A stretch of DNA of 64,000 nt from Escherichia phage vB_EcoM_E9.1. The DNA lies in the sequence record PP886230. The stretch is one strand, 5' to 3'. The notes below the pieces were generated by a model. The model was not told where the DNA came from. It did no database searches and saw only the letters and a list, made by a program, of their open reading frames with translations. A program made the position numbers and the translations under genes. This document shows positions 1 to 64,000 of this stretch, piece after piece (within the stretch, counting starts at the first letter, position 1; the number at the start of each line of letters is the position of its first letter).

Positions 1-154
1 CTCGCATCAGACCTTGTAGTGGTGTTTCGTTATGTTCAAGCTTTCCACCAACAAATGCCCAGTTGTTAGAATAGGTACTTCTTTCAGAACGCAAGTTTAA
101 CATCATATGTCCAGTACTTTTTGATAAAAATATAGCACCAACCGCTTCATTCAT
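1..154 (-). CDS. Nudix hydrolase, N-terminal fragment; gene continues beyond the window edge
   Basis: Minus-strand ATG at 154-152 with GGAGG SD 6 nt upstream. Hand translation MNEAVGAIFLSKSTGHMMLNLRSERSTYSNNWAFVGGKLEHNETPLQGLMR contains the start of a Nudix box (G-x5-E-x7-RE). Confidence 0.5.
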   Translation of the reverse strand, partial: MNEAVGAIFLSKSTGHMMLNLRSERSTYSNNWAFVGGKLEHNETPLQGLMR

Positions 155-167
155 AACAACACCTCCT

Positions 168-1511
168 TTATTTGTCAGTGAAAGTTATTTTCCAATATCC
201 CTGACGATACACTGGCATGATACTTTTATGCCATTTAAATTTGTCATTATATCTATAATAACCATTGTCTTCTTTATTATAAATGTAATTTCGTACAGTA
301 GATGGATCAATTAATTGTGCACCGTCATTTGTAATTTTAAACAAATAATTTGATGGGATTTCGGTTTCTTTATAAATGATGTTATGTATACTGTTATTTA
401 CATAATATTGTTCAGGTAATGCACTTGAAAGTACTGAATCTTTCTGCACAAACCCATGTATAGTGTAATCAACAGTATAATTGGTATTATCAAGCTGTAC
501 TATAATTTTGTTGGCATCTTCATTTTCACCATACGACGCTATATGACCTTTTAGTGGGTTGTCTTCTTCAATAGATTGTTGAAATTTAATCCCTACTTTT
601 TTGTCATCAAAATTTGGTTCTAGATATTTAAGATATTTTTCCCATGAATATATTCCACCGTTGGGAGAAACCGCAGATAGCGATTGGCTAACCAAGGTAA
701 GTTGGTATGTATCAGGTAAATTATACTTGGAATTAGTAATTTCTTCAACTTTAATGCATAAATTCTTGGGTGTAAAAACATCTGTTATTATATCTGAATA
801 ATTTCCCATTTCAAAATCAAATTCGTCACGAGCACCTTTAATATTTGTAGTAATCTGTTGGATTAATTTTGGTTTTTCAACAATAGCTGGTAAAGAAAAC
901 CATATTGTCGTTTCAAATGTTAAAACCATTATATCCAAATCTGGGTCAGTTCCTTGTGGAAAACCACGAGTAGAAAACTGACAATCTATTAGTTCAACAT
1001 CACTAAGCGATGTCCAATCTAACGGGTTATCAGATAATTGAAGTTGTATACTAGGTGCAAACAAAGTTGAGATTTGTTCGAATAATTCCATTTTAGTTTG
1101 AGTTTGAGTTACCCAAATATTCAAATCAAACGTAAAAGTCCAAGGTACTGGGTTATGTCTTACAATTTTGTATTGTGTGTCAAGATCTTTTGTGTACTCA
1201 TTAATAGCAGGGGACTTGTTAGAACCCATTACTATAGTTTCGTTGGCATTAGAACGAATATTTTTACGATCCAACTTTAGTTGATTAACACTTATGGTCA
1301 TTATAGGTGCTGATGGGAGAACATTTTCACTATTCCCATTTATAATTGCTGCTGCCATTCTTGAAATATCGGCATAGCGACATGGAACCTTTTTGTATTT
1401 TGGGTTTCCATTAGCATCAATACCATTTTGTACTTGAAATTCACCAAAAACTCTGATAAGATGTTTCAGTACTCTGCGAAATTGACCGTCATAATAATAA
1501 TCTATTTTCAT
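168..1511 (-). CDS. hypothetical virion (tail/baseplate module) protein, 447 aa
   Basis: Long ORF in the track; stop codon overlaps the SD of the downstream Nudix gene; sits in the structural gene block. Function not recognised. Confidence 0.6.
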   Translation of the reverse strand: MKIDYYYDGQFRRVLKHLIRVFGEFQVQNGIDANGNPKYKKVPCRYADISRMAAAIINGNSENVLPSAPIMTISVNQLKLDRKNIRSNANETIVMGSNKSPAINEYTKDLDTQYKIVRHNPVPWTFTFDLNIWVTQTQTKMELFEQISTLFAPSIQLQLSDNPLDWTSLSDVELIDCQFSTRGFPQGTDPDLDIMVLTFETTIWFSLPAIVEKPKLIQQITTNIKGARDEFDFEMGNYSDIITDVFTPKNLCIKVEEITNSKYNLPDTYQLTLVSQSLSAVSPNGGIYSWEKYLKYLEPNFDDKKVGIKFQQSIEEDNPLKGHIASYGENEDANKIIVQLDNTNYTVDYTIHGFVQKDSVLSSALPEQYYVNNSIHNIIYKETEIPSNYLFKITNDGAQLIDPSTVRNYIYNKEDNGYYRYNDKFKWHKSIMPVYRQGYWKITFTDK

Positions 1512-3001
1512 TCTGTGTCCTTATGTATGCGATAAACAGTATTAGGTTTAACTGCGTCATGTAATGGAACTTTGTTATCACTATTTACAAACTGTGTAAG
1601 TGCTAAGTCTGCACCTTCCCACGGTTTTCTTCCACCATAATCAAAAATAACCCATGAATTCTTAGTTGCATTGAATTCCCATAACGTAACTGGAGTATAA
1701 TCGGTGCGATAGAAATAGTCACCATCTACTGCATCAGTTGGGAACATATTTCCTTCAGGGACTGTACCTCGTGCTGGTGGAATTTTAGGACGATAATCTT
1801 GTTGCGAATCAATATTACCATATACACAATTGGACGTGAATGGTTCATTGACATAAGTTACCTTTGGTTCCCCCCACTTGTCATCATTATACTGATAAAT
1901 GTGTGGTTCTTTATAAAAAATACAAAAATCTTCCACATCTTCTGGTGGAACATCACTGGTAGTATATTCTACATCACAATTTAACCATTTTTTAGCACTT
2001 TTATCATATTGATACAACGTATAACCTGTCACATCTGCGTCATTTTCTTTAAAGAAGAAGTCACCATCCATTGGTTTTATGGGAAAGATGGTTCCACGCT
2101 TGACTTCCACAGAAATCCATGTATCATTAACAAACTCTTTGAGTACTGGGTATGTTTTTTTCAAAAAATACATTCCATCGGCAGGTTCTTCTGGAAAATC
2201 ATAACCGTTAAGCATATATTTTGATAAATCTACTGTATCAGGTCGATCATCATACAAATGTTCATTTGTATAATGAATATAGGGTACTTCATCATCAGCT
2301 TGCATGATGATACGGTTCATGATATCCATTTCATTGCCATAGTTACTGTTTTCCGACGAACCATCATCGGTATTTCCATTACCATTATTAGGGTCATCTG
2401 GATTATCAGGATAATTATTGTTACCGAGTAAATCGGAGTACTCAGGTGAGTCGGTTAGCGGTTTAACTCTAAGTTTATAAATGTGATGTTGCCACGTAAC
2501 CGAGTATCCCTCAGATGTACGAAATGCATCTTGGACGACATAGAAGCGGTTTAGACCTGTATCTTTACCCAATACATCAAAATCACGTAAATTTGGTAGT
2601 TCTATCACATCCCCTGGCATGATTTTTCTACCTAAACGCTGCATCATTGTATTATAATGGATTGTGATGTCCATAGTGTTGAAATTAAAGAACAATCCTG
2701 GGATTTTCAAGTCTGGAGTTGCTTCTTGAACTTGATAGACACAACTAAGTGTGATAGCTTCAAGGTTGTAGTTTCTGTTTGGTGTGTCACCAAAAATTAA
2801 ATCGCCAATACTTGACACAACTGATCCTGAAGATGTATAATCACCTCCATAGGATAAGTCAGTGTTGTCAGCAACTTGTTTTGGACCGACATATGCATAA
2901 AGCCACATGTCAACTCCACCAATGTTGTATTGTTCAGCAATGGCAGAATCAATGAACTTGTAATCATTGGTTCTACCTTTTTTCCACATTCTATATGTCA
3001 T
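1508..3001 (-). CDS. hypothetical virion structural protein, about 497 aa
   Basis: Track ORF begins at a TTG (3013); the first ATG at 3001 has a GGAG SD 6 nt upstream, so 3001 is the likelier start. Confidence 0.6.
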   Translation of the reverse strand: MTYRMWKKGRTNDYKFIDSAIAEQYNIGGVDMWLYAYVGPKQVADNTDLSYGGDYTSSGSVVSSIGDLIFGDTPNRNYNLEAITLSCVYQVQEATPDLKIPGLFFNFNTMDITIHYNTMMQRLGRKIMPGDVIELPNLRDFDVLGKDTGLNRFYVVQDAFRTSEGYSVTWQHHIYKLRVKPLTDSPEYSDLLGNNNYPDNPDDPNNGNGNTDDGSSENSNYGNEMDIMNRIIMQADDEVPYIHYTNEHLYDDRPDTVDLSKYMLNGYDFPEEPADGMYFLKKTYPVLKEFVNDTWISVEVKRGTIFPIKPMDGDFFFKENDADVTGYTLYQYDKSAKKWLNCDVEYTTSDVPPEDVEDFCIFYKEPHIYQYNDDKWGEPKVTYVNEPFTSNCVYGNIDSQQDYRPKIPPARGTVPEGNMFPTDAVDGDYFYRTDYTPVTLWEFNATKNSWVIFDYGGRKPWEGADLALTQFVNSDNKVPLHDAVKPNTVYRIHKDTE

Positions 3002-3043
3002 GATTGTCTCCAAAATAAATCGGGTATATCTTTATTTACCTTG

Positions 3044-3071
3044 TAGACAAACCGTAAGAATGTGATATAAT
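3044..3071 (+). promoter_or_regulatory. early sigma70-like promoter (TAGACA-N16-TGaTATAAT)
   Basis: TAGACA 3044-3049, 16-nt spacer, TGn-TATAAT 3063-3071; member of a recurring promoter family in this window. Confidence 0.5.
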
Positions 3072-3111
3072 GTTTATTAATTAGAGTGACGTGAATCACA
3101 TAGGAGAATAC

Positions 3112-5400
3112 ATGAATCTTACTCAATTGTTCAAAAAAAGCGACGAACTGGCAACATCTCTAGGTCATACATTCTTGACTATTGACCACGTAAGTGCCAC
3201 AGTACTGACTATTGATAGCATCAAGAACGTATTTGAAGATATGAACATTGATGCAGACAAACTGCACAACCGCCTGATGAACTATCTTAAAAATACAACA
3301 GTTCCACATGCACCAAAAAGTGTTAAAGATGAAGACGCGAATCGAACTTCACTTCTAGTGAATCGCGTTGTACATGAGCTTTCTAAAAAATCAGTTATTG
3401 AACAACTAAAAAGTGATGATTTTTCGATTGATGCATATTTTGTTCTATTCGAATGTCTGTCTTTCCCTAACACAGCACTAGAAGCTGCGTTAAAAGAAGA
3501 AGGTGTTAGCTGTACTGAAGCTGCACGTGCATTACAGAAACACGTTGAGTCACTTGATAAGGGTATCAACTTACAAAGTATTAATGACGAACCGATTGGA
3601 GATAAAAAAGTGGCCCAACAGCAGCAATCATCTAAACAAAAAGGTTTGGAAGACTATACAACGAATCTAACTGCTCTTGCAAAAGAAGGCAAACTAGATC
3701 CTATGATTGGTCGCCAGAAAGAATTGTCTGCATTGATTGAGACTCTTGCTCGCAAAACCAAAAAGAATGCTATTCTCACTGGTGAAGCTGGTGTAGGTAA
3801 AACACAAATCATCGACGGGCTTGCACAAGCTATTGCTGATGGTAACGTACCTGAACACCTGAAAGACGTTGAAATTCTTTCACTAAATGTTGGTGCATTG
3901 ACTGCTGGTACTAAGTATCGTGGTGAATTTGAAGAACGCATCGACAATTTGCTAAAAGAACTAAAGAAACGTGAAAATACTATTGTTTTCATTGATGAAA
4001 TTCATATTATGGTTGGGGCTGGTTCCGCAAGTAATGGTTCTATGGACATGAGCAATATGCTTAAGCCAGCACTTTCACGTGGTGAGATTCGTGTAATTGG
4101 TGCAACAACATATGATGAATATCGTAAAAATATCGAGAAAGATAGTGCATTAACTCGTCGTTTTATGAAAATTGACGTAGTTGAGCCGACAATTGATGAA
4201 ACTCGTGCAATTGTTAATGGTTTGAAACCAACGTATGAAAAATTCCATAATGTTGAGTTCACATCTGATGCAATGGATGCTGTAATTTCTCTCAGTGATA
4301 AATTCCTGAAGAATAAGCACTTCCCAGATAAAGCAATTGATCTAATGGATGCTGCTGCGGCTAAAGTTCGTTCACGTGACAACAATAGTAAGCTAATTAC
4401 TGCCAATTTGATTCAAGAAGTTGTTGCTGGTATTGCCAATTTGGATATCAACGTGGTTGCATGTACTGAAAGTGATCGTATGCGTAATCTACCAGATGCA
4501 CTACGCTCACGTGTATACGGTCAAGAGGAAGCTATTCAAAAATTAGTTGATAACGTGATGGTAGCTCGTGCAGGACTGCGTGACAAATCTAGTGTTCAGG
4601 GTGCATTTATGTTTGTTGGACCATCTGGTACTGGTAAAACAGAAATTACCAAAGCATTAGCAGACGCAACTGGTGCGGAACTCATTCGCTTTGATATGTC
4701 AGAATTTTCTCAAGAACATACTGTTTCTAAACTAATTGGTTCACCTCCAGGTTATGTTGGTCATGATTCTGGTAACGGTTTACTGTTGGATAAAATTGAG
4801 CAGTTCCCTAATGCAGTACTGTTACTTGATGAAATTGAAAAAGCAGATCGTAAAGTACTACTAACCTTCCTACAGGTTTTGGATGAAGGTCGTCTGACTG
4901 GTTCTCAAGGTAAAACTGTATATTTTAATAACGTAACTGTTATTATGACTACAAACCTTGGTGCGGCTGATTCAACAAAGCGTAGCATTGGTATGAGCGG
5001 TAGTGACACTGCACAGGACAAGGCAATTAAAGCATTCTTGCCACCAGAGTTTATTAACCGTATTGATAGTATCGTTACGTTTAAAGACCTAAGCAGTGAA
5101 GCTATTGACAGCATCATTGATAAGTTCATGGGTGGTTTGAATGAACAAGTCAAAGACCGTAATGTTAAAGTTACATTAACAAAAGCTGCACGTGAATGGC
5201 TTGCGAAAAATGGGGTAAAAGTTGGTATGGGTGCACGTCCAATGAAACGTACCATTGAACAAAACATTCGTGTGCCACTAGCTAAAGAAATGTTGTGTGG
5301 TTCACTTGTGAATGGTGGTAACATTACATTTGATGTTATTGATGGTAAAATCGGTATTAAGCCGAAACGTACCAAAGCTGTAGATAAAGCACTAGTATAA
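3112..5400 (+). CDS. ClpA-type two-domain AAA+ unfoldase (Clp_N repeats, D1 and D2 ATPase modules)
   Basis: Two Walker A motifs ([17 protein letters not shown]) with Walker B FIDEIH and LLLDEIEKA; no ClpB-like coiled-coil middle domain; KRSIGMSGS loop at the position of the E. coli ClpA IGL ClpP-docking loop. Track start is GTG at 3091; ATG at 3112 has an AGGAG SD. Confidence 0.85.
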
Positions 5401-5410
5401 AAAAAGAAAA

Positions 5411-5437
5411 GGAGAGCATATTGCTCTCCTTTTTTTA
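5411..5437. terminator. bidirectional intrinsic terminator between convergent genes
   Basis: GGAGAGC-atatt-GCTCTCC hairpin flanked by an A-run on the 5' side and a T-run on the 3' side. Confidence 0.7.
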
Positions 5438-8400
5438 TTACTTAACTAATAATATATTTTTAATATCATTACCACTAACTTGTAGACTATCAGTGTATAC
5501 TGAAAGATCTATAGTGTAACTATTTTGTGTGTAACGTTTTAACATATCATAATTACCTAAATTAATTCCATTGAAAGAATATGTAGTATTAAGTTTAAAA
5601 TCATGTTCTGCACTATACATTACACCACGGAGTAAATTATTTGCATTTCTAACTTCAACTTTTTCATATCCAATCGATATAATATCATTCATGTTTGCGG
5701 CTGAACCGGATAAAACATTATTTCTAATACTATAAGGACTTATTGATTTAGGTTGAGAAACATAGGTTGTATTTTCTTCACTAATGGTTGTGATGTTAGT
5801 AACAGTACCACCAACAACACCGATATACATACCGTCAACCATTGGGAATCCATAAACCCATATCCCTTCATTATTTCTAAACGGTTGAATAACACTTGAA
5901 TCATATTCGATAACGTTGATTTCTAAACTATCAGTCATTTTAGTTCTTGCCAATTCACTAAGAACTCCCGCACCCGTAATTGGTAAGTTATAACCGTTAT
6001 CGATAGTAATTCCATCAACATCAAATATTTCATTAGAGATTATCCAAACGTCAACGTCATCTGGTGTTATTCCGTCATTGTACTTACCACCATTTAAAGT
6101 AGTATCGTAGAAAACATCATAATTAATTACATCAATGGTGTAATTTCTATTTTGTTCATACAATTTAATACCATTCTTGACAAATTCAGGGTCAGCAAAT
6201 GTTCTAACACGAACAATGTTCAATGCTAGAGGCTGTACTGGCTCATTTTGTTGTGCAAGAGTGATGTTATCATAACGGAGAACTGCACCAGTACTCTCAT
6301 CAATCAATTCAATCGTTTCCTTACCTGTATTTCTTACAGTGAATAGGATCGGAGTTGTATTGTTTTTGATGTTAGATACACGCAAGATTGTTTCCCATGT
6401 GTGATTTTGATATCTCACAAAATCTTCACCATCAGGAGTGAAAATCATCACCTTATCACCATCAGATAGGTCATTGTCAACTATTTCTGCTTCAGTTAAG
6501 CTATTAATAGATCTCACACGATAGAAATATTTTTCATCAAACTTCGATGTTGTTTTATTAATATCATTTTCAATCTTAGCATATGAAGGAATACTTACAA
6601 TTGCTTCTGTATGTTTATATGGATTGATAATTGCCATACCTTCAGTTTGATATCTGCTGTTATCACGTAATTGTACAAGAGATACATTGTCAAACCCATA
6701 TCCATCAACTGTAAATCTAATTTGACCTACATCACGCCCAGAAGGGTTTATGTCAGATATATCCACAATATAAGGATCAACTTCATCATCTTTAACTTCC
6801 CATTTTATTGAAGAAGTTTGAGATTCCAATGCTAGGTTATCAAATGCATTCATATCATTGAAGTACTTAGCTTCAGTAATACTATCAAGTATATATTGAT
6901 AATCAGAATACATTGGATTATTTTGATCTAGTGGTAAATCATCAAGATTTATTTCAGCTAGTTCAACCATTTCACCATTTGTGATAAAATAATCTTCCAT
7001 GAAATCATCAATACTTTGTTCATCAGGTATACTTTGATATACACCGTTAACATTTAAGTAAACATATTTTCGTGGAATCATTGTAATTGCATAGATATCA
7101 ATTGGGGTCTTACTAAGAATCTCTTCAGCTTTTTCGTACTTATCAGTAGCGTCTTTGTCGAATAACCCTCTCATACCTGCTAATACGTGAATAGCATCAG
7201 TATAGAAACGGGTATCACCACCTACTTCATCATAACGATAAACATATACACCATACTCAACTTCAAGTTTAACTTTTACTTCATAGTCTGATGCGTCAGG
7301 ATTTTTATCTTTAATTAATGAAATGTATTTTTGATACAATTCACTGCTTATTTCAAAATATCCATAGTTATAATCATTACTAGAAGAAAAGCCTAATGGA
7401 AGTCTAGTACTAGGATTGTCATTATAAGTAAGTCCACTAAATCCACATCCAACTTCATCGTGAATTTTCTCATCACTTATATCTTTATAAAGTTTCAAAC
7501 GGTTTGCCAATGTGTTATACTGAACATATTGTCTAAGGTCAGTAAACATATCGTTATGCGTTGATTCTTTATAAACACGTTCCAATGTAGCAGTGAATTC
7601 ATCAGTTGCTTCTAAATCTTCCGCATGGTCTTTATACCACTGGTTAACGCCATATGCTGTTCCTAGTGTTACATCCAATTCTGGATAGTAGATTTGCATT
7701 TGATAAGCAATAAGAAGATCGAAAGTTTCTTCACTATATTCTGGGAAAGAATATATATAACGTTGTAATTCATAGTTACTAACAGCATCCTTTTCATTGG
7801 ATTGATATTTGTTATTAACACTTACTAATTCATTTATGCTTGCCAAATCTTCATTTGGTTTACACTGAATATTATCATAATGCATAATAATATCAATTTC
7901 TTGGAATCTTCTATTTGGTGTAACGAAATCACTTGGTAGTGAACCTACCTGTTCCCATTTTTGGGTAATTTCATTAAATTGAGCGTACTCATAATCCCAA
8001 ATATCTTTTTCAGTTTTGATCCAATAACCATCAACGAAAATATATCCATTAGGATCTAAATCATTACATAGACCTTTTATTAAATCATCATCAGATGTCT
8101 TTTGCTCTATTTGTGAACGAATTTTAGTTCTATAAGGTTTAACTTCTTCAAAATATTCAACAATTTGATTAATCAAATTATCGTTTGAATAGTTTTGAAC
8201 TAATGATTGTTCCAAACCAACAATATAGATATATGATGTTTTAAATACCCAATCCACAACACTTTGTTCAACATGTACATATTTGACCATATCAAAAACA
8301 ATTTCGCTTTGATGTAAATCGAAAGAATTTTTGAGTAAAGCTAGTGCTTTACGAACGTTGATTTCACGATTGCTTAGTGAACCATTATCATTATGAACAC

Positions 8401-11400
8401 TATAATCTGCGTAAAGCATATCATTGAGTTCAACTGTACTGTTTTCACGACCAATCGCTTTCCAATAAATTGAATCGCGTGATTGTGATTTAATATACAA
8501 TGTCCAAATGTTTTCACTATCGGTAACTCTGATAATATCGCCAACTTGGTAGTTTTTAGTATTAGCATCTTCTAAGCTTGACTCTTGAGTATAAGTCGTG
8601 TTACTATCATATCCAACATCATACCAATCAGCATATGACCAGTACTGAGTCATGTCTAATGAGGTTCCTAGTGATTCAACATAATCAGATTGTTTAATCA
8701 TTTTATGTTGTCCCTCACCTTTGTTTTCTAACGTTATAGTAACAACACTACCCGCGTTTGCTGGACTATTCATTAACTGAATATATCCATTTTCGTCGAA
8801 GTGAATAAAATAAACAGCACTAGAAGTTAATGGATTTGGTAGATATCCACTAGTACTTAAAATAACAGCGTCATTTTCTTTAAATTTATCACTTTCAACT
8901 GCAATAACTAATTCATTATTGTAAGACAACACACGGAAAGAAACTTCATTAGGGTTAACTTCAGTGGTTTTAACATTAAACACATCTTCCATAACAACAC
9001 TATTAGTGGTTATGTTTTGTGATCTATAATAATTATTAGCACTTTCTACAAAGTTTCTACGAGCTTCTATAACATTTTGGAACCAAGTTTTGTTTGATCC
9101 TAAACCGTTATCAACATCTGGATATAATAAATTAATCACAGAACCTGATTCAGTAGTTTCTTGTCCAATTAAAGAATTCCACATTGAATCCCAAATTAGA
9201 GGGTTAAAGTTATAACTATCACCTTCCTTGCATAGTTGGTACTGATCATGTTTAACAACTTCAGTATTATCCATGTAATAAGAAATTGTCAAAATACTAG
9301 TATCATCATTAACTTTAAACTGCATATTACTAAGAATAAACGAGTTTTCATTGATTGGTGCAAACCAAGGAATGTTTAACTGTGATGGATCTTTAATAAT
9401 ACGAGCAATATCAGTACATGATTTTGTTCTGGTATGTAGTGGTGGTACATAAATGGTATCACGTACCCAGAAGTAGTATTTTGTAACATAAGTATCAGTT
9501 GAGCTATCATATTCCAAAAATGTACTATAGTTATCTTCAAGAGCGGTTCCGCTTGGTAGATACATAGTATTATTTTTGTTTTTCTTAGCAACGTCTTTAC
9601 AATACTTATCCCAATTATATGGCTCTACTGGAGAACAAACCCATTCCAACACATCAATGGTACTATGTGGTAATAAACGACCCCAGTTATAACGTTTGTA
9701 TTCATTAGTTGCATCAATATCAACGTTTCCGTCTGCATCATAAATTGCACGTGTATAATCCAAATAAAATGCAGTACTTGTATTCCACCATACTTGACCA
9801 ACTTTATCAGCACCCCAAGCCTGAATTAATTCACCATTGCTATTATATTGTGCTGGGTCTATTGGTGACGTATAAGTTACGTTTTGCATTGCTGCACCAG
9901 GAATAACCCCATTGATAGGGTCATACACATTTAGATATAATGCAGTAATGTTAGTACGTTCATCATATGTAGTTGGACGGTCAAAAAAAGTACTTTGTGG
10001 TGCTTTGTAACTATACTTTTTGTCAATATATGCTTGACGCTCTTCTGCACTGGCAAAACGTGATACATAACGATACAAACGTGGACGTGTATCTGGATCA
10101 GTAAATTCAATATCAATAGAAGTGTCAAATGGAACTACCATAACTTTAGGATCAGAACCAGCAGTATAATATTGACTTTCTACTGTTAAAGTATCTGGCA
10201 TAAAGTTAGTTTCATCAACAAAATAATAATAATCACCATCTTCAAGTGGTACATTATCAGTTAAAGTTACTTTACAAAATTGTTCAGCATACACATCGGT
10301 ATTTTCAATAGGTGTTATAGAAACCATTTGTACATTAGTATCAACTAATTCAAAAATATTCCATAAACCATTTCCGTCTTTAAACATCCAAACAGATTCA
10401 GGGTTTTCACCTTTACCATTAGTGTAAGTTATACGGTCATTATATGCAGTACTGAAATCTTTTGTAGTGTAAGATACTTCATCCAATGTTACTGGACCAA
10501 TATCTGGAAGTTGAATGTTTTCACTTCTTCCACTACGCATCGGGAATGAGAACTTACCATTTGGACGTGTAATCCAACGAGGATCTTTACCTTGTTCGCC
10601 GAAGTATACAATATTGTTTCCATTTCCATTTGAAGTAGCGTTTACATCAAAAGATACCATTTGTGGTTGTTGTTTAAATTGGTCATTGATTAGTTTAAAT
10701 TGAAGGTTTTTCTTACCATCAATATTACCATATGTACCAATTTTAAATGCCCATTCTTGTAATGCTTTATATTCATCAGTGTCATATGATTTAGAAACAC
10801 GAAGTACACGTTCTAAAACTTGGTTAGTACCTTTATCGTGAATGAATCCTTTATAGAAATCAACACGACTAACATCACTACTAATCATACGCTGTAGATA
10901 ATCACGAGATTGATAACCAATCAAATGGTTTGACAACTCTTGTAATTGTACATCACTTACTGGAGTTTCACTATCATAATAATGTTGGAAATCCGACACT
11001 AATTTTTCAAATGATGGTAGTGTTCCAGCTTCCAAGATAATAAATCCAGGAGCTTGTAGGCGACCAGTCCATGAACCAGTAATATATCCATACATTTTAA
11101 TTAGTTCTTGAATAGAACCATATGTTGGCTGATAAATGTAATCACCAAAAATAGTTTTATCATCAAAAATAACAGCATGTTCATATGAACACAAACTTAA
11201 ACGAATCAATGCAATGCGTTTATTAGATTCTAAAGTTCTAACAGTGAAGATATTTCCAATACGAGAAGTTTCAATTTCATATTGGCGAATACCTTGGTTA
11301 TTATCATCAAGTAATGACCATACACCACCATTATTTTGCGTAATAGATTGTACTGAACCAAAGTCTGCCCCAAATTTAGCGTTTGCAGAACTTGGGGTAC

Positions 11401-14400
11401 AAGAAATAAATTCACCAGTTACTAGAGAATTCTGACTCCAGATCACGAAATCTTTAGCAATAGTGTTCCAATCTTGTTGAGCACCACTATCATTTACATC
11501 TTCAAAAATCCAACCATGTTCTTTAAGATATTCACCATATCCACAAATAAAAGTATAAACTTCTTGGTAACTATTGAAAACTTTACCATATTCAATTGAA
11601 GCTTCAGACTTCCATTCATTATAATGAACAACATTACGGTTTTCCAATTTAAGAGTTACTTTTCTACCATTTTTTACGGGAAGTTTATATTTAAATTTAG
11701 CACCAACTAGATCATATCCATCAATCTGATATGCACTACCATTCCAAGTAATTTTGATCGCACTCATTTGCTCATCACGGATATTATTAGAACGAACAAG
11801 ACCAATGGTTTGGTTTTCTTGTGAAATAAGACCGAAAGATTTAGCATTGAATGTTAGCTGATCTGCTTTAGTAAATCCTCCAATTTTATGACCAACATTT
11901 ATATAAGAAGAACGAACTACATCCCCATACTTGGTGGTAATATTTTTATTTTGATACATCAAATGGTCACTTACAAACATTTGATAACCAATGGTTCTTG
12001 TGCTATTTTCACCATGAACTACTGTATTTTTATCAAAATTAATACGCTTACGTGTATCACCATAAAGGAATTGTGAACCATCAGTGAATACTTCTTTTAA
12101 GTTATCATTGCGGGTATCCCAGAAATAGTTAGCAAATTGTGCTGGTTTAGCTTTATACAAAAGCATCATTTGGTCATATGCAAACAATGTAGTGTTCATG
12201 TATGTAAATTCCATGTCACCCATATCACCATATGTCCAAGGTTCTGCTCTATGATTTAAAGATCCAGACACTAAACCTAAAATTTCAGGTGCAATATATT
12301 CAACCACACAAATATCAATACCAGAAGATGTTTTATTTCCAGTTTTTGTAATTTTGAATGGCTGTACACCAAATCTTTTATATTTGTCATATTGACCACG
12401 ACGATCACCAAATAAAATAGTTCCAGTACTGCTATCTCCAATAGTTCCGTCAATATCCCAAAGACCACTAGGAACTAAATCACCTTGCTCATTCATAACA
12501 AGTGCTTCATATACATATACAACATCACTATCACGTTCACCAACTTGAACAGCCGTTGGTTCGTATTCTTGGTTCCACCAAGTTGGACGTTGTGTAAAGC
12601 CAAACATTTCCCACGGATGGGTAGCTGGGCGATATGTACCATATTGGTCAGTGTAAATGGCACGCCATGAACCACGTGCAGGAATTTCAGTACTTTGGCC
12701 ATTAACTACATAATAAGTGCCAGTATAGTTCCAAGTTCTCCAATTGTTAGGATCATAATCATGTGTACTATTACTGATACCATTAGTTGCGGTGAAGTTA
12801 ATGTATCCACGTAGTAATAATGTTTGTTTCTCTTCAGCACTATATTCAGTTTTAGTGAAATATGGTGTAGGGAAAAGGTCATCACTATTCAATACTGGTA
12901 CGTAATCAACATCTTTGAATTTATTATCAATACTATTAAAAATTCTATTTTCTAATTCATATACAACATCATCCATTTTATCAACACCATTGATAACACG
13001 GTATGCTTTGGAAATAATACCAGTATGACTGATGTTATAACAGCTTGGTTTACTACCAGCAGTGAGGAATGTCGCTTTTTCTGGTACATATGCTTGAAGA
13101 ATACCTAAGAACTGTGGTGTTGGTGGTATAAATGCACGAATGAATCCAGAAGTACTTCCAACATTATCATAATAGAATGGGAATGAACTATCACGTCCCA
13201 TATTAATAGTAGTTAAAATTGCATCAACAATGTTTGCAGCACTATTTTGTAAAAAGTCTGATGGATTTTCATCATACATACGAAGCATTTGTGTATTAAA
13301 TTTATTAATGAATCTAAAATATTCAGATTGCATAAACATAGTTGCTTCAAACAAATCAATATCTTCATTTGCAGTATGTGCCATCAATGGAAGCATAGAT
13401 GCTTCATTTTGGATAATTTTAGTACCTACGCCATTATTAACCAATCCTTTAGCCAAACGTTCTTCATAGTCATTGAAATCATCAGAAGAACCACGTGTAA
13501 TGTTCTTTTGAATAATATCCTGAAAATGTAAAGTGTAGTCACCTTGGTTAATGTATATAATATTAGAATTATATGGGTTATTTTGTAGGTTGATTGGAAC
13601 TTCATATGCACCTAATTCTTTATTAGGAGTTACAGTACTGCTATAAGTTCTGATTTGAATAACAGAATCTTCATCCAATTCTACAGTACTATCTAGAGTG
13701 ATGCTTTGTACTTGACCTTTTGAAACATTTTTGGTATATTTGGACACATCAACACCATCAACCACAACTTCAATAATATCAGAGTCATTATCTAAAACTT
13801 TTTGTGCCAATTCGAATGTATGGTCATATTTTACAATCTGAACACCATCACCAGTAATTGGATGCCAATCTAGATAAGTTTCTCGGTCAGCTTTATAGTA
13901 CTGATATGTTCTATCAACTTCAATAACATATGCATACATACCATCAACTGGTTCTTTAAAAACTTCCATATCATAAACAGTACTGAATACACGATACATA
14001 TCAGTACGTTGGACTTGTGGAGTTTGTTTTACAAATTGTTTAGAGTACTCTTCTGAACGAACCCAATCGGTTTGAAGATTCATTTCATTATTTTCATCAA
14101 TAATGTTATAATAGTATAAACCATCAATTTCAACTTCTTTTCCAAGATGGTCATAGGTATAACGTTGGGATTGTAAAAAGTTTTCATAAATGTAATAATT
14201 ATAATCACCAAGTTCAATGTTATATCCATATACACTATCAGTTGCATAGTTGTAATTTATTTTAAAACCAAACAACTCTGAACCTTTAAAGTTACTTGAT
14301 GGATATGTAGTACTGTTGTCAAGTTTGATACCATTACGATCATAAAGTTGGAATTTAGGGAATACGTTAACACTAGTTTTTGATTGTGCACGAACCCACA

Positions 14401-15409
14401 AAGATCCATTCCAGTACATAGAACTATTACCATACTCATTACCTTTAGTGATTAGAACAACATCACCATCTTGTGGTTCACCACTTGGGCGTGATTCGGT
14501 TTCTTCTTCTGGATCTAGTGCTAAACCATAAACACGAGTACCATCTTGCATTTTTTTCACATATACATTATAAATTCTATTGTTTTCACCATTGTTACCA
14601 ATACTGGTGAATAGAATACGCATTCCATCTTGCGGAATAATACCATCAATACGTATACCACTATTAATATCTTTTTGAACGATATCTTCAGGTTTAATAA
14701 TATCAGAGAACAGATCAACAGTTCCACGGAATTTTGTACCGTAGTTAATTAGCTCAATATTTTTATTATATTCAATAATTGGTGCACGTGCACGAATAAA
14801 ACGTGAATCTTGCATTAATTCTTCAGTTAATATTGAGCCATCTTCTAATGTTTCACCTAAAGTATACCAAAAGTTTTGTAGTGACCATGTATTACCATTA
14901 AGTGCTCCACGTTCCATTACAATGTAATCAGGTGAAGTAATATTATAAGAGTTTTTAGTATCCCAAAGATATGAGCTAAAATTGTTCATTTTATTTGGGT
15001 TAATAGCTGGAGTCCATGCATAAAACTTACCGTTGAACAAACGGCTTTCATTATCGGTTAGTGCTCCATAATGATTCATGTATCCAACTAGATCATCATA
15101 AAATTGAATTGAACGAATTGTCGAATCATCATTTTTTGAGACGTAAGCAGTGGACAACTGATAAAGTTGACGTGCTACAGTACTTTCATGTAAGAAGATA
15201 TTACCAGCAGCGGCAGGAGAACCCATATCACCAATATAGCCGTCAACTAATTCGTTTTCAGCCGGATTAAACCATTGTTGAATAACATCATCACTGACTT
15301 TTTGAATATCTTCTAAGCCTTGCATCCACTCAGGCAATCTTTTAATAAAAAGCTTCTTCTGTACTGCTTCAGCCATCTGTGTAGGTTGAAACTTAAAATT
15401 ATTAGTCAT
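5438..15409 (-). CDS. giant virion protein, about 3320 aa; possibly a baseplate/fibre protein in the gp7 position
   Basis: Uninterrupted 10-kb ORF directly downstream of the gp6-like gene. The second ATG (15409) has a GGAG SD; the first ATG (15439) does not. No catalytic motif recognised. Confidence 0.7.
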   Translation of the reverse strand: MTNNFKFQPTQMAEAVQKKLFIKRLPEWMQGLEDIQKVSDDVIQQWFNPAENELVDGYIGDMGSPAAAGNIFLHESTVARQLYQLSTAYVSKNDDSTIRSIQFYDDLVGYMNHYGALTDNESRLFNGKFYAWTPAINPNKMNNFSSYLWDTKNSYNITSPDYIVMERGALNGNTWSLQNFWYTLGETLEDGSILTEELMQDSRFIRARAPIIEYNKNIELINYGTKFRGTVDLFSDIIKPEDIVQKDINSGIRIDGIIPQDGMRILFTSIGNNGENNRIYNVYVKKMQDGTRVYGLALDPEEETESRPSGEPQDGDVVLITKGNEYGNSSMYWNGSLWVRAQSKTSVNVFPKFQLYDRNGIKLDNSTTYPSSNFKGSELFGFKINYNYATDSVYGYNIELGDYNYYIYENFLQSQRYTYDHLGKEVEIDGLYYYNIIDENNEMNLQTDWVRSEEYSKQFVKQTPQVQRTDMYRVFSTVYDMEVFKEPVDGMYAYVIEVDRTYQYYKADRETYLDWHPITGDGVQIVKYDHTFELAQKVLDNDSDIIEVVVDGVDVSKYTKNVSKGQVQSITLDSTVELDEDSVIQIRTYSSTVTPNKELGAYEVPINLQNNPYNSNIIYINQGDYTLHFQDIIQKNITRGSSDDFNDYEERLAKGLVNNGVGTKIIQNEASMLPLMAHTANEDIDLFEATMFMQSEYFRFINKFNTQMLRMYDENPSDFLQNSAANIVDAILTTINMGRDSSFPFYYDNVGSTSGFIRAFIPPTPQFLGILQAYVPEKATFLTAGSKPSCYNISHTGIISKAYRVINGVDKMDDVVYELENRIFNSIDNKFKDVDYVPVLNSDDLFPTPYFTKTEYSAEEKQTLLLRGYINFTATNGISNSTHDYDPNNWRTWNYTGTYYVVNGQSTEIPARGSWRAIYTDQYGTYRPATHPWEMFGFTQRPTWWNQEYEPTAVQVGERDSDVVYVYEALVMNEQGDLVPSGLWDIDGTIGDSSTGTILFGDRRGQYDKYKRFGVQPFKITKTGNKTSSGIDICVVEYIAPEILGLVSGSLNHRAEPWTYGDMGDMEFTYMNTTLFAYDQMMLLYKAKPAQFANYFWDTRNDNLKEVFTDGSQFLYGDTRKRINFDKNTVVHGENSTRTIGYQMFVSDHLMYQNKNITTKYGDVVRSSYINVGHKIGGFTKADQLTFNAKSFGLISQENQTIGLVRSNNIRDEQMSAIKITWNGSAYQIDGYDLVGAKFKYKLPVKNGRKVTLKLENRNVVHYNEWKSEASIEYGKVFNSYQEVYTFICGYGEYLKEHGWIFEDVNDSGAQQDWNTIAKDFVIWSQNSLVTGEFISCTPSSANAKFGADFGSVQSITQNNGGVWSLLDDNNQGIRQYEIETSRIGNIFTVRTLESNKRIALIRLSLCSYEHAVIFDDKTIFGDYIYQPTYGSIQELIKMYGYITGSWTGRLQAPGFIILEAGTLPSFEKLVSDFQHYYDSETPVSDVQLQELSNHLIGYQSRDYLQRMISSDVSRVDFYKGFIHDKGTNQVLERVLRVSKSYDTDEYKALQEWAFKIGTYGNIDGKKNLQFKLINDQFKQQPQMVSFDVNATSNGNGNNIVYFGEQGKDPRWITRPNGKFSFPMRSGRSENIQLPDIGPVTLDEVSYTTKDFSTAYNDRITYTNGKGENPESVWMFKDGNGLWNIFELVDTNVQMVSITPIENTDVYAEQFCKVTLTDNVPLEDGDYYYFVDETNFMPDTLTVESQYYTAGSDPKVMVVPFDTSIDIEFTDPDTRPRLYRYVSRFASAEERQAYIDKKYSYKAPQSTFFDRPTTYDERTNITALYLNVYDPINGVIPGAAMQNVTYTSPIDPAQYNSNGELIQAWGADKVGQVWWNTSTAFYLDYTRAIYDADGNVDIDATNEYKRYNWGRLLPHSTIDVLEWVCSPVEPYNWDKYCKDVAKKNKNNTMYLPSGTALEDNYSTFLEYDSSTDTYVTKYYFWVRDTIYVPPLHTRTKSCTDIARIIKDPSQLNIPWFAPINENSFILSNMQFKVNDDTSILTISYYMDNTEVVKHDQYQLCKEGDSYNFNPLIWDSMWNSLIGQETTESGSVINLLYPDVDNGLGSNKTWFQNVIEARRNFVESANNYYRSQNITTNSVVMEDVFNVKTTEVNPNEVSFRVLSYNNELVIAVESDKFKENDAVILSTSGYLPNPLTSSAVYFIHFDENGYIQLMNSPANAGSVVTITLENKGEGQHKMIKQSDYVESLGTSLDMTQYWSYADWYDVGYDSNTTYTQESSLEDANTKNYQVGDIIRVTDSENIWTLYIKSQSRDSIYWKAIGRENSTVELNDMLYADYSVHNDNGSLSNREINVRKALALLKNSFDLHQSEIVFDMVKYVHVEQSVVDWVFKTSYIYIVGLEQSLVQNYSNDNLINQIVEYFEEVKPYRTKIRSQIEQKTSDDDLIKGLCNDLDPNGYIFVDGYWIKTEKDIWDYEYAQFNEITQKWEQVGSLPSDFVTPNRRFQEIDIIMHYDNIQCKPNEDLASINELVSVNNKYQSNEKDAVSNYELQRYIYSFPEYSEETFDLLIAYQMQIYYPELDVTLGTAYGVNQWYKDHAEDLEATDEFTATLERVYKESTHNDMFTDLRQYVQYNTLANRLKLYKDISDEKIHDEVGCGFSGLTYNDNPSTRLPLGFSSSNDYNYGYFEISSELYQKYISLIKDKNPDASDYEVKVKLEVEYGVYVYRYDEVGGDTRFYTDAIHVLAGMRGLFDKDATDKYEKAEEILSKTPIDIYAITMIPRKYVYLNVNGVYQSIPDEQSIDDFMEDYFITNGEMVELAEINLDDLPLDQNNPMYSDYQYILDSITEAKYFNDMNAFDNLALESQTSSIKWEVKDDEVDPYIVDISDINPSGRDVGQIRFTVDGYGFDNVSLVQLRDNSRYQTEGMAIINPYKHTEAIVSIPSYAKIENDINKTTSKFDEKYFYRVRSINSLTEAEIVDNDLSDGDKVMIFTPDGEDFVRYQNHTWETILRVSNIKNNTTPILFTVRNTGKETIELIDESTGAVLRYDNITLAQQNEPVQPLALNIVRVRTFADPEFVKNGIKLYEQNRNYTIDVINYDVFYDTTLNGGKYNDGITPDDVDVWIISNEIFDVDGITIDNGYNLPITGAGVLSELARTKMTDSLEINVIEYDSSVIQPFRNNEGIWVYGFPMVDGMYIGVVGGTVTNITTISEENTTYVSQPKSISPYSIRNNVLSGSAANMNDIISIGYEKVEVRNANNLLRGVMYSAEHDFKLNTTYSFNGINLGNYDMLKRYTQNSYTIDLSVYTDSLQVSGNDIKNILLVK

Positions 15410-15455
15410 TTTTGGACTCCATATAATTCGTTCATTCATTTGATTTATTTATGAT

Positions 15456-15483
15456 ATAAAAAAGGCGTTCCGAAGAACGCCCG
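15456..15483 (-). terminator. intrinsic terminator with UUCG tetraloop
   Basis: On the minus strand GGCGTTC-uucg-GAACGCC followed by a U-run; downstream of the 1153-aa gene. Confidence 0.6.
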
Positions 15484-15488
15484 TTATA

Positions 15489-18400
15489 TTAAGAACCGAT
15501 ATTAATATTACTTTTAGCTAGTGAGTTAACAATTTGAACATTTTCAACAGATGCAGTACTCAAAAATATTTGGTCTGAACGTGAAGGGATTTCAAATAGA
15601 GAGCCAAATTTTGAATTTGGATTTTGTGCAACTATAACAATGGTACTAATATGTCTACCTAACTGTGAGTGTATGTAAGTACACAAATCAGTATAATAGA
15701 AACTTTCACCGAAATCCCAGTTATCAACATTGAAGTATTCATTAGTTAATGCTATAACATTTTGACGAATTTCATCGTCACTCATTGTGCTGTTTGGTAA
15801 TTTCACTACTTTAAAATCAGCTTTGTAATCTTCAGCAGCACTGTTGCCAAATAAAGGTAAGTACTCAGCACTATGCCAAATAATACTATCACTAATGACT
15901 ATTTTTTGTTCAACATCTTTGAACATATCTTTCAATTCAACCGATGTAGGTGGTTTAGGAATACTACCAACAGCATTATTTTTCAACCAAACGTCAACTT
16001 CAGTTTTATATGAATTGGTTAATACATACATATCAATTAAGTTTGTTCTACTAGGATCAATGCGATTGTCGTCAGGTGCATAGTGTTTCCAATGGAAGTC
16101 TATACTAGTACGTGCATTAGTTTTAACAGTGTACTGTGAAGTAACATCTTTGTATCCATAATAATCTAGCTTCTGATTCTCGTCAGCATTAGTTCCCATG
16201 TTATTAATTGCACGATAAAAAGCCAATTCAGGACTAACAGTGCCAGTATCATCGGAATAAGTTAAATTACTAATTAGCTGTCCTAAACGATCATTGTTGT
16301 TACCAACTGTTTGTTCAATAAAATAATATTTACCATCATAGTTAAAACCAACTAAAAATCCAGAACCTTTACTATATAATCCACTCAATGTGGTTGAACG
16401 AATTGCGTTATTTCTAACAAATTCAGTTCTTTTATATGCATTCGGCTCTGCCAAGGCTTGTTCCATTGTATAAGACCACGATGAATCAAGAAGTGTGAAG
16501 GTATCATTTGGTAACGACAGTACTGATATAGTGAAATCACTATTTTCCTGAAATACCAAAATACCACCATATTTTAATGCATCGGTTCCAGTCCAAGTAG
16601 GAACAATTTCTTTAAATTGGTTTGGTTCCAATGGTATACCATTACTATCTACTTTCCTAGATGTAACAATAACACGAGAACCATCTAGATAGCCATTCTC
16701 TTGTTGAATTGTGTCATAAATTTGAAAATCTATATTACTTGTCAATCCTGAATTACTACTACTAGTAGTGTTAGATGATAAAATTTCAATCTTATCACTT
16801 TGAACTGTACCAGTACTAATATCAGTAATTTTTTTAGATGATACAAAGTAAAATCTTACTTTTTCTCCACCCACAAAAATATATTCAATACCGTTAGCAT
16901 CAAATTCCCAAGTTTCTGCTGTATATTTTACATTAATTATAATTAAAACTTCATTACCATTATATACAATAGTATCATCATTGGTACTTACTTCAATAGG
17001 AACCCATGATGTCGTTTCTTTGTCATGTACAATAACAAAATCAGTTTTTTTATCTAGCATAGCAGAAATTGCTTGAACTTCAACCGAGTTAAATCTAGTT
17101 CTATATGGTAAAATGTACTCTATGGCTTGCATTCCACTTGGAACCGATGTACTCAGTACATAAAATCCATTATCCAATACACTAACTACACTAGCCCATA
17201 TAGTAGTTCCAGAATTAGAAAATTTAATTAGAGTACCAACCTGATATGAACCATAAACTGTACCAGATGAACCCAAAATTCTACCATATGTGTTAGTTGT
17301 ATAATTTGAATTGTATACCGGAGTCCATGCTTGTTGTATTTCAATACCAATTGTATTTGAAGGAAACGCTTGGTAACGTTGTATTACCGCATTTTCACCA
17401 ATCAATGGTTGAATATTGTCAATAACAATACTAGCATTTGTTTTTGTGGTTGGTAGCAATAATGACCTATTAAATTGTGTGTTTTCTTGATATAACGCAC
17501 CATCATCACTAAAAACATCGGTATTTTGATACTTACCAGTAGGATCATTAATATCAATAAATCTTGATTGTCCACTATAAATTCTATTAATAGCTTTAGA
17601 TTTAAGTACAGTATTGCCTAAACTAAGTGGTGCAATATTATAATCTTCACCATTGACAAAACGGTTTTGTGTATAGTACATTTGTGGTGCACGTGCTTTA
17701 ATCTGCTCAATAGTCTCTGCACTTTGTGCACGGTCGGACTCATATTGTAATGAAAAACGTATATCCAATGTACTAGATTCATAACTTGACTGTGTTTTTG
17801 TACGATATGTATATTTTACGCTTTTGTTTTGAATTTCAGAAGTTTTAATGTTATATGTTTTACCATTACTAACACGATACCATACGCGGAACGTCCCACG
17901 GGGAACAACACCACTTCTTGAGTCTGGATACTTAATTGTTATTTGATCTTTATCACGAGTAGTAACAGCAAAAATTGTTTTTAATTGACGATTAACAGTG
18001 TTATATGCAATACTTTCCATTGATGGAACTTTTGTCCATTTGGTACGAACAATACCATCTTCATTTATTTCTTGAACCCATACATCAGTTTCGTTGATAT
18101 TATCAACGTTAATATCTTGTATACGGTTCTCTTCACGGATAGCATATTGATAATCTTGATATGTCAATGTACCTTGTACGAAATATACAAAAAAACCAGT
18201 ATTTGGTGAGCTAAATCCATTACCATCATTTTGATAAACAATATATTTTTGCTCTTGTGGTTCTGGATGTCGTTCTTCAACACCAACAGACGTAATATCA
18301 GGATTCACTACTTCAAATGTCATAGATTCACCATTGACAGTTGCAATAAATGGAATACTGGGTGCTGTCATTGGGATGGTGTTCATTCGATATAGTTGAC

Positions 18401-18950
18401 GGGAGACACCATTAACATCAATACGCTTGACTGGATTACCAAATTGGTTAGTACTGACAAATGAACTGTTCATTACTAGAATGAAGTTTTCATACCAGTT
18501 AGCATCCATCGGGTCATTCCAACGAATGATTTTATCTTTTAATGATTCATTAAAACTATTACGAACATCTTGGTTTGTTTTAATTTCGGTTAATTTAGCA
18601 ACTGCACGACCTGGATATGAGCGGCGTGGTGAGTAAGAAATCATTTTAGCTAGTTTTAGTACTGATGCACGACGAGTTGCAGTATCTAAAAAGTTTTCAC
18701 GTGTGTTCAAATCCATACGAAATGCCAAGTTCTGCCCTAGCATAGAAATCGTATCTAAAATAAAAATAAACTGGTCGTTTTCGATCCAGTCGTTGAATGA
18801 GTCTGGGTAAGTTGCACGTAGATAATCAATCATACTCTGACGGATAGTATCGAAGTCATAAGCTGTAAGATTGATTTTATAAAAACTTTCATATACTTGA
18901 GTCCAATCCTCACCAGCGTATAAATTTGATTGCCTTTTTTGTTGTGACAT
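15489..18950 (-). CDS. baseplate wedge protein, gp6 / Baseplate_J-like, 1153 aa
   Basis: Assigned mainly by position (immediately after the gp25-like gene, the usual gp25-gp6 order in contractile tails) and size; no motif verified. Confidence 0.45.
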   Translation of the reverse strand: MSQQKRQSNLYAGEDWTQVYESFYKINLTAYDFDTIRQSMIDYLRATYPDSFNDWIENDQFIFILDTISMLGQNLAFRMDLNTRENFLDTATRRASVLKLAKMISYSPRRSYPGRAVAKLTEIKTNQDVRNSFNESLKDKIIRWNDPMDANWYENFILVMNSSFVSTNQFGNPVKRIDVNGVSRQLYRMNTIPMTAPSIPFIATVNGESMTFEVVNPDITSVGVEERHPEPQEQKYIVYQNDGNGFSSPNTGFFVYFVQGTLTYQDYQYAIREENRIQDINVDNINETDVWVQEINEDGIVRTKWTKVPSMESIAYNTVNRQLKTIFAVTTRDKDQITIKYPDSRSGVVPRGTFRVWYRVSNGKTYNIKTSEIQNKSVKYTYRTKTQSSYESSTLDIRFSLQYESDRAQSAETIEQIKARAPQMYYTQNRFVNGEDYNIAPLSLGNTVLKSKAINRIYSGQSRFIDINDPTGKYQNTDVFSDDGALYQENTQFNRSLLLPTTKTNASIVIDNIQPLIGENAVIQRYQAFPSNTIGIEIQQAWTPVYNSNYTTNTYGRILGSSGTVYGSYQVGTLIKFSNSGTTIWASVVSVLDNGFYVLSTSVPSGMQAIEYILPYRTRFNSVEVQAISAMLDKKTDFVIVHDKETTSWVPIEVSTNDDTIVYNGNEVLIIINVKYTAETWEFDANGIEYIFVGGEKVRFYFVSSKKITDISTGTVQSDKIEILSSNTTSSSNSGLTSNIDFQIYDTIQQENGYLDGSRVIVTSRKVDSNGIPLEPNQFKEIVPTWTGTDALKYGGILVFQENSDFTISVLSLPNDTFTLLDSSWSYTMEQALAEPNAYKRTEFVRNNAIRSTTLSGLYSKGSGFLVGFNYDGKYYFIEQTVGNNNDRLGQLISNLTYSDDTGTVSPELAFYRAINNMGTNADENQKLDYYGYKDVTSQYTVKTNARTSIDFHWKHYAPDDNRIDPSRTNLIDMYVLTNSYKTEVDVWLKNNAVGSIPKPPTSVELKDMFKDVEQKIVISDSIIWHSAEYLPLFGNSAAEDYKADFKVVKLPNSTMSDDEIRQNVIALTNEYFNVDNWDFGESFYYTDLCTYIHSQLGRHISTIVIVAQNPNSKFGSLFEIPSRSDQIFLSTASVENVQIVNSLAKSNINIGS

Positions 18951-19015
18951 AATTTATTCCTTTAAATCAGTAAAGTACTAGTTCAGTACTGGGAATTATA
19001 TATAGAAATATTTAT

Positions 19016-19046
19016 TCAAAAAGAAAAGCACTCCGAAGAGTGCTTT
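19016..19046 (-). terminator. intrinsic terminator with UUCG tetraloop
   Basis: On the minus strand AAGCACTC-uucg-GAGTGCTT followed by a U-rich run. Confidence 0.6.
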
Positions 19047-19051
19047 TGTAA

Positions 19052-19447
19052 TTATAAAGACGATACTGAATATGTTGCCATTCTGTTATTACTTCTTGCA
19101 TCGAATACAATAGTAAGTTCTTCTAATGTATCCAATACTACGTACTGTAATACAATATTCATTTGGTATCCATATTCTATTCTTGAAATTTGCAATTTCT
19201 TAAGATTTAAGCGTGGATCTAAGCTAATTATTCTACGGGCATCTGCTTCCAAAAGGTTGATAGTATTATAACCTTCCAATTCAAACAGCAAATCCCATGC
19301 AATAAAACCATAGTCAGCATCAAATGCTCTTTCGCCTTTTTTTGTATTGAAATGATTCATTAAATCTTGGCGAACCAATTCACTATCATACAATGTTTCA
19401 GTTCTACCCACTACTGGGGTAGAAAAACCTTTAAAAACAACTGCCAT
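19052..19447 (-). CDS. gp25-like baseplate wedge subunit, 131 aa
   Basis: Size and position match T4 gp25 (132 aa) between the lysozyme/spike genes and the gp6-like gene. Confidence 0.55.
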   Translation of the reverse strand: MAVVFKGFSTPVVGRTETLYDSELVRQDLMNHFNTKKGERAFDADYGFIAWDLLFELEGYNTINLLEADARRIISLDPRLNLKKLQISRIEYGYQMNIVLQYVVLDTLEELTIVFDARSNNRMATYSVSSL

Positions 19448-19462
19448 TGACTATTTCCTTTA

Positions 19463-19951
19463 TTATACGGATTCAACAATACGTGCCATCTTTTCCGCTC
19501 TTGAAGTGGTTTGTTTATACCATGTACTATCACGCAATTCCTTACCAGCAGTTTTATAATCAGCCTTACCTAATGCGGTCATTGCTTTTTTAAATTTTAA
19601 AACTTTGGTTTTGCCCATCTGGAATACCATCAACCATAATACACGTTGAACCTGTACAGGTGCGGTCATACCAAATTGTTCATAAATTGATTTTGCATCA
19701 TTGTACGCAGTTTGAGCATCTTTAAGAAGAAGTTGGTCAGCTTGTGCTTCTGTTAAACCATTCTTGAAATTTTCACCAGGTAAAACTAGGTGACCATAGC
19801 CAATAGTATCAAGACCTAAGCTGTCTTTATATACCCAAAACTTATCATTTTTAAAATAACCAAGTTTTTTCTGATAAGCAATAGTTCCTTCAAATTCTTT
19901 AATTTCCTTAAAAAATTGCTCATCTGTATTTTTAATTTCCCATTTACTCAT
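19463..19951 (-). CDS. T4-type lysozyme (endolysin-like), 162 aa
   Basis: EFEGT...DTIGYGH catalytic region (Glu/Asp/Thr equivalents present), MVFQMG and WY.QT..RA motifs as in T4 lysozyme. Confidence 0.85.
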   Translation of the reverse strand: MSKWEIKNTDEQFFKEIKEFEGTIAYQKKLGYFKNDKFWVYKDSLGLDTIGYGHLVLPGENFKNGLTEAQADQLLLKDAQTAYNDAKSIYEQFGMTAPVQVQRVLWLMVFQMGKTKVLKFKKAMTALGKADYKTAGKELRDSTWYKQTTSRAEKMARIVESV

Positions 19952-19987
19952 AAAGATATCCTCGTTTTATTTATAGTACTAAAATAT

Positions 19988-22651
19988 TTATTGACATGCC
20001 TCTAAACGACGAGCCATTAACTCAGCACGGCGAGTAGTTTGGCGATACCAAGCTGAATTACGTATTTGAGCAGCAGCTTGTTTATAATTACCTTTAGCTA
20101 ATTCAGACAACATAGTTTTAAATTTAAGTACCCCACCTTTACCCATCTGGAATACCATTTGGCATAGTACTTGTTGAGCCAAATAAGGTGTTTTCATGTT
20201 GTATGAAGCATAAATTGATTTAGCATCATATATAGCTTTACTACTATCACGAACTAACATATCGTTGGCTTGCTGTTCAGTTATTCCATCTGAAAAGTTT
20301 TCACCACTAATAATTAAGTGACCATAACCAATAGTTGGATACCCACGACTATCCAAATAACGCCAGAATTTACCATTACGATAATATCCTTTTGCTTGTT
20401 GGTATTGTAATGTACCTTCATATTCTTTTAATTCAGAAATAAATTGTGCATCACCTGGAACAACTTTCCAATCGATTGCAGTTTTATCAACATTTCCAAT
20501 ATTATAGGTAGGTTGCTCCACCGGAGTTGTTGAAGCTCCACTTCTCTGTGTTCTTCTCCTACGAGGCACATGACGAGAACCACGTTGAGAATATCCAGTA
20601 CCTATCGTTTTGATTTTTGTTGTAACTACCAATTCATCACTATCAACTGAAGGTTGTACAACTGCTTTTGGAGCAGATTGATTAGTTGCTTGACCACCAA
20701 TTAATGTTTTATTCGCCGCATCAGACCCTGTTCCTGTTTGTGAAGCATAAAATAATCCTGGGTCAACAGAACCACTGAATCCAAGAACATTTGCTGATGT
20801 AACACGAATTTCAAACTGTATGACACCATTTGCTTTTCCAACAACTTGACCTTTTTGAACAACATCTTTGTTTAATAAATCAGATTGAATATTATAAAAA
20901 ATAGATTTATATCCAGACTTATGTTGTATTAAAAGAGCACCATTAGTAATTACTACCACACCACCATCTGGTGCAACTACATCACCTTTACATTGTATTT
21001 CCCAACCTGAACGGTCTGCCTTTCCTCCACTTTGTGTTGGAACACCTTTCCCCCAGTAACCATATTGTCGAATAGTGCCGCTACATGGCATTAACATATG
21101 TAAACCTTCATATGTAATACTATATCCAGTCATCCCAGGATCAGATGTCATCAAATCTTGTGATTGAACTTGTTCAGTTTCTGATGTATAGTTAACAAAC
21201 TGAACAGCTTCAGTGTCTTGTGCTACGGGTAATTCTGGTGATACATCATTTGCTGGTTGTGGTTGTACTGGTGATTCACTAGAACCACTTCCACCACCTT
21301 GTCTTGGTGGTTCAACATAACTACCATGATTTTCAGCGTTAACCCATGCAGCAATATCATGAATGTGTTCATTAAGACCAGCAGATGGTGTTCTAAAGTT
21401 TGGTGCAGTAAATTCAGCAGTACCGCTATTACCACCACTATTAACTGTTAATGTTTGACCACCACCACTAATAATTGCTGATGATGATCCAATTAGGTTT
21501 GCAGATGTTGCGGCAGAAATAGAAGCATTTGAACCAGCCGTAATATCAGTACTGCTACCACTTTGCATACGTAATGATGCAGCAGTAACTAAACGAAGGT
21601 CTGCCCCAGAATTAACAACAACTTGTCCACCAACTTTTGCATCAAGAGCACCAATTAGATCTAATTTAGTATTTGCACCAACTCGTGCATTGAAATCTTG
21701 TCCGGTTTCAATATTATATGAACGTCCAGCAGTAATATTAATATCTTGACCAGCACGAATATTAATATTCTTATCACAGTGCATGTCAATATCACCTTCA
21801 CCAGTGAATTTTATACGTGCAGTGCCATCACGGTTAATTAAAAGAACATCACCAGTAGCTTCTGATAAAAGAAGTTGTGCACCACTACGTGTTTTTATTA
21901 CGACACCTTCATTTTTACGAGAACCAACACGTGTATCGTTTACTGGGTTATTAAATTGTGTATCTTGATATCCATCTGGGTCTTGATCCCACGTTGGTGC
22001 TGTTAATTCCTCTTCAGTATATCCATCATCAATAATAAAACTATTACCACGTGGCGAAGACATACCATATACAGTACTGGTGGTTTGTCGAGTACTACTA
22101 CGATTCGCCAACCCAGCTTCTTCGTCATATAAAAGGTTTTGCTTTTTAAGACCTGCGATAATTGGAACGTTAGCATATTTGTCTTGCATATCGGTAGTGA
22201 TAGTGTTACGATCATAGTCAGTAACAGGAAGTGGCATATCAGTTCCACCATAATTACTTACTTCAGTTGCCATACCTGGAACCATAGTATTCATACGCTG
22301 GTCATATACACAACCAATCCAATATGCTTGGAATGTACGGGCTTGTGCAAAAATTACAACAACTGTACACCCTACGTCTGGTGGTACTGCCCAAAAACCG
22401 TATCCTTTTGGATATTGACCATATGCATCAGCACTTGGAATACCTGGTGTTTTACCAGCAAAAGGAGACATGTAAGATGCTTCTATCCATGATTCTTTTG
22501 AGTTTTTATCACTTTGAGAACCTTGTATCCAAACTTTCAGTTTTCCTGATTTAGTTGGATCTCTGTTATCCATAACAGTTGCTAACTGCGGATAAGATGG
22601 GTCAAAACGACCCAACTGCTGTTGTGCATACTTTTTACTTGTATCTGCCAT
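19988..22651 (-). CDS. 5: gp5-like baseplate central spike with C-terminal T4-lysozyme domain, 887 aa
   Basis: N-terminal OB-like region, central Gly/Ser/Thr/Asn-rich repeats suggestive of a beta-helix, a lysostaphin-like stretch lacking the HxH motif, and a C-terminal domain about 55-60% identical by eye to the adjacent standalone lysozyme. Confidence 0.7.
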   Translation of the reverse strand: MADTSKKYAQQQLGRFDPSYPQLATVMDNRDPTKSGKLKVWIQGSQSDKNSKESWIEASYMSPFAGKTPGIPSADAYGQYPKGYGFWAVPPDVGCTVVVIFAQARTFQAYWIGCVYDQRMNTMVPGMATEVSNYGGTDMPLPVTDYDRNTITTDMQDKYANVPIIAGLKKQNLLYDEEAGLANRSSTRQTTSTVYGMSSPRGNSFIIDDGYTEEELTAPTWDQDPDGYQDTQFNNPVNDTRVGSRKNEGVVIKTRSGAQLLLSEATGDVLLINRDGTARIKFTGEGDIDMHCDKNINIRAGQDINITAGRSYNIETGQDFNARVGANTKLDLIGALDAKVGGQVVVNSGADLRLVTAASLRMQSGSSTDITAGSNASISAATSANLIGSSSAIISGGGQTLTVNSGGNSGTAEFTAPNFRTPSAGLNEHIHDIAAWVNAENHGSYVEPPRQGGGSGSSESPVQPQPANDVSPELPVAQDTEAVQFVNYTSETEQVQSQDLMTSDPGMTGYSITYEGLHMLMPCSGTIRQYGYWGKGVPTQSGGKADRSGWEIQCKGDVVAPDGGVVVITNGALLIQHKSGYKSIFYNIQSDLLNKDVVQKGQVVGKANGVIQFEIRVTSANVLGFSGSVDPGLFYASQTGTGSDAANKTLIGGQATNQSAPKAVVQPSVDSDELVVTTKIKTIGTGYSQRGSRHVPRRRRTQRSGASTTPVEQPTYNIGNVDKTAIDWKVVPGDAQFISELKEYEGTLQYQQAKGYYRNGKFWRYLDSRGYPTIGYGHLIISGENFSDGITEQQANDMLVRDSSKAIYDAKSIYASYNMKTPYLAQQVLCQMVFQMGKGGVLKFKTMLSELAKGNYKQAAAQIRNSAWYRQTTRRAELMARRLEACQ

Positions 22652-22664
22652 AATATTTTATTCC

Positions 22665-24914
22665 TTAATCAACTATACTATCGTGACGTTTGAGTGCACG
22701 AATTACAATTGCAGCTTGAATTTGTTGTGTAAAAGAACCACCTGCACCAAAATCATGAACAATTTTATTAACACGATAAATTGTTTGGTTAAATGTGGTT
22801 GGTGTATTAATATCCAAAACACCAGTGTTATCATTTATTGATATTACTGGTTGTAATTTTAGTAATAGATACGCTTCAGATGTTATATAATTTGCTACAT
22901 GATAATCATCTGGGTTAATTTCCATATCTTCACCATTAATTACTTGTTCTAGATATTGTAAGTAAGAGTAATCACTCCACCCTAACCAGTACGGGTCACC
23001 TACTACACGCATATCGAGTTTACACAAAAAAGGTCTATTGTAATAATTGTCACGTATTTTACGTCTATCCATTTCATATGTGCTGCTGTTATCGTTTAAC
23101 GAAGCGGATAAAGTTGTTTCATTGTTAGTTGCTTCGGTTGGCATTGTGAACACTTCACCATAACGGTGACCAACACCATCAGTGCCACCATCGTTTTCTT
23201 CATAAGTGGTTACATAATCTTCAATATATTGAGGTAAAACATTGACTTGATAGTTATTATAACGGTCTTGTTCTTCTGCGTTACCAACCTGCATTTGATT
23301 TTTTGCTAAAGTTTCAACTTCAGTTAACAATTGTTGTTGGGCTTGTGTTAACATCCCTCCTAAATCACGAGTTACACGTAAATCACTTGTTTTTGCCCAT
23401 GCGTCTGGTATACTATTGTATTGTACACCTTGAATATTGAGTTCTTGGGATGTATGTGTACCTGCATGGTTCGCTACATCTTGTATCGGACCAGGGTTAC
23501 GTGTAGTGGCTACGAAAAATTGCTGATCAAATTTCAAATCCAAATCAAGTATCTCACTATTAAGCCCACTAAATTGATAATTATAAGTTTTCATGTTTAT
23601 TTTTGGTTTTTGATCATTAGGATCTACGTATTTTTCTGCGTTCTCAAAAAAGTACTCAAATGTGAAATTTTCAGGTTGTAAATCCGATTCATGAACAATA
23701 TCACCTATTTTAAATCTAACAATATAAAAAATTACTTTATAAACAGAAGTATTACGATAATTATCAAAACCAACGTATTGTTTAACTGGTATAATGTTTA
23801 CAAATTGACGCACACTAGTACTATCATCGGCTTGTACAGTACATGTATCAATAACGTCATCAATAATTCGAGATATAGGAGTACTTGGGTTCCATGAAAA
23901 GTTTTTAGAACCTTGTGCACCACTTTTAGTTGTTCCGGCCTCTGCCATTTGTTTAGAATCATAGTTTATAAACAAATCTTGCAAATCAGGTGCTACTTTA
24001 AATTCGAAAAATTTACCTTCGGATAATTCACCAAATTTATATCTAAGATAACCATATTGTTGGTCAGCCATCTGATTTAATTTATCTTCTAAATCAAAGC
24101 AGAAGTCACCAAAGTTTTCAGCAGTACAATTGAATGGTTCTTTTAAGGTCCATTCAATGTTATCAACTAAAGCTGCTCTATTATGAACTAAGTTCATAGT
24201 ATACATCATAGTACTACCACTTTGTGAAGCACTTGCAGTAACACTATTAATTTTAACTGACCAGCGTCTTGTTGTTTCTGGGATAATTTCAGGTATTCCA
24301 TTTTTATTAAAGCCAATAAACTTTAATTCCAAGATCAATGGCAAGTCCATAAATTTATGATATCTAAGTTTGTTACTTAACGAAATTAATTCATCATATA
24401 GACTCATACTATTATTTTCAGACATATTAAGTACTGCTGTATTAAAACAATAGTTTGTTGTCATTCCTGGTGTTGAAGGTCCAGCTTGTGTCATTTGTAC
24501 ACTAGTGATATTATATTTGCCAGTAACACCACTTTCTGATATCACATGTCGTTGCACTTCTGCATCTGGGTAAAGCCAAAAGTTTTTAAAATCATCTTTA
24601 TCTAAGGCAAATAAACAAAAGTGCCAAGTTGGGTTATCATATTTCAATAATTTATTGTCATACGGTATTACAAACTGACTTAAATCGAGATCTTCATAAA
24701 CTTGATCAACACTAGCACTTTGTTTTGGTAATGATACTACATTACTTACATTTGCTTTGTAATTATTTTTTGTAATAGTTTTTACATCATTTTGTAATGT
24801 ATTTGCTGTAGCTTTCAAACTATCAAGTGCATTAGATGTAGTGGTTTTAGCCTTACCAGTAATACTTGTAATATCATTTTGAAAATTATCAACTGTACTT
24901 CGTAAATCTGCCAT
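22665..24914 (-). CDS. hypothetical baseplate/tail-associated protein, 749 aa
   Basis: Long ORF directly upstream of the gp5-like gene in the same operon; function not recognised. Confidence 0.5.
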   Translation of the reverse strand: MADLRSTVDNFQNDITSITGKAKTTTSNALDSLKATANTLQNDVKTITKNNYKANVSNVVSLPKQSASVDQVYEDLDLSQFVIPYDNKLLKYDNPTWHFCLFALDKDDFKNFWLYPDAEVQRHVISESGVTGKYNITSVQMTQAGPSTPGMTTNYCFNTAVLNMSENNSMSLYDELISLSNKLRYHKFMDLPLILELKFIGFNKNGIPEIIPETTRRWSVKINSVTASASQSGSTMMYTMNLVHNRAALVDNIEWTLKEPFNCTAENFGDFCFDLEDKLNQMADQQYGYLRYKFGELSEGKFFEFKVAPDLQDLFINYDSKQMAEAGTTKSGAQGSKNFSWNPSTPISRIIDDVIDTCTVQADDSTSVRQFVNIIPVKQYVGFDNYRNTSVYKVIFYIVRFKIGDIVHESDLQPENFTFEYFFENAEKYVDPNDQKPKINMKTYNYQFSGLNSEILDLDLKFDQQFFVATTRNPGPIQDVANHAGTHTSQELNIQGVQYNSIPDAWAKTSDLRVTRDLGGMLTQAQQQLLTEVETLAKNQMQVGNAEEQDRYNNYQVNVLPQYIEDYVTTYEENDGGTDGVGHRYGEVFTMPTEATNNETTLSASLNDNSSTYEMDRRKIRDNYYNRPFLCKLDMRVVGDPYWLGWSDYSYLQYLEQVINGEDMEINPDDYHVANYITSEAYLLLKLQPVISINDNTGVLDINTPTTFNQTIYRVNKIVHDFGAGGSFTQQIQAAIVIRALKRHDSIVD

Positions 24915-24925
24915 ACGTTACTCCA

Positions 24926-25240
24926 TTAGCCTATGTTTCGAGTACCATTAAGATAATTCTGTACTCTTTGATTTGCTGGTATTCTAATTGTTACTCCACT
25001 TTTAAAATTATATATAGGATCTTCTCCTAGTATATCTGGATTTAACAATGCGAAAATATAATATAAGCGTTCATTACCATACATTTCGTATGCTAAACGC
25101 CAAGGTTGATATTCATATTTCAATGGGATCTCATAAAAATCATCAGTATCAGCCGGAACAATATCACGTGGTAAATTATACCCAAGATACCATGTTTGTT
25201 TCACCTTAGCGTAAGGTGAGTATTGACTATAGTTGGACAT
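24926..25240 (-). CDS. hypothetical protein, 104 aa
   Basis: Track ORF in the structural operon; 4-nt overlap with the upstream gene suggests coupling. Confidence 0.5.
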   Translation of the reverse strand: MSNYSQYSPYAKVKQTWYLGYNLPRDIVPADTDDFYEIPLKYEYQPWRLAYEMYGNERLYYIFALLNPDILGEDPIYNFKSGVTIRIPANQRVQNYLNGTRNIG

Positions 25241-25971
25241 TAAATGAATCCTCCTTTACGTAATAGTTCACCACGTTTGAATGCATTGAGGTTGAACGTT
25301 TTAGTCATATAATCCGATGTTGGTTGTTCTTCAAGTTGTAACATAACTGAGATTTTTTGTGGAACCCAAACTTCATCTTGTGGGTTCATATATCCAGTAC
25401 TTCTAAGTTGTTCGAAGAATTTTCTACTATCCATGTCGGATAAATTAAAAGTACTATCGCTACTATTCAACGGAACTTGAATATAAGAAACATCATTTGG
25501 GTAAGTAAAATTATAAGATTTTAAAATAACAGGAATATCATTATATGTATAACGACCATATCCACTTAGAAGTAAGATTGGTGGTGGTGCACCTGCAATT
25601 GCGAGTTCGGGGTTATTAGCCGAAGCAGCTTGTCTACCAAAATCCATCAACGAAACAGAACGTATAAAATGAACACATGCCAACGCATACATAGCTTCTG
25701 CTGCGGTATTCGCATAAAATTCACCCTGAATCGTGAAAACTGTATTAGTAGTGTTCTTATAGTTGTTATAGTTACTGTTAGTATGTATAGGGGACTGTGT
25801 TTCATACTGAATTGACCTTTGTTCAGTAATTGTTGGTGTTACAGTCCAAACCAACCCATTAGTTGGACGCAGAAACGAAAGTAGAGTTGGTTCGGAGCTA
25901 TCTCCAAAATCACCATATACATAGTTAGCACCTGCGGCTTTAGGTCGTAATCGAATTCTACGATCAATCAT
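25240..25971 (-). CDS. hypothetical structural protein, about 243 aa
   Basis: Track ORF starts at a TTG (26061); the internal ATG at 25971 has a GGAG SD and leaves room for the divergent promoter region. Confidence 0.5.
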   Translation of the reverse strand: MIDRRIRLRPKAAGANYVYGDFGDSSEPTLLSFLRPTNGLVWTVTPTITEQRSIQYETQSPIHTNSNYNNYKNTTNTVFTIQGEFYANTAAEAMYALACVHFIRSVSLMDFGRQAASANNPELAIAGAPPPILLLSGYGRYTYNDIPVILKSYNFTYPNDVSYIQVPLNSSDSTFNLSDMDSRKFFEQLRSTGYMNPQDEVWVPQKISVMLQLEEQPTSDYMTKTFNLNAFKRGELLRKGGFI

Positions 25972-26017
25972 CTTTTTGATTCTCCATAATAAGGGAACAT
26001 TTGATGTATTTATACGT

Positions 26018-26045
26018 GGGACAAACTGCTTTTTGGTGCTATAAT
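26018..26045 (+). promoter_or_regulatory. early sigma70-like promoter (GGGACA-N16-TGcTATAAT)
   Basis: GGGACA 26018-26023, 16-nt spacer, TGc-TATAAT ending 26045; upstream of the gp55-like gene. Confidence 0.5.
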
Positions 26046-26102
26046 AACATTGATGGTACAAGGATTGTACCTATTGGATTTAAACATGGAGAGTAAAATA
26101 CA

Positions 26103-26942
26103 ATGACAAATAGACCAAAGCGTAAAAAGTATCTCAATAATGCTGATTTACTTCGTGAAATACAAAAAAGTAAAATTTCATATTGCTGGTTATTAGACAA
26201 ATCATATAGTATGTATGATTATATTGTTTTTCATGAGTCAGAAATTACTGCTGAGTTACTAGAAAAAGCTAAGGCAGCCCGAATTAAACGACTGAACAAT
26301 GAAATGCTTGATAGTATTCGTGAAAAGGAAAATATGAGTGCTAAAAAAGCTAAAGAATATGCAGATGAACACAATTTAGTTATCACTGACGTTCCAATTG
26401 ATGAAGTTGTTATTCGTGTTATTACAGATGAACATATTCCACCAGATACTAGAGTTAACTTTGAACCATTCAAGCATTATATTGTAGATAATGAAGGTAT
26501 TCTCTATGAAGTTTGTCGTTCTCACTGGAAAGGCGACCTTGAAACTGGTGAATTCAGTACTGTTCATGGTAAAATTACAAATGAACTTGGGAAGATGTTC
26601 ATTAAACTTGCAGAGGAAATCTCACACAAATCTAATTACAGAAACTATACATACTTAGATGAAATGATGGGTGATGCAAGAATACAATTAGTTAAAAACG
26701 CACTTCTCTTTAAAGAGAGCATTCTTTATAAAAAAGATAAACCAGCAGTTCAGCTAAATCCTTTCTCTTACTATACATCATTCGTAAACAATAGTTTTCG
26801 TTCTATATTGAATAGTGAGAAAAATGTTCGAAATATACGTGATGATTTACTTGAAATGCATGGCTTTACGCCATCACATACACGTCAAATTGAAATTGAA
26901 TTGAACATGATTGAAAGGAAAAATGAAGATGGCTCTGTTTGA
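26103..26942 (+). CDS. 55: gp55-like late sigma factor, 279 aa (longer than T4 gp55)
   Basis: N-terminus KRKKYLNNADLLREIQ resembles T4 gp55 KPKYNYVNNKELLQAI as recalled; sits upstream of gp47/gp46 as in T4. Confidence 0.55.
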   Translation: MTNRPKRKKYLNNADLLREIQKSKISYCWLLDKSYSMYDYIVFHESEITAELLEKAKAARIKRLNNEMLDSIREKENMSAKKAKEYADEHNLVITDVPIDEVVIRVITDEHIPPDTRVNFEPFKHYIVDNEGILYEVCRSHWKGDLETGEFSTVHGKITNELGKMFIKLAEEISHKSNYRNYTYLDEMMGDARIQLVKNALLFKESILYKKDKPAVQLNPFSYYTSFVNNSFRSILNSEKNVRNIRDDLLEMHGFTPSHTRQIEIELNMIERKNEDGSV

Positions 26943-27960
26943 TAAAGCAATTACATTCACTGATATTCATTTAGGTTTAAAGAATAACAGCAAGCAACAC
27001 AATGAAGATTGTTTAAACTTCATTAAATTCATGATTGAGGTAGCTAAAAAAAATAATATCAAAGTTTGTGTTTTTATGGGAGATTATTTTCATAATAGAA
27101 GTAATATCAATATCCAAACACTAAACTATGGTTTACAAATTCTTCAATTATTAAATGATAATTTTGAAAAAGTATATTTTTTAGTAGGCAACCATGATAT
27201 GTATCATAAAAACAAACGTGATATAACAAGTATCAATATGGCTCAAGTTTATGAAAATATAGAATTCATTAATGAAATTACAACATTTGATGATTGTACT
27301 TTCATTCCATTTATGATTGAAGATGAATATAAGTTGTTACCTCAACTAAAAAGTAAGTATGTTTTTGGTCACTTAGAGTTACCAGGTTACTTGCTTAACA
27401 AGATGGTAGAAATGCCTGATCATGGAAAAGAAACAGAAGGTTCTTTTGGTGGTTGTGAGTATGTTTTTAGTGGGCATTTTCATAAAAGGCAGTCAAAAAC
27501 AACTTCAAAAGGAACTCGTGTAGTTTATACTGGTAATTGTTTTCCACATAATTTTTCCGATACATGGGATGATGCAAGAGGTGTGATGATTCTTGAACAT
27601 GGAAAAGAACCTATTTTCAAGTCATGGGATAATGCACCAAAATATAGAACATTCACACTTTCTGAATTGTTGACTGATCCAAGCTATTATCTACAAGATA
27701 ACACAATATCAAAAGTTCAAGTTGATATATCAATAACAACAGATGAGATTAGTTTTATTCGTGATACATTTACTAAACTTTACAACATTAGAGAGTTTAA
27801 TGTTGTAACGAGCAAGCAAAGTATCGCAGAATTAATTGAAGATGGTGTTAGTTTTGAAAGTACTGAATCAGTTGATGAGATAGTTTTACAGCAAATTATG
27901 GAAATTGATTCACCAATGTTTGATAAAAATCTTCTAATCCAAATTTACAGATCGTTATAA
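26929..27960 (+). CDS. 47: gp47 Mre11-like recombination nuclease
   Basis: Calcineurin-like phosphoesterase motifs TDIHLG, GDYFH, GNHD, GHLEL, SGHFH. Track start 26911 overlaps the gp55 gene; ATG 26929 preferred. Confidence 0.85.
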   Translation: MALFDKAITFTDIHLGLKNNSKQHNEDCLNFIKFMIEVAKKNNIKVCVFMGDYFHNRSNINIQTLNYGLQILQLLNDNFEKVYFLVGNHDMYHKNKRDITSINMAQVYENIEFINEITTFDDCTFIPFMIEDEYKLLPQLKSKYVFGHLELPGYLLNKMVEMPDHGKETEGSFGGCEYVFSGHFHKRQSKTTSKGTRVVYTGNCFPHNFSDTWDDARGVMILEHGKEPIFKSWDNAPKYRTFTLSELLTDPSYYLQDNTISKVQVDISITTDEISFIRDTFTKLYNIREFNVVTSKQSIAELIEDGVSFESTESVDEIVLQQIMEIDSPMFDKNLLIQIYRSL

Positions 27961-27968
27961 GGGACTAT

Positions 27969-30116
27969 ATGCTAAACATTACACGTATATCTATGAGGAA
28001 CTTCTTTTCATTTGGTAATGCACCACAATCAATTGATTTGAATGGTTCCGACATTTCATTAGTACTGGGTCAAAATAATGATGCAGTTATTGAAGGTGGT
28101 GACAGCACCGGACGTCGAAATGGTGTCGGGAAAAGTGCTATTATTCAAGGATTAGTTTTTGGATTATTTGGTAAAAGTATTGGTAATGATATTAAAATTC
28201 CGAACCTAGTCAATAAAACTAATGGCAAAAATTGTGAAGTAGTTGTAGAGTTTGAAAAAGATGGTGTACAATATCTGGTTGAACGTGGGAGAAGTCCCAC
28301 GTATTTCAATTTTGTTACTTTAGGTAAAGATAATAAAATTGAAGATGAATCAAGGGGAGAAAAGAAAGACACACAAGAAGATTTGAATGAAATTCTTGGT
28401 ATATCTCAATTATTATTTGAACATATTGTAGTACTGAATGCTAACGTTGAACCTTTCTTAGCTTTATCCACACAAAAACAACGTGATATGATAGAAGAAC
28501 TTCTTGGAATAACACAGTTGACGGAAAAAGCTGAAATGCTAAAGGAGATGTATAAGGATACTAAACGTTTAGCCGAACAAGAAAAGTTCAAAAATGAAAC
28601 TGTAGCTGCAAGTAATGAACGTATTCAAAAAAGTATTGAGACACTACAAGAACAGGCAAACCAGTTTGAAATTGATAAAAATAATAGAGTATCTAAGTTA
28701 AATGAAGAGTTGAATATATATAAAACTTTAGACTTTAATGACCTCTATGAAGCTGCTGATATAAAAGAGAAAGCTCTTATTCATAACGCAAAGCGTGGGG
28801 AAATCGAACGCCGTGTACAAGAGTTGGCTTTAAAATTTGATGCATATGACCGTGAACTTGAAAGATCTAAAAGAGCATTAAATCTAAGCATTGATAAGCT
28901 AAAAACTATTGATATTAGTGCAGAATTGGAAAATCATAATGAGTTGGAGATATGGAAACAGTTAGAGGGTATTCTAAAAGAGAATAATAACCAAAAACGT
29001 TTCAAAGAACAAAAACTAAACTCACTAAAAATAGCTTTAAAAGGATATGAATGTTCAATTAATGCTGAAATTGACAAATTATCAACAGTTGAAAACAGCA
29101 AATGTCCACTTTGTATGTCTGAATTAGAACATAACGAACATACTTCTTCAATTAAAGACAAAATCCAAAGTACTATTAATGATCTTCAAGCTAAAATTGA
29201 TAGTTCTTCTTCTGAAATTGAAACATTACTTCAAGAAATTGATAGTATTGAGATTTTTGATATGCCACCTAAGCCTGTGACATATTATAATACACTTTCA
29301 GAAGCACAAATGCATGAACATAAGCTTCAAGAATTGGTCAGAAAGAGTGAAGAAGAACAAATAAACATCTATGCAAATGAACTTATGTCATCATATGATG
29401 AACTTAACTCATATGAACTAATGGAAGTTCCAGATACATTAAACAAATATGAAGTTAAAGAGTTAGAAATGACTGTAAATTCATTATCACAGCAATTAGA
29501 TCGTGAATTGAAGACTACTAACACATTTATTAGCCAAATTAATACCCTGAAGACTGATTCTTTAGTACCAATCGATTATAGCGACTATAATAATCTTGAT
29601 AAAATGTCAAATCACCAAGATTTCTTGGTTAAATTACTTTTAAACAAGGATTCTTATGTCCGTAAACGTATTATTGAGCAAAATATCTCATATTTGAATA
29701 CACGACTTCAGTACTATATCGATATGTGCGGTTCTGAGCATAATGTTGTGTTTTTGAATGATTTGAGTGTTGAAATTGAGAAGAGTGGACAGTACTTTGA
29801 CTATAAACAGCTTAGTAGAGGTGAGCGTACAAGGGTAAACATCGCATTATCTTGTGCTTTCCGTGATACATATGAGTCATTATACCAAAGTATTAATATT
29901 CTTATCATTGATGAGATGATTGACCAAGGTCTTGACTCAAGTGGTGTTCTACGTGTGTGGTCTATCTTCCAAGATATGGCTGCTGTACGTGGTAAGAACG
30001 TTTATGCTATTTCCCACAGAGAAGAGTTACTATCTAAGACTGAAAAAATCCTCAAAGTTGTTAAAGAGGACGGTTTCAGTACTGTTGAATATGCAACCCT
30101 TGACGATGTTTTCTAA
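27969..30116 (+). CDS. 46: gp46 Rad50/SbcC-like ATPase
   Basis: Walker A RRNGVGKSAI, long central coiled-coil-like region, Walker B ILIIDEMIDQGLD; directly follows the gp47-like gene. Confidence 0.85.
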   Translation: MLNITRISMRNFFSFGNAPQSIDLNGSDISLVLGQNNDAVIEGGDSTGRRNGVGKSAIIQGLVFGLFGKSIGNDIKIPNLVNKTNGKNCEVVVEFEKDGVQYLVERGRSPTYFNFVTLGKDNKIEDESRGEKKDTQEDLNEILGISQLLFEHIVVLNANVEPFLALSTQKQRDMIEELLGITQLTEKAEMLKEMYKDTKRLAEQEKFKNETVAASNERIQKSIETLQEQANQFEIDKNNRVSKLNEELNIYKTLDFNDLYEAADIKEKALIHNAKRGEIERRVQELALKFDAYDRELERSKRALNLSIDKLKTIDISAELENHNELEIWKQLEGILKENNNQKRFKEQKLNSLKIALKGYECSINAEIDKLSTVENSKCPLCMSELEHNEHTSSIKDKIQSTINDLQAKIDSSSSEIETLLQEIDSIEIFDMPPKPVTYYNTLSEAQMHEHKLQELVRKSEEEQINIYANELMSSYDELNSYELMEVPDTLNKYEVKELEMTVNSLSQQLDRELKTTNTFISQINTLKTDSLVPIDYSDYNNLDKMSNHQDFLVKLLLNKDSYVRKRIIEQNISYLNTRLQYYIDMCGSEHNVVFLNDLSVEIEKSGQYFDYKQLSRGERTRVNIALSCAFRDTYESLYQSINILIIDEMIDQGLDSSGVLRVWSIFQDMAAVRGKNVYAISHREELLSKTEKILKVVKEDGFSTVEYATLDDVF

Positions 30117-30127
30117 TTAAAGATAAA

Positions 30128-30150
30128 GGGAGCCTTAGCTCCCTTTTTTT
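30128..30150 (+). terminator. intrinsic terminator
   Basis: GGGAGC-ctta-GCTCCC followed by T7. Confidence 0.6.
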
Positions 30151-30626
30151 ATATCAACCATATTTAATTTACCGTCCTTAATCAGCTTTCTAGCTTGCTT
30201 TACACGAGCAGTAGTGTTACTACCAGGGACAACTCCTAACCCTTCCAGAATCGCGTTTTGCTGTGTTGCTGGAAGCCTTTTAAACTTATTAACATCCACA
30301 GTTAGTGCAGTGTGATGTATAACTTGTTCATCGTCAGGAATGCTGTTATTACGCTCTAAGTAATCAGCAAGATTTCTGAGTACCTCATATAATGGTTTAT
30401 CAGTTAAGTGCTTCATATATCGATTGAAGCTGTTTTGTACCTTTCCTTCCCAAGCATTGACTTCATTTTGAAGAACTTGTCTACAATGTTGGTTACCATA
30501 GTGGTAGTGATCCAGTACTGGTTTAGTTATTGGTTCTTTAATTATAGGATCTATTCCATTTTGTTTCTTTAGCAATTCGTTTCGATAGTTTGCAGCATCC
30601 TTACTATCTTTTAATCTTTTTTTCAT
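30135..30626 (-). CDS. endonuclease VII (gp49)-like His-Me finger protein lacking the four zinc-ligand cysteines
   Basis: LDHYH...RQVLQNEVNAWEGKVQNSFNRY aligns with the T4 endo VII LDHDH...RGLLCNLCNAAEGQMKHKFNRSG region as recalled. Minus-strand TATAAATA at plus coordinates 30657-30664, about 30 nt upstream of the ATG. Confidence 0.5.
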   Translation of the reverse strand: MKKRLKDSKDAANYRNELLKKQNGIDPIIKEPITKPVLDHYHYGNQHCRQVLQNEVNAWEGKVQNSFNRYMKHLTDKPLYEVLRNLADYLERNNSIPDDEQVIHHTALTVDVNKFKRLPATQQNAILEGLGVVPGSNTTARVKQARKLIKDGKLNMVDIKKGS

Positions 30627-30718
30627 AATTCCTCACCAAACTATTTGTTATCAAAATATTTATAGATTAGTTATTTGCAATATTTTAAGTACTTAATGAA
30701 TATTTTTATAAAAATAGT

Positions 30719-30746
30719 GAGACAACTTTAAAGTTTGTGCTATAAT
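30719..30746 (+). promoter_or_regulatory. early sigma70-like promoter (GAGACA-N16-TGcTATAAT) driving a noncoding region
   Basis: GAGACA 30719-30724, 16-nt spacer, TGc-TATAAT 30738-30746; no ORF downstream for about 450 nt. Confidence 0.55.
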
Positions 30747-30752
30747 GTTTGT

Positions 30753-31207
30753 TGTAGTAATGACAATCCTGTTGAATGCAGAAATGCATATAAATTAGAA
30801 CCTGATCCTATCGAAAATGTAGATGGCAGATGAGCAGTTCAACAGTGCGATGAGCAAAAGAAACCCGTTAGATGTGGGCATAGTTTGAACCCCTCACGGC
30901 AATGCGGCTCAATAAAGAACTCCGATAAGCATACAGAGAGTTCCTAGATAGACATATAAGGATCGCACCTTACCAGATTTGCTAAGGGAGTTTATTAAGT
31001 GATTTTAATAAACAGCCTGAAGTTTGATTGTATAGACTTTCAGGTGAGTGTCAGGATGATTAAGACTGACGACCGTTGCACATGACTGCGATAGAGAGAA
31101 ACAGAGCAACCCGCTTTCGTTCTTAATATATTTTTAAGAAATTCGCAATACAATAAATGCTGAAACCATCAGCGTCAAGAAATAGAGACTTCATTGTCTC
31201 TTTTTTA
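30753..31207 (+). ncRNA. candidate structured noncoding RNA, about 450 nt, class unknown
   Basis: No ORF longer than about 28 codons on either strand; visibly more G+C than the flanks; several hairpins including a GAAA tetraloop (30776-30789); bounded by a promoter and an intrinsic terminator. Confidence 0.45.
31184..31207 (+). terminator. intrinsic terminator ending the candidate RNA
   Basis: AGAGAC-ttcatt-GTCTCT followed by T-run 31201-31206; a second GC hairpin CCCC-tgc-GGGG lies at 31214-31235. Confidence 0.65.
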
Positions 31208-31425
31208 TTGTCTTCATTCCCCTGCGGGGGGATGAAAATGTCCTCAACAAATCCCGTCAAGTATTAAATCTTTTAAAGTTCTTTATAATTAATTTAATTA
31301 AATGAATATGAGTTACGTAGTAACGAATATTCTTCAGCTAACGAATGAAATGAGTTAGATGAATCCAATAATATTAAAATTAATCCTTTCATAATTCAAT
31401 TCAAATAATTCTGTAGTTTAAAACC

Positions 31426-31451
31426 AAAAAAAACCAGCAACAATGTGCTGG
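31426..31451 (-). terminator. intrinsic terminator for the minus-strand operon
   Basis: On the minus strand CCAGCA-loop-TGCTGG followed by U8 (plus-strand A8 at 31426-31433). Confidence 0.6.
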
Positions 31452-31462
31452 CTATATGAAAA

Positions 31463-31672
31463 TTAGTGCTTCTCGTTTTGTTTTTTAATTTTTTTATTAA
31501 AAGACTTAACTAATAAGTCTCTATCTATTAATGGCATATTAAGGAGTGTTCCATAGTCAATGTTATCCATATATACAGAACATTCCATTAGTGCATTTTT
31601 GATTTCTGACTTATTCAGTTCTATCTCCTTCAGTACTTCTTGTATTTCTTCAGGAGATGACTGGAGAAGCAT
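31463..31672 (-). CDS. hypothetical protein, 69 aa
   Basis: Track ORF; stop/start overlap with the upstream 278-aa gene. Confidence 0.45.
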   Translation of the reverse strand: MLLQSSPEEIQEVLKEIELNKSEIKNALMECSVYMDNIDYGTLLNMPLIDRDLLVKSFNKKIKKQNEKH

Positions 31673-32508
31673 TACTCGAAAAAATGACTAGGATCATATT
31701 TTAGTCCATCAATTTCCCATTGATGATTACATCCATCACATTCTACTTCCATACTATGAGATACACCAATTTCAAGTACTTCATCCATTTTTTCACGAAT
31801 TAGTTTAAGTACTCCCTTCGATTGTTGTCCAAGCCATTCATTAATAAATTCTTTTTCAACTACTTCATCACCATCTGGTGTTATAATTTTTGCAATAACT
31901 CCACCAATCATATCGAAGTTAAGTTGAGCCATGTTTTCAAATACTTCAGAAAATATTTTTACTTTTTCATCTTTATCAATATCAGCAGTTTCAAGAAACT
32001 TAGTCTTCTGCTGCTCACTGAACATGCGTTCAGCAAACGATGAATATTCTTTCCATGTCAGTGGTCTAAATTCTAAACGTAGTCCATTATCTAAATCAAT
32101 TGATGGGATTTCTTCAAATGCTTGTGCAGTTTCAAGAAGATATGATAGATTACGTTCAAATCGACCTTCTTTTTCACATTCAGGACATACAACGTTAATA
32201 TCATATGTTTCTTCTTTAGAAGCAACTTTAATAGCAATAAGAAGCATTTCAACGTCATTTACATACAACTCATCAGCGTCAATTACATTAGGAACACAGT
32301 TTTCAATAACACGGGATACTGCATCTCCGTTTAGTAACATATCGGGGGTATTAAGTGTCATTTCATCACGTGCACTACGTGCACAAACTCCACATTTGAC
32401 ACCTTTTGGACCTAGAACTCCTTCTTTATAAGGAATAACGCCGTTTGTAACTAACTTAGTACTGATCTCTTCAATTTTAGTGTACTTAGCAAGTGGATTC
32501 ATAGCCAT
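31672..32508 (-). CDS. hypothetical zinc-binding protein with three CxxC pairs, 278 aa
   Basis: CGVC, CPEC and CDGC motifs; divergent from the head operon. Confidence 0.55.
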   Translation of the reverse strand: MAMNPLAKYTKIEEISTKLVTNGVIPYKEGVLGPKGVKCGVCARSARDEMTLNTPDMLLNGDAVSRVIENCVPNVIDADELYVNDVEMLLIAIKVASKEETYDINVVCPECEKEGRFERNLSYLLETAQAFEEIPSIDLDNGLRLEFRPLTWKEYSSFAERMFSEQQKTKFLETADIDKDEKVKIFSEVFENMAQLNFDMIGGVIAKIITPDGDEVVEKEFINEWLGQQSKGVLKLIREKMDEVLEIGVSHSMEVECDGCNHQWEIDGLKYDPSHFFE

Positions 32509-32599
32509 TTTATTAAATCTCCATGTAATAAATGTGTTTTAGTATTTATAAGACTAAAAAAGATTAAATTAAACTAATTTTTATATTCTCTATAGTTTC

Positions 32600-32614
32600 A
32601 TAAATATTTCTATA
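32600..32614 (+). promoter_or_regulatory. late promoter (ATAAATATTTCTATA) for the head operon
   Basis: ATAAATA core about 35 nt upstream of ATG 32639; the identical 15-mer occurs on the minus strand at 19001-19015 upstream of the gp6-like gene. Confidence 0.45.
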
Positions 32615-32638
32615 ATACATCTATTAAAAGGGAATGTT

Positions 32639-34843
32639 ATGGCTGGAACTACAAGTGATTACCTACTCCAGCAGTTGGTTAATCAAACTAAAGATAACAA
32701 CGATAGTTTGAGTGCTATACGTGAGTTATTGGCTGAAAATATAAAAAATGATAGAAAGAAATCCGGTTCTAAAAGTGGAAAACGTAATGGAAGTAATTCA
32801 TCAAGTGCTGGAAACCGTGGCTCTCGAACAAATAACAAAGCTGATGATGGTAAAGAATTTGGAAAAATATTCAAATCATTATCATCTGAAGTATCGAATG
32901 TCGGCAAAACTATGATGAGTACGTCTGCAAACGTTAGCAATGTTGTAAACTCACTAGGAATGAGTGCATCTTCATTTGCTGGTTCATTAGCAATGATCCC
33001 AGGTCCAGTTGGTGCAGCAGCATCTGCATTCAAATTGGTTGCTGACGCTGGTTTAGCAGTTTATAATGTGTTAAATGCACAGCTTGAAGTTTATAATAGA
33101 ATAAACAGTGCTGGTGTCGCTCTATCTGAAGGTTACGGCTCCATATTAAAAGGTGCTGGTGCATCAATGATGAGTATTGATGCATTTGGTGAAGCATTAC
33201 AAACTCATAGTGCCGTTGTTGCACAATTAGATGGTGCATATGGTGATGGTGTTTCTACATTTGGTAAATTATTGGGTACTGTGCAACAAGCACAAAATCA
33301 ATTAGGTTTATATGGTGTTTCTCAAAAAACATTAACTGATTTAACTGCACGTAATATTAAATTCCAAAAGCAATTTGGTGGAAGAGAAATGTTACGTAGT
33401 ATGGATCAAGCAAAAAGTACTGAACAGTTTATCATGAGTATGACTAAGTTCAGTAAAAGTATGGGTGAGTCAGTTGATGCACTATTAAATAAAACACAAA
33501 ACTTAGATAAATCATTAGACACACGTTCAATGCAAATCGCATTACAAAACTATTCTGGATTATCTAGTAAAGCAGCAGTTGCAACATCAAAAGCATTTAA
33601 CGAAGCTGCTGCCAGTATGGGTGATGCTGGTGCAGATTTTCTACGTTTAATTTCACATCGTTTAACTATTGGTGGAGTACCAGATGATTTATTGACTCCA
33701 GTACTGAACCAATTTGCTGATTTAGGTGAGAACTTGGTACGTAGTGGTGTTACTGATTCACAAGAAATTCGCCGTCAACAATTGGAATTTGTTAAAAAGA
33801 ACAAAGAACTAATAAAGCAAGATTTATTAAATCAGATACAATTAGGAAACACTACGGCAGCAACCTTCAACCAACAACTACTTGATATGGAAGCTGCGAT
33901 TAATGATCCTAAGAGTCAACCAGCAGATAAACTAACACAATTCACTGATAGATTCAATAGATGGATTAGTAAAGAATTTACTGAACCATTTAATAAAATG
34001 TATGCAGATACACAAAATTCTATTGCGGATTACCTTACTGATATTGCAGACCGTACTGATGGTGCATGGGAATTTATCGGAGAGTTAGCACTTGATGGTT
34101 TTGGTTTGGTTCCTATTGCGAAAGATGCAGTTGCGTATTTGGATAGGATTGGTGGTGAGTTTGAGCAGTGGTTAGAAGGGTTAGGTACTGAAATTTTTGG
34201 TAGTGGATATAATAAAGTTTCAGAAGCATTTGATAGCTTTATGAATAACCTAATGGATCTTCCTGGTAAACTTTGGGATTCTGTTAAAGGTTGGTTTGGT
34301 GGATCAGACGACAAAGTAAAAGTAGAAAACAATTCTGTTACCGATGGTGCAGAAAAAGTTAATAATTATTTTGAAGAAAAAATGAATTCATTTGGTGATT
34401 ATATTTCTAGTTCATTTGATGGTTTTTTAAAATGGAATTCAAGTAGAAACTTTAAACAACCAAAACCCCTTGATGAATCAGTTGCTGAAAAACTTATTAG
34501 TAGTGGTCTTGAAAATAAGCCAAGAGCAACTGCGAGAATCGAAAAATCTGAACATGTTGCACCATATGTTACCATAACTCCAAAAACTTTTGATAAATCA
34601 GCATGGGGTCCAAATGAACCACCAATTCAAGCTGAACCGGACGATTATGAGGCCATGAAAGCGATGATAAATAGTGGTAGTAGTATGGCAAATGCTAATA
34701 ATAATGCCACAATATCAGAAGACATGAAAGAGTTACTTAAAAAACTTGCTGATGTTAATGAGCAATCTCTATCTGCCGTGCAACAGACAAATAACTATCT
34801 AAGAACTATCTCTGAAAACACTCAAGGTGAGAGAAACAGTTAA
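32639..34843 (+). CDS. hypothetical head-module protein, 734 aa
   Basis: Low-complexity N-terminus and Gly/Ala-rich hydrophobic segments; immediately upstream of the portal gene. Confidence 0.55.
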   Translation: MAGTTSDYLLQQLVNQTKDNNDSLSAIRELLAENIKNDRKKSGSKSGKRNGSNSSSAGNRGSRTNNKADDGKEFGKIFKSLSSEVSNVGKTMMSTSANVSNVVNSLGMSASSFAGSLAMIPGPVGAAASAFKLVADAGLAVYNVLNAQLEVYNRINSAGVALSEGYGSILKGAGASMMSIDAFGEALQTHSAVVAQLDGAYGDGVSTFGKLLGTVQQAQNQLGLYGVSQKTLTDLTARNIKFQKQFGGREMLRSMDQAKSTEQFIMSMTKFSKSMGESVDALLNKTQNLDKSLDTRSMQIALQNYSGLSSKAAVATSKAFNEAAASMGDAGADFLRLISHRLTIGGVPDDLLTPVLNQFADLGENLVRSGVTDSQEIRRQQLEFVKKNKELIKQDLLNQIQLGNTTAATFNQQLLDMEAAINDPKSQPADKLTQFTDRFNRWISKEFTEPFNKMYADTQNSIADYLTDIADRTDGAWEFIGELALDGFGLVPIAKDAVAYLDRIGGEFEQWLEGLGTEIFGSGYNKVSEAFDSFMNNLMDLPGKLWDSVKGWFGGSDDKVKVENNSVTDGAEKVNNYFEEKMNSFGDYISSSFDGFLKWNSSRNFKQPKPLDESVAEKLISSGLENKPRATARIEKSEHVAPYVTITPKTFDKSAWGPNEPPIQAEPDDYEAMKAMINSGSSMANANNNATISEDMKELLKKLADVNEQSLSAVQQTNNYLRTISENTQGERNS

Positions 34844-34854
34844 GGACGAAAATA

Positions 34855-36594
34855 ATGAGTTGGAAACGACATATGACAGTGGGAAGGTCTAAACTATCGA
34901 CCATCCCAAATCAGTCCAGTAATAGCAATAAATCAACAGGAACGAAAACAAATTTCGCTTCCTATCTTCCTGTTGTATATAATGGATTGGCAAACCGTAC
35001 TGAGCGTTATAGTCAGTATGAGCAAATGGACCAAGATCCTGAAATTAGAACTGCATTGAATATAATTGCTGACTTTTGTACCCAAAGTACTGAAGATTTT
35101 GGTTTACCATATAAAATCAAATATAAAGATGACATTGGTGATACTGAAGTAACGACTATTGAAGATCGTTTAGATGCATGGACTGAACAAAATGATTTTA
35201 AAACACGAATGTATGAAATTGTGCGTGGTCTTCTGAAATATGGTGATCAATTTTTCATTCGAGATCCAGAAACATTCGATTGGTATTGGGTAAGCCCCAA
35301 AAATGTTGAGCAAGTATTTGTTAACGAAGCCACTGGTAAAACACCAGTAATTTATTATATACGTGACGTATCATTAAATTTGAAAGATAAAGTTTTTAGT
35401 AACCTTCAAGTAGGATTTGATAAAACCGCTTATCCAGGAGCTATTCCGACAACAATGGGTGGCGGTGGTTCAGTAGCTGCGGGTGGTGCATCTGGTTTTA
35501 CAAGTCAAGGAAATACTGCTGACCCATTCAGTACTAACGGTCAATTAGACGTTATTCCTGTTGGTGCAGAACACGTAATTCATCTAACGCTAAATACAGG
35601 ACAAGATGGGGTATGGCCTTTTGGTACTAGTATACTTGAGGACGTATTTAAAGTCTATAAGCAAAAAGAACTTCTGGAAGATAGTATCATAATTTATCGT
35701 GTACAACGTGCACCTGAGCGTCGTGTATTTAAAATTGATGTTGGTGATATGCAAGCACACCAAGCGATGGCTTATGTTGAAAGATTTAAAAATGAAATCC
35801 ACCAGCGTAGAATACCTTCAAACAAAGGTGGAAGTACTTCATTAATGGATGCAGCATATAATCCATTAAGCATTTTAGAAGACTACTTTTTCCCACAAAC
35901 TTCTGAAGGTCGTGGTTCAGATGTTCAAACATTACCAGGCGGTGATAACTTAGGACAAATTGATGACTTACGTTATTTTAATAATAAATTGATTCGTGGT
36001 CTTCAAATACCAGCTTCTTATCTACCACAAGGTCCAGATGATGGTGGTGTTTCATTATTTGGTGATGGTGCTACACAAGCTATGGCAAGTGAATTGCGAT
36101 TCAATAATCAATGTATGCGTTATCAACGTTTAGTTGCAAAACATTTTGATGCTGAATTCAAAAGATTTATGGTTAAAAATGGATATAACATTAGTACTTC
36201 ATCTTTTGAAGTTATTATGAATCCACCTATTAACTTAGCTTCTTATCGTAAAGCTGAACTAGATGCTAAACTAATTAATACATATCTTCCTCTTAATGAC
36301 TTGCCTTATATGGCGAAACAAACAATTCTTGAAAAAATGGGCTTTTCTAAAGCTGATATTGTTAAGAATGAACAAATGTGGTTACAAGAGAATCCACAAG
36401 ATGGTTCCCAACCTTCTGGTGGTGAAGAAGATTCCGCTGGATTACAGTCTGTTGGTATTGATGCTCCAAATGATCCTGGAATGGATCTTGGTATTGATGG
36501 AGAAGGTAATTTGGAAAGTGCTGATGCCGAATACCAAGAGCAACAGAGTGGAAGTGGTGGTTTCAACCCTAATAATTTAGGCAATTCTTTTTAA
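34855..36594 (+). CDS. 20: portal protein, gp20-like
   Basis: IYRVQRAPERRVFKIDVGDM ... TLPGGDNLGQIDDLRYF matches the T4 gp20 core ([21 protein letters not shown] ... TLPGADNTGNMEDIRWF) as recalled; sits upstream of the protease/scaffold/capsid genes. Confidence 0.75.
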   Translation: MSWKRHMTVGRSKLSTIPNQSSNSNKSTGTKTNFASYLPVVYNGLANRTERYSQYEQMDQDPEIRTALNIIADFCTQSTEDFGLPYKIKYKDDIGDTEVTTIEDRLDAWTEQNDFKTRMYEIVRGLLKYGDQFFIRDPETFDWYWVSPKNVEQVFVNEATGKTPVIYYIRDVSLNLKDKVFSNLQVGFDKTAYPGAIPTTMGGGGSVAAGGASGFTSQGNTADPFSTNGQLDVIPVGAEHVIHLTLNTGQDGVWPFGTSILEDVFKVYKQKELLEDSIIIYRVQRAPERRVFKIDVGDMQAHQAMAYVERFKNEIHQRRIPSNKGGSTSLMDAAYNPLSILEDYFFPQTSEGRGSDVQTLPGGDNLGQIDDLRYFNNKLIRGLQIPASYLPQGPDDGGVSLFGDGATQAMASELRFNNQCMRYQRLVAKHFDAEFKRFMVKNGYNISTSSFEVIMNPPINLASYRKAELDAKLINTYLPLNDLPYMAKQTILEKMGFSKADIVKNEQMWLQENPQDGSQPSGGEEDSAGLQSVGIDAPNDPGMDLGIDGEGNLESADAEYQEQQSGSGGFNPNNLGNSF

Positions 36595-36667
36595 ACATAA
36601 ATAACAGTGTATAAGAATGAGGGTTTATTTTTACCCTCATTTATAATGCATATTTCAAGGAGATCAA

Positions 36668-36895
36668 ATGTTAAAGGACATCTTTGAATCTAGCAGTGAT
36701 TCAATGTACGACCCTGAAGATGATCAGAACGTATATAAAATTACTGATTCCAGAAAACCGAAACTAACATTACAAGTATTAAACAACTTAAGAAAGTACC
36801 GTGAATTTAAAGCACATGAAGAACAACGCCGCAAAAATGTGGTTGCAGTTGTTTATGCCGCTACACCAACTGGTGACGGTTCTGGGTTAATGTAA
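36668..36895 (+). CDS. small prohead-core-like protein, 75 aa
   Basis: Position between portal and protease matches T4 gp67; no motif verified. Confidence 0.4.
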   Translation: MLKDIFESSSDSMYDPEDDQNVYKITDSRKPKLTLQVLNNLRKYREFKAHEEQRRKNVVAVVYAATPTGDGSGLM

Positions 36896-36996
36896 ATCAA
36901 AAATCGCACTTTTTAAAGCTTTTAAAAAAGGCGATTTTATTCAGTACTAAATAATATCATACTTTATACGAATGTAATATATCTATGGAGGATATA

Positions 36997-37845
36997 ATGG
37001 CGAATTTAAAACTACTACAAGAAGCAATTGCGGCGTTTGCAAATGGCGAACAAGATATTGCTGATAAAAAAATGCGTAAGTATTTCGTTGAGCAAGCTCA
37101 AGAAATTAACAAACAACTAGAAGAAAGCATGGAAGATGAAGACGACGATGAAGATTGTGAAGTCGAAGTTAAAGTCAAAGATGAAGAAAAGCTTGACGAA
37201 GATTTTGATGTACAACCAGACGAAGGTCTAAATGCTGAAATCGAATACACCCTTGGTGAAGAAGATGAAAGTGCAGAAGAAGAAGTTGAATTCTCTGCTG
37301 ATGCAGATGGTGACGGTGAAGACGATGTTGACGTTGAAGTGAAAGCTGATGCTGATGTTCCTTCCGAAGACCAATGGGAATCAATCCAAGATGCTTTCCG
37401 TGGCCTACAACAAATGTTTGATGAAATCGGTGACGGTGAAGTTGATCTAGATTCTGAAGAAGAAGTAGAAGATAGCGAAGAAGAAGTTGGCGTTGACGGT
37501 GACGACGAATTTGCTGATGTTGAATTCGGTGATGAAAAATTCGGTGAATCCTTCAAACTAGAAAAAGTTGCTCCAGTTGATAAGAAAGAAAAAGCTGGCA
37601 CTCATTCCAAATCTCCAGTAGCACCAGAAGCTAAATCTCCAGTAGCAGGAGCAGAGCCAGTTAAATTCGCTAAGAAAACTGACCAAGCACCACTACTAGA
37701 CCTAGATGATAAATCTGTTCTACCAAAAGATAGTCTAGATCTTGGTAAAAATGCTCGCGGTGAAATGAAAGATGTTAAAGCACCAAAAACTACTGCATCT
37801 AATTCTAAATCACCACTAAGCAAAGCACAACCTAAACTAAAATAA
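36997..37845 (+). CDS. highly acidic prohead core / scaffold-like protein
   Basis: Asp/Glu-rich low-complexity sequence; preceded by CTAAATAATATCATACT late-promoter motif at 36947-36963. ATG 36997 has a GGAGG SD; the track ATG at 36985 lies inside that SD. Confidence 0.5.
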   Translation: MANLKLLQEAIAAFANGEQDIADKKMRKYFVEQAQEINKQLEESMEDEDDDEDCEVEVKVKDEEKLDEDFDVQPDEGLNAEIEYTLGEEDESAEEEVEFSADADGDGEDDVDVEVKADADVPSEDQWESIQDAFRGLQQMFDEIGDGEVDLDSEEEVEDSEEEVGVDGDDEFADVEFGDEKFGESFKLEKVAPVDKKEKAGTHSKSPVAPEAKSPVAGAEPVKFAKKTDQAPLLDLDDKSVLPKDSLDLGKNARGEMKDVKAPKTTASNSKSPLSKAQPKLK

Positions 37846-37865
37846 ATATCTGAAAGGAGATCATT

Positions 37866-38489
37866 ATGAGTAGTATGATTCGTGAATGGTCTTCATTCAA
37901 TGATTCTAAAGTTGTTTTGGAACATCGTGATAATGGATTTGGTGGGCGTGACTGCTATCTTCGTGGTATTGCTATTCAAGCCGACCAACGAAATTTGAAC
38001 GAGAGAATTTACCCTTTATCTGAAATTACAAGGGCAGTAAATAACATGAACCAGCGTTTAGCTAAAGGTGAAAGCATTCTTGTTGAATGTGACCATCCAG
38101 AAACACTAACTATTAACCTAGACCGAGTAGCAGCAATGATTACTAAGGTTTGGATGGAAGGTGCTAATGGTATGGCAGAAATCAAACTACTTGATACTGC
38201 ACATGGTCAAAATATCCGTAAAATGCTAGAGGCTGGTGTAAAACTTGGTGTAAGTTCTCGCGGTTCCGGTAACGTTGATTATAATGGAATAGTTTCTGAT
38301 TTTGAAATTATCACTATTGATATTGTTGCTCAACCTAGTGCTCCAGAAGCATACCCAACAGCGGTATTTGAATCTCTGATGAGTAAGTACGGATCACCTT
38401 GTAATAGTTCTAAAAAAATCACTGAATCTAAAAAAGTAAATAATTTAGATTCTGAAATATACGATTTTTTCAAGAAATTAAAAGGTTAA
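37866..38489 (+). CDS. 21: prohead protease, gp21-like
   Basis: NERIYP, ECDHPE, KLGVSSRGSGNV and IVAQPSAPEAY match the T4 gp21 pattern as recalled. Confidence 0.7.
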   Translation: MSSMIREWSSFNDSKVVLEHRDNGFGGRDCYLRGIAIQADQRNLNERIYPLSEITRAVNNMNQRLAKGESILVECDHPETLTINLDRVAAMITKVWMEGANGMAEIKLLDTAHGQNIRKMLEAGVKLGVSSRGSGNVDYNGIVSDFEIITIDIVAQPSAPEAYPTAVFESLMSKYGSPCNSSKKITESKKVNNLDSEIYDFFKKLKG

Positions 38490-38555
38490 CATTTTAAAAA
38501 TATAAATATCTGTATGTTGAAGTACAGATATTTCAGTACTTAAAGGAGAGAACGA

Positions 38556-39671
38556 ATGTCTAAATTAGAAAAGCTTCTAAAAGAATCATCTCTTTCTGAT
38601 GAGGCAAAACAGCTAATTCAGGAAGCATGGAATGAAGAAAAGAATACACTAGCCGCAGAGATGCGTGAAGAAATGAAAGGCCGTTATCAGCAAGATTTGG
38701 CTGAACTAACCGAAGGTTTGAATACTATGGTTACTCAAGTCATTGCTGAAGAAATGGGTGCTGTATATGAAGAGAAAAAACGTCTCGTTGAAGATCGTGT
38801 AACTCTACGTAAAACACTAAGCAATTTCTCTGCGTTTTCAAACTCTGTTTTGGCTGAAGAAGTTAAACAAATGCGTAAAGAACGTAAGCATCTTCATGAA
38901 TGCATGGGTAAATTCGTTAATTTTTCTAACGGTATACTAGCAGAAGAGCTAAAAGAATTCCACACTGAAAAACGTCAACTAGTTGAAACTCGCGTTAAAC
39001 TACTTGCTGAAGGTTCACGTCAAATTGCTGAAGCTCGTAATAACTTCATCAAACGTACATCTGAAAGTGCTGCTAAATATATTGCAGAAACCACTCAGAA
39101 GAATCTATATGCGTTGAAACAAGATCTAGTGGAAGCAAAACAAAATATGTTTGGTCGTAAAATCTTTGAAGCATTTGCTCAAGAGTTTAATGTCAAACAA
39201 TTTAATGAAAACTCATTGCTACGTTCCCTAACTGAATCAATTAAATCTAAAGAAGATGAAATTGCTCAAGTTAAGCAAGAACTACATGAAACTGCTAATG
39301 CGGTTAAAGCTGCTAAAACCAAACTACGTATTATGGAAGATGCACAAGCACGTAATGCGATTATGTCTGAACTAGTAAAACCACTAACTGCACAGCAAAA
39401 ACAAATTATGGAATCCCTTCTAGCTACTTCACCTACTGAAAAGCTTAAAGAAGATTTCAGCAAGTACCATAAGTCAGTACTTAACGGTACTAAAGTAAAT
39501 GAATCTGCTACCACTCGTCAAGCAGTTCAGTCTTCCGCTAAGAAAACTCTTGCAGAAGGTAAAGTAATCACTGGCAACCGTCAGGCTATTGTTGAAAGCG
39601 AAGAAATGACCGCTGACGATATGGCATTCCTAAAAGAACTCGATGTTCTTTCAGGTATCAATAAAAAATAA
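38556..39671 (+). CDS. scaffold protein, gp22-like
   Basis: Charged, helix-prone sequence between protease and capsid genes; exact TATAAATA at 38501-38508 upstream. Confidence 0.5.
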   Translation: MSKLEKLLKESSLSDEAKQLIQEAWNEEKNTLAAEMREEMKGRYQQDLAELTEGLNTMVTQVIAEEMGAVYEEKKRLVEDRVTLRKTLSNFSAFSNSVLAEEVKQMRKERKHLHECMGKFVNFSNGILAEELKEFHTEKRQLVETRVKLLAEGSRQIAEARNNFIKRTSESAAKYIAETTQKNLYALKQDLVEAKQNMFGRKIFEAFAQEFNVKQFNENSLLRSLTESIKSKEDEIAQVKQELHETANAVKAAKTKLRIMEDAQARNAIMSELVKPLTAQQKQIMESLLATSPTEKLKEDFSKYHKSVLNGTKVNESATTRQAVQSSAKKTLAEGKVITGNRQAIVESEEMTADDMAFLKELDVLSGINKK

Positions 39672-39709
39672 ACATTTTAAAGCATTTTAATAATCAAATT
39701 TTTCAGTTC

Positions 39710-39727
39710 TATAAATAATATCATACT
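39710..39727 (+). promoter_or_regulatory. late promoter (TATAAATAATATCATACT)
   Basis: Exact T4-type TATAAATA at 39710-39717, about 45 nt upstream of the capsid gene ATG. Confidence 0.55.
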
Positions 39728-39762
39728 GAAAAACGAATATAACATCTTTAAGGAGATATATA

Positions 39763-40938
39763 ATGTCACAACTACTAAATGAATCCAAATGGGTAGCAGT
39801 AAAAGAGAAACTAGTTGAAGGTCTACAGGGTACTCGTAAGTCTGTAATGGAAACTGTTCTTGATAACCATCGTAAAGTTATGCTAACTGAATCCGCAACT
39901 TCTGGTGCAACTACCGCTGGTAACATCGCTACTCTAAACAAAGTGATTCTACCAATTATGCGTCGTGTAATGCCAACCGTTATTGCTAACGAAATCATCG
40001 GTGTTCAACCAATGACTGGTCCAGTTGGTCAGATCCACACCCTACGTGTGCAATATGCTGATAACGCACCTGGTGTTATCGCTGGTGAAGAAATGCTTTC
40101 TCCATACAAAATCGCTAAATCCTACTCTGGTGATCTAAATGCGGATAATAGCAACCCACAAGCTGCTCCTACTAGCCAACTAGAAGGTACTATGGGTCGT
40201 CGCGTTAACATCCGTATTCTACGTGAAACTGTTGAAGCGAAATCTCGTCGTCTATCTGCACGTTGGACTGTTGAATCTGCACAAGATGCTCAATCCCAAC
40301 ATGGTGTTGACGTTGAAGCAGAACTAATGGCTGCAATCGCTCAAGAAGTTACCGTAGAAATCGACCAAGAGCTACTAAGCCGTCTACGTGCACTACCTGG
40401 TGCTGCTGCTGTAACTTATGACCAATCTAAAGTTACTGGTGTTGCAACCTTCGTTGGTGATGAGCACGCTGCTCTAGCAACTCTAATTAACCGTCAAGCA
40501 AACGAAGTTGCTCGTCGTACTAAGCGTGGTGCTGCAAACTGGGCTGTTGTTTCCCCAACTGCACTAACCATTCTACAATCTGCTACTACTTCTAGCTTTG
40601 CACGTACCACTGAAGGTACTTTCGAAGCACCAACTAACGTTAAGTTTGTAGGTACTCTAAACAGCACTATGCGTATTTTTGTTGATACTTATGCAAGTGA
40701 TGCAGAAGATATTCTAATTGGTTATAAAGGTAATGCAGAAACTGATGCTGGGGTGTTCTATTGCCCATACATCCCACTAATGGCTTCCGGTACTGTAATG
40801 GACCCTAACACTGGGGAACTCGTGACCACATTCCTTACCAGGTATGGTTATGTACAATTGACTGATAGTACTTCTTCTCTTGGTAACGCTGCTGACTACT
40901 ACAGCAAAATCGCTATCAAAAACGTTACTTTCATGTAA
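39763..40938 (+). CDS. 23: major capsid protein
   Basis: Follows protease and scaffold genes; late promoter and strong terminator; codon choice looks like a highly expressed gene. Sequence homology to T4 gp23 not verified. Confidence 0.65.
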   Translation: MSQLLNESKWVAVKEKLVEGLQGTRKSVMETVLDNHRKVMLTESATSGATTAGNIATLNKVILPIMRRVMPTVIANEIIGVQPMTGPVGQIHTLRVQYADNAPGVIAGEEMLSPYKIAKSYSGDLNADNSNPQAAPTSQLEGTMGRRVNIRILRETVEAKSRRLSARWTVESAQDAQSQHGVDVEAELMAAIAQEVTVEIDQELLSRLRALPGAAAVTYDQSKVTGVATFVGDEHAALATLINRQANEVARRTKRGAANWAVVSPTALTILQSATTSSFARTTEGTFEAPTNVKFVGTLNSTMRIFVDTYASDAEDILIGYKGNAETDAGVFYCPYIPLMASGTVMDPNTGELVTTFLTRYGYVQLTDSTSSLGNAADYYSKIAIKNVTFM

Positions 40939-40982
40939 TTGTAATAGATTTAAAAGATTTAATCAAGAAATTAAAAACAATA

Positions 40983-41010
40983 GGGACTCTTCGGAGTCCC
41001 TTTTCTTTTT
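40983..41010 (+). terminator. intrinsic terminator with UUCG tetraloop
   Basis: GGGACTC-ttcg-GAGTCCC followed by TTTTCTTTTT. Confidence 0.75.
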
Positions 41011-41013
41011 GTG

Positions 41014-41041
41014 TTGACACACCATCTTTTTTGTGTAATAA
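41014..41041 (+). promoter_or_regulatory. sigma70-like promoter for the accessory island
   Basis: TTGACA 41014-41019, 16-nt spacer, TG-TAATAA(T). Confidence 0.5.
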
Positions 41042-41076
41042 TACGCGTACATTATAAATGAAGAAGAGGAATTTTC

Positions 41077-41997
41077 ATGAAACCAAATGAAGAAAAATTT
41101 ATTAATACAGTGAATGAAAAGTACGGTACTGGTGTGTATTTGTTTGATAAAATGGTATATATTAATGCTCATAAACAGGTTGAACTTTATTGTGTAGAAG
41201 GTGGTCATTATTTCAAAATCACTCCTATGCAAATAGTCCGACCTTCTGCAAAAGGATGTAACATTTGTCAAAAAAACACAGCATACACGACTGAAACGTT
41301 TATTGAAAAAGTTAAAACCATCCATCCAACATTGTCATTTGAGAAAACTATCTACAAAAAACAAAGTGACAGTAATGGGCGAGTCATCGTTACGTGTCAT
41401 AATGATCCGAATGATGTGCATGATTGGATTGTATCTGCCAATACTTTGTTAAGAGGTAAATCAGGGTGTGGTGTTTGTTCTGGTAAAGGCGGGAGGACAT
41501 TGGAGCAATTTGTCAAAGAAGCAAAAAAAGTACATGGTGATGATTATGATTATTCTGAATCATGCTATACTGGTAGTGAAGAATATATGGATATGAAGTG
41601 TAATAATTGCAATGAAAAATTCAAACAACAGCCCAAAGCACACCTTTCAGGACGCGGGTGTCCTAACTGTGGTAAGTATGGATACCAACCATCAAAACCT
41701 GGATATTTCTATGTACAAAAACTAACTAACAATAACAAGACGGTGTACAAATATGGGATCACTGGTGATATGAAACGCCGTGTCAACGAACAAAGCCGCA
41801 ATTCTGAGTTCGAGCATGAAGTACTTATAGAACGCTACTTTGAAGATGGCAATCAACCATTACTGTTGGAAAAGTTCATAAAGAAATACATTGAAAGTGG
41901 TGTTGTAAGTACTGAAGAGTTACCGTCAGGATTTACTGAAACATTTGATGCTAAGTATCTTGAAAGTGTTTTAGAAATTGTAAATACTTTTAAGTAA
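41077..41997 (+). CDS. triple zinc-ribbon protein with C-terminal T5orf172 / GIY-YIG-like domain, 306 aa
   Basis: Three repeated modules each with a CxxC pair (KGCNICQKN, SGCGVCSGKG, MKCNNCNEK/GCPNCGKYG); C-terminal GYFYVQK...YKYGITGDMKRR resembles the GIY-YIG/T5orf172 fold. Confidence 0.5.
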   Translation: MKPNEEKFINTVNEKYGTGVYLFDKMVYINAHKQVELYCVEGGHYFKITPMQIVRPSAKGCNICQKNTAYTTETFIEKVKTIHPTLSFEKTIYKKQSDSNGRVIVTCHNDPNDVHDWIVSANTLLRGKSGCGVCSGKGGRTLEQFVKEAKKVHGDDYDYSESCYTGSEEYMDMKCNNCNEKFKQQPKAHLSGRGCPNCGKYGYQPSKPGYFYVQKLTNNNKTVYKYGITGDMKRRVNEQSRNSEFEHEVLIERYFEDGNQPLLLEKFIKKYIESGVVSTEELPSGFTETFDAKYLESVLEIVNTFK

Positions 41998-42020
41998 ACA
42001 ATCTAAAGGAGTTGACACGG

Positions 42021-42371
42021 ATGTTAACTGTATACAAATTTAACAAAGAAGAGTACTTAAAGAGTCAGTACTCAAATATAGAAATAAATGTTCCTTATGG
42101 TACGTTAGTTGGATATGATGAAGCCACTGAAACATTGTATTATAATGATGATAGATTGGATTATAGTTTAGATTCTTTCATAGAAGATATACTTAATACA
42201 CATACTGAAGATATGTTGTATGAAGAATACATAGATCATTATAGAGAACGTATGTCGGTGCTGCATTCTGATGCTCCTGTACTAAACATAGCACAAGAAC
42301 CATCGGAATTTCAGCCACATAATCCTTTTCAACGTTTAATTGATATTGGTTTAAAATTCACTATTAGTTGA
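42021..42371 (+). CDS. hypothetical protein, about 116 aa
   Basis: Track start is a TTG at 42012; ATG 42021 has an AAGGAG SD. Confidence 0.5.
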   Translation: MLTVYKFNKEEYLKSQYSNIEINVPYGTLVGYDEATETLYYNDDRLDYSLDSFIEDILNTHTEDMLYEEYIDHYRERMSVLHSDAPVLNIAQEPSEFQPHNPFQRLIDIGLKFTIS

Positions 42372-42374
42372 TAG

Positions 42375-42403
42375 ATAAATATCTCCATATTAATGATGGA
42401 GAT
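42375..42403 (+). promoter_or_regulatory. late promoter core followed by an 8-bp hairpin that sequesters the downstream SD
   Basis: ATAAATA at 42375-42381; ATCTCCAT (42381-42388) pairs perfectly with ATGGAGAT (42396-42403), which contains the GGAG SD for ATG 42411. Confidence 0.45.
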
Positions 42404-42410
42404 TGAATCT

Positions 42411-42719
42411 ATGTCACAGATATGTTATGTTATAATAAACTCTGCATGGCCTGACTATGTTAAGATTGGTTTCACTTCTAAATCTGAAATGACAGAGCGT
42501 TTGAGAACGTATCAGACAGCTACCCCGTTTCGTGATTTTGAAGTTTATCATGAAGTTCACTTTGAAGACGCACGTTTAGCTGAAAAAGAGATACATAAAA
42601 GGCTTAAACAAATGAATGCAACTAGACAACCAAACACAGAGTGGTTTAAAATGTCTAAAAAGATAGCAGCAAACATCATTGATTCTGTGTGGGATGATAT
42701 GGATAACGACTTGCTATAG
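42411..42719 (+). CDS. T5orf172 / GIY-YIG-like domain protein, about 102 aa
   Basis: CYVIINSAWPDYVKIGFTS...R...TEWF pattern; track ATG at 42393 lies in the hairpin loop and has no SD. Confidence 0.5.
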   Translation: MSQICYVIINSAWPDYVKIGFTSKSEMTERLRTYQTATPFRDFEVYHEVHFEDARLAEKEIHKRLKQMNATRQPNTEWFKMSKKIAANIIDSVWDDMDNDLL

Positions 42720-42759
42720 GAATAAATATAGTATATATTAATCATAAAGGGATTTATAC

Positions 42760-44370
42760 ATGAGCATAAGTTTTAATAACCCATTGGATACAATGACCAG
42801 TACTGGTGCTAATGGATCTTTAGAACTAATAGTGCTTGGTGGTACACCAACTAACCCAAGACCTATTCGTTTTAATTCGTCATCAGTTATTATACCAGTA
42901 CAAACGTTACCTACTGGTGAACAAGGTGCAATGGTTTTTGATCGAAACGAATTAGTTTTGAAGTATCATAACGGTACAAGTTGGATTGCAGTATATGATA
43001 CTGATACTATTTTGGAACCAATTAGAATTTCATTAGATGAAGTAAACAGAAAATTAAATTTAAAAGTAGAAAGTGTAACATACAGTAGTAGTACTGTTCC
43101 TAGTGCAAGTATTAGTGGAACAAACTTAAACATTGTATTCCCTACTGCTTCTAGTGGTGGTTCTGGTCCAACTGGTCTTTACACTTCACTTAAACCTGGT
43201 GCTATTACACAATATTCATTGACTTCTGGTCAATCTGTTGCTAGTATACGTGAACAAATGTCAGGGCAATCGAATGGACAAAGTGGACGAAACGGTTCAC
43301 AAGGTGCTCCGTGGAAAACGTCTGACGGTTGGTGTTTTGCTGATGGTATGTGGTGGCAATGGGAGGGGGAAAATGGTACAATTACCAAACAAGTACCAAA
43401 CCTTAACCAAAACGCGTATTTAAAAGGTATAACAACATCAGGTGTAACTAAAACTGATAGTGTTATTGGTAGTAGTGGTAACATTAGTGGAACTGTATTG
43501 AGTGTTGCCCAGTTACCATCACACTCATTTAGTTTTAGTGGAACCACTGGTGCTGCTGGTCGTCATGGTCATAGTCAAGCACTAAAAGGTATGGACCGTA
43601 GTGGTCTAAATGCGTTAACTTCAAGTAATGATAACGGTATACCAACTGTAATCAATAACATTAACGAAGCACCAGACCACATTCACTCATTTAGTGGAAA
43701 CACTAACACACTTGGTGGAAACCAACCACACTATCATGGTATTAGCAACATTGATGTGGAACACTTTAACGTTGCATACCTATATAACATTGCTGAATCT
43801 AACGTCGCATTGAGTGAAAAAGTTGCAAACACTCGTTATGTACTAAAAACTGGTGATACAATGACTGGTTCATTGACTATTGCAAACAGTGCGTCAATTA
43901 AGTCAAATGATACATCATTAGTTCTATATTTCCGTAACGCAAGCGGTGGTGAGCGTGCGGCAGTGTATCATAACTCTTCAAATAATACATTGAGATTACG
44001 TTCCGGTGGAGCAGAAGTTACTGTAAACTCTTCTGGTACTTTAGCTGCTCCATCATTAACTGTTTCTAACAACTCAGCTACTGTTGGTGGTAAAAATATT
44101 GTTCGTTCAATTAACGGTACTGCTGCTGATGCTAGTGGCAACGTTACTTTGCAAATTAGTACTAATAACGTACAAAGTATTCGTTTGAGTGCACGTATTG
44201 AAACAAGTAAAATACCTGATTCTTCATGGACATATACACCAGAAGGTGCATTTATGGATGGCGTATGGATTTCTGTTAATGGTAGTTCAGGCACTCACTT
44301 AGAACGAATTAGTTATCGCTATGTTCAAATGCAAATAAATGGTAACTGGGAAACAGTACGTCAACAATAA
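42760..44370 (+). CDS. tail fibre protein, 536 aa
   Basis: KTGDTMTGSLTI and Ser/Thr/Asn/Gly-rich repeats typical of tail fibre distal regions; followed by an assembly chaperone gene. Confidence 0.65.
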   Translation: MSISFNNPLDTMTSTGANGSLELIVLGGTPTNPRPIRFNSSSVIIPVQTLPTGEQGAMVFDRNELVLKYHNGTSWIAVYDTDTILEPIRISLDEVNRKLNLKVESVTYSSSTVPSASISGTNLNIVFPTASSGGSGPTGLYTSLKPGAITQYSLTSGQSVASIREQMSGQSNGQSGRNGSQGAPWKTSDGWCFADGMWWQWEGENGTITKQVPNLNQNAYLKGITTSGVTKTDSVIGSSGNISGTVLSVAQLPSHSFSFSGTTGAAGRHGHSQALKGMDRSGLNALTSSNDNGIPTVINNINEAPDHIHSFSGNTNTLGGNQPHYHGISNIDVEHFNVAYLYNIAESNVALSEKVANTRYVLKTGDTMTGSLTIANSASIKSNDTSLVLYFRNASGGERAAVYHNSSNNTLRLRSGGAEVTVNSSGTLAAPSLTVSNNSATVGGKNIVRSINGTAADASGNVTLQISTNNVQSIRLSARIETSKIPDSSWTYTPEGAFMDGVWISVNGSSGTHLERISYRYVQMQINGNWETVRQQ

Positions 44371-44380
44371 GGAATGTGTA

Positions 44381-44896
44381 ATGCAACTAACAAATTTTAA
44401 GATGTATGAAAAAGAAGGTGGTAATCCTAATTCTTTGTATATGATGTCCGATGAAGGTATGGATTGGTATGAATCTCGTGAATTGTTTGACATTAATAAA
44501 GCAAAATTTATGTATGATATTAACGGTTTAATTGTTTCAGCATCATATAACATTTATGATCTAGTACCTTTAGGTTTTAGTGTTTCTGAAATTGAATATG
44601 ATGGTGATATTAACAAACTTTATGGTATGGTTTACGATGGAAATACTATTCATGACTATATTGAAACTAAAGAAGAAAAAATTGAACGCCTAAAAAATGA
44701 ATTATCTAATTTGAAATACATTGCAATTCAAGAACTTGGACACTTAAAAACGGCTATGGATCTTGAGTTAGCAACTGATGAAGAAGCTGTATTGTTTGTG
44801 AAATTGAAAGATTATGTAACGCAATTGAATTCAATCAAACCAGCAGACATGATCAAGAAAACATTTTCATTTCCAGTTAAACCGGAAAAAAAATGA
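44381..44896 (+). CDS. tail fibre assembly chaperone (Tfa-like)
   Basis: C-terminal AMDLELATDEEAVLFVKLKDYVTQLNSIK aligns with the lambda Tfa [29 protein letters not shown] region as recalled; ATG 44381 has an AAGGAA SD. Confidence 0.75.
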   Translation: MQLTNFKMYEKEGGNPNSLYMMSDEGMDWYESRELFDINKAKFMYDINGLIVSASYNIYDLVPLGFSVSEIEYDGDINKLYGMVYDGNTIHDYIETKEEKIERLKNELSNLKYIAIQELGHLKTAMDLELATDEEAVLFVKLKDYVTQLNSIKPADMIKKTFSFPVKPEKK

Positions 44897-44925
44897 GACA
44901 ACACGTAAAGACGTGATACAATTAA

Positions 44926-44961
44926 GTCATCTCACCGATTGTGGTGAGGTGACATTTTTTT
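44926..44961 (+). terminator. intrinsic terminator (11-bp stem, T7)
   Basis: GTCATCTCACC-gattgt-GGTGAGGTGAC followed by ATTTTTTT; a GAGACA-N16-TGaTACAAT promoter-like element lies at 44895-44922. Confidence 0.65.
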
Positions 44962-44986
44962 GAAAACACACATGGAGAAATACAAA

Positions 44987-45289
44987 ATGGCTAAATCTAA
45001 AAAAGAAGTTAAAGTTGAAATTCGTGATCTAAACGATGAACAACGTAAACGTCTCGGTGACGCACTTAACAACATTGTTGTACAACTAACTTTCATTGAT
45101 GATACCAAAGCATCCTTATCTGATTTTGTTTCTAGTGTTTCTGATGAACTTGGTATCGATGCATCTGATATCAAACAAGCTGCACAACGTATGTACAAAG
45201 GTGATTACTTTGACAAACAAAATAAACTCGATAATATCGAAACTATTCTTAGTGTTACTAATAATCTTCCACAAGCAGATGATTACTAA
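44987..45289 (+). CDS. hypothetical protein, about 100 aa
   Basis: ATG 44987 has a GGAG SD; track start at 44960 is a TTG. Confidence 0.5.
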   Translation: MAKSKKEVKVEIRDLNDEQRKRLGDALNNIVVQLTFIDDTKASLSDFVSSVSDELGIDASDIKQAAQRMYKGDYFDKQNKLDNIETILSVTNNLPQADDY

Positions 45290-45311
45290 TTAGTACTAAA
45301 ATATATTAAAT

Positions 45312-45339
45312 AGCCTCCAATGACGGAGGCTTTCTTTTT
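45312..45339 (+). terminator. intrinsic terminator upstream of the polymerase gene
   Basis: AGCCTCC-aatgac-GGAGGCT followed by TTCTTTTT; about 30 nt before the polymerase start. Confidence 0.6.
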
Positions 45340-45368
45340 AACTTAATAAACGTAAGGGAATACAAACG

Positions 45369-48300
45369 ATGTATATCGATGCTTATATGGAACGTAAACG
45401 TACTGGTGATATTCTTCATGTAGTTGAACGTAAGAATGGTAAACGTATTCTACGCGAATTAGATCCAGTATATGAATATTATGTTGAATCCCCACAAGGA
45501 ACACATAAAACTGTTTATGGTACAATGGCTAAACATTTTGAGTTTCAAACTCAAGCTCAAATGAATAAAAGTGTAGAGCAACACAAAAGTGAAGGTCTAC
45601 GTATTTTTGAAAGTGATTGTAACATTACATTTAAAACATTAGCTAAAGAATATATGGGAAAAGGTTCACCCGATTTGAACATCGTGTTCTTCGATATCGA
45701 GACTGATTTCCATAAGAAATTTGGTTATGCTCCACCATCAGACCCGTTTAACCGAGTAACCGCTATTTCTCTATATCAATCATGGACTGGAAAGGATTAT
45801 GTACTTACTTTACCACCTGCTGATATGGAAATTTATGAAGCACAAGATATTGTTCGCCAACTAAATGAAGAAACAAACGATCCTAACAGTACTGTAATTT
45901 TATATACAGACGAAAAGGAAATGTTTATGGAATTCTTTAGTTTAATTGATGATTCTGATGTTATTTCAGGATGGAATAGTGAATTCTTTGATATTCCATA
46001 TATGATCAATCGAACTAAAAAAATCTTCAATGAAGCAACAACTGCTCGTTGGTGTTTATGGAATAAAAAACCAAATTCACGTGAAGCAGACAACTTTGGT
46101 AAAACTGTTCAAACATATGATCTGGTAGGTCGCGTCCATCTTGATTATTTGGCTTTGTATAAGAAACATGCTGGTCAAGTTGAACAATCTTATAAACTAG
46201 ATTATATTGCTGAAAAAGTAACTAAAGAAAATAAAGTATCCTATGAAGGTTCATTGGATAAACTTTACAGAGAGGATTACATTACTTTCTTGCGTTATTC
46301 TAAACAGGATAGTATTCTTCTTAAAAAGATTGATGCTAAATGTGACTATATCAACCTACACAATCGACTTGCACACAAAGAATGTGTACTTATCAGTACA
46401 ACAATGGGTTCAGTAGCACTAATCGACACTGCTATTATCAACTTAGCACATACTCGTGGTGAAGTTGTTTTCAACAAAGCACCGAAAGATGATCTTGAGT
46501 TTGATCCAGAAATGGAATATTATGGTGAAGATGGTGAAGAAGAAGATGAGAAAATTAGTGCAAAAGCAGCAGGTGCATGGGTACAAGATCCAGTACTAGG
46601 ACTTGTAAGTGACCTTGGGTGTACTGACTTTAACTCTCTTTACCCTACTGTTCTACGTACTTTGGGTATGAGTACTGAATGTATTCTTGGTCAATTACGT
46701 CAAGATTACACCGATGCGTATCTTGCAGCTAAAATCCAAGAACAGAAGAACAAATCTAAATCTAAATCATTTGAACCAGATTGGACTGCGGCATGGCATG
46801 GTTTATTTGCTGCTGTTGAATTTACAATGGTTCATGAAAAGTCAGAAGAAACATTGATTGTTGATTTAGAAGATGGGAGTTCTTTTAAAGCAACGGGCAA
46901 AGAGCTATATGATATTATTTTTGCAGAAGATAGTACTATTGTACTTAGTGCAAACGGAACACTTTTTGATAAGTCTAAGTCTGGTGTAATTCCTGACATT
47001 CTAACTCAATGGTATTCTGAACGTAAAGCACAGCAAAAAATGGTCATTGACTACAAACATATGTATACTGATGGTTGGGAGTTTAATGGCTATGAAAAAG
47101 TCGAACCACTACTATCAAACTATACCCCTGGTACAATGTTTAGAACTAATATTCATGATAATGATCCTGTATACTTACTTCGTAAAGAAATTGGTAAAGG
47201 ACAGTGGGATGAAGTTGCTAAGTTGATTGTAGAAAACGGATTAGTACTAAAAGATGGTCGTATTTTCTGTCCTAAAGAAGAAAAAGATTACTTCAAACAA
47301 CGTAGTGCTTTCTGGAAACAGAACCAACAGATTCGTAAGATTCTTCTAAACAGTCTATATGGTGCACTATTGAACAAAGGTTCTCGTTTTTTTGACAAAC
47401 GTTTAGGTCAATCCGTAACATTAACTGGACGTTCTATGACCAAACATATGGCAAGTCGTATCAATGAAATTACTACTGGTGTATATAACCACCAAGGTGG
47501 TTCAGTAATTTATGGTGATACTGACTCAGTTTACTTTAGTGTAACTCATTATCTGAAAGAACAAGGTATTCCATATAATCTATCTAAAGAAGAGATTGTT
47601 GATATGTATATTAAAATTGGTGAAGAAGTTGGTGAATCTTTCCCATCATTTATGCATGAGATGTTCAACACTGGTATTGAAAAAGGTAAGATTGTTGGTG
47701 CAGACCTTGAGATGGTTGGTTCGCGTGGCCTATTCTTGAAGAAAAAACGTTATGCAATTCTGAAGTACTGGGAAGATGGGTTCCGTAAAGATATTGATGG
47801 TAAACCAGGTGAAATCAAAGCGATGGGTCTTGAAATTAAACGCTCAGACACGCCAAAATACATCCAGAACTTCCTAGAAGAGACTCTAATCGCATTACTG
47901 GTAGGTGAGAGTGAACAACAGCTAAAACAGCGTGTACGTGAGTTTAAGGACGTATTTAAGGATATGCCTGTACATGAAAAAGGTTCACCAAAAACTGTAA
48001 AAAACTACACTAATTTAGAGGCTGAATATCAGCTAACTGGTAAGTGTAAAGTTGGTCACGTTCTTGCTGGTATCCAATGGAACCGTCTACGTGAAGTTTA
48101 TGATGATAAATCTGTTCCAGAAGTAACAGATGGAACAAAAGTAATTGTCTGTAACTTAAAAGATAATCCTATGGGAATTAAAGCAGTTGGTTATCCAATT
48201 GACTGTGTTGAGTATCTTCCAGAATGGTTCTTGGAACTACCATTTGATACTGAAAAAATGGAAGAGATTGTTCTAACTAAAAAATTAGAGAATATTTTTG

Positions 48301-48374
48301 GTATTTTGGATATGGATATTGGTATTCATGAAAAAAGTACTGCGTCAGTAAACAATGGATTCTTCACTTGGTAA
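45369..48374 (+). CDS. 43: family B DNA polymerase with 3'-5' exonuclease domain, gp43-like
   Basis: Exo I FDIETD, motif A KILLNSLYGALLN, motif C IYGDTDSVYF. Confidence 0.9.
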   Translation: MYIDAYMERKRTGDILHVVERKNGKRILRELDPVYEYYVESPQGTHKTVYGTMAKHFEFQTQAQMNKSVEQHKSEGLRIFESDCNITFKTLAKEYMGKGSPDLNIVFFDIETDFHKKFGYAPPSDPFNRVTAISLYQSWTGKDYVLTLPPADMEIYEAQDIVRQLNEETNDPNSTVILYTDEKEMFMEFFSLIDDSDVISGWNSEFFDIPYMINRTKKIFNEATTARWCLWNKKPNSREADNFGKTVQTYDLVGRVHLDYLALYKKHAGQVEQSYKLDYIAEKVTKENKVSYEGSLDKLYREDYITFLRYSKQDSILLKKIDAKCDYINLHNRLAHKECVLISTTMGSVALIDTAIINLAHTRGEVVFNKAPKDDLEFDPEMEYYGEDGEEEDEKISAKAAGAWVQDPVLGLVSDLGCTDFNSLYPTVLRTLGMSTECILGQLRQDYTDAYLAAKIQEQKNKSKSKSFEPDWTAAWHGLFAAVEFTMVHEKSEETLIVDLEDGSSFKATGKELYDIIFAEDSTIVLSANGTLFDKSKSGVIPDILTQWYSERKAQQKMVIDYKHMYTDGWEFNGYEKVEPLLSNYTPGTMFRTNIHDNDPVYLLRKEIGKGQWDEVAKLIVENGLVLKDGRIFCPKEEKDYFKQRSAFWKQNQQIRKILLNSLYGALLNKGSRFFDKRLGQSVTLTGRSMTKHMASRINEITTGVYNHQGGSVIYGDTDSVYFSVTHYLKEQGIPYNLSKEEIVDMYIKIGEEVGESFPSFMHEMFNTGIEKGKIVGADLEMVGSRGLFLKKKRYAILKYWEDGFRKDIDGKPGEIKAMGLEIKRSDTPKYIQNFLEETLIALLVGESEQQLKQRVREFKDVFKDMPVHEKGSPKTVKNYTNLEAEYQLTGKCKVGHVLAGIQWNRLREVYDDKSVPEVTDGTKVIVCNLKDNPMGIKAVGYPIDCVEYLPEWFLELPFDTEKMEEIVLTKKLENIFGILDMDIGIHEKSTASVNNGFFTW

Positions 48375-48385
48375 GGAGTAATAAT

Positions 48386-48535
48386 ATGGTTATTGTAAAT
48401 GAAATTGAACTAAACTATGACGAAGTAAACGATACTTTCACTAATGAGATGTTGAATCTTACTGAAGAAAGTGTAAATGAGGCATGGGAAAAATATGTAG
48501 AATGGACTTCATTACAAGGTAAAAATGATGAGTAA
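48386..48535 (+). CDS. possible small ORF, 49 aa (not in the track)
   Basis: ATG 48386 with AAGGAG SD straight after the polymerase stop; hand translation MVIVNEIELNYDEVNDTFTNEMLNLTEESVNEAWEKYVEWTSLQGKNDE. Confidence 0.3.
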   Translation: MVIVNEIELNYDEVNDTFTNEMLNLTEESVNEAWEKYVEWTSLQGKNDE

Positions 48536-48824
48536 TATATATAAGCGTATTGGTGAAGTATTAGAAGGTAATGGTATCATTAATTCTGTACTAGCATATG
48601 ATAATGATGAAGAAGTAGTTCTAATTGGTGCGGGTTTTACTCGCACTGGTTCAGTGGAAGTTGACGGAGAGATTGCTGATGTTTACACTCTTGTGAAAAA
48701 GCGTAAAGTTGTTTTTGTCGATGATGTACATACATTAAAAGACTTGAAAAAATTACGAGATAAAATTGGCATGAGTTCTACAATTGATAAGCCTTATCTT
48801 CAACGTTGGAATACAAAATACTGA
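48525..48824 (+). CDS. hypothetical protein, 99 aa
   Basis: Track ORF only. Confidence 0.45.
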   Translation: MMSNIYKRIGEVLEGNGIINSVLAYDNDEEVVLIGAGFTRTGSVEVDGEIADVYTLVKKRKVVFVDDVHTLKDLKKLRDKIGMSSTIDKPYLQRWNTKY

Positions 48825-48834
48825 TAAAAAATTG

Positions 48835-48861
48835 AGACAAGCATCATTTTTGAGATATAAT
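48835..48861 (+). promoter_or_regulatory. early sigma70-like promoter (GAGACA-N15-TATAAT)
   Basis: GAGACA 48835-48840 and TATAAT 48856-48861. Confidence 0.45.
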
Positions 48862-48925
48862 GGTGCTTGTAGTAATCTTACATAAAAACATTTTTTGATT
48901 AACAAATAAAACGGAGAATTATATA

Positions 48926-49657
48926 ATGGATCTACGCAACGTACTACGTGACCTCGTAAACACAACCAGTGGTATTGACTTCTCTTGTATTGCAGTAAGC
49001 AGTGAAGACCGTGGTGAAGGACAACGTGTATATCTAGAAGCGTACACAGATGACCGAACTCTTGTAATGCGAGCATATACTAAAGAAGATGTTCCTGAAG
49101 TTCAGGGTCGTTTTGGCTTAGGTAATCTAGGTCTTCTTCAGGGTCTAATGTCTCTAAAAACATACAGTACCGAAGGAACCACAATCACATCAAATGTTAA
49201 AGATGGTTCAGTTAAAAGTCTGGCATTTAAATCTGAAGATGCAAGCACTACATTTATGGTACAAGCTGAAAAACTTATTCCAGTTCAACCACGTTTTCAT
49301 GAACAACCATATGACGTACAGGTTATTCCTAGTGCAGCAAAAGTTCAGGAACTAAAGAGTTTTTCTGGTGTATTTAAATCTTTTAGTTCTCTTGTAACTC
49401 CGTATACTGAAGGCGACACCCTATACTTTCACGTTGGTGAGAAAAACAAAAGTAACCACGTTGGTTCTCTAGCTTTTTCTAAAACTGAAGGTGAATTAGG
49501 TCTTGGTTTTGGTTATAATATTGATCGCGTACTTCAAGCATTATCTCGCGTATCTAATGCCGAATCAGTATCACTTGGTATTACTAAAACTGGTATGCTA
49601 AATGTAACACTAGATACTGGAATTGCAGTATACAAATTTTACGTAACAGGCTGCTAA
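48926..49657 (+). CDS. possible sliding clamp, gp45-like
   Basis: N-terminal LRDLVNTTSGIDF weakly resembles T4 gp45 LKNFATINSGIML as recalled; size and genomic context fit. Confidence 0.4.
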   Translation: MDLRNVLRDLVNTTSGIDFSCIAVSSEDRGEGQRVYLEAYTDDRTLVMRAYTKEDVPEVQGRFGLGNLGLLQGLMSLKTYSTEGTTITSNVKDGSVKSLAFKSEDASTTFMVQAEKLIPVQPRFHEQPYDVQVIPSAAKVQELKSFSGVFKSFSSLVTPYTEGDTLYFHVGEKNKSNHVGSLAFSKTEGELGLGFGYNIDRVLQALSRVSNAESVSLGITKTGMLNVTLDTGIAVYKFYVTGC

Positions 49658-49721
49658 TATAAATAACGGGGAACACTATGTTCCCCAAATTAGTTTGATT
49701 TAAAAAGTAAAGGAATACAAA

Positions 49722-49928
49722 ATGCCATTATATACATATCGTTGTGAAAAAGAAGAATGCAAACATAGCATGGAAAAAATTGTTAAAATTGCAAATCGTG
49801 ATGAACCTCATGATTGTCCTAAATGTAATGGTGAAAAAACTATGAAGTTGGAAGTGTTCACTCCAGGTGATAAGGGTGCTAATCTTTATTTCCGTGGAAA
49901 ATGGTTTGCAAATACTGGAGGTTACTGA
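49722..49928 (+). CDS. FmdB-like zinc-ribbon protein, 68 aa
   Basis: YTYRCEKEEC...CPKCNG pattern (two CxxC pairs). Confidence 0.5.
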   Translation: MPLYTYRCEKEECKHSMEKIVKIANRDEPHDCPKCNGEKTMKLEVFTPGDKGANLYFRGKWFANTGGY

Positions 49929-49929
49929 T

Positions 49930-50229
49930 ATGAAAATTAAAATGATTAATGATTACGTTCTTGTTCGACAAATTGAAGCACAGAATAAAAGTACTGGTGG
50001 TATTATTCTAGGTAATGTTGAACCACCATGTATTGGGATGGTAATTTCCGTTGGTCCAGGTAAAATTCTTCCGAACGGACAACTTGCAGAACATAATATT
50101 AAAGAAGGTGATATGGTTGTGTTTGGTCGTTCATCTTTGAACACACCACTGACTGAAGATCTTGGTGGCGGTGAAGATACATATTATGTAATGAAAATCG
50201 AAGAGATTTTTGGTAAGAAAAATGGCTAA
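49930..50229 (+). CDS. GroES-like co-chaperonin (functional analogue of T4 gp31)
   Basis: DYVLVRQIEAQNKSTGGIIL matches the GroES mobile-loop region [25 protein letters not shown] SD before ATG 49930. Confidence 0.75.
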   Translation: MKIKMINDYVLVRQIEAQNKSTGGIILGNVEPPCIGMVISVGPGKILPNGQLAEHNIKEGDMVVFGRSSLNTPLTEDLGGGEDTYYVMKIEEIFGKKNG

Positions 50230-50947
50230 AAAGAAATTTATTCCATTTTGGATGGTCCCTGCTCACTGGGGACTTTCTGGAAAGGCAAAAGAGATAGCTA
50301 AAGCATACTACTACAATGATGATTATGAAGCTGATATGAAAGTTGCTGAATTGACATATCTAACTCCATATGAAGTTGAAGTGGCCCAATTGGATATTAA
50401 AAAGAAATATAGCGTAATTGGAGATTTGGAATATCTAATTGCTGCACTTGATGTTGAACTAAAATATTCTAAAATTACTCGTGAACAGTATGATGTTAAA
50501 GTTCTTGATGCAAAACTAAGTATTGGAGTTATTACAGAAAAAGAATATGATATGGAAATCATTGAGTTAATGCCAGAAGGTGATGAAAAAAGGCTTAAGG
50601 CTATTGAATTTGCATATCGTTACGATGAAATCACACAAAGTGAATATTCTAAGGAAATATACACACTTCGTAAAGAACCTTGGATTGATTTGGATGTTGT
50701 TCTTGATCCTGAAACTAATGAAGTTGAGTTTGTATTTGACTATAATGAATATTTCTGGAAAAAGTTGAAAGCTGAAGGTCATCCAGGAAATGATGAAGAA
50801 GAAATTATCGATAACTTTGTGAGAGACTTGGGGCGTAAACTTGCTACGGATGATTTCAGTGATGATTACGACACAAAGCTGGTGAGTGCGAACGAAGGAT
50901 TAGACAAGCTACCTGGTTTGCCTGAAGGATTTCGTTCATATAGATAA
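50222..50947 (+). CDS. hypothetical protein, about 241 aa
   Basis: Track ORF; ATG 50222 preferred over the TTG at 50210. Confidence 0.5.
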   Translation: MAKKKFIPFWMVPAHWGLSGKAKEIAKAYYYNDDYEADMKVAELTYLTPYEVEVAQLDIKKKYSVIGDLEYLIAALDVELKYSKITREQYDVKVLDAKLSIGVITEKEYDMEIIELMPEGDEKRLKAIEFAYRYDEITQSEYSKEIYTLRKEPWIDLDVVLDPETNEVEFVFDYNEYFWKKLKAEGHPGNDEEEIIDNFVRDLGRKLATDDFSDDYDTKLVSANEGLDKLPGLPEGFRSYR

Positions 50948-50951
50948 CATA

Positions 50952-50986
50952 TAAAAAAAGGAGAGCAAATGCTCTCCTTTTCTTTT
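50952..50986. terminator. bidirectional intrinsic terminator
   Basis: GGAGAGC-aaat-GCTCTCC flanked by A- and T-runs; the stem is nearly identical to the terminator at 5411. Confidence 0.7.
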
Positions 50987-50994
50987 GAAAAATA

Positions 50995-51684
50995 TTAAAC
51001 CAATGCTGGGATGTATTGGAAAAGTTTAACACCGAAATCACCTGCTGCATCAGCAGATTGGGAACGTAGGTAAACTTCGGTAACACCATCTTTAGCAAGT
51101 AGTGGAACACCAGTTAGATCATCAATTAGTAGACGGCCTTCTTCGGATTCAGTACTTGGTACACCTTGTGGTGATTTAAGATCTTTGTTAAAGACACCCG
51201 CACGTTCAACTAGGAAGGTAACAACAGAAGCATCAGCAATACTAACTGAACCTGCACTCAATACACCATCAGGTGCGTTGGTGAAACCAGTAACTGGAAA
51301 TACTTCAAGACCATTACCTGCGATGTTAGAGGTAGCGATGATAACCGCACGTTGTTGAACAACATCGACAATACGTTTAACGTTAGTTTGTGCTGCATAA
51401 GATGCATTGTAATCAGCTTCTAGTGTGCCAAGAACAAATGCAGTTCCATCAATACGTTTGATACCTTTATCATTTAGATATGCTAGAATTTCTTCTGGAA
51501 TATCAGTGTTTAGAAAACGTTGTAGACCAGCATAAGAAGAAACTGCACCAGTAACTAGAACGTTTACGTCTCCTAGCTTACTGATAGCAATGGATGCTAG
51601 GGCGTTAGTGCCACAAAAGTAACCTAGAATACGTTCAAAGGAATAACCATTGATACGTTCAAAAGAAGTATTAGTATATGACAT
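50995..51684 (-). CDS. Ala/Gly/Val-rich late protein, paralogue A, 229 aa
   Basis: Shares QQRAV(I/L), ER..VFNK and other blocks with the adjacent 199-aa ORF. Confidence 0.55.
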   Translation of the reverse strand: MSYTNTSFERINGYSFERILGYFCGTNALASIAISKLGDVNVLVTGAVSSYAGLQRFLNTDIPEEILAYLNDKGIKRIDGTAFVLGTLEADYNASYAAQTNVKRIVDVVQQRAVIIATSNIAGNGLEVFPVTGFTNAPDGVLSAGSVSIADASVVTFLVERAGVFNKDLKSPQGVPSTESEEGRLLIDDLTGVPLLAKDGVTEVYLRSQSADAAGDFGVKLFQYIPALV

Positions 51685-51698
51685 AATCTATCCTCCTA

Positions 51699-52298
51699 TT
51701 ATAGTTGAACAGGAAGAGCAGCACGTACTTTAATTGCTACAGCAGTAGATGCACCTGCATCACCAACACCATCAGTACCTTGACTTACGAAAGTTTTGGT
51801 ACGGAAAACTTTAGCTTGAGCGATAGACTTAGCTAGGTCAACAGTTGGATCAACTGGAGCAGGACATGCTGAACCAGGACGAACTTCTTGCTTGTTAAAT
51901 ACGTCTTGACGTTCACAGATGAAAGTCAATGCAACAGAATTAGCACCACCTGCTACATCAGCACCACTAGTGCCGAACGCAACTACGTTTGGATTAGCAT
52001 TTTTGAAATCAGCAGGAATAACAACTTCTGAATCAAGAGCTAGTAGAGAGGTAGTAACTAGAACTGCACGTTGTTGTAGTAGTTGGGTAACCATGAATAG
52101 GTTATATTGAGCATTACTTAGAGCAGTTTGATACGCTTCAGCTTGAACATCAGAACCGTCAGAAGTAACTTTGGTAGTACCTAGTTCAACATCAGTTGGT
52201 AGATCGATTACGATGGTAACGAAACCGTTATTACCACCCCACCATTCGCGAGCAACGCTAGACATACCATAGTTACGGTTAAAAGAATTAAGACTCAT
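51699..52298 (-). CDS. Ala/Gly/Val-rich late protein, paralogue B, 199 aa
   Basis: Paralogue of 50995-51684; minus-strand TAAATAATATCATA late motif at plus coordinates 52401-52414. Confidence 0.55.
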   Translation of the reverse strand: MSLNSFNRNYGMSSVAREWWGGNNGFVTIVIDLPTDVELGTTKVTSDGSDVQAEAYQTALSNAQYNLFMVTQLLQQRAVLVTTSLLALDSEVVIPADFKNANPNVVAFGTSGADVAGGANSVALTFICERQDVFNKQEVRPGSACPAPVDPTVDLAKSIAQAKVFRTKTFVSQGTDGVGDAGASTAVAIKVRAALPVQL

Positions 52299-52422
52299 GA
52301 AAATCTCCTTGTCAAATTTTGTGCAGGTATATCCTGCTTAAAGTTATTTATCAAAAAATATCACTAGCATTTAAATTTACTGAGATATTTAATGAATTTC
52401 TATGATATTATTTATCAAATCT

Positions 52423-57746
<5,324 letters not shown>

Positions 57747-57833
57747 GTAAAACGTTGAAGGAACAATGAAGTTTCTGAAACATTGAAGCCAATTAACAAA
57801 TAACAAAGAAACCCAAAATCAAGGAAGATATAT

Positions 57834-58868
57834 ATGAAATCTCTAGCTGAAATTCGTGCACACCTAAAAGCAGAACAAGAAAAAGCAGAAGCTCAAAAGA
57901 ATGGTACATTTACTGGTGAGCGTAAAGCTGATTCGTTCTTAGCTTTCTGGAACGTACCTTATAACGAACCACTAAACCTACGTTTTCTACCAGATGCAGA
58001 TGAGTCTAACCCATTCTTCTGGCGTGAACGTGACATGATTAACCTAACTTTCAATGGTGTAGTCGGTATGCACACTGATAAAGTTACCGTTCAAGTACCT
58101 TGTAACGAAATGTGGGTTCCTAAATCCTGTCCGGTTCTGAAAGAAGTACGTCAATGGTTCCAAAGTGCGAATGAAACAGGGAACGAAGAACTAAAAGCAA
58201 TGGCTGGTCGTTACTGGAAGAAGAAAACCTATCTAATGCAATGTTTTATTGCTCCTGATAGCGTTGCAGTAAAAGACGACATTGCACCAGAAAATCCAAT
58301 TCGTCGTATTCTGGCTAACAAAGATATCTTTGATAAAGTTAAATCCATCCTGCTAAATCCAGGCATCAAAGAGTCTCCAACTCACTACGTTCAAGGTCGT
58401 GATTTTGGTATTGTTAAAACTAAGAATGGTGGTGGTTATAATAGCTACGACATGTCTCAATTCTCCATGTCTGAGCGTCCACTAAACGAAGAAGAACTAG
58501 CAGCAATTGAAAAATATGGCCTATACAATCTAAATGATTTTATGCCAAAACAACCAACTCCAGAAGAGTTGAAAGCAATTGAAGAAATGTTCGAAGCATC
58601 AGTAAATGGTGAAGCATATGATCCAGCACGTTGGGCATTTGCATATCGTCCAGCAGGTGTACCAAAACCTAACTCTGGAACTGTTACTGAATCAAAACCA
58701 ACTCCTGCTCCAGTACAACAAGAGTCAGCACCTGCACCAGTTACACCAGCCCCACAAGCTGCTCCAGTAACTCCAGTCGCTACCCCAGCAGCAACCACTC
58801 CTGAAGCACCAAAAGAACAACTATCTGCATCTGCACTAGTTGCTCGTTTGAAACAACAAGGTAAGTAA
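57834..58868 (+). CDS. 32: ssDNA-binding protein, gp32-like, with Pro/Ala/Thr-rich C-terminal tail
   Basis: LRFLPDADESNPF resembles the T4 gp32 LRFLPS region as recalled; Cys/His cluster CNEMWVPKSCP; C-terminal PAPVTPAPQAAPVTP low-complexity tail. Confidence 0.65.
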   Translation: MKSLAEIRAHLKAEQEKAEAQKNGTFTGERKADSFLAFWNVPYNEPLNLRFLPDADESNPFFWRERDMINLTFNGVVGMHTDKVTVQVPCNEMWVPKSCPVLKEVRQWFQSANETGNEELKAMAGRYWKKKTYLMQCFIAPDSVAVKDDIAPENPIRRILANKDIFDKVKSILLNPGIKESPTHYVQGRDFGIVKTKNGGGYNSYDMSQFSMSERPLNEEELAAIEKYGLYNLNDFMPKQPTPEELKAIEEMFEASVNGEAYDPARWAFAYRPAGVPKPNSGTVTESKPTPAPVQQESAPAPVTPAPQAAPVTPVATPAATTPEAPKEQLSASALVARLKQQGK

Positions 58869-58886
58869 TAGTTTTTGAAAAGTTAA

Positions 58887-58915
58887 GGGGCAACGGAGTT
58901 TGCCCCGTTTTATTT
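58887..58915 (+). terminator. intrinsic terminator
   Basis: GGGGCAA-cggagt-TTGCCCC followed by GTTTTATTT. Confidence 0.65.
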
Positions 58916-58937
58916 CATGAAATTCAAGGAGCGAATT

Positions 58938-60056
58938 ATGAAAATGACAAGTGGTTTTGCGAACATTCTTAAAAACAGTACTGGTAGTGTTAAAAAGAAT
59001 ACTGGTGTTAGTGTTGGTTTTCATGATCCAGATACATGGGTTAGTACTGGTAACTACGCACTAAATTATCGCATCAGTGGCTATTTTGACCGTGGTATCC
59101 CACTAGGCAAAGTAACGATGTTTGCTGGTGAATCAGGTAGTGGTAAATCTTTTATCGTATCTGGTAATATTGCACGTGAAGCTCAAAAACAAGGCATCTT
59201 TGTTGTTATGATTGACTCAGAGAACGCATTGGATTCAGATTGGCTTCAAGCACTTGGTGTTGACACTTCTGAAGAAAAACTTTTGAAAGTCAATATGGGT
59301 ATGATTGGTGACGTTGCAAAATTCACCTATGAGTTCATTGAAGGATATCGTAAAGAATACGAAAATACACCTAAAGATGAACGTCAAAAAGTATTGTTTA
59401 TTATTGATTCAATTGGTATGCTAAACACTGAAGTAGCCAATGATCAAATGAAAGCGGGTAACCTTAAAGGTGACATGGGTCATAAACCCAAACAGCTTAA
59501 AGCATATATCACAAACTGTGTAAACTCTATTGGTTCATTGAACATTGGTATGGTTTGCGTTAACCACAGTTATGAATCTCAGGACATGTTTAACCCAGAT
59601 CCTAAAGTTTCAGGTGGTAGTGGCTTGATTTATGCTTCATCTATGGTTATCGCAATGGGTAAATTAAAACTTAAAGAAGATGAAGACGGAAATAAAACTT
59701 CCGAAGTAAATGGTATTCGTGCTAAATGTAAAGTCATGAAGACTCGTTACAACAAGCCGTTCGAAGATGTAGAAATTAAAATTCCTTGGGATAAAGGTAT
59801 GGACCCACGTAGTGGTCTACTAGATATGTTTGAAAAATACGGTCTAATCACTAAATCAGGTAACCGTCTATTGTATGTTGATATTGTAACTGGCGAACAG
59901 ATTCTAAAATATCGCAAAGAGTGGATGCGTAATGAAGATTCATGTCTTGATTTGGTAATGCATCAATTTAAAAATCATCCTTTGATTGAAGAAGTTAAAG
60001 AAGAAGAAAAAGGTGATGAAACTTTTGGTACTGATGTGGATATTAGTGAGGAATAA
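58938..60056 (+). CDS. uvsX: UvsX RecA-like recombinase
   Basis: Walker A GESGSGKS; IDPRSGLLDMFEKYGLI matches T4 UvsX GIDPYSGLLDMALELGFV as recalled. ATG 58938 has an AAGGAG SD (track start 58917). Confidence 0.85.
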   Translation: MKMTSGFANILKNSTGSVKKNTGVSVGFHDPDTWVSTGNYALNYRISGYFDRGIPLGKVTMFAGESGSGKSFIVSGNIAREAQKQGIFVVMIDSENALDSDWLQALGVDTSEEKLLKVNMGMIGDVAKFTYEFIEGYRKEYENTPKDERQKVLFIIDSIGMLNTEVANDQMKAGNLKGDMGHKPKQLKAYITNCVNSIGSLNIGMVCVNHSYESQDMFNPDPKVSGGSGLIYASSMVIAMGKLKLKEDEDGNKTSEVNGIRAKCKVMKTRYNKPFEDVEIKIPWDKGMDPRSGLLDMFEKYGLITKSGNRLLYVDIVTGEQILKYRKEWMRNEDSCLDLVMHQFKNHPLIEEVKEEEKGDETFGTDVDISEE

Positions 60057-60517
60057 TGAAACCTTGGCATTGGATTATCAAAGATGATAAATCTAAAATT
60101 ATTGAAATGATTGAGTTCTTTAACAAAGAAGTTGAAGAAGCTCGTCGTGAAGTAAAGAAGATTGGCATCATTGAAAAAATTGCTCAAGAGATTCCTGGCT
60201 GGCATGAGACGCGTCTAAGCCAGCTTCAAGAACTTGAAGCAGTATTGGAAATGTTAGAAATTGAAATGCGTCAGGTACAAGCCGAGAAGTTCAAATACTT
60301 TCTCGAAGGATACCGCCGTGCACTATCTTCATCTGACTGTAAAAAGTATGTTGAAGGTGATAAAGATGTTTGTGAGTTAGCAGAACTTATAAACGAGGTA
60401 TCTTATATAAGAAATACATATTCAAGTATTGTTAAATCCTTAGAGATGAAAGCTTTTCAGTTAAACAATATTGTGAGACTACGTGCCGCTGGTATTGAGG
60501 ATGCACGTTTAGAATAA
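60056..60517 (+). CDS. UvsY-like recombination mediator, 153 aa
   Basis: C-terminal KSLEMKAFQLNNIVRLRAAG resembles the T4 UvsY C-terminus as recalled; adjacent to uvsX. Confidence 0.45.
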   Translation: MKPWHWIIKDDKSKIIEMIEFFNKEVEEARREVKKIGIIEKIAQEIPGWHETRLSQLQELEAVLEMLEIEMRQVQAEKFKYFLEGYRRALSSSDCKKYVEGDKDVCELAELINEVSYIRNTYSSIVKSLEMKAFQLNNIVRLRAAGIEDARLE

Positions 60518-60526
60518 TTATCATTA

Positions 60527-60550
60527 AGGACGCATATCGCGTCCTTTTTC
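60527..60550 (+). terminator. intrinsic terminator
   Basis: AGGACGC-atatc-GCGTCCT followed by TTTT. Confidence 0.6.
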
Positions 60551-60564
60551 TATGCGAGAATAAA

Positions 60565-61383
60565 ATGACAAAATTAAATGAGTTTTTATCAAATGTAGCA
60601 GTTCTAGATACTGAAACTACTGGGGTTGAGAGTGAAGATGATATTATTGAATTTAGTATCTCGTATCCACATACTTCACATGAAAACATTGATACTATTG
60701 ATAACTATACATTGAGATACAAACCCTTGAAAGATATTCCACCAGAGGCATCTGCTGTGCACTTTATCAGTACTGAGGATGTAGCTAATTGTGTTGGGTA
60801 TAAAGATGATTTAGATAACATTGATGCACTTATGGGATGCCGTAAGTATTTTGTTGGTCATAATGTACAATTTGACCGTAGAATGATGGTAGATAACGAA
60901 TATAAATATCGTAACTCAATTTCACAGTACTTACTTGATGAAAATAAATGGATTTGTACCCTTCGTCTTGCTAAGAAAATGTTCGCAGAAGATATTGAAT
61001 TTAAAAACTTAACTCTAAGTTATTTGTGGTATAAGTTTGGATGTTATCGTGATGTTCATCGACCTGTTAATGCACACGCAGCAAAAGACGATGTGTTCAT
61101 GTGTTATCAGGTTCTAATCAAATTAGTTGAAATTGCAATCGAACGTGGACATATTGAGCCTAATGGTGATATTGGTGAGCAAATTGTAACTTTCTGCAAC
61201 ACACCAATGCGTTATCAATTCATGCCATTTGGTAAACACAAAGGTGAGCCAATGAGTACAGTTCCATTGAATTACATTGAATGGATGATTGCTAATAGTG
61301 ACATTTTAGATGCAAGTAACCCTAACTGTGATAAAGATTTAGTATATACATTTGAGTACGAATATAATACTCGAACTAATTAA
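60565..61383 (+). CDS. DEDDh-family 3'-5' exonuclease (DnaQ/DexA-like)
   Basis: Exo I LDTETTG, Exo II HNVQFDRRM, Exo III H-x4-D (HRPVNAHAAKDD). Confidence 0.7.
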   Translation: MTKLNEFLSNVAVLDTETTGVESEDDIIEFSISYPHTSHENIDTIDNYTLRYKPLKDIPPEASAVHFISTEDVANCVGYKDDLDNIDALMGCRKYFVGHNVQFDRRMMVDNEYKYRNSISQYLLDENKWICTLRLAKKMFAEDIEFKNLTLSYLWYKFGCYRDVHRPVNAHAAKDDVFMCYQVLIKLVEIAIERGHIEPNGDIGEQIVTFCNTPMRYQFMPFGKHKGEPMSTVPLNYIEWMIANSDILDASNPNCDKDLVYTFEYEYNTRTN

Positions 61384-61398
61384 TAAAGGTAATCATGG

Positions 61399-62883
61399 AT
61401 GAAAACTTGTAAGTTAACCTTATTGGATGAGGTGAATTGTAAATTTGAGGGACTTGATCCCTCAATTAGACAAAAGATGATTCGTGCAACTGAATATGTG
61501 TTACCATATGCAAAGTTCACACCAGCAGGACGTATTGGACGTTGGGATGGTAAAGTTCAGTTTATGAATTTAGGCGGGACAACTTATTATCATATGTTAG
61601 ATAAGTTATTGCCTATTCTTGATGAAGCTAAGATTGACATTGAATTAGTAGATCATAGGGTAGATTATGGATTTAAATTTGACCCCATTGATGAAGATAT
61701 TTTTAGTGATGTTGTATTCGGTGCAGGACACCACATGGAAGGTAAATCCATAAAACTACGTGAACATCAAGTTAATGCGGTTAATGCATGTTTGGCTAAT
61801 CCACACGGACTACTATTGGCAGCTACTGGTGCAGGTAAAACTCTCATTACTGCTGCATTGTCAAAGAAAGTGCAAGAGTATGGACGTTCTGTTATAATAG
61901 TACCAAGTACTGACTTAGTACAACAAACATATGATGACTACATTATGTGTGGGTTGGATACTGGCATGTTCTATGGTTCACAAAAAGATTTTGGTCACCA
62001 ACATACTATTACGACTTGGCAATCATTTAACTCTCTATGGAAGAAAACCAAGAAAGGTGAAATTGAATTAACTGAACAAGACGTGAATGATTTTATCGAT
62101 GGAGTAGTTTGTGTTATCGTTGATGAGTGTCAAGGTGCAGGCGGTGACGCATTAGTTCAAGTACTTTCTAAAGTTATGAATAACGTACCATTACGTTGGG
62201 GTCTTACTGGAACAATTCCTAAAGATCCGGTAGTTGCCGCGAAAATCAAATGTAATGTTGGTGATGTTATATTTAAAATAACTGCAAAGGAATTACAAGA
62301 TAAACAAATACTAAGTACATGTAATGTGAATTGCATCAAACTAAAAAGTAGTATGAAGTTTGCATCATATGCTGAAGAGTTGAAATACTTAGTAACTGAC
62401 AGAGATAGGATGGCATATGTAGCGTCATTGATATCTGCGTTATCTGAATCAGGAAACACTTTAGTTTTAGTAGATAGACTTGAAGCAGGTGAGTTGCTAT
62501 GTGAATTTTTAGGCATTCCCAAATCAGAATTCGTTCGTGGAGAAACTAAAAAGAAAGATCGAGAATCATCTTATGGTGAAATTCGTTGGGCTGATAATAA
62601 AATACTTATTGCGACATACGGCGTTGCCAGTACGGGTATTAGTATTTCAAGGTTATATAATGTAGTATTGATTGAGCCAGGAAAAAGTTTTGTAAGAACT
62701 ATACAGTCAATTGGACGTGGATTACGCCGAGCAGAAGATAAAGACCACGTAGAAATATATGATATTAGTGGTTCTAATAAGTATAGTGCCAAGCATTTAC
62801 GAGAACGTTTAGCTTACTATAAGGAAGCACAATATCCTCATAGTATAATAGATGTTAAAGATTGGGAAAACACAGCGGGATAA
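61399..62883 (+). CDS. uvsW: SF2 helicase, UvsW-like
   Basis: Motif I LLAATGAGKT, motif II VIVDECQ; N-terminal GRIGRWDGKVQFMN resembles T4 UvsW NPRFRYGNWDGRIRLLD as recalled. Confidence 0.75.
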   Translation: MKTCKLTLLDEVNCKFEGLDPSIRQKMIRATEYVLPYAKFTPAGRIGRWDGKVQFMNLGGTTYYHMLDKLLPILDEAKIDIELVDHRVDYGFKFDPIDEDIFSDVVFGAGHHMEGKSIKLREHQVNAVNACLANPHGLLLAATGAGKTLITAALSKKVQEYGRSVIIVPSTDLVQQTYDDYIMCGLDTGMFYGSQKDFGHQHTITTWQSFNSLWKKTKKGEIELTEQDVNDFIDGVVCVIVDECQGAGGDALVQVLSKVMNNVPLRWGLTGTIPKDPVVAAKIKCNVGDVIFKITAKELQDKQILSTCNVNCIKLKSSMKFASYAEELKYLVTDRDRMAYVASLISALSESGNTLVLVDRLEAGELLCEFLGIPKSEFVRGETKKKDRESSYGEIRWADNKILIATYGVASTGISISRLYNVVLIEPGKSFVRTIQSIGRGLRRAEDKDHVEIYDISGSNKYSAKHLRERLAYYKEAQYPHSIIDVKDWENTAG

Positions 62884-62904
62884 ACCCGCTGTTTGTGATA
62901 TAAT
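62877..62904 (+). promoter_or_regulatory. early sigma70-like promoter (GGGATA-N16-TGaTATAAT)
   Basis: TATAAT 62899-62904 with TGa extension. Confidence 0.45.
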
Positions 62905-62938
62905 GTGTCATATGACAACAACAAGGATGTAAAATAAA

Positions 62939-63367
62939 ATGGAATTGAGATCTAGTATTGCTTTTATTTGTGACCAAGAAACTTTAGAAGTTATGGATGT
63001 ATTGTTGAACGATGATGGTATTATGGATGACATGGTATCTTCTCTTGACTATATACCTGAGCTAGAAACGGATGATACTAACGTATGGAGATGTAATATT
63101 GATAGTGATTCTTGGATTAATATCTATGAATTACAGACACGAATTGATTCTAAAGTAGAATCATTGAAATATGATATCATCTATGCAAGTACTGACACGA
63201 AAACTTTTATTGATGTAGTAAGTCTAAGTGGTAATTTTGATTCATATCTGGATACTGATGTAGATAAAATTCAAGAGATGTGTGAAACTTATGGACTTGA
63301 ATTTTATGGGGTAGAAGACCAAGATGATGAAGAATATTATGATGACGAAGAAGATTCGCAGTACTAA
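62939..63367 (+). CDS. highly acidic small early protein, 142 aa
   Basis: About a quarter Asp/Glu with very few basic residues; C-terminal EDQDDEEYYDDEEDSQY; early promoter upstream. Confidence 0.5.
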   Translation: MELRSSIAFICDQETLEVMDVLLNDDGIMDDMVSSLDYIPELETDDTNVWRCNIDSDSWINIYELQTRIDSKVESLKYDIIYASTDTKTFIDVVSLSGNFDSYLDTDVDKIQEMCETYGLEFYGVEDQDDEEYYDDEEDSQY

Positions 63368-63376
63368 GGAGATGAC

Positions 63377-63874
63377 ATGAACGTATTAACACCTGAAAAT
63401 AATTCTTTTGACATGGATTTAGTAACAGAACATATCCCTGAAGAAATGTATTGTGTTTTGGATCTAAGCCCAAATGGTGAATCTGATTTTTATTTTAGAC
63501 ATATTCTAAACACCGTATCATTTAATAGTATTAGTGCTGATCTTCAAATTGGTGAAAAGATTATTCAAGTGCCTCTAGGATGGCAAATTATGTTAGGTGA
63601 TGAAGAAACTGGTATGGTTGAGATGTGTACAATTGAAAACATTCTTAACATGAAAGAACCAAAAGCTTTTGTTTACAATCCTATCCGTTCAATGTATCCT
63701 AAGTTTGAACCAGTCAAAGTACTACGTGTATTTGCATTAACTACAAAGTGGCAGATACCAATGTTACCTAAAAAGAATTTACTATGCGTCCCACTACATA
63801 GTGGTGAAAATCCACCATGTGTGTACTTTGCAGATGAAAACGAAAAAATTCAAGATTTGTATCTAGGAGTATAA
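63377..63874 (+). CDS. hypothetical protein, 165 aa
   Basis: Track ORF only. Confidence 0.45.
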   Translation: MNVLTPENNSFDMDLVTEHIPEEMYCVLDLSPNGESDFYFRHILNTVSFNSISADLQIGEKIIQVPLGWQIMLGDEETGMVEMCTIENILNMKEPKAFVYNPIRSMYPKFEPVKVLRVFALTTKWQIPMLPKKNLLCVPLHSGENPPCVYFADENEKIQDLYLGV

Positions 63875-63878
63875 AATA

Positions 63879-64000
63879 GTGTTTGATTTCAGTGATATTA
63901 AAAATAAGTCGGTCGATGATGATGAAAAACCAACACAGCATTCTTTTTCTATTGCTGAATTTCTAAAACACATTGACCGTGCTGATTATAAGTACTATAA
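63879..64000 (+). CDS. possible 5' fragment of a gene continuing beyond the window (GTG start)
   Basis: GGAG SD then GTG at 63879; reading frame stays open to the window end (VFDFSDIKNKSVDDDEKPTQHSF...). Confidence 0.25.
   Translation, partial: MFDFSDIKNKSVDDDEKPTQHSFSIAEFLKHIDRADYKYY

Follow-up and report, generated by a model that had tools for sequence, protein, structure and literature searches.

A strongly acidic protein of Escherichia phage vB_EcoM_E9.1 with a conserved position in the replication and recombination gene block of RaK2-like phages

The question raised by a reading frame of 142 codons in Escherichia phage vB_EcoM_E9.1 (sequence record PP886230) is what a small and extremely acidic protein, encoded directly behind a DNA helicase gene, might contribute to phage infection. 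The frame was examined here within a window of 64,000 nucleotides, i.e., the whole stretch of DNA that was analysed. In the original prediction, the protein was considered a candidate DNA mimic or anti-restriction factor of the Ocr or ArdA type, expressed from an early promoter. The coordinates, ATG start and length of the reading frame were reproduced (Table 1), as were the composition ascribed to its product, about a quarter Asp and Glu with few basic residues, and its acidic tail. Thus, Asp and Glu accounted for 40 of the 142 residues (28.2%), Lys and Arg for 7 (4.9%) and His for none, and the net charge of the protein was -33 (computed pI 4.05), with -12 carried by the last 18 residues. 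At -0.232 net charge per residue, the protein ranked as the most acidic product of the 47 long ORFs of the window, most of which fell between -0.07 and +0.05; the one other comparably acidic product was a virion protein of 286 residues (36985..37845).

Table 1. Features of the acidic gene, its neighbours and promoters of the same class, numbered from the first nucleotide of the window.
Feature	Position	Strand	Basis or remarks
Same-class promoter	26103	+	Upstream of gp55-like late sigma factor gene
Same-class promoter	52456	+	Upstream of exonuclease/RNase H-type gene
Same-class promoters, two tandem sites	57834	+	Upstream of gp32-like SSB gene
UvsW-type SF2 DNA helicase, 494 aa, upstream gene	61399..62883	+	Pfam ResIII, DEAD, Helicase_C; phrog_16 DNA helicase
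Predicted hairpin, 8-bp stem ACAGCGGG/CCCGCUGU, 5-nt loop	62872..62892	+	RNA fold -14.3 kcal/mol, z = -3.5 vs shuffles
Promoter, predicted from sequence	62877..62904	+	Motif recurrence; -10 kept across genera
Promoter parts	-35-like GGGATA 62877-62882; 16-nt spacer; extended -10 TG 62896-62897; -10 TATAAT 62899-62904
Shine-Dalgarno AAGGA	62923..62927	+	Read from sequence; 11 nt before ATG
Acidic protein CDS	62939..63367	+	ATG start, 142 aa plus stop; phrog_16541 member
Predicted globular domain, aa 1-124	62939..63310	+	AlphaFold2; alignments A1 and A2
Predicted disordered acidic-aromatic C-terminal tail, aa 125-142, VEDQDDEEYYDDEEDSQY	63311..63364	+	pLDDT <50, residues 126-142
Predicted Hint (intein/Hedgehog)-fold protein, 165 aa, downstream	63377..63874	+	AlphaFold2; PBECO4 gp492, phrog_11279

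Over the 3 kb around the acidic gene, the phage was 99.7-99.9% identical to Asteriusvirus jumbo phages of about 350 kb (records PBECO4, 121Q, slurp01, phAPEC6, Sharanji and Salmonella phage SD-2_S15). The gene is the equivalent of PBECO4 gp493, 121Q gp11, CBB_282 and RaK2 ORF119, and in every annotation PBECO4 gp493 / 121Q gp11 is a "hypothetical protein". Homologues of its product were present in 72 phage records and 61 protein clusters, and values of dN/dS ranged from 0.04 to 0.23 in comparisons with relatives whose synonymous sites were saturated or nearly so; the gene is under purifying selection. The Shine-Dalgarno element was kept, as AGGA or AAGGA, at the same position in the aligned relatives from Enterobacterales phages, and the N-terminus of the protein, MELRSS, was conserved among relatives. 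Given the homologues, the purifying selection and the conservation of both the Shine-Dalgarno element and the N-terminus, the ORF is evidently a genuine gene.

The only family to which the protein was assigned was phrog_16541, through a full-length match (E = 1.2e-76, residues 1-142 on profile positions 1-143 of 145), a family annotated with no function. Searching 1.84 billion representative proteins with a profile yielded about 20 lineages of greater distance, all metagenomic and all stand-alone. Members of the family were stand-alone proteins of 128-156 residues, and profile searches of the 1.84 billion representatives and of a 5.8-billion-protein set gave neither domain fusions nor named proteins. 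Three long matches (P0068, P0080 and P0083) were rejected as false positives, these being repeat proteins that scored by summed weak matches. No Pfam, NCBIfam or PADLOC model matched any family member (the protein and 27 family members at E<=1 in the case of Pfam), and the models of these collections left unmatched by the family included those for Ocr, ArdA, ArdB/KlcA, Gam, DinI and PsiB. Neither the single sequence nor the profile of the protein matched a PDB sequence. Thus, the protein belongs to an orphan family that has been catalogued but not characterised.

The distribution of the gene followed that of its downstream neighbour, which encodes a protein with a predicted Hint fold. Record counts for the acidic and Hint-fold genes were 33/33 for Escherichia, 11/11 for Klebsiella, 8/8 for Salmonella and 8/8 for Erwinia phages, and the two counts agreed in nine enterobacterial and Xanthomonas host genera; because of this equality, the acidic gene is part of the core genome of the RaK2-like clade. 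In the collection searched, none of the 72 RaK2-like genomes was without it. No homologue was found in phages of Pseudomonas, Agrobacterium or Sinorhizobium by tblastn with the acidic protein and two distant family members.

The position of the gene was likewise constant. In PBECO4, the gene order was terminase, a structural gene, gp32-like ssb, uvsX, uvsY, a DnaQ-like exonuclease gene, uvsW, the acidic gene and the gene for the 165-residue Hint-fold protein, followed by genes for proteins of about 280, 235 (with a weak N-terminal zinc-finger match), 100 and 210 residues, the last assigned to a PHROG annotated 'DNA polymerase', and then by an opposite-strand gene, a structural gene and the genes for a DnaG-type primase and a DnaB-type helicase. 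The upstream SF2 helicase gene is labelled helicase or uvsW in relatives. The acidic gene headed a promoter-led run of tightly spaced genes in which the Hint-fold gene was second, and in relatives four further conserved genes extended this run. The order uvsW, acidic gene, Hint-fold gene, with primase and DnaB further on, was noted in PBECO4, in seven isolated phages of six genera, Vibrio phage 2.275.O included, and in two deeply divergent metagenomic lineages, whose proteins scored against the A1 profile at no better than E = 1.9e-21 (P0065) and 1.3e-7 (P0076). Thus, the gene kept its position not only among phages of Enterobacterales, Xanthomonas and Vibrio but also among uncultured relatives. 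Since anti-restriction genes are typically accessory, variable and first expressed, the pattern shown by the acidic gene is the opposite of theirs.

Beyond the clade, the same slot was occupied by other proteins. Between uvsW and the Hint-fold gene, PA5oct encoded an unrelated neutral protein of 83 residues and SCTP-2 an unrelated basic protein of 167 residues, and the possibility that PA5oct gp268 is a non-acidic homologue was rejected after a comparison with hhalign that was not significant. Because of these unrelated slot proteins, the acidic protein is regarded, from sequence comparison, as a lineage-specific occupant of a conserved slot, with a function that would be dispensable or replaceable in neighbouring lineages. 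Homologues of T4 gp45, gp62 and gp59 are reported to be undetectable in CBB, and a split minimal Pol III alpha has been described for the RaK2-like phage group (PMC7824862); unrecognised parts of the replisome are therefore to be expected in the block that extends from uvsW to the DnaB-type helicase gene.

The presence of a promoter in front of the acidic gene, as originally predicted, was upheld, while its description as early was not. The motif GGGAYA-N13-TGnTATAAT occurred at six sites of the window, all on the plus strand, compared with 0.06 expected, and five of the six were directly upstream of genes, including those for the late sigma factor, the exonuclease and the SSB listed in Table 1. 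A generic sigma-70 scan of the window did not list the promoter of the acidic gene; with 26 sites found and 24.7 expected, such a scan was uninformative in this AT-rich DNA. The -10 element (TGATATAAT) was kept upstream of orthologues in Ecwhy_1, A4, Hallingskeid, Munch, CBB and RaK2. The -35 box was divergent, being GGGATA in the present phage and TGGAATG in CBB. The promoter of the CBB orthologue, Porf_282 (TGGAATGAGTTAAATTTTTGTGATATAAT), is listed in a second, 'divergent RpoD-like' class with the -35 sequence TGAAACG, which its authors linked to DNA-synthesis genes, whereas classical RpoD promoters with UP elements cluster elsewhere in CBB, among the small genes CBB_390-546 that the same authors considered early (PMC5259590). 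The acidic gene thus fell outside the early class of RaK2-like phages, i.e., RpoD-type promoters with a UP element in the early small-gene region. In RNA-seq of the more distant relative PA5oct, early transcription was in the terminal-repeat region, and genes for DNA metabolism and replication were transcribed in the middle and late periods (PMC7318152). From the recurrence of the motif, the class of Porf_282 and the timing in PA5oct, the promoter appears to be real and of the replication-module class, and its activity is probably delayed-early or middle. The sixth site of the motif (30719-30746) headed a stretch of about 520 nt that was free of ORFs, ended in a strong terminator-like hairpin, matched no Rfam family and was conserved in 57 phage records. 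Based on its promoter, the lack of an ORF over this length and the terminal hairpin, this stretch is a candidate non-coding RNA.

A predicted hairpin overlapped both the stop codon of the helicase gene and the -35-like box of the promoter, and was followed by TTTGTG only. The hairpin was kept in the Asteriusvirus relatives Ecwhy_1 and A4 and was absent from Munch, CBB and RaK2, while other hairpins were present at the corresponding site in more distant relatives. A weak terminator or RNA-end structure is the probable role suggested by this folding. Matches in an Rfam scan of the region were all sub-threshold, and an RNA element was excluded as far as Rfam goes.

Structure prediction, which had been proposed as a check on the idea of a DNA mimic, gave a protein that was strongly negative throughout and that had a fold other than those of known mimics, namely a ferredoxin-like alpha/beta core with a disordered acidic tail. 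The AlphaFold2 model, which was built with an alignment of 27 sequences, had a mean pLDDT of 77.6 and a pTM of 0.70, with means of 77-90 for 10-residue blocks of the globular part. The predicted order of elements was beta-alpha-beta-beta-alpha-beta-beta-beta-alpha. Without its tail, the protein had a net charge of -21, and because this body contains only 7 Lys and Arg residues, the protein is unlikely, judging by composition, to bind DNA itself. A role as a sliding clamp or as another DNA-binding protein was rejected for the same paucity of basic residues and because no clamp-like fold was matched. Identity with UvsW.1, which was considered because of the position of the gene after uvsW, was likewise unlikely, since there was no family match and the predicted alpha/beta fold differs from the trihelical fold of UvsW.1.

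Across 79 family members, net charge ranged from -25 to -38. In the last 20 residues of these proteins the median net charge was -11 and any Lys or Arg occurred in 2 of the 79; an aromatic residue (Phe, Trp or Tyr) was present among the last four residues of 77 and was the terminal residue of 64. Residues D86, S95 and D101, together with core hydrophobic residues, were conserved family-wide at 20-40% identity. Because the overall charge and the acidic-aromatic tip were kept over 79 members at this level of identity, both are selected features rather than the result of drift.

In a Foldseek comparison of the model with the PDB, no match was obtained at E<0.001; the best matches were generic ferredoxin-like or ACT domains (E of about 0.07-0.1), and DNA mimics were absent from the best 50 matches listed. 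The viral model library BFVD gave only two strong matches, one to the RaK2 orthologue and one to a viral protein of 127 residues that is probably the homologue from the Vibrio phage. Ferredoxin-like proteins of the YubB/Api92 type from giant viruses and phages, also in BFVD, showed a weak likeness of fold (Foldseek E 4e-3 to 0.1, TM 0.4-0.5); there was no Pfam match to this domain, similarity at the sequence level was not significant and a search of the literature on the domain gave nothing useful on function. These comparisons suggest a family without a detectable relative among known acidic mimics and a predicted fold without a close solved counterpart.

Comparison with T7 Ocr accounted for the part of the original prediction that stood, i.e., an Ocr-like composition, as well as the part that did not, i.e., kinship in sequence or fold to known mimics. 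Thus, Asp plus Glu made up 29.1% of Ocr and 28.2% of the acidic protein, Lys plus Arg 5.1 and 4.9%, and net charge per residue was -0.239 and -0.232, respectively; the two proteins are of the same size class (117 and 142 residues), and Ocr also has an acidic C-terminal tail with Tyr (...EEVEEYEEDEE). However, the probability returned by hhalign for the A2 profile of the acidic protein against Ocr was only 0.08%, the fold of Ocr is all-helical as opposed to the alpha/beta fold predicted here, and the Ocr gene is located at the first-expressed end of its genome while the acidic gene lies inside the replication block behind a promoter of the replication class. Similarly, the analogy drawn to ArdA-like proteins found no counterpart in sequence or structure, as neither ArdA nor ArdB/KlcA gave an anti-restriction match in Pfam, NCBIfam or PHROG and no such structure was among the listed Foldseek matches in the PDB. 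Lambda Gam and T7 gp5.9 resemble the acidic protein in being small and acidic and in having genes next to those for phage recombination, and the acidic gene is directly downstream of the ssb-uvsX-uvsY-exonuclease-uvsW series. The charge density of both was nevertheless much lower (-0.058 per residue for Gam and -0.154 for gp5.9), the predicted fold was different and no sequence similarity was noted, with hhalign probabilities of 0.37% for Gam and 0.60% for gp5.9. With composition nearly identical to that of Ocr and probabilities below 1% against Ocr, gp5.9 and Gam, the analogy to Ocr appears to be one of composition only.

A different likeness was seen in the tail. The acidic tips of E. coli SSB and of T7 gp2.5 and gp4 and the acidic domain of T4 gp32 recruit or gate proteins of replication and recombination. 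As in the acidic family, tips of this type (E. coli SSB-Ct, T7 gp2.5/gp4, T4 gp32) consist of a disordered Asp/Glu run at or near an aromatic residue, but the SSB-type tips are borne by an OB-fold DNA binder and the tail of the present protein by an acidic, ferredoxin-like domain. The acidic protein and 27 family members gave no match to an SSB or gp32 family.

The Hint-fold protein encoded downstream was modelled with a pLDDT of 84.8 and a pTM of 0.82 as an all-beta structure. All of its best 41 PDB matches were inteins, Hedgehog Hint domains or BIL domains, mostly with probabilities of 0.8-1.0 and query-normalised TM of 0.38-0.58 (best match 6zgq_A, E = 6.4e-4). The protein is free-standing, without exteins, and a near-invariant Cys26 was located in a block-A-like motif (YCVLDLS) after a conserved peptide of 25 residues; no obvious TxxH motif was seen. 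Its gene, with dN/dS values of 0.015-0.09, was more conserved than the acidic protein and was also more widely distributed, being present in 88 records that included PA5oct-like phages and Salicola phage SCTP-2. The gap between the acidic and Hint-fold genes was at most 10 bases in all cases but that of the Vibrio phage, in which it was 203 bases. Read-through or fusion of the two ORFs was considered and rejected, as they were in frame in Asteriusvirus and CBB but out of frame in Hallingskeid, Munch and RaK2. This free-standing protein is at least as interesting as the acidic protein itself.

A further lead came from the gp32-type SSB of the clade, whose C-terminus is a conserved, basic and amphipathic peptide (SALVARLKQQGK, ALRAKLAQNK, LLARLRAQRG or LLAKLKAAKGE) in place of an acidic tail, while UvsX retains an acidic tail. 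The lack of an acidic tail on the SSB gave rise to the idea that the acidic protein supplies or binds that function in trans. The same type of basic SSB C-terminus was, however, also noted in PA5oct, Atu_ph07 and Phosso, phages of genera in which tblastn found no homologue of the acidic protein. A specific pairing between the acidic family and the basic SSB C-terminus was weakened by this occurrence, since the C-terminus is found where the acidic family is not.

The most reasonable mechanistic class for the protein is one that engages basic, nucleic-acid-binding surfaces, and within this class we tentatively favour a lineage-specific protein that assists the phage's own machinery for replication and recombination. 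The negative surface of such a protein, and its acidic-aromatic tip in particular, would bind a partner from the same module at a basic groove or pocket that serves in DNA binding. Docking would be electrostatic and nucleic acid-like, by analogy with the working principle of the tips of E. coli SSB, T7 gp2.5/gp4 and T4 gp32, and would regulate or bridge the partner, for which the gp32-type SSB, UvsX, UvsW and a product of the protein's own operon are candidates. This reading is suggested by the fixed position of the gene, its core distribution, the purifying selection, the class of its promoter and the conserved charge and tail, and also by the basic C-terminus of the SSB and by the undetectable gp45, gp62 and gp59 of CBB. 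Arguing against it are the presence of the basic SSB C-terminus outside the acidic family, the replacement of the slot protein in PA5oct and SCTP-2, the location of the anti-host genes lambda gam and T7 5.9, which are also beside recombination genes, and the Ocr-like composition. More doubtful than the general reading, and in our estimate rather improbable, are two specific versions of mimicry taken together, i.e., a stand-alone 'acidic tip' that mimics nucleic acid and acts in trans for the tail-less gp32-type SSB, or a structurally new mimic by which replication intermediates would be kept from a conserved host nuclease. If true, either would constitute a new class of structural mimic in the core replisome module of RaK2-like phages.

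Among other explanations, an unlikely one, to which we nonetheless give more weight than to the two specific versions of mimicry, is a protein that inhibits, as a DNA mimic, a DNA-end nuclease of the host or another widely conserved host machine that binds DNA (e.g., RecBCD or MukBEF). Such a protein would be comparable in function to Gam or gp5.9, and by inhibiting a nuclease would keep intact the linear intermediates of recombination-dependent replication in a phage with a genome of 350 kb. Extreme negative charge in the globular part and the tail alike is consistent with such an inhibitor, as is the genetic setting, since known inhibitors of RecBCD are encoded next to phage recombination genes (gam next to bet in lambda, 5.9 next to exonuclease gene 6 in T7). 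A core, syntenic gene would also be in keeping with the conservation of RecBCD throughout the gamma-proteobacterial hosts of the clade. There is also a precedent in T7 gp5.9, which is reported to inhibit MukBEF as a DNA mimic (PMC7617805). Against these points, no relation in sequence to Gam or gp5.9 was evident (0.4% and 0.6% by hhalign), the alpha/beta fold is unlike either and gave no PDB match at E<0.001, and the hairpin and the gene's own promoter separate it from the recombination genes and group it with downstream genes of replication type. The protein might instead serve as the dedicated partner (a chaperone, an inhibitor or a substrate-like subunit) of another product of the operon, above all the Hint-fold protein, with no general role as a DNA mimic. 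Invariant adjacency and apparent co-transcription with the Hint-fold gene, at the short intergenic distances given above except in the Vibrio phage, together with purifying selection on both genes, would agree with a partnership of this kind, and the family-wide conservation of D86, S95 and D101 points to a specific site and not to charge alone. Nevertheless, in PA5oct-like phages and SCTP-2 the Hint-fold gene has no acidic partner, and the Hint-fold protein is itself acidic, with a net charge of -11 that makes simple charge complementarity inapplicable; we therefore judge a partnership to be improbable, somewhat more so than the specific versions of mimicry. Lowest of all, and very improbable, is a classic mimic of the Ocr or ArdA type that blocks type I restriction-modification, BREX or a similar system. 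The near-identity of composition with Ocr, which includes the acidic tail with Tyr, and the sigma-70-type extended -10 promoter directly upstream are in its favour, but no homology to Ocr, ArdA or ArdB was found in the 27 members scanned (hhalign against Ocr, as above), the predicted fold is not all-helical and no DNA mimic was among the listed PDB matches. Moreover, the gene is outside the part of the genome, made up of small, early and variable genes, in which relatives place functions of host take-over, and it belongs to the core of the replication block in phages that differ widely in their hosts and restriction-modification repertoires. The fixed place of the gene in the replication and recombination block is what makes a role in the phage's own machinery likelier than anti-restriction of this type.

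Phages of the RaK2/PBECO4 type are reported to be without a recognisable T4 sliding clamp, small clamp-loader subunit or helicase loader, and they carry conserved, uncharacterised genes between uvsW and the genes for primase and helicase. Should the acidic protein instead turn out to mimic DNA through a new fold, the few structurally distinct mimics that serve as tools and as markers of conflict between phage and host would gain a member. Roles for the acidic and Hint-fold proteins would show how a partly non-canonical replisome copies a genome of 350 kb.

The product of the gene directly downstream of the acidic gene was predicted by AlphaFold2 (pLDDT 84.8) to be a free-standing Hint (intein/Hedgehog)-fold protein lacking exteins. 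Each of the best 41 PDB matches (41/41) was to an intein, a Hint domain or a BIL domain. A near-invariant Cys26 was located within a block A-like motif, which was preceded by a conserved N-terminal peptide of 25 aa, and no obvious TxxH motif was noted in the protein. The gene was present in 88 phage records, including those of PA5oct-like phages and Salicola phage SCTP-2, and dN/dS values of 0.015–0.09 indicated that it is very conserved. In the neighbouring lineages of PA5oct and SCTP-2, unrelated proteins were encoded between uvsW and the Hint-fold gene. Resemblance of PA5oct gp268 to the acidic protein was local (..SGDFD..) and not significant by hhalign.

Coordinates of features in the window and at loci from related phages (L001, PBECO4; L013, PA5oct; L014, SCTP-2)
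Feature	Location	Strand	Remarks
Hint-fold protein gene	63377-63874	+	directly 3' of acidic gene; AlphaFold2 and PDB fold matches
PA5oct gp268	L013 6739-6990		83 aa, neutral; between uvsW and Hint-fold gene
SCTP-2 gene 144	L014 5459-5962		167 aa, basic, low complexity; between uvsW and Hint-fold gene
Second extremely acidic ORF	36985-37845	+	286 aa; D+E 31%, net -56
PBECO4 gp490	L001 11706-12416		outside window; conserved, 236 aa; acidic-gene operon
Very large ORF	5438-15439	-	3333 aa; net charge -181
gp32-type SSB	57834-58868	+	window; also L001, L002, L004, L006, L015-L017
GGGAYA-N13-TGnTATAAT sites	26018, 30719, 52423, 57644, 57719, 62877	+	
Candidate non-coding RNA	30719-31270	+	promoter, ORF-poor stretch, terminal hairpin

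The second extremely acidic ORF of the window matched phrog_15696, annotated as a virion structural protein; its C-terminus is basic. At the N-terminus of PBECO4 gp490, a weak C2H2-like zinc-finger match was obtained against PDB sequences (E = 0.04). The gp32-type SSB was without an acidic C-terminal tail throughout the jumbo-phage group, i.e., in the window and at the related-phage loci listed with it, and ended instead in a conserved basic amphipathic peptide (e.g., SALVARLKQQGK, DIIALIRARQ or DLIAQLKARQ) preceded by a Pro/Ala/Thr-rich linker.

The promoter motif GGGAYA-N13-TGnTATAAT occurred at 6 sites in the window versus 0.06 expected, and genes downstream of these sites included those for a gp55-like late sigma factor, an exonuclease, the SSB, which was headed by two tandem copies, and the acidic protein. 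The promoter at 30719 (GAGACA-N16-TATAAT with TGTGc), of the same class as that of the acidic gene, was followed by approximately 520 nt that contained no plus-strand ORF of at least 37 aa and terminated in a hairpin and T-run (AGAGACTTCATTGTCTCTTTTTTATT). This stretch, a candidate non-coding RNA, corresponded to no tRNA or Rfam family and was single copy within the window; by megablast it was shared by 57 phage records and found at several places per genome. The recurring motif corresponds to the "divergent RpoD-like" promoter class of phage CBB (PMC5259590), and its reader may be an RpoD-like sigma factor encoded by the phage.
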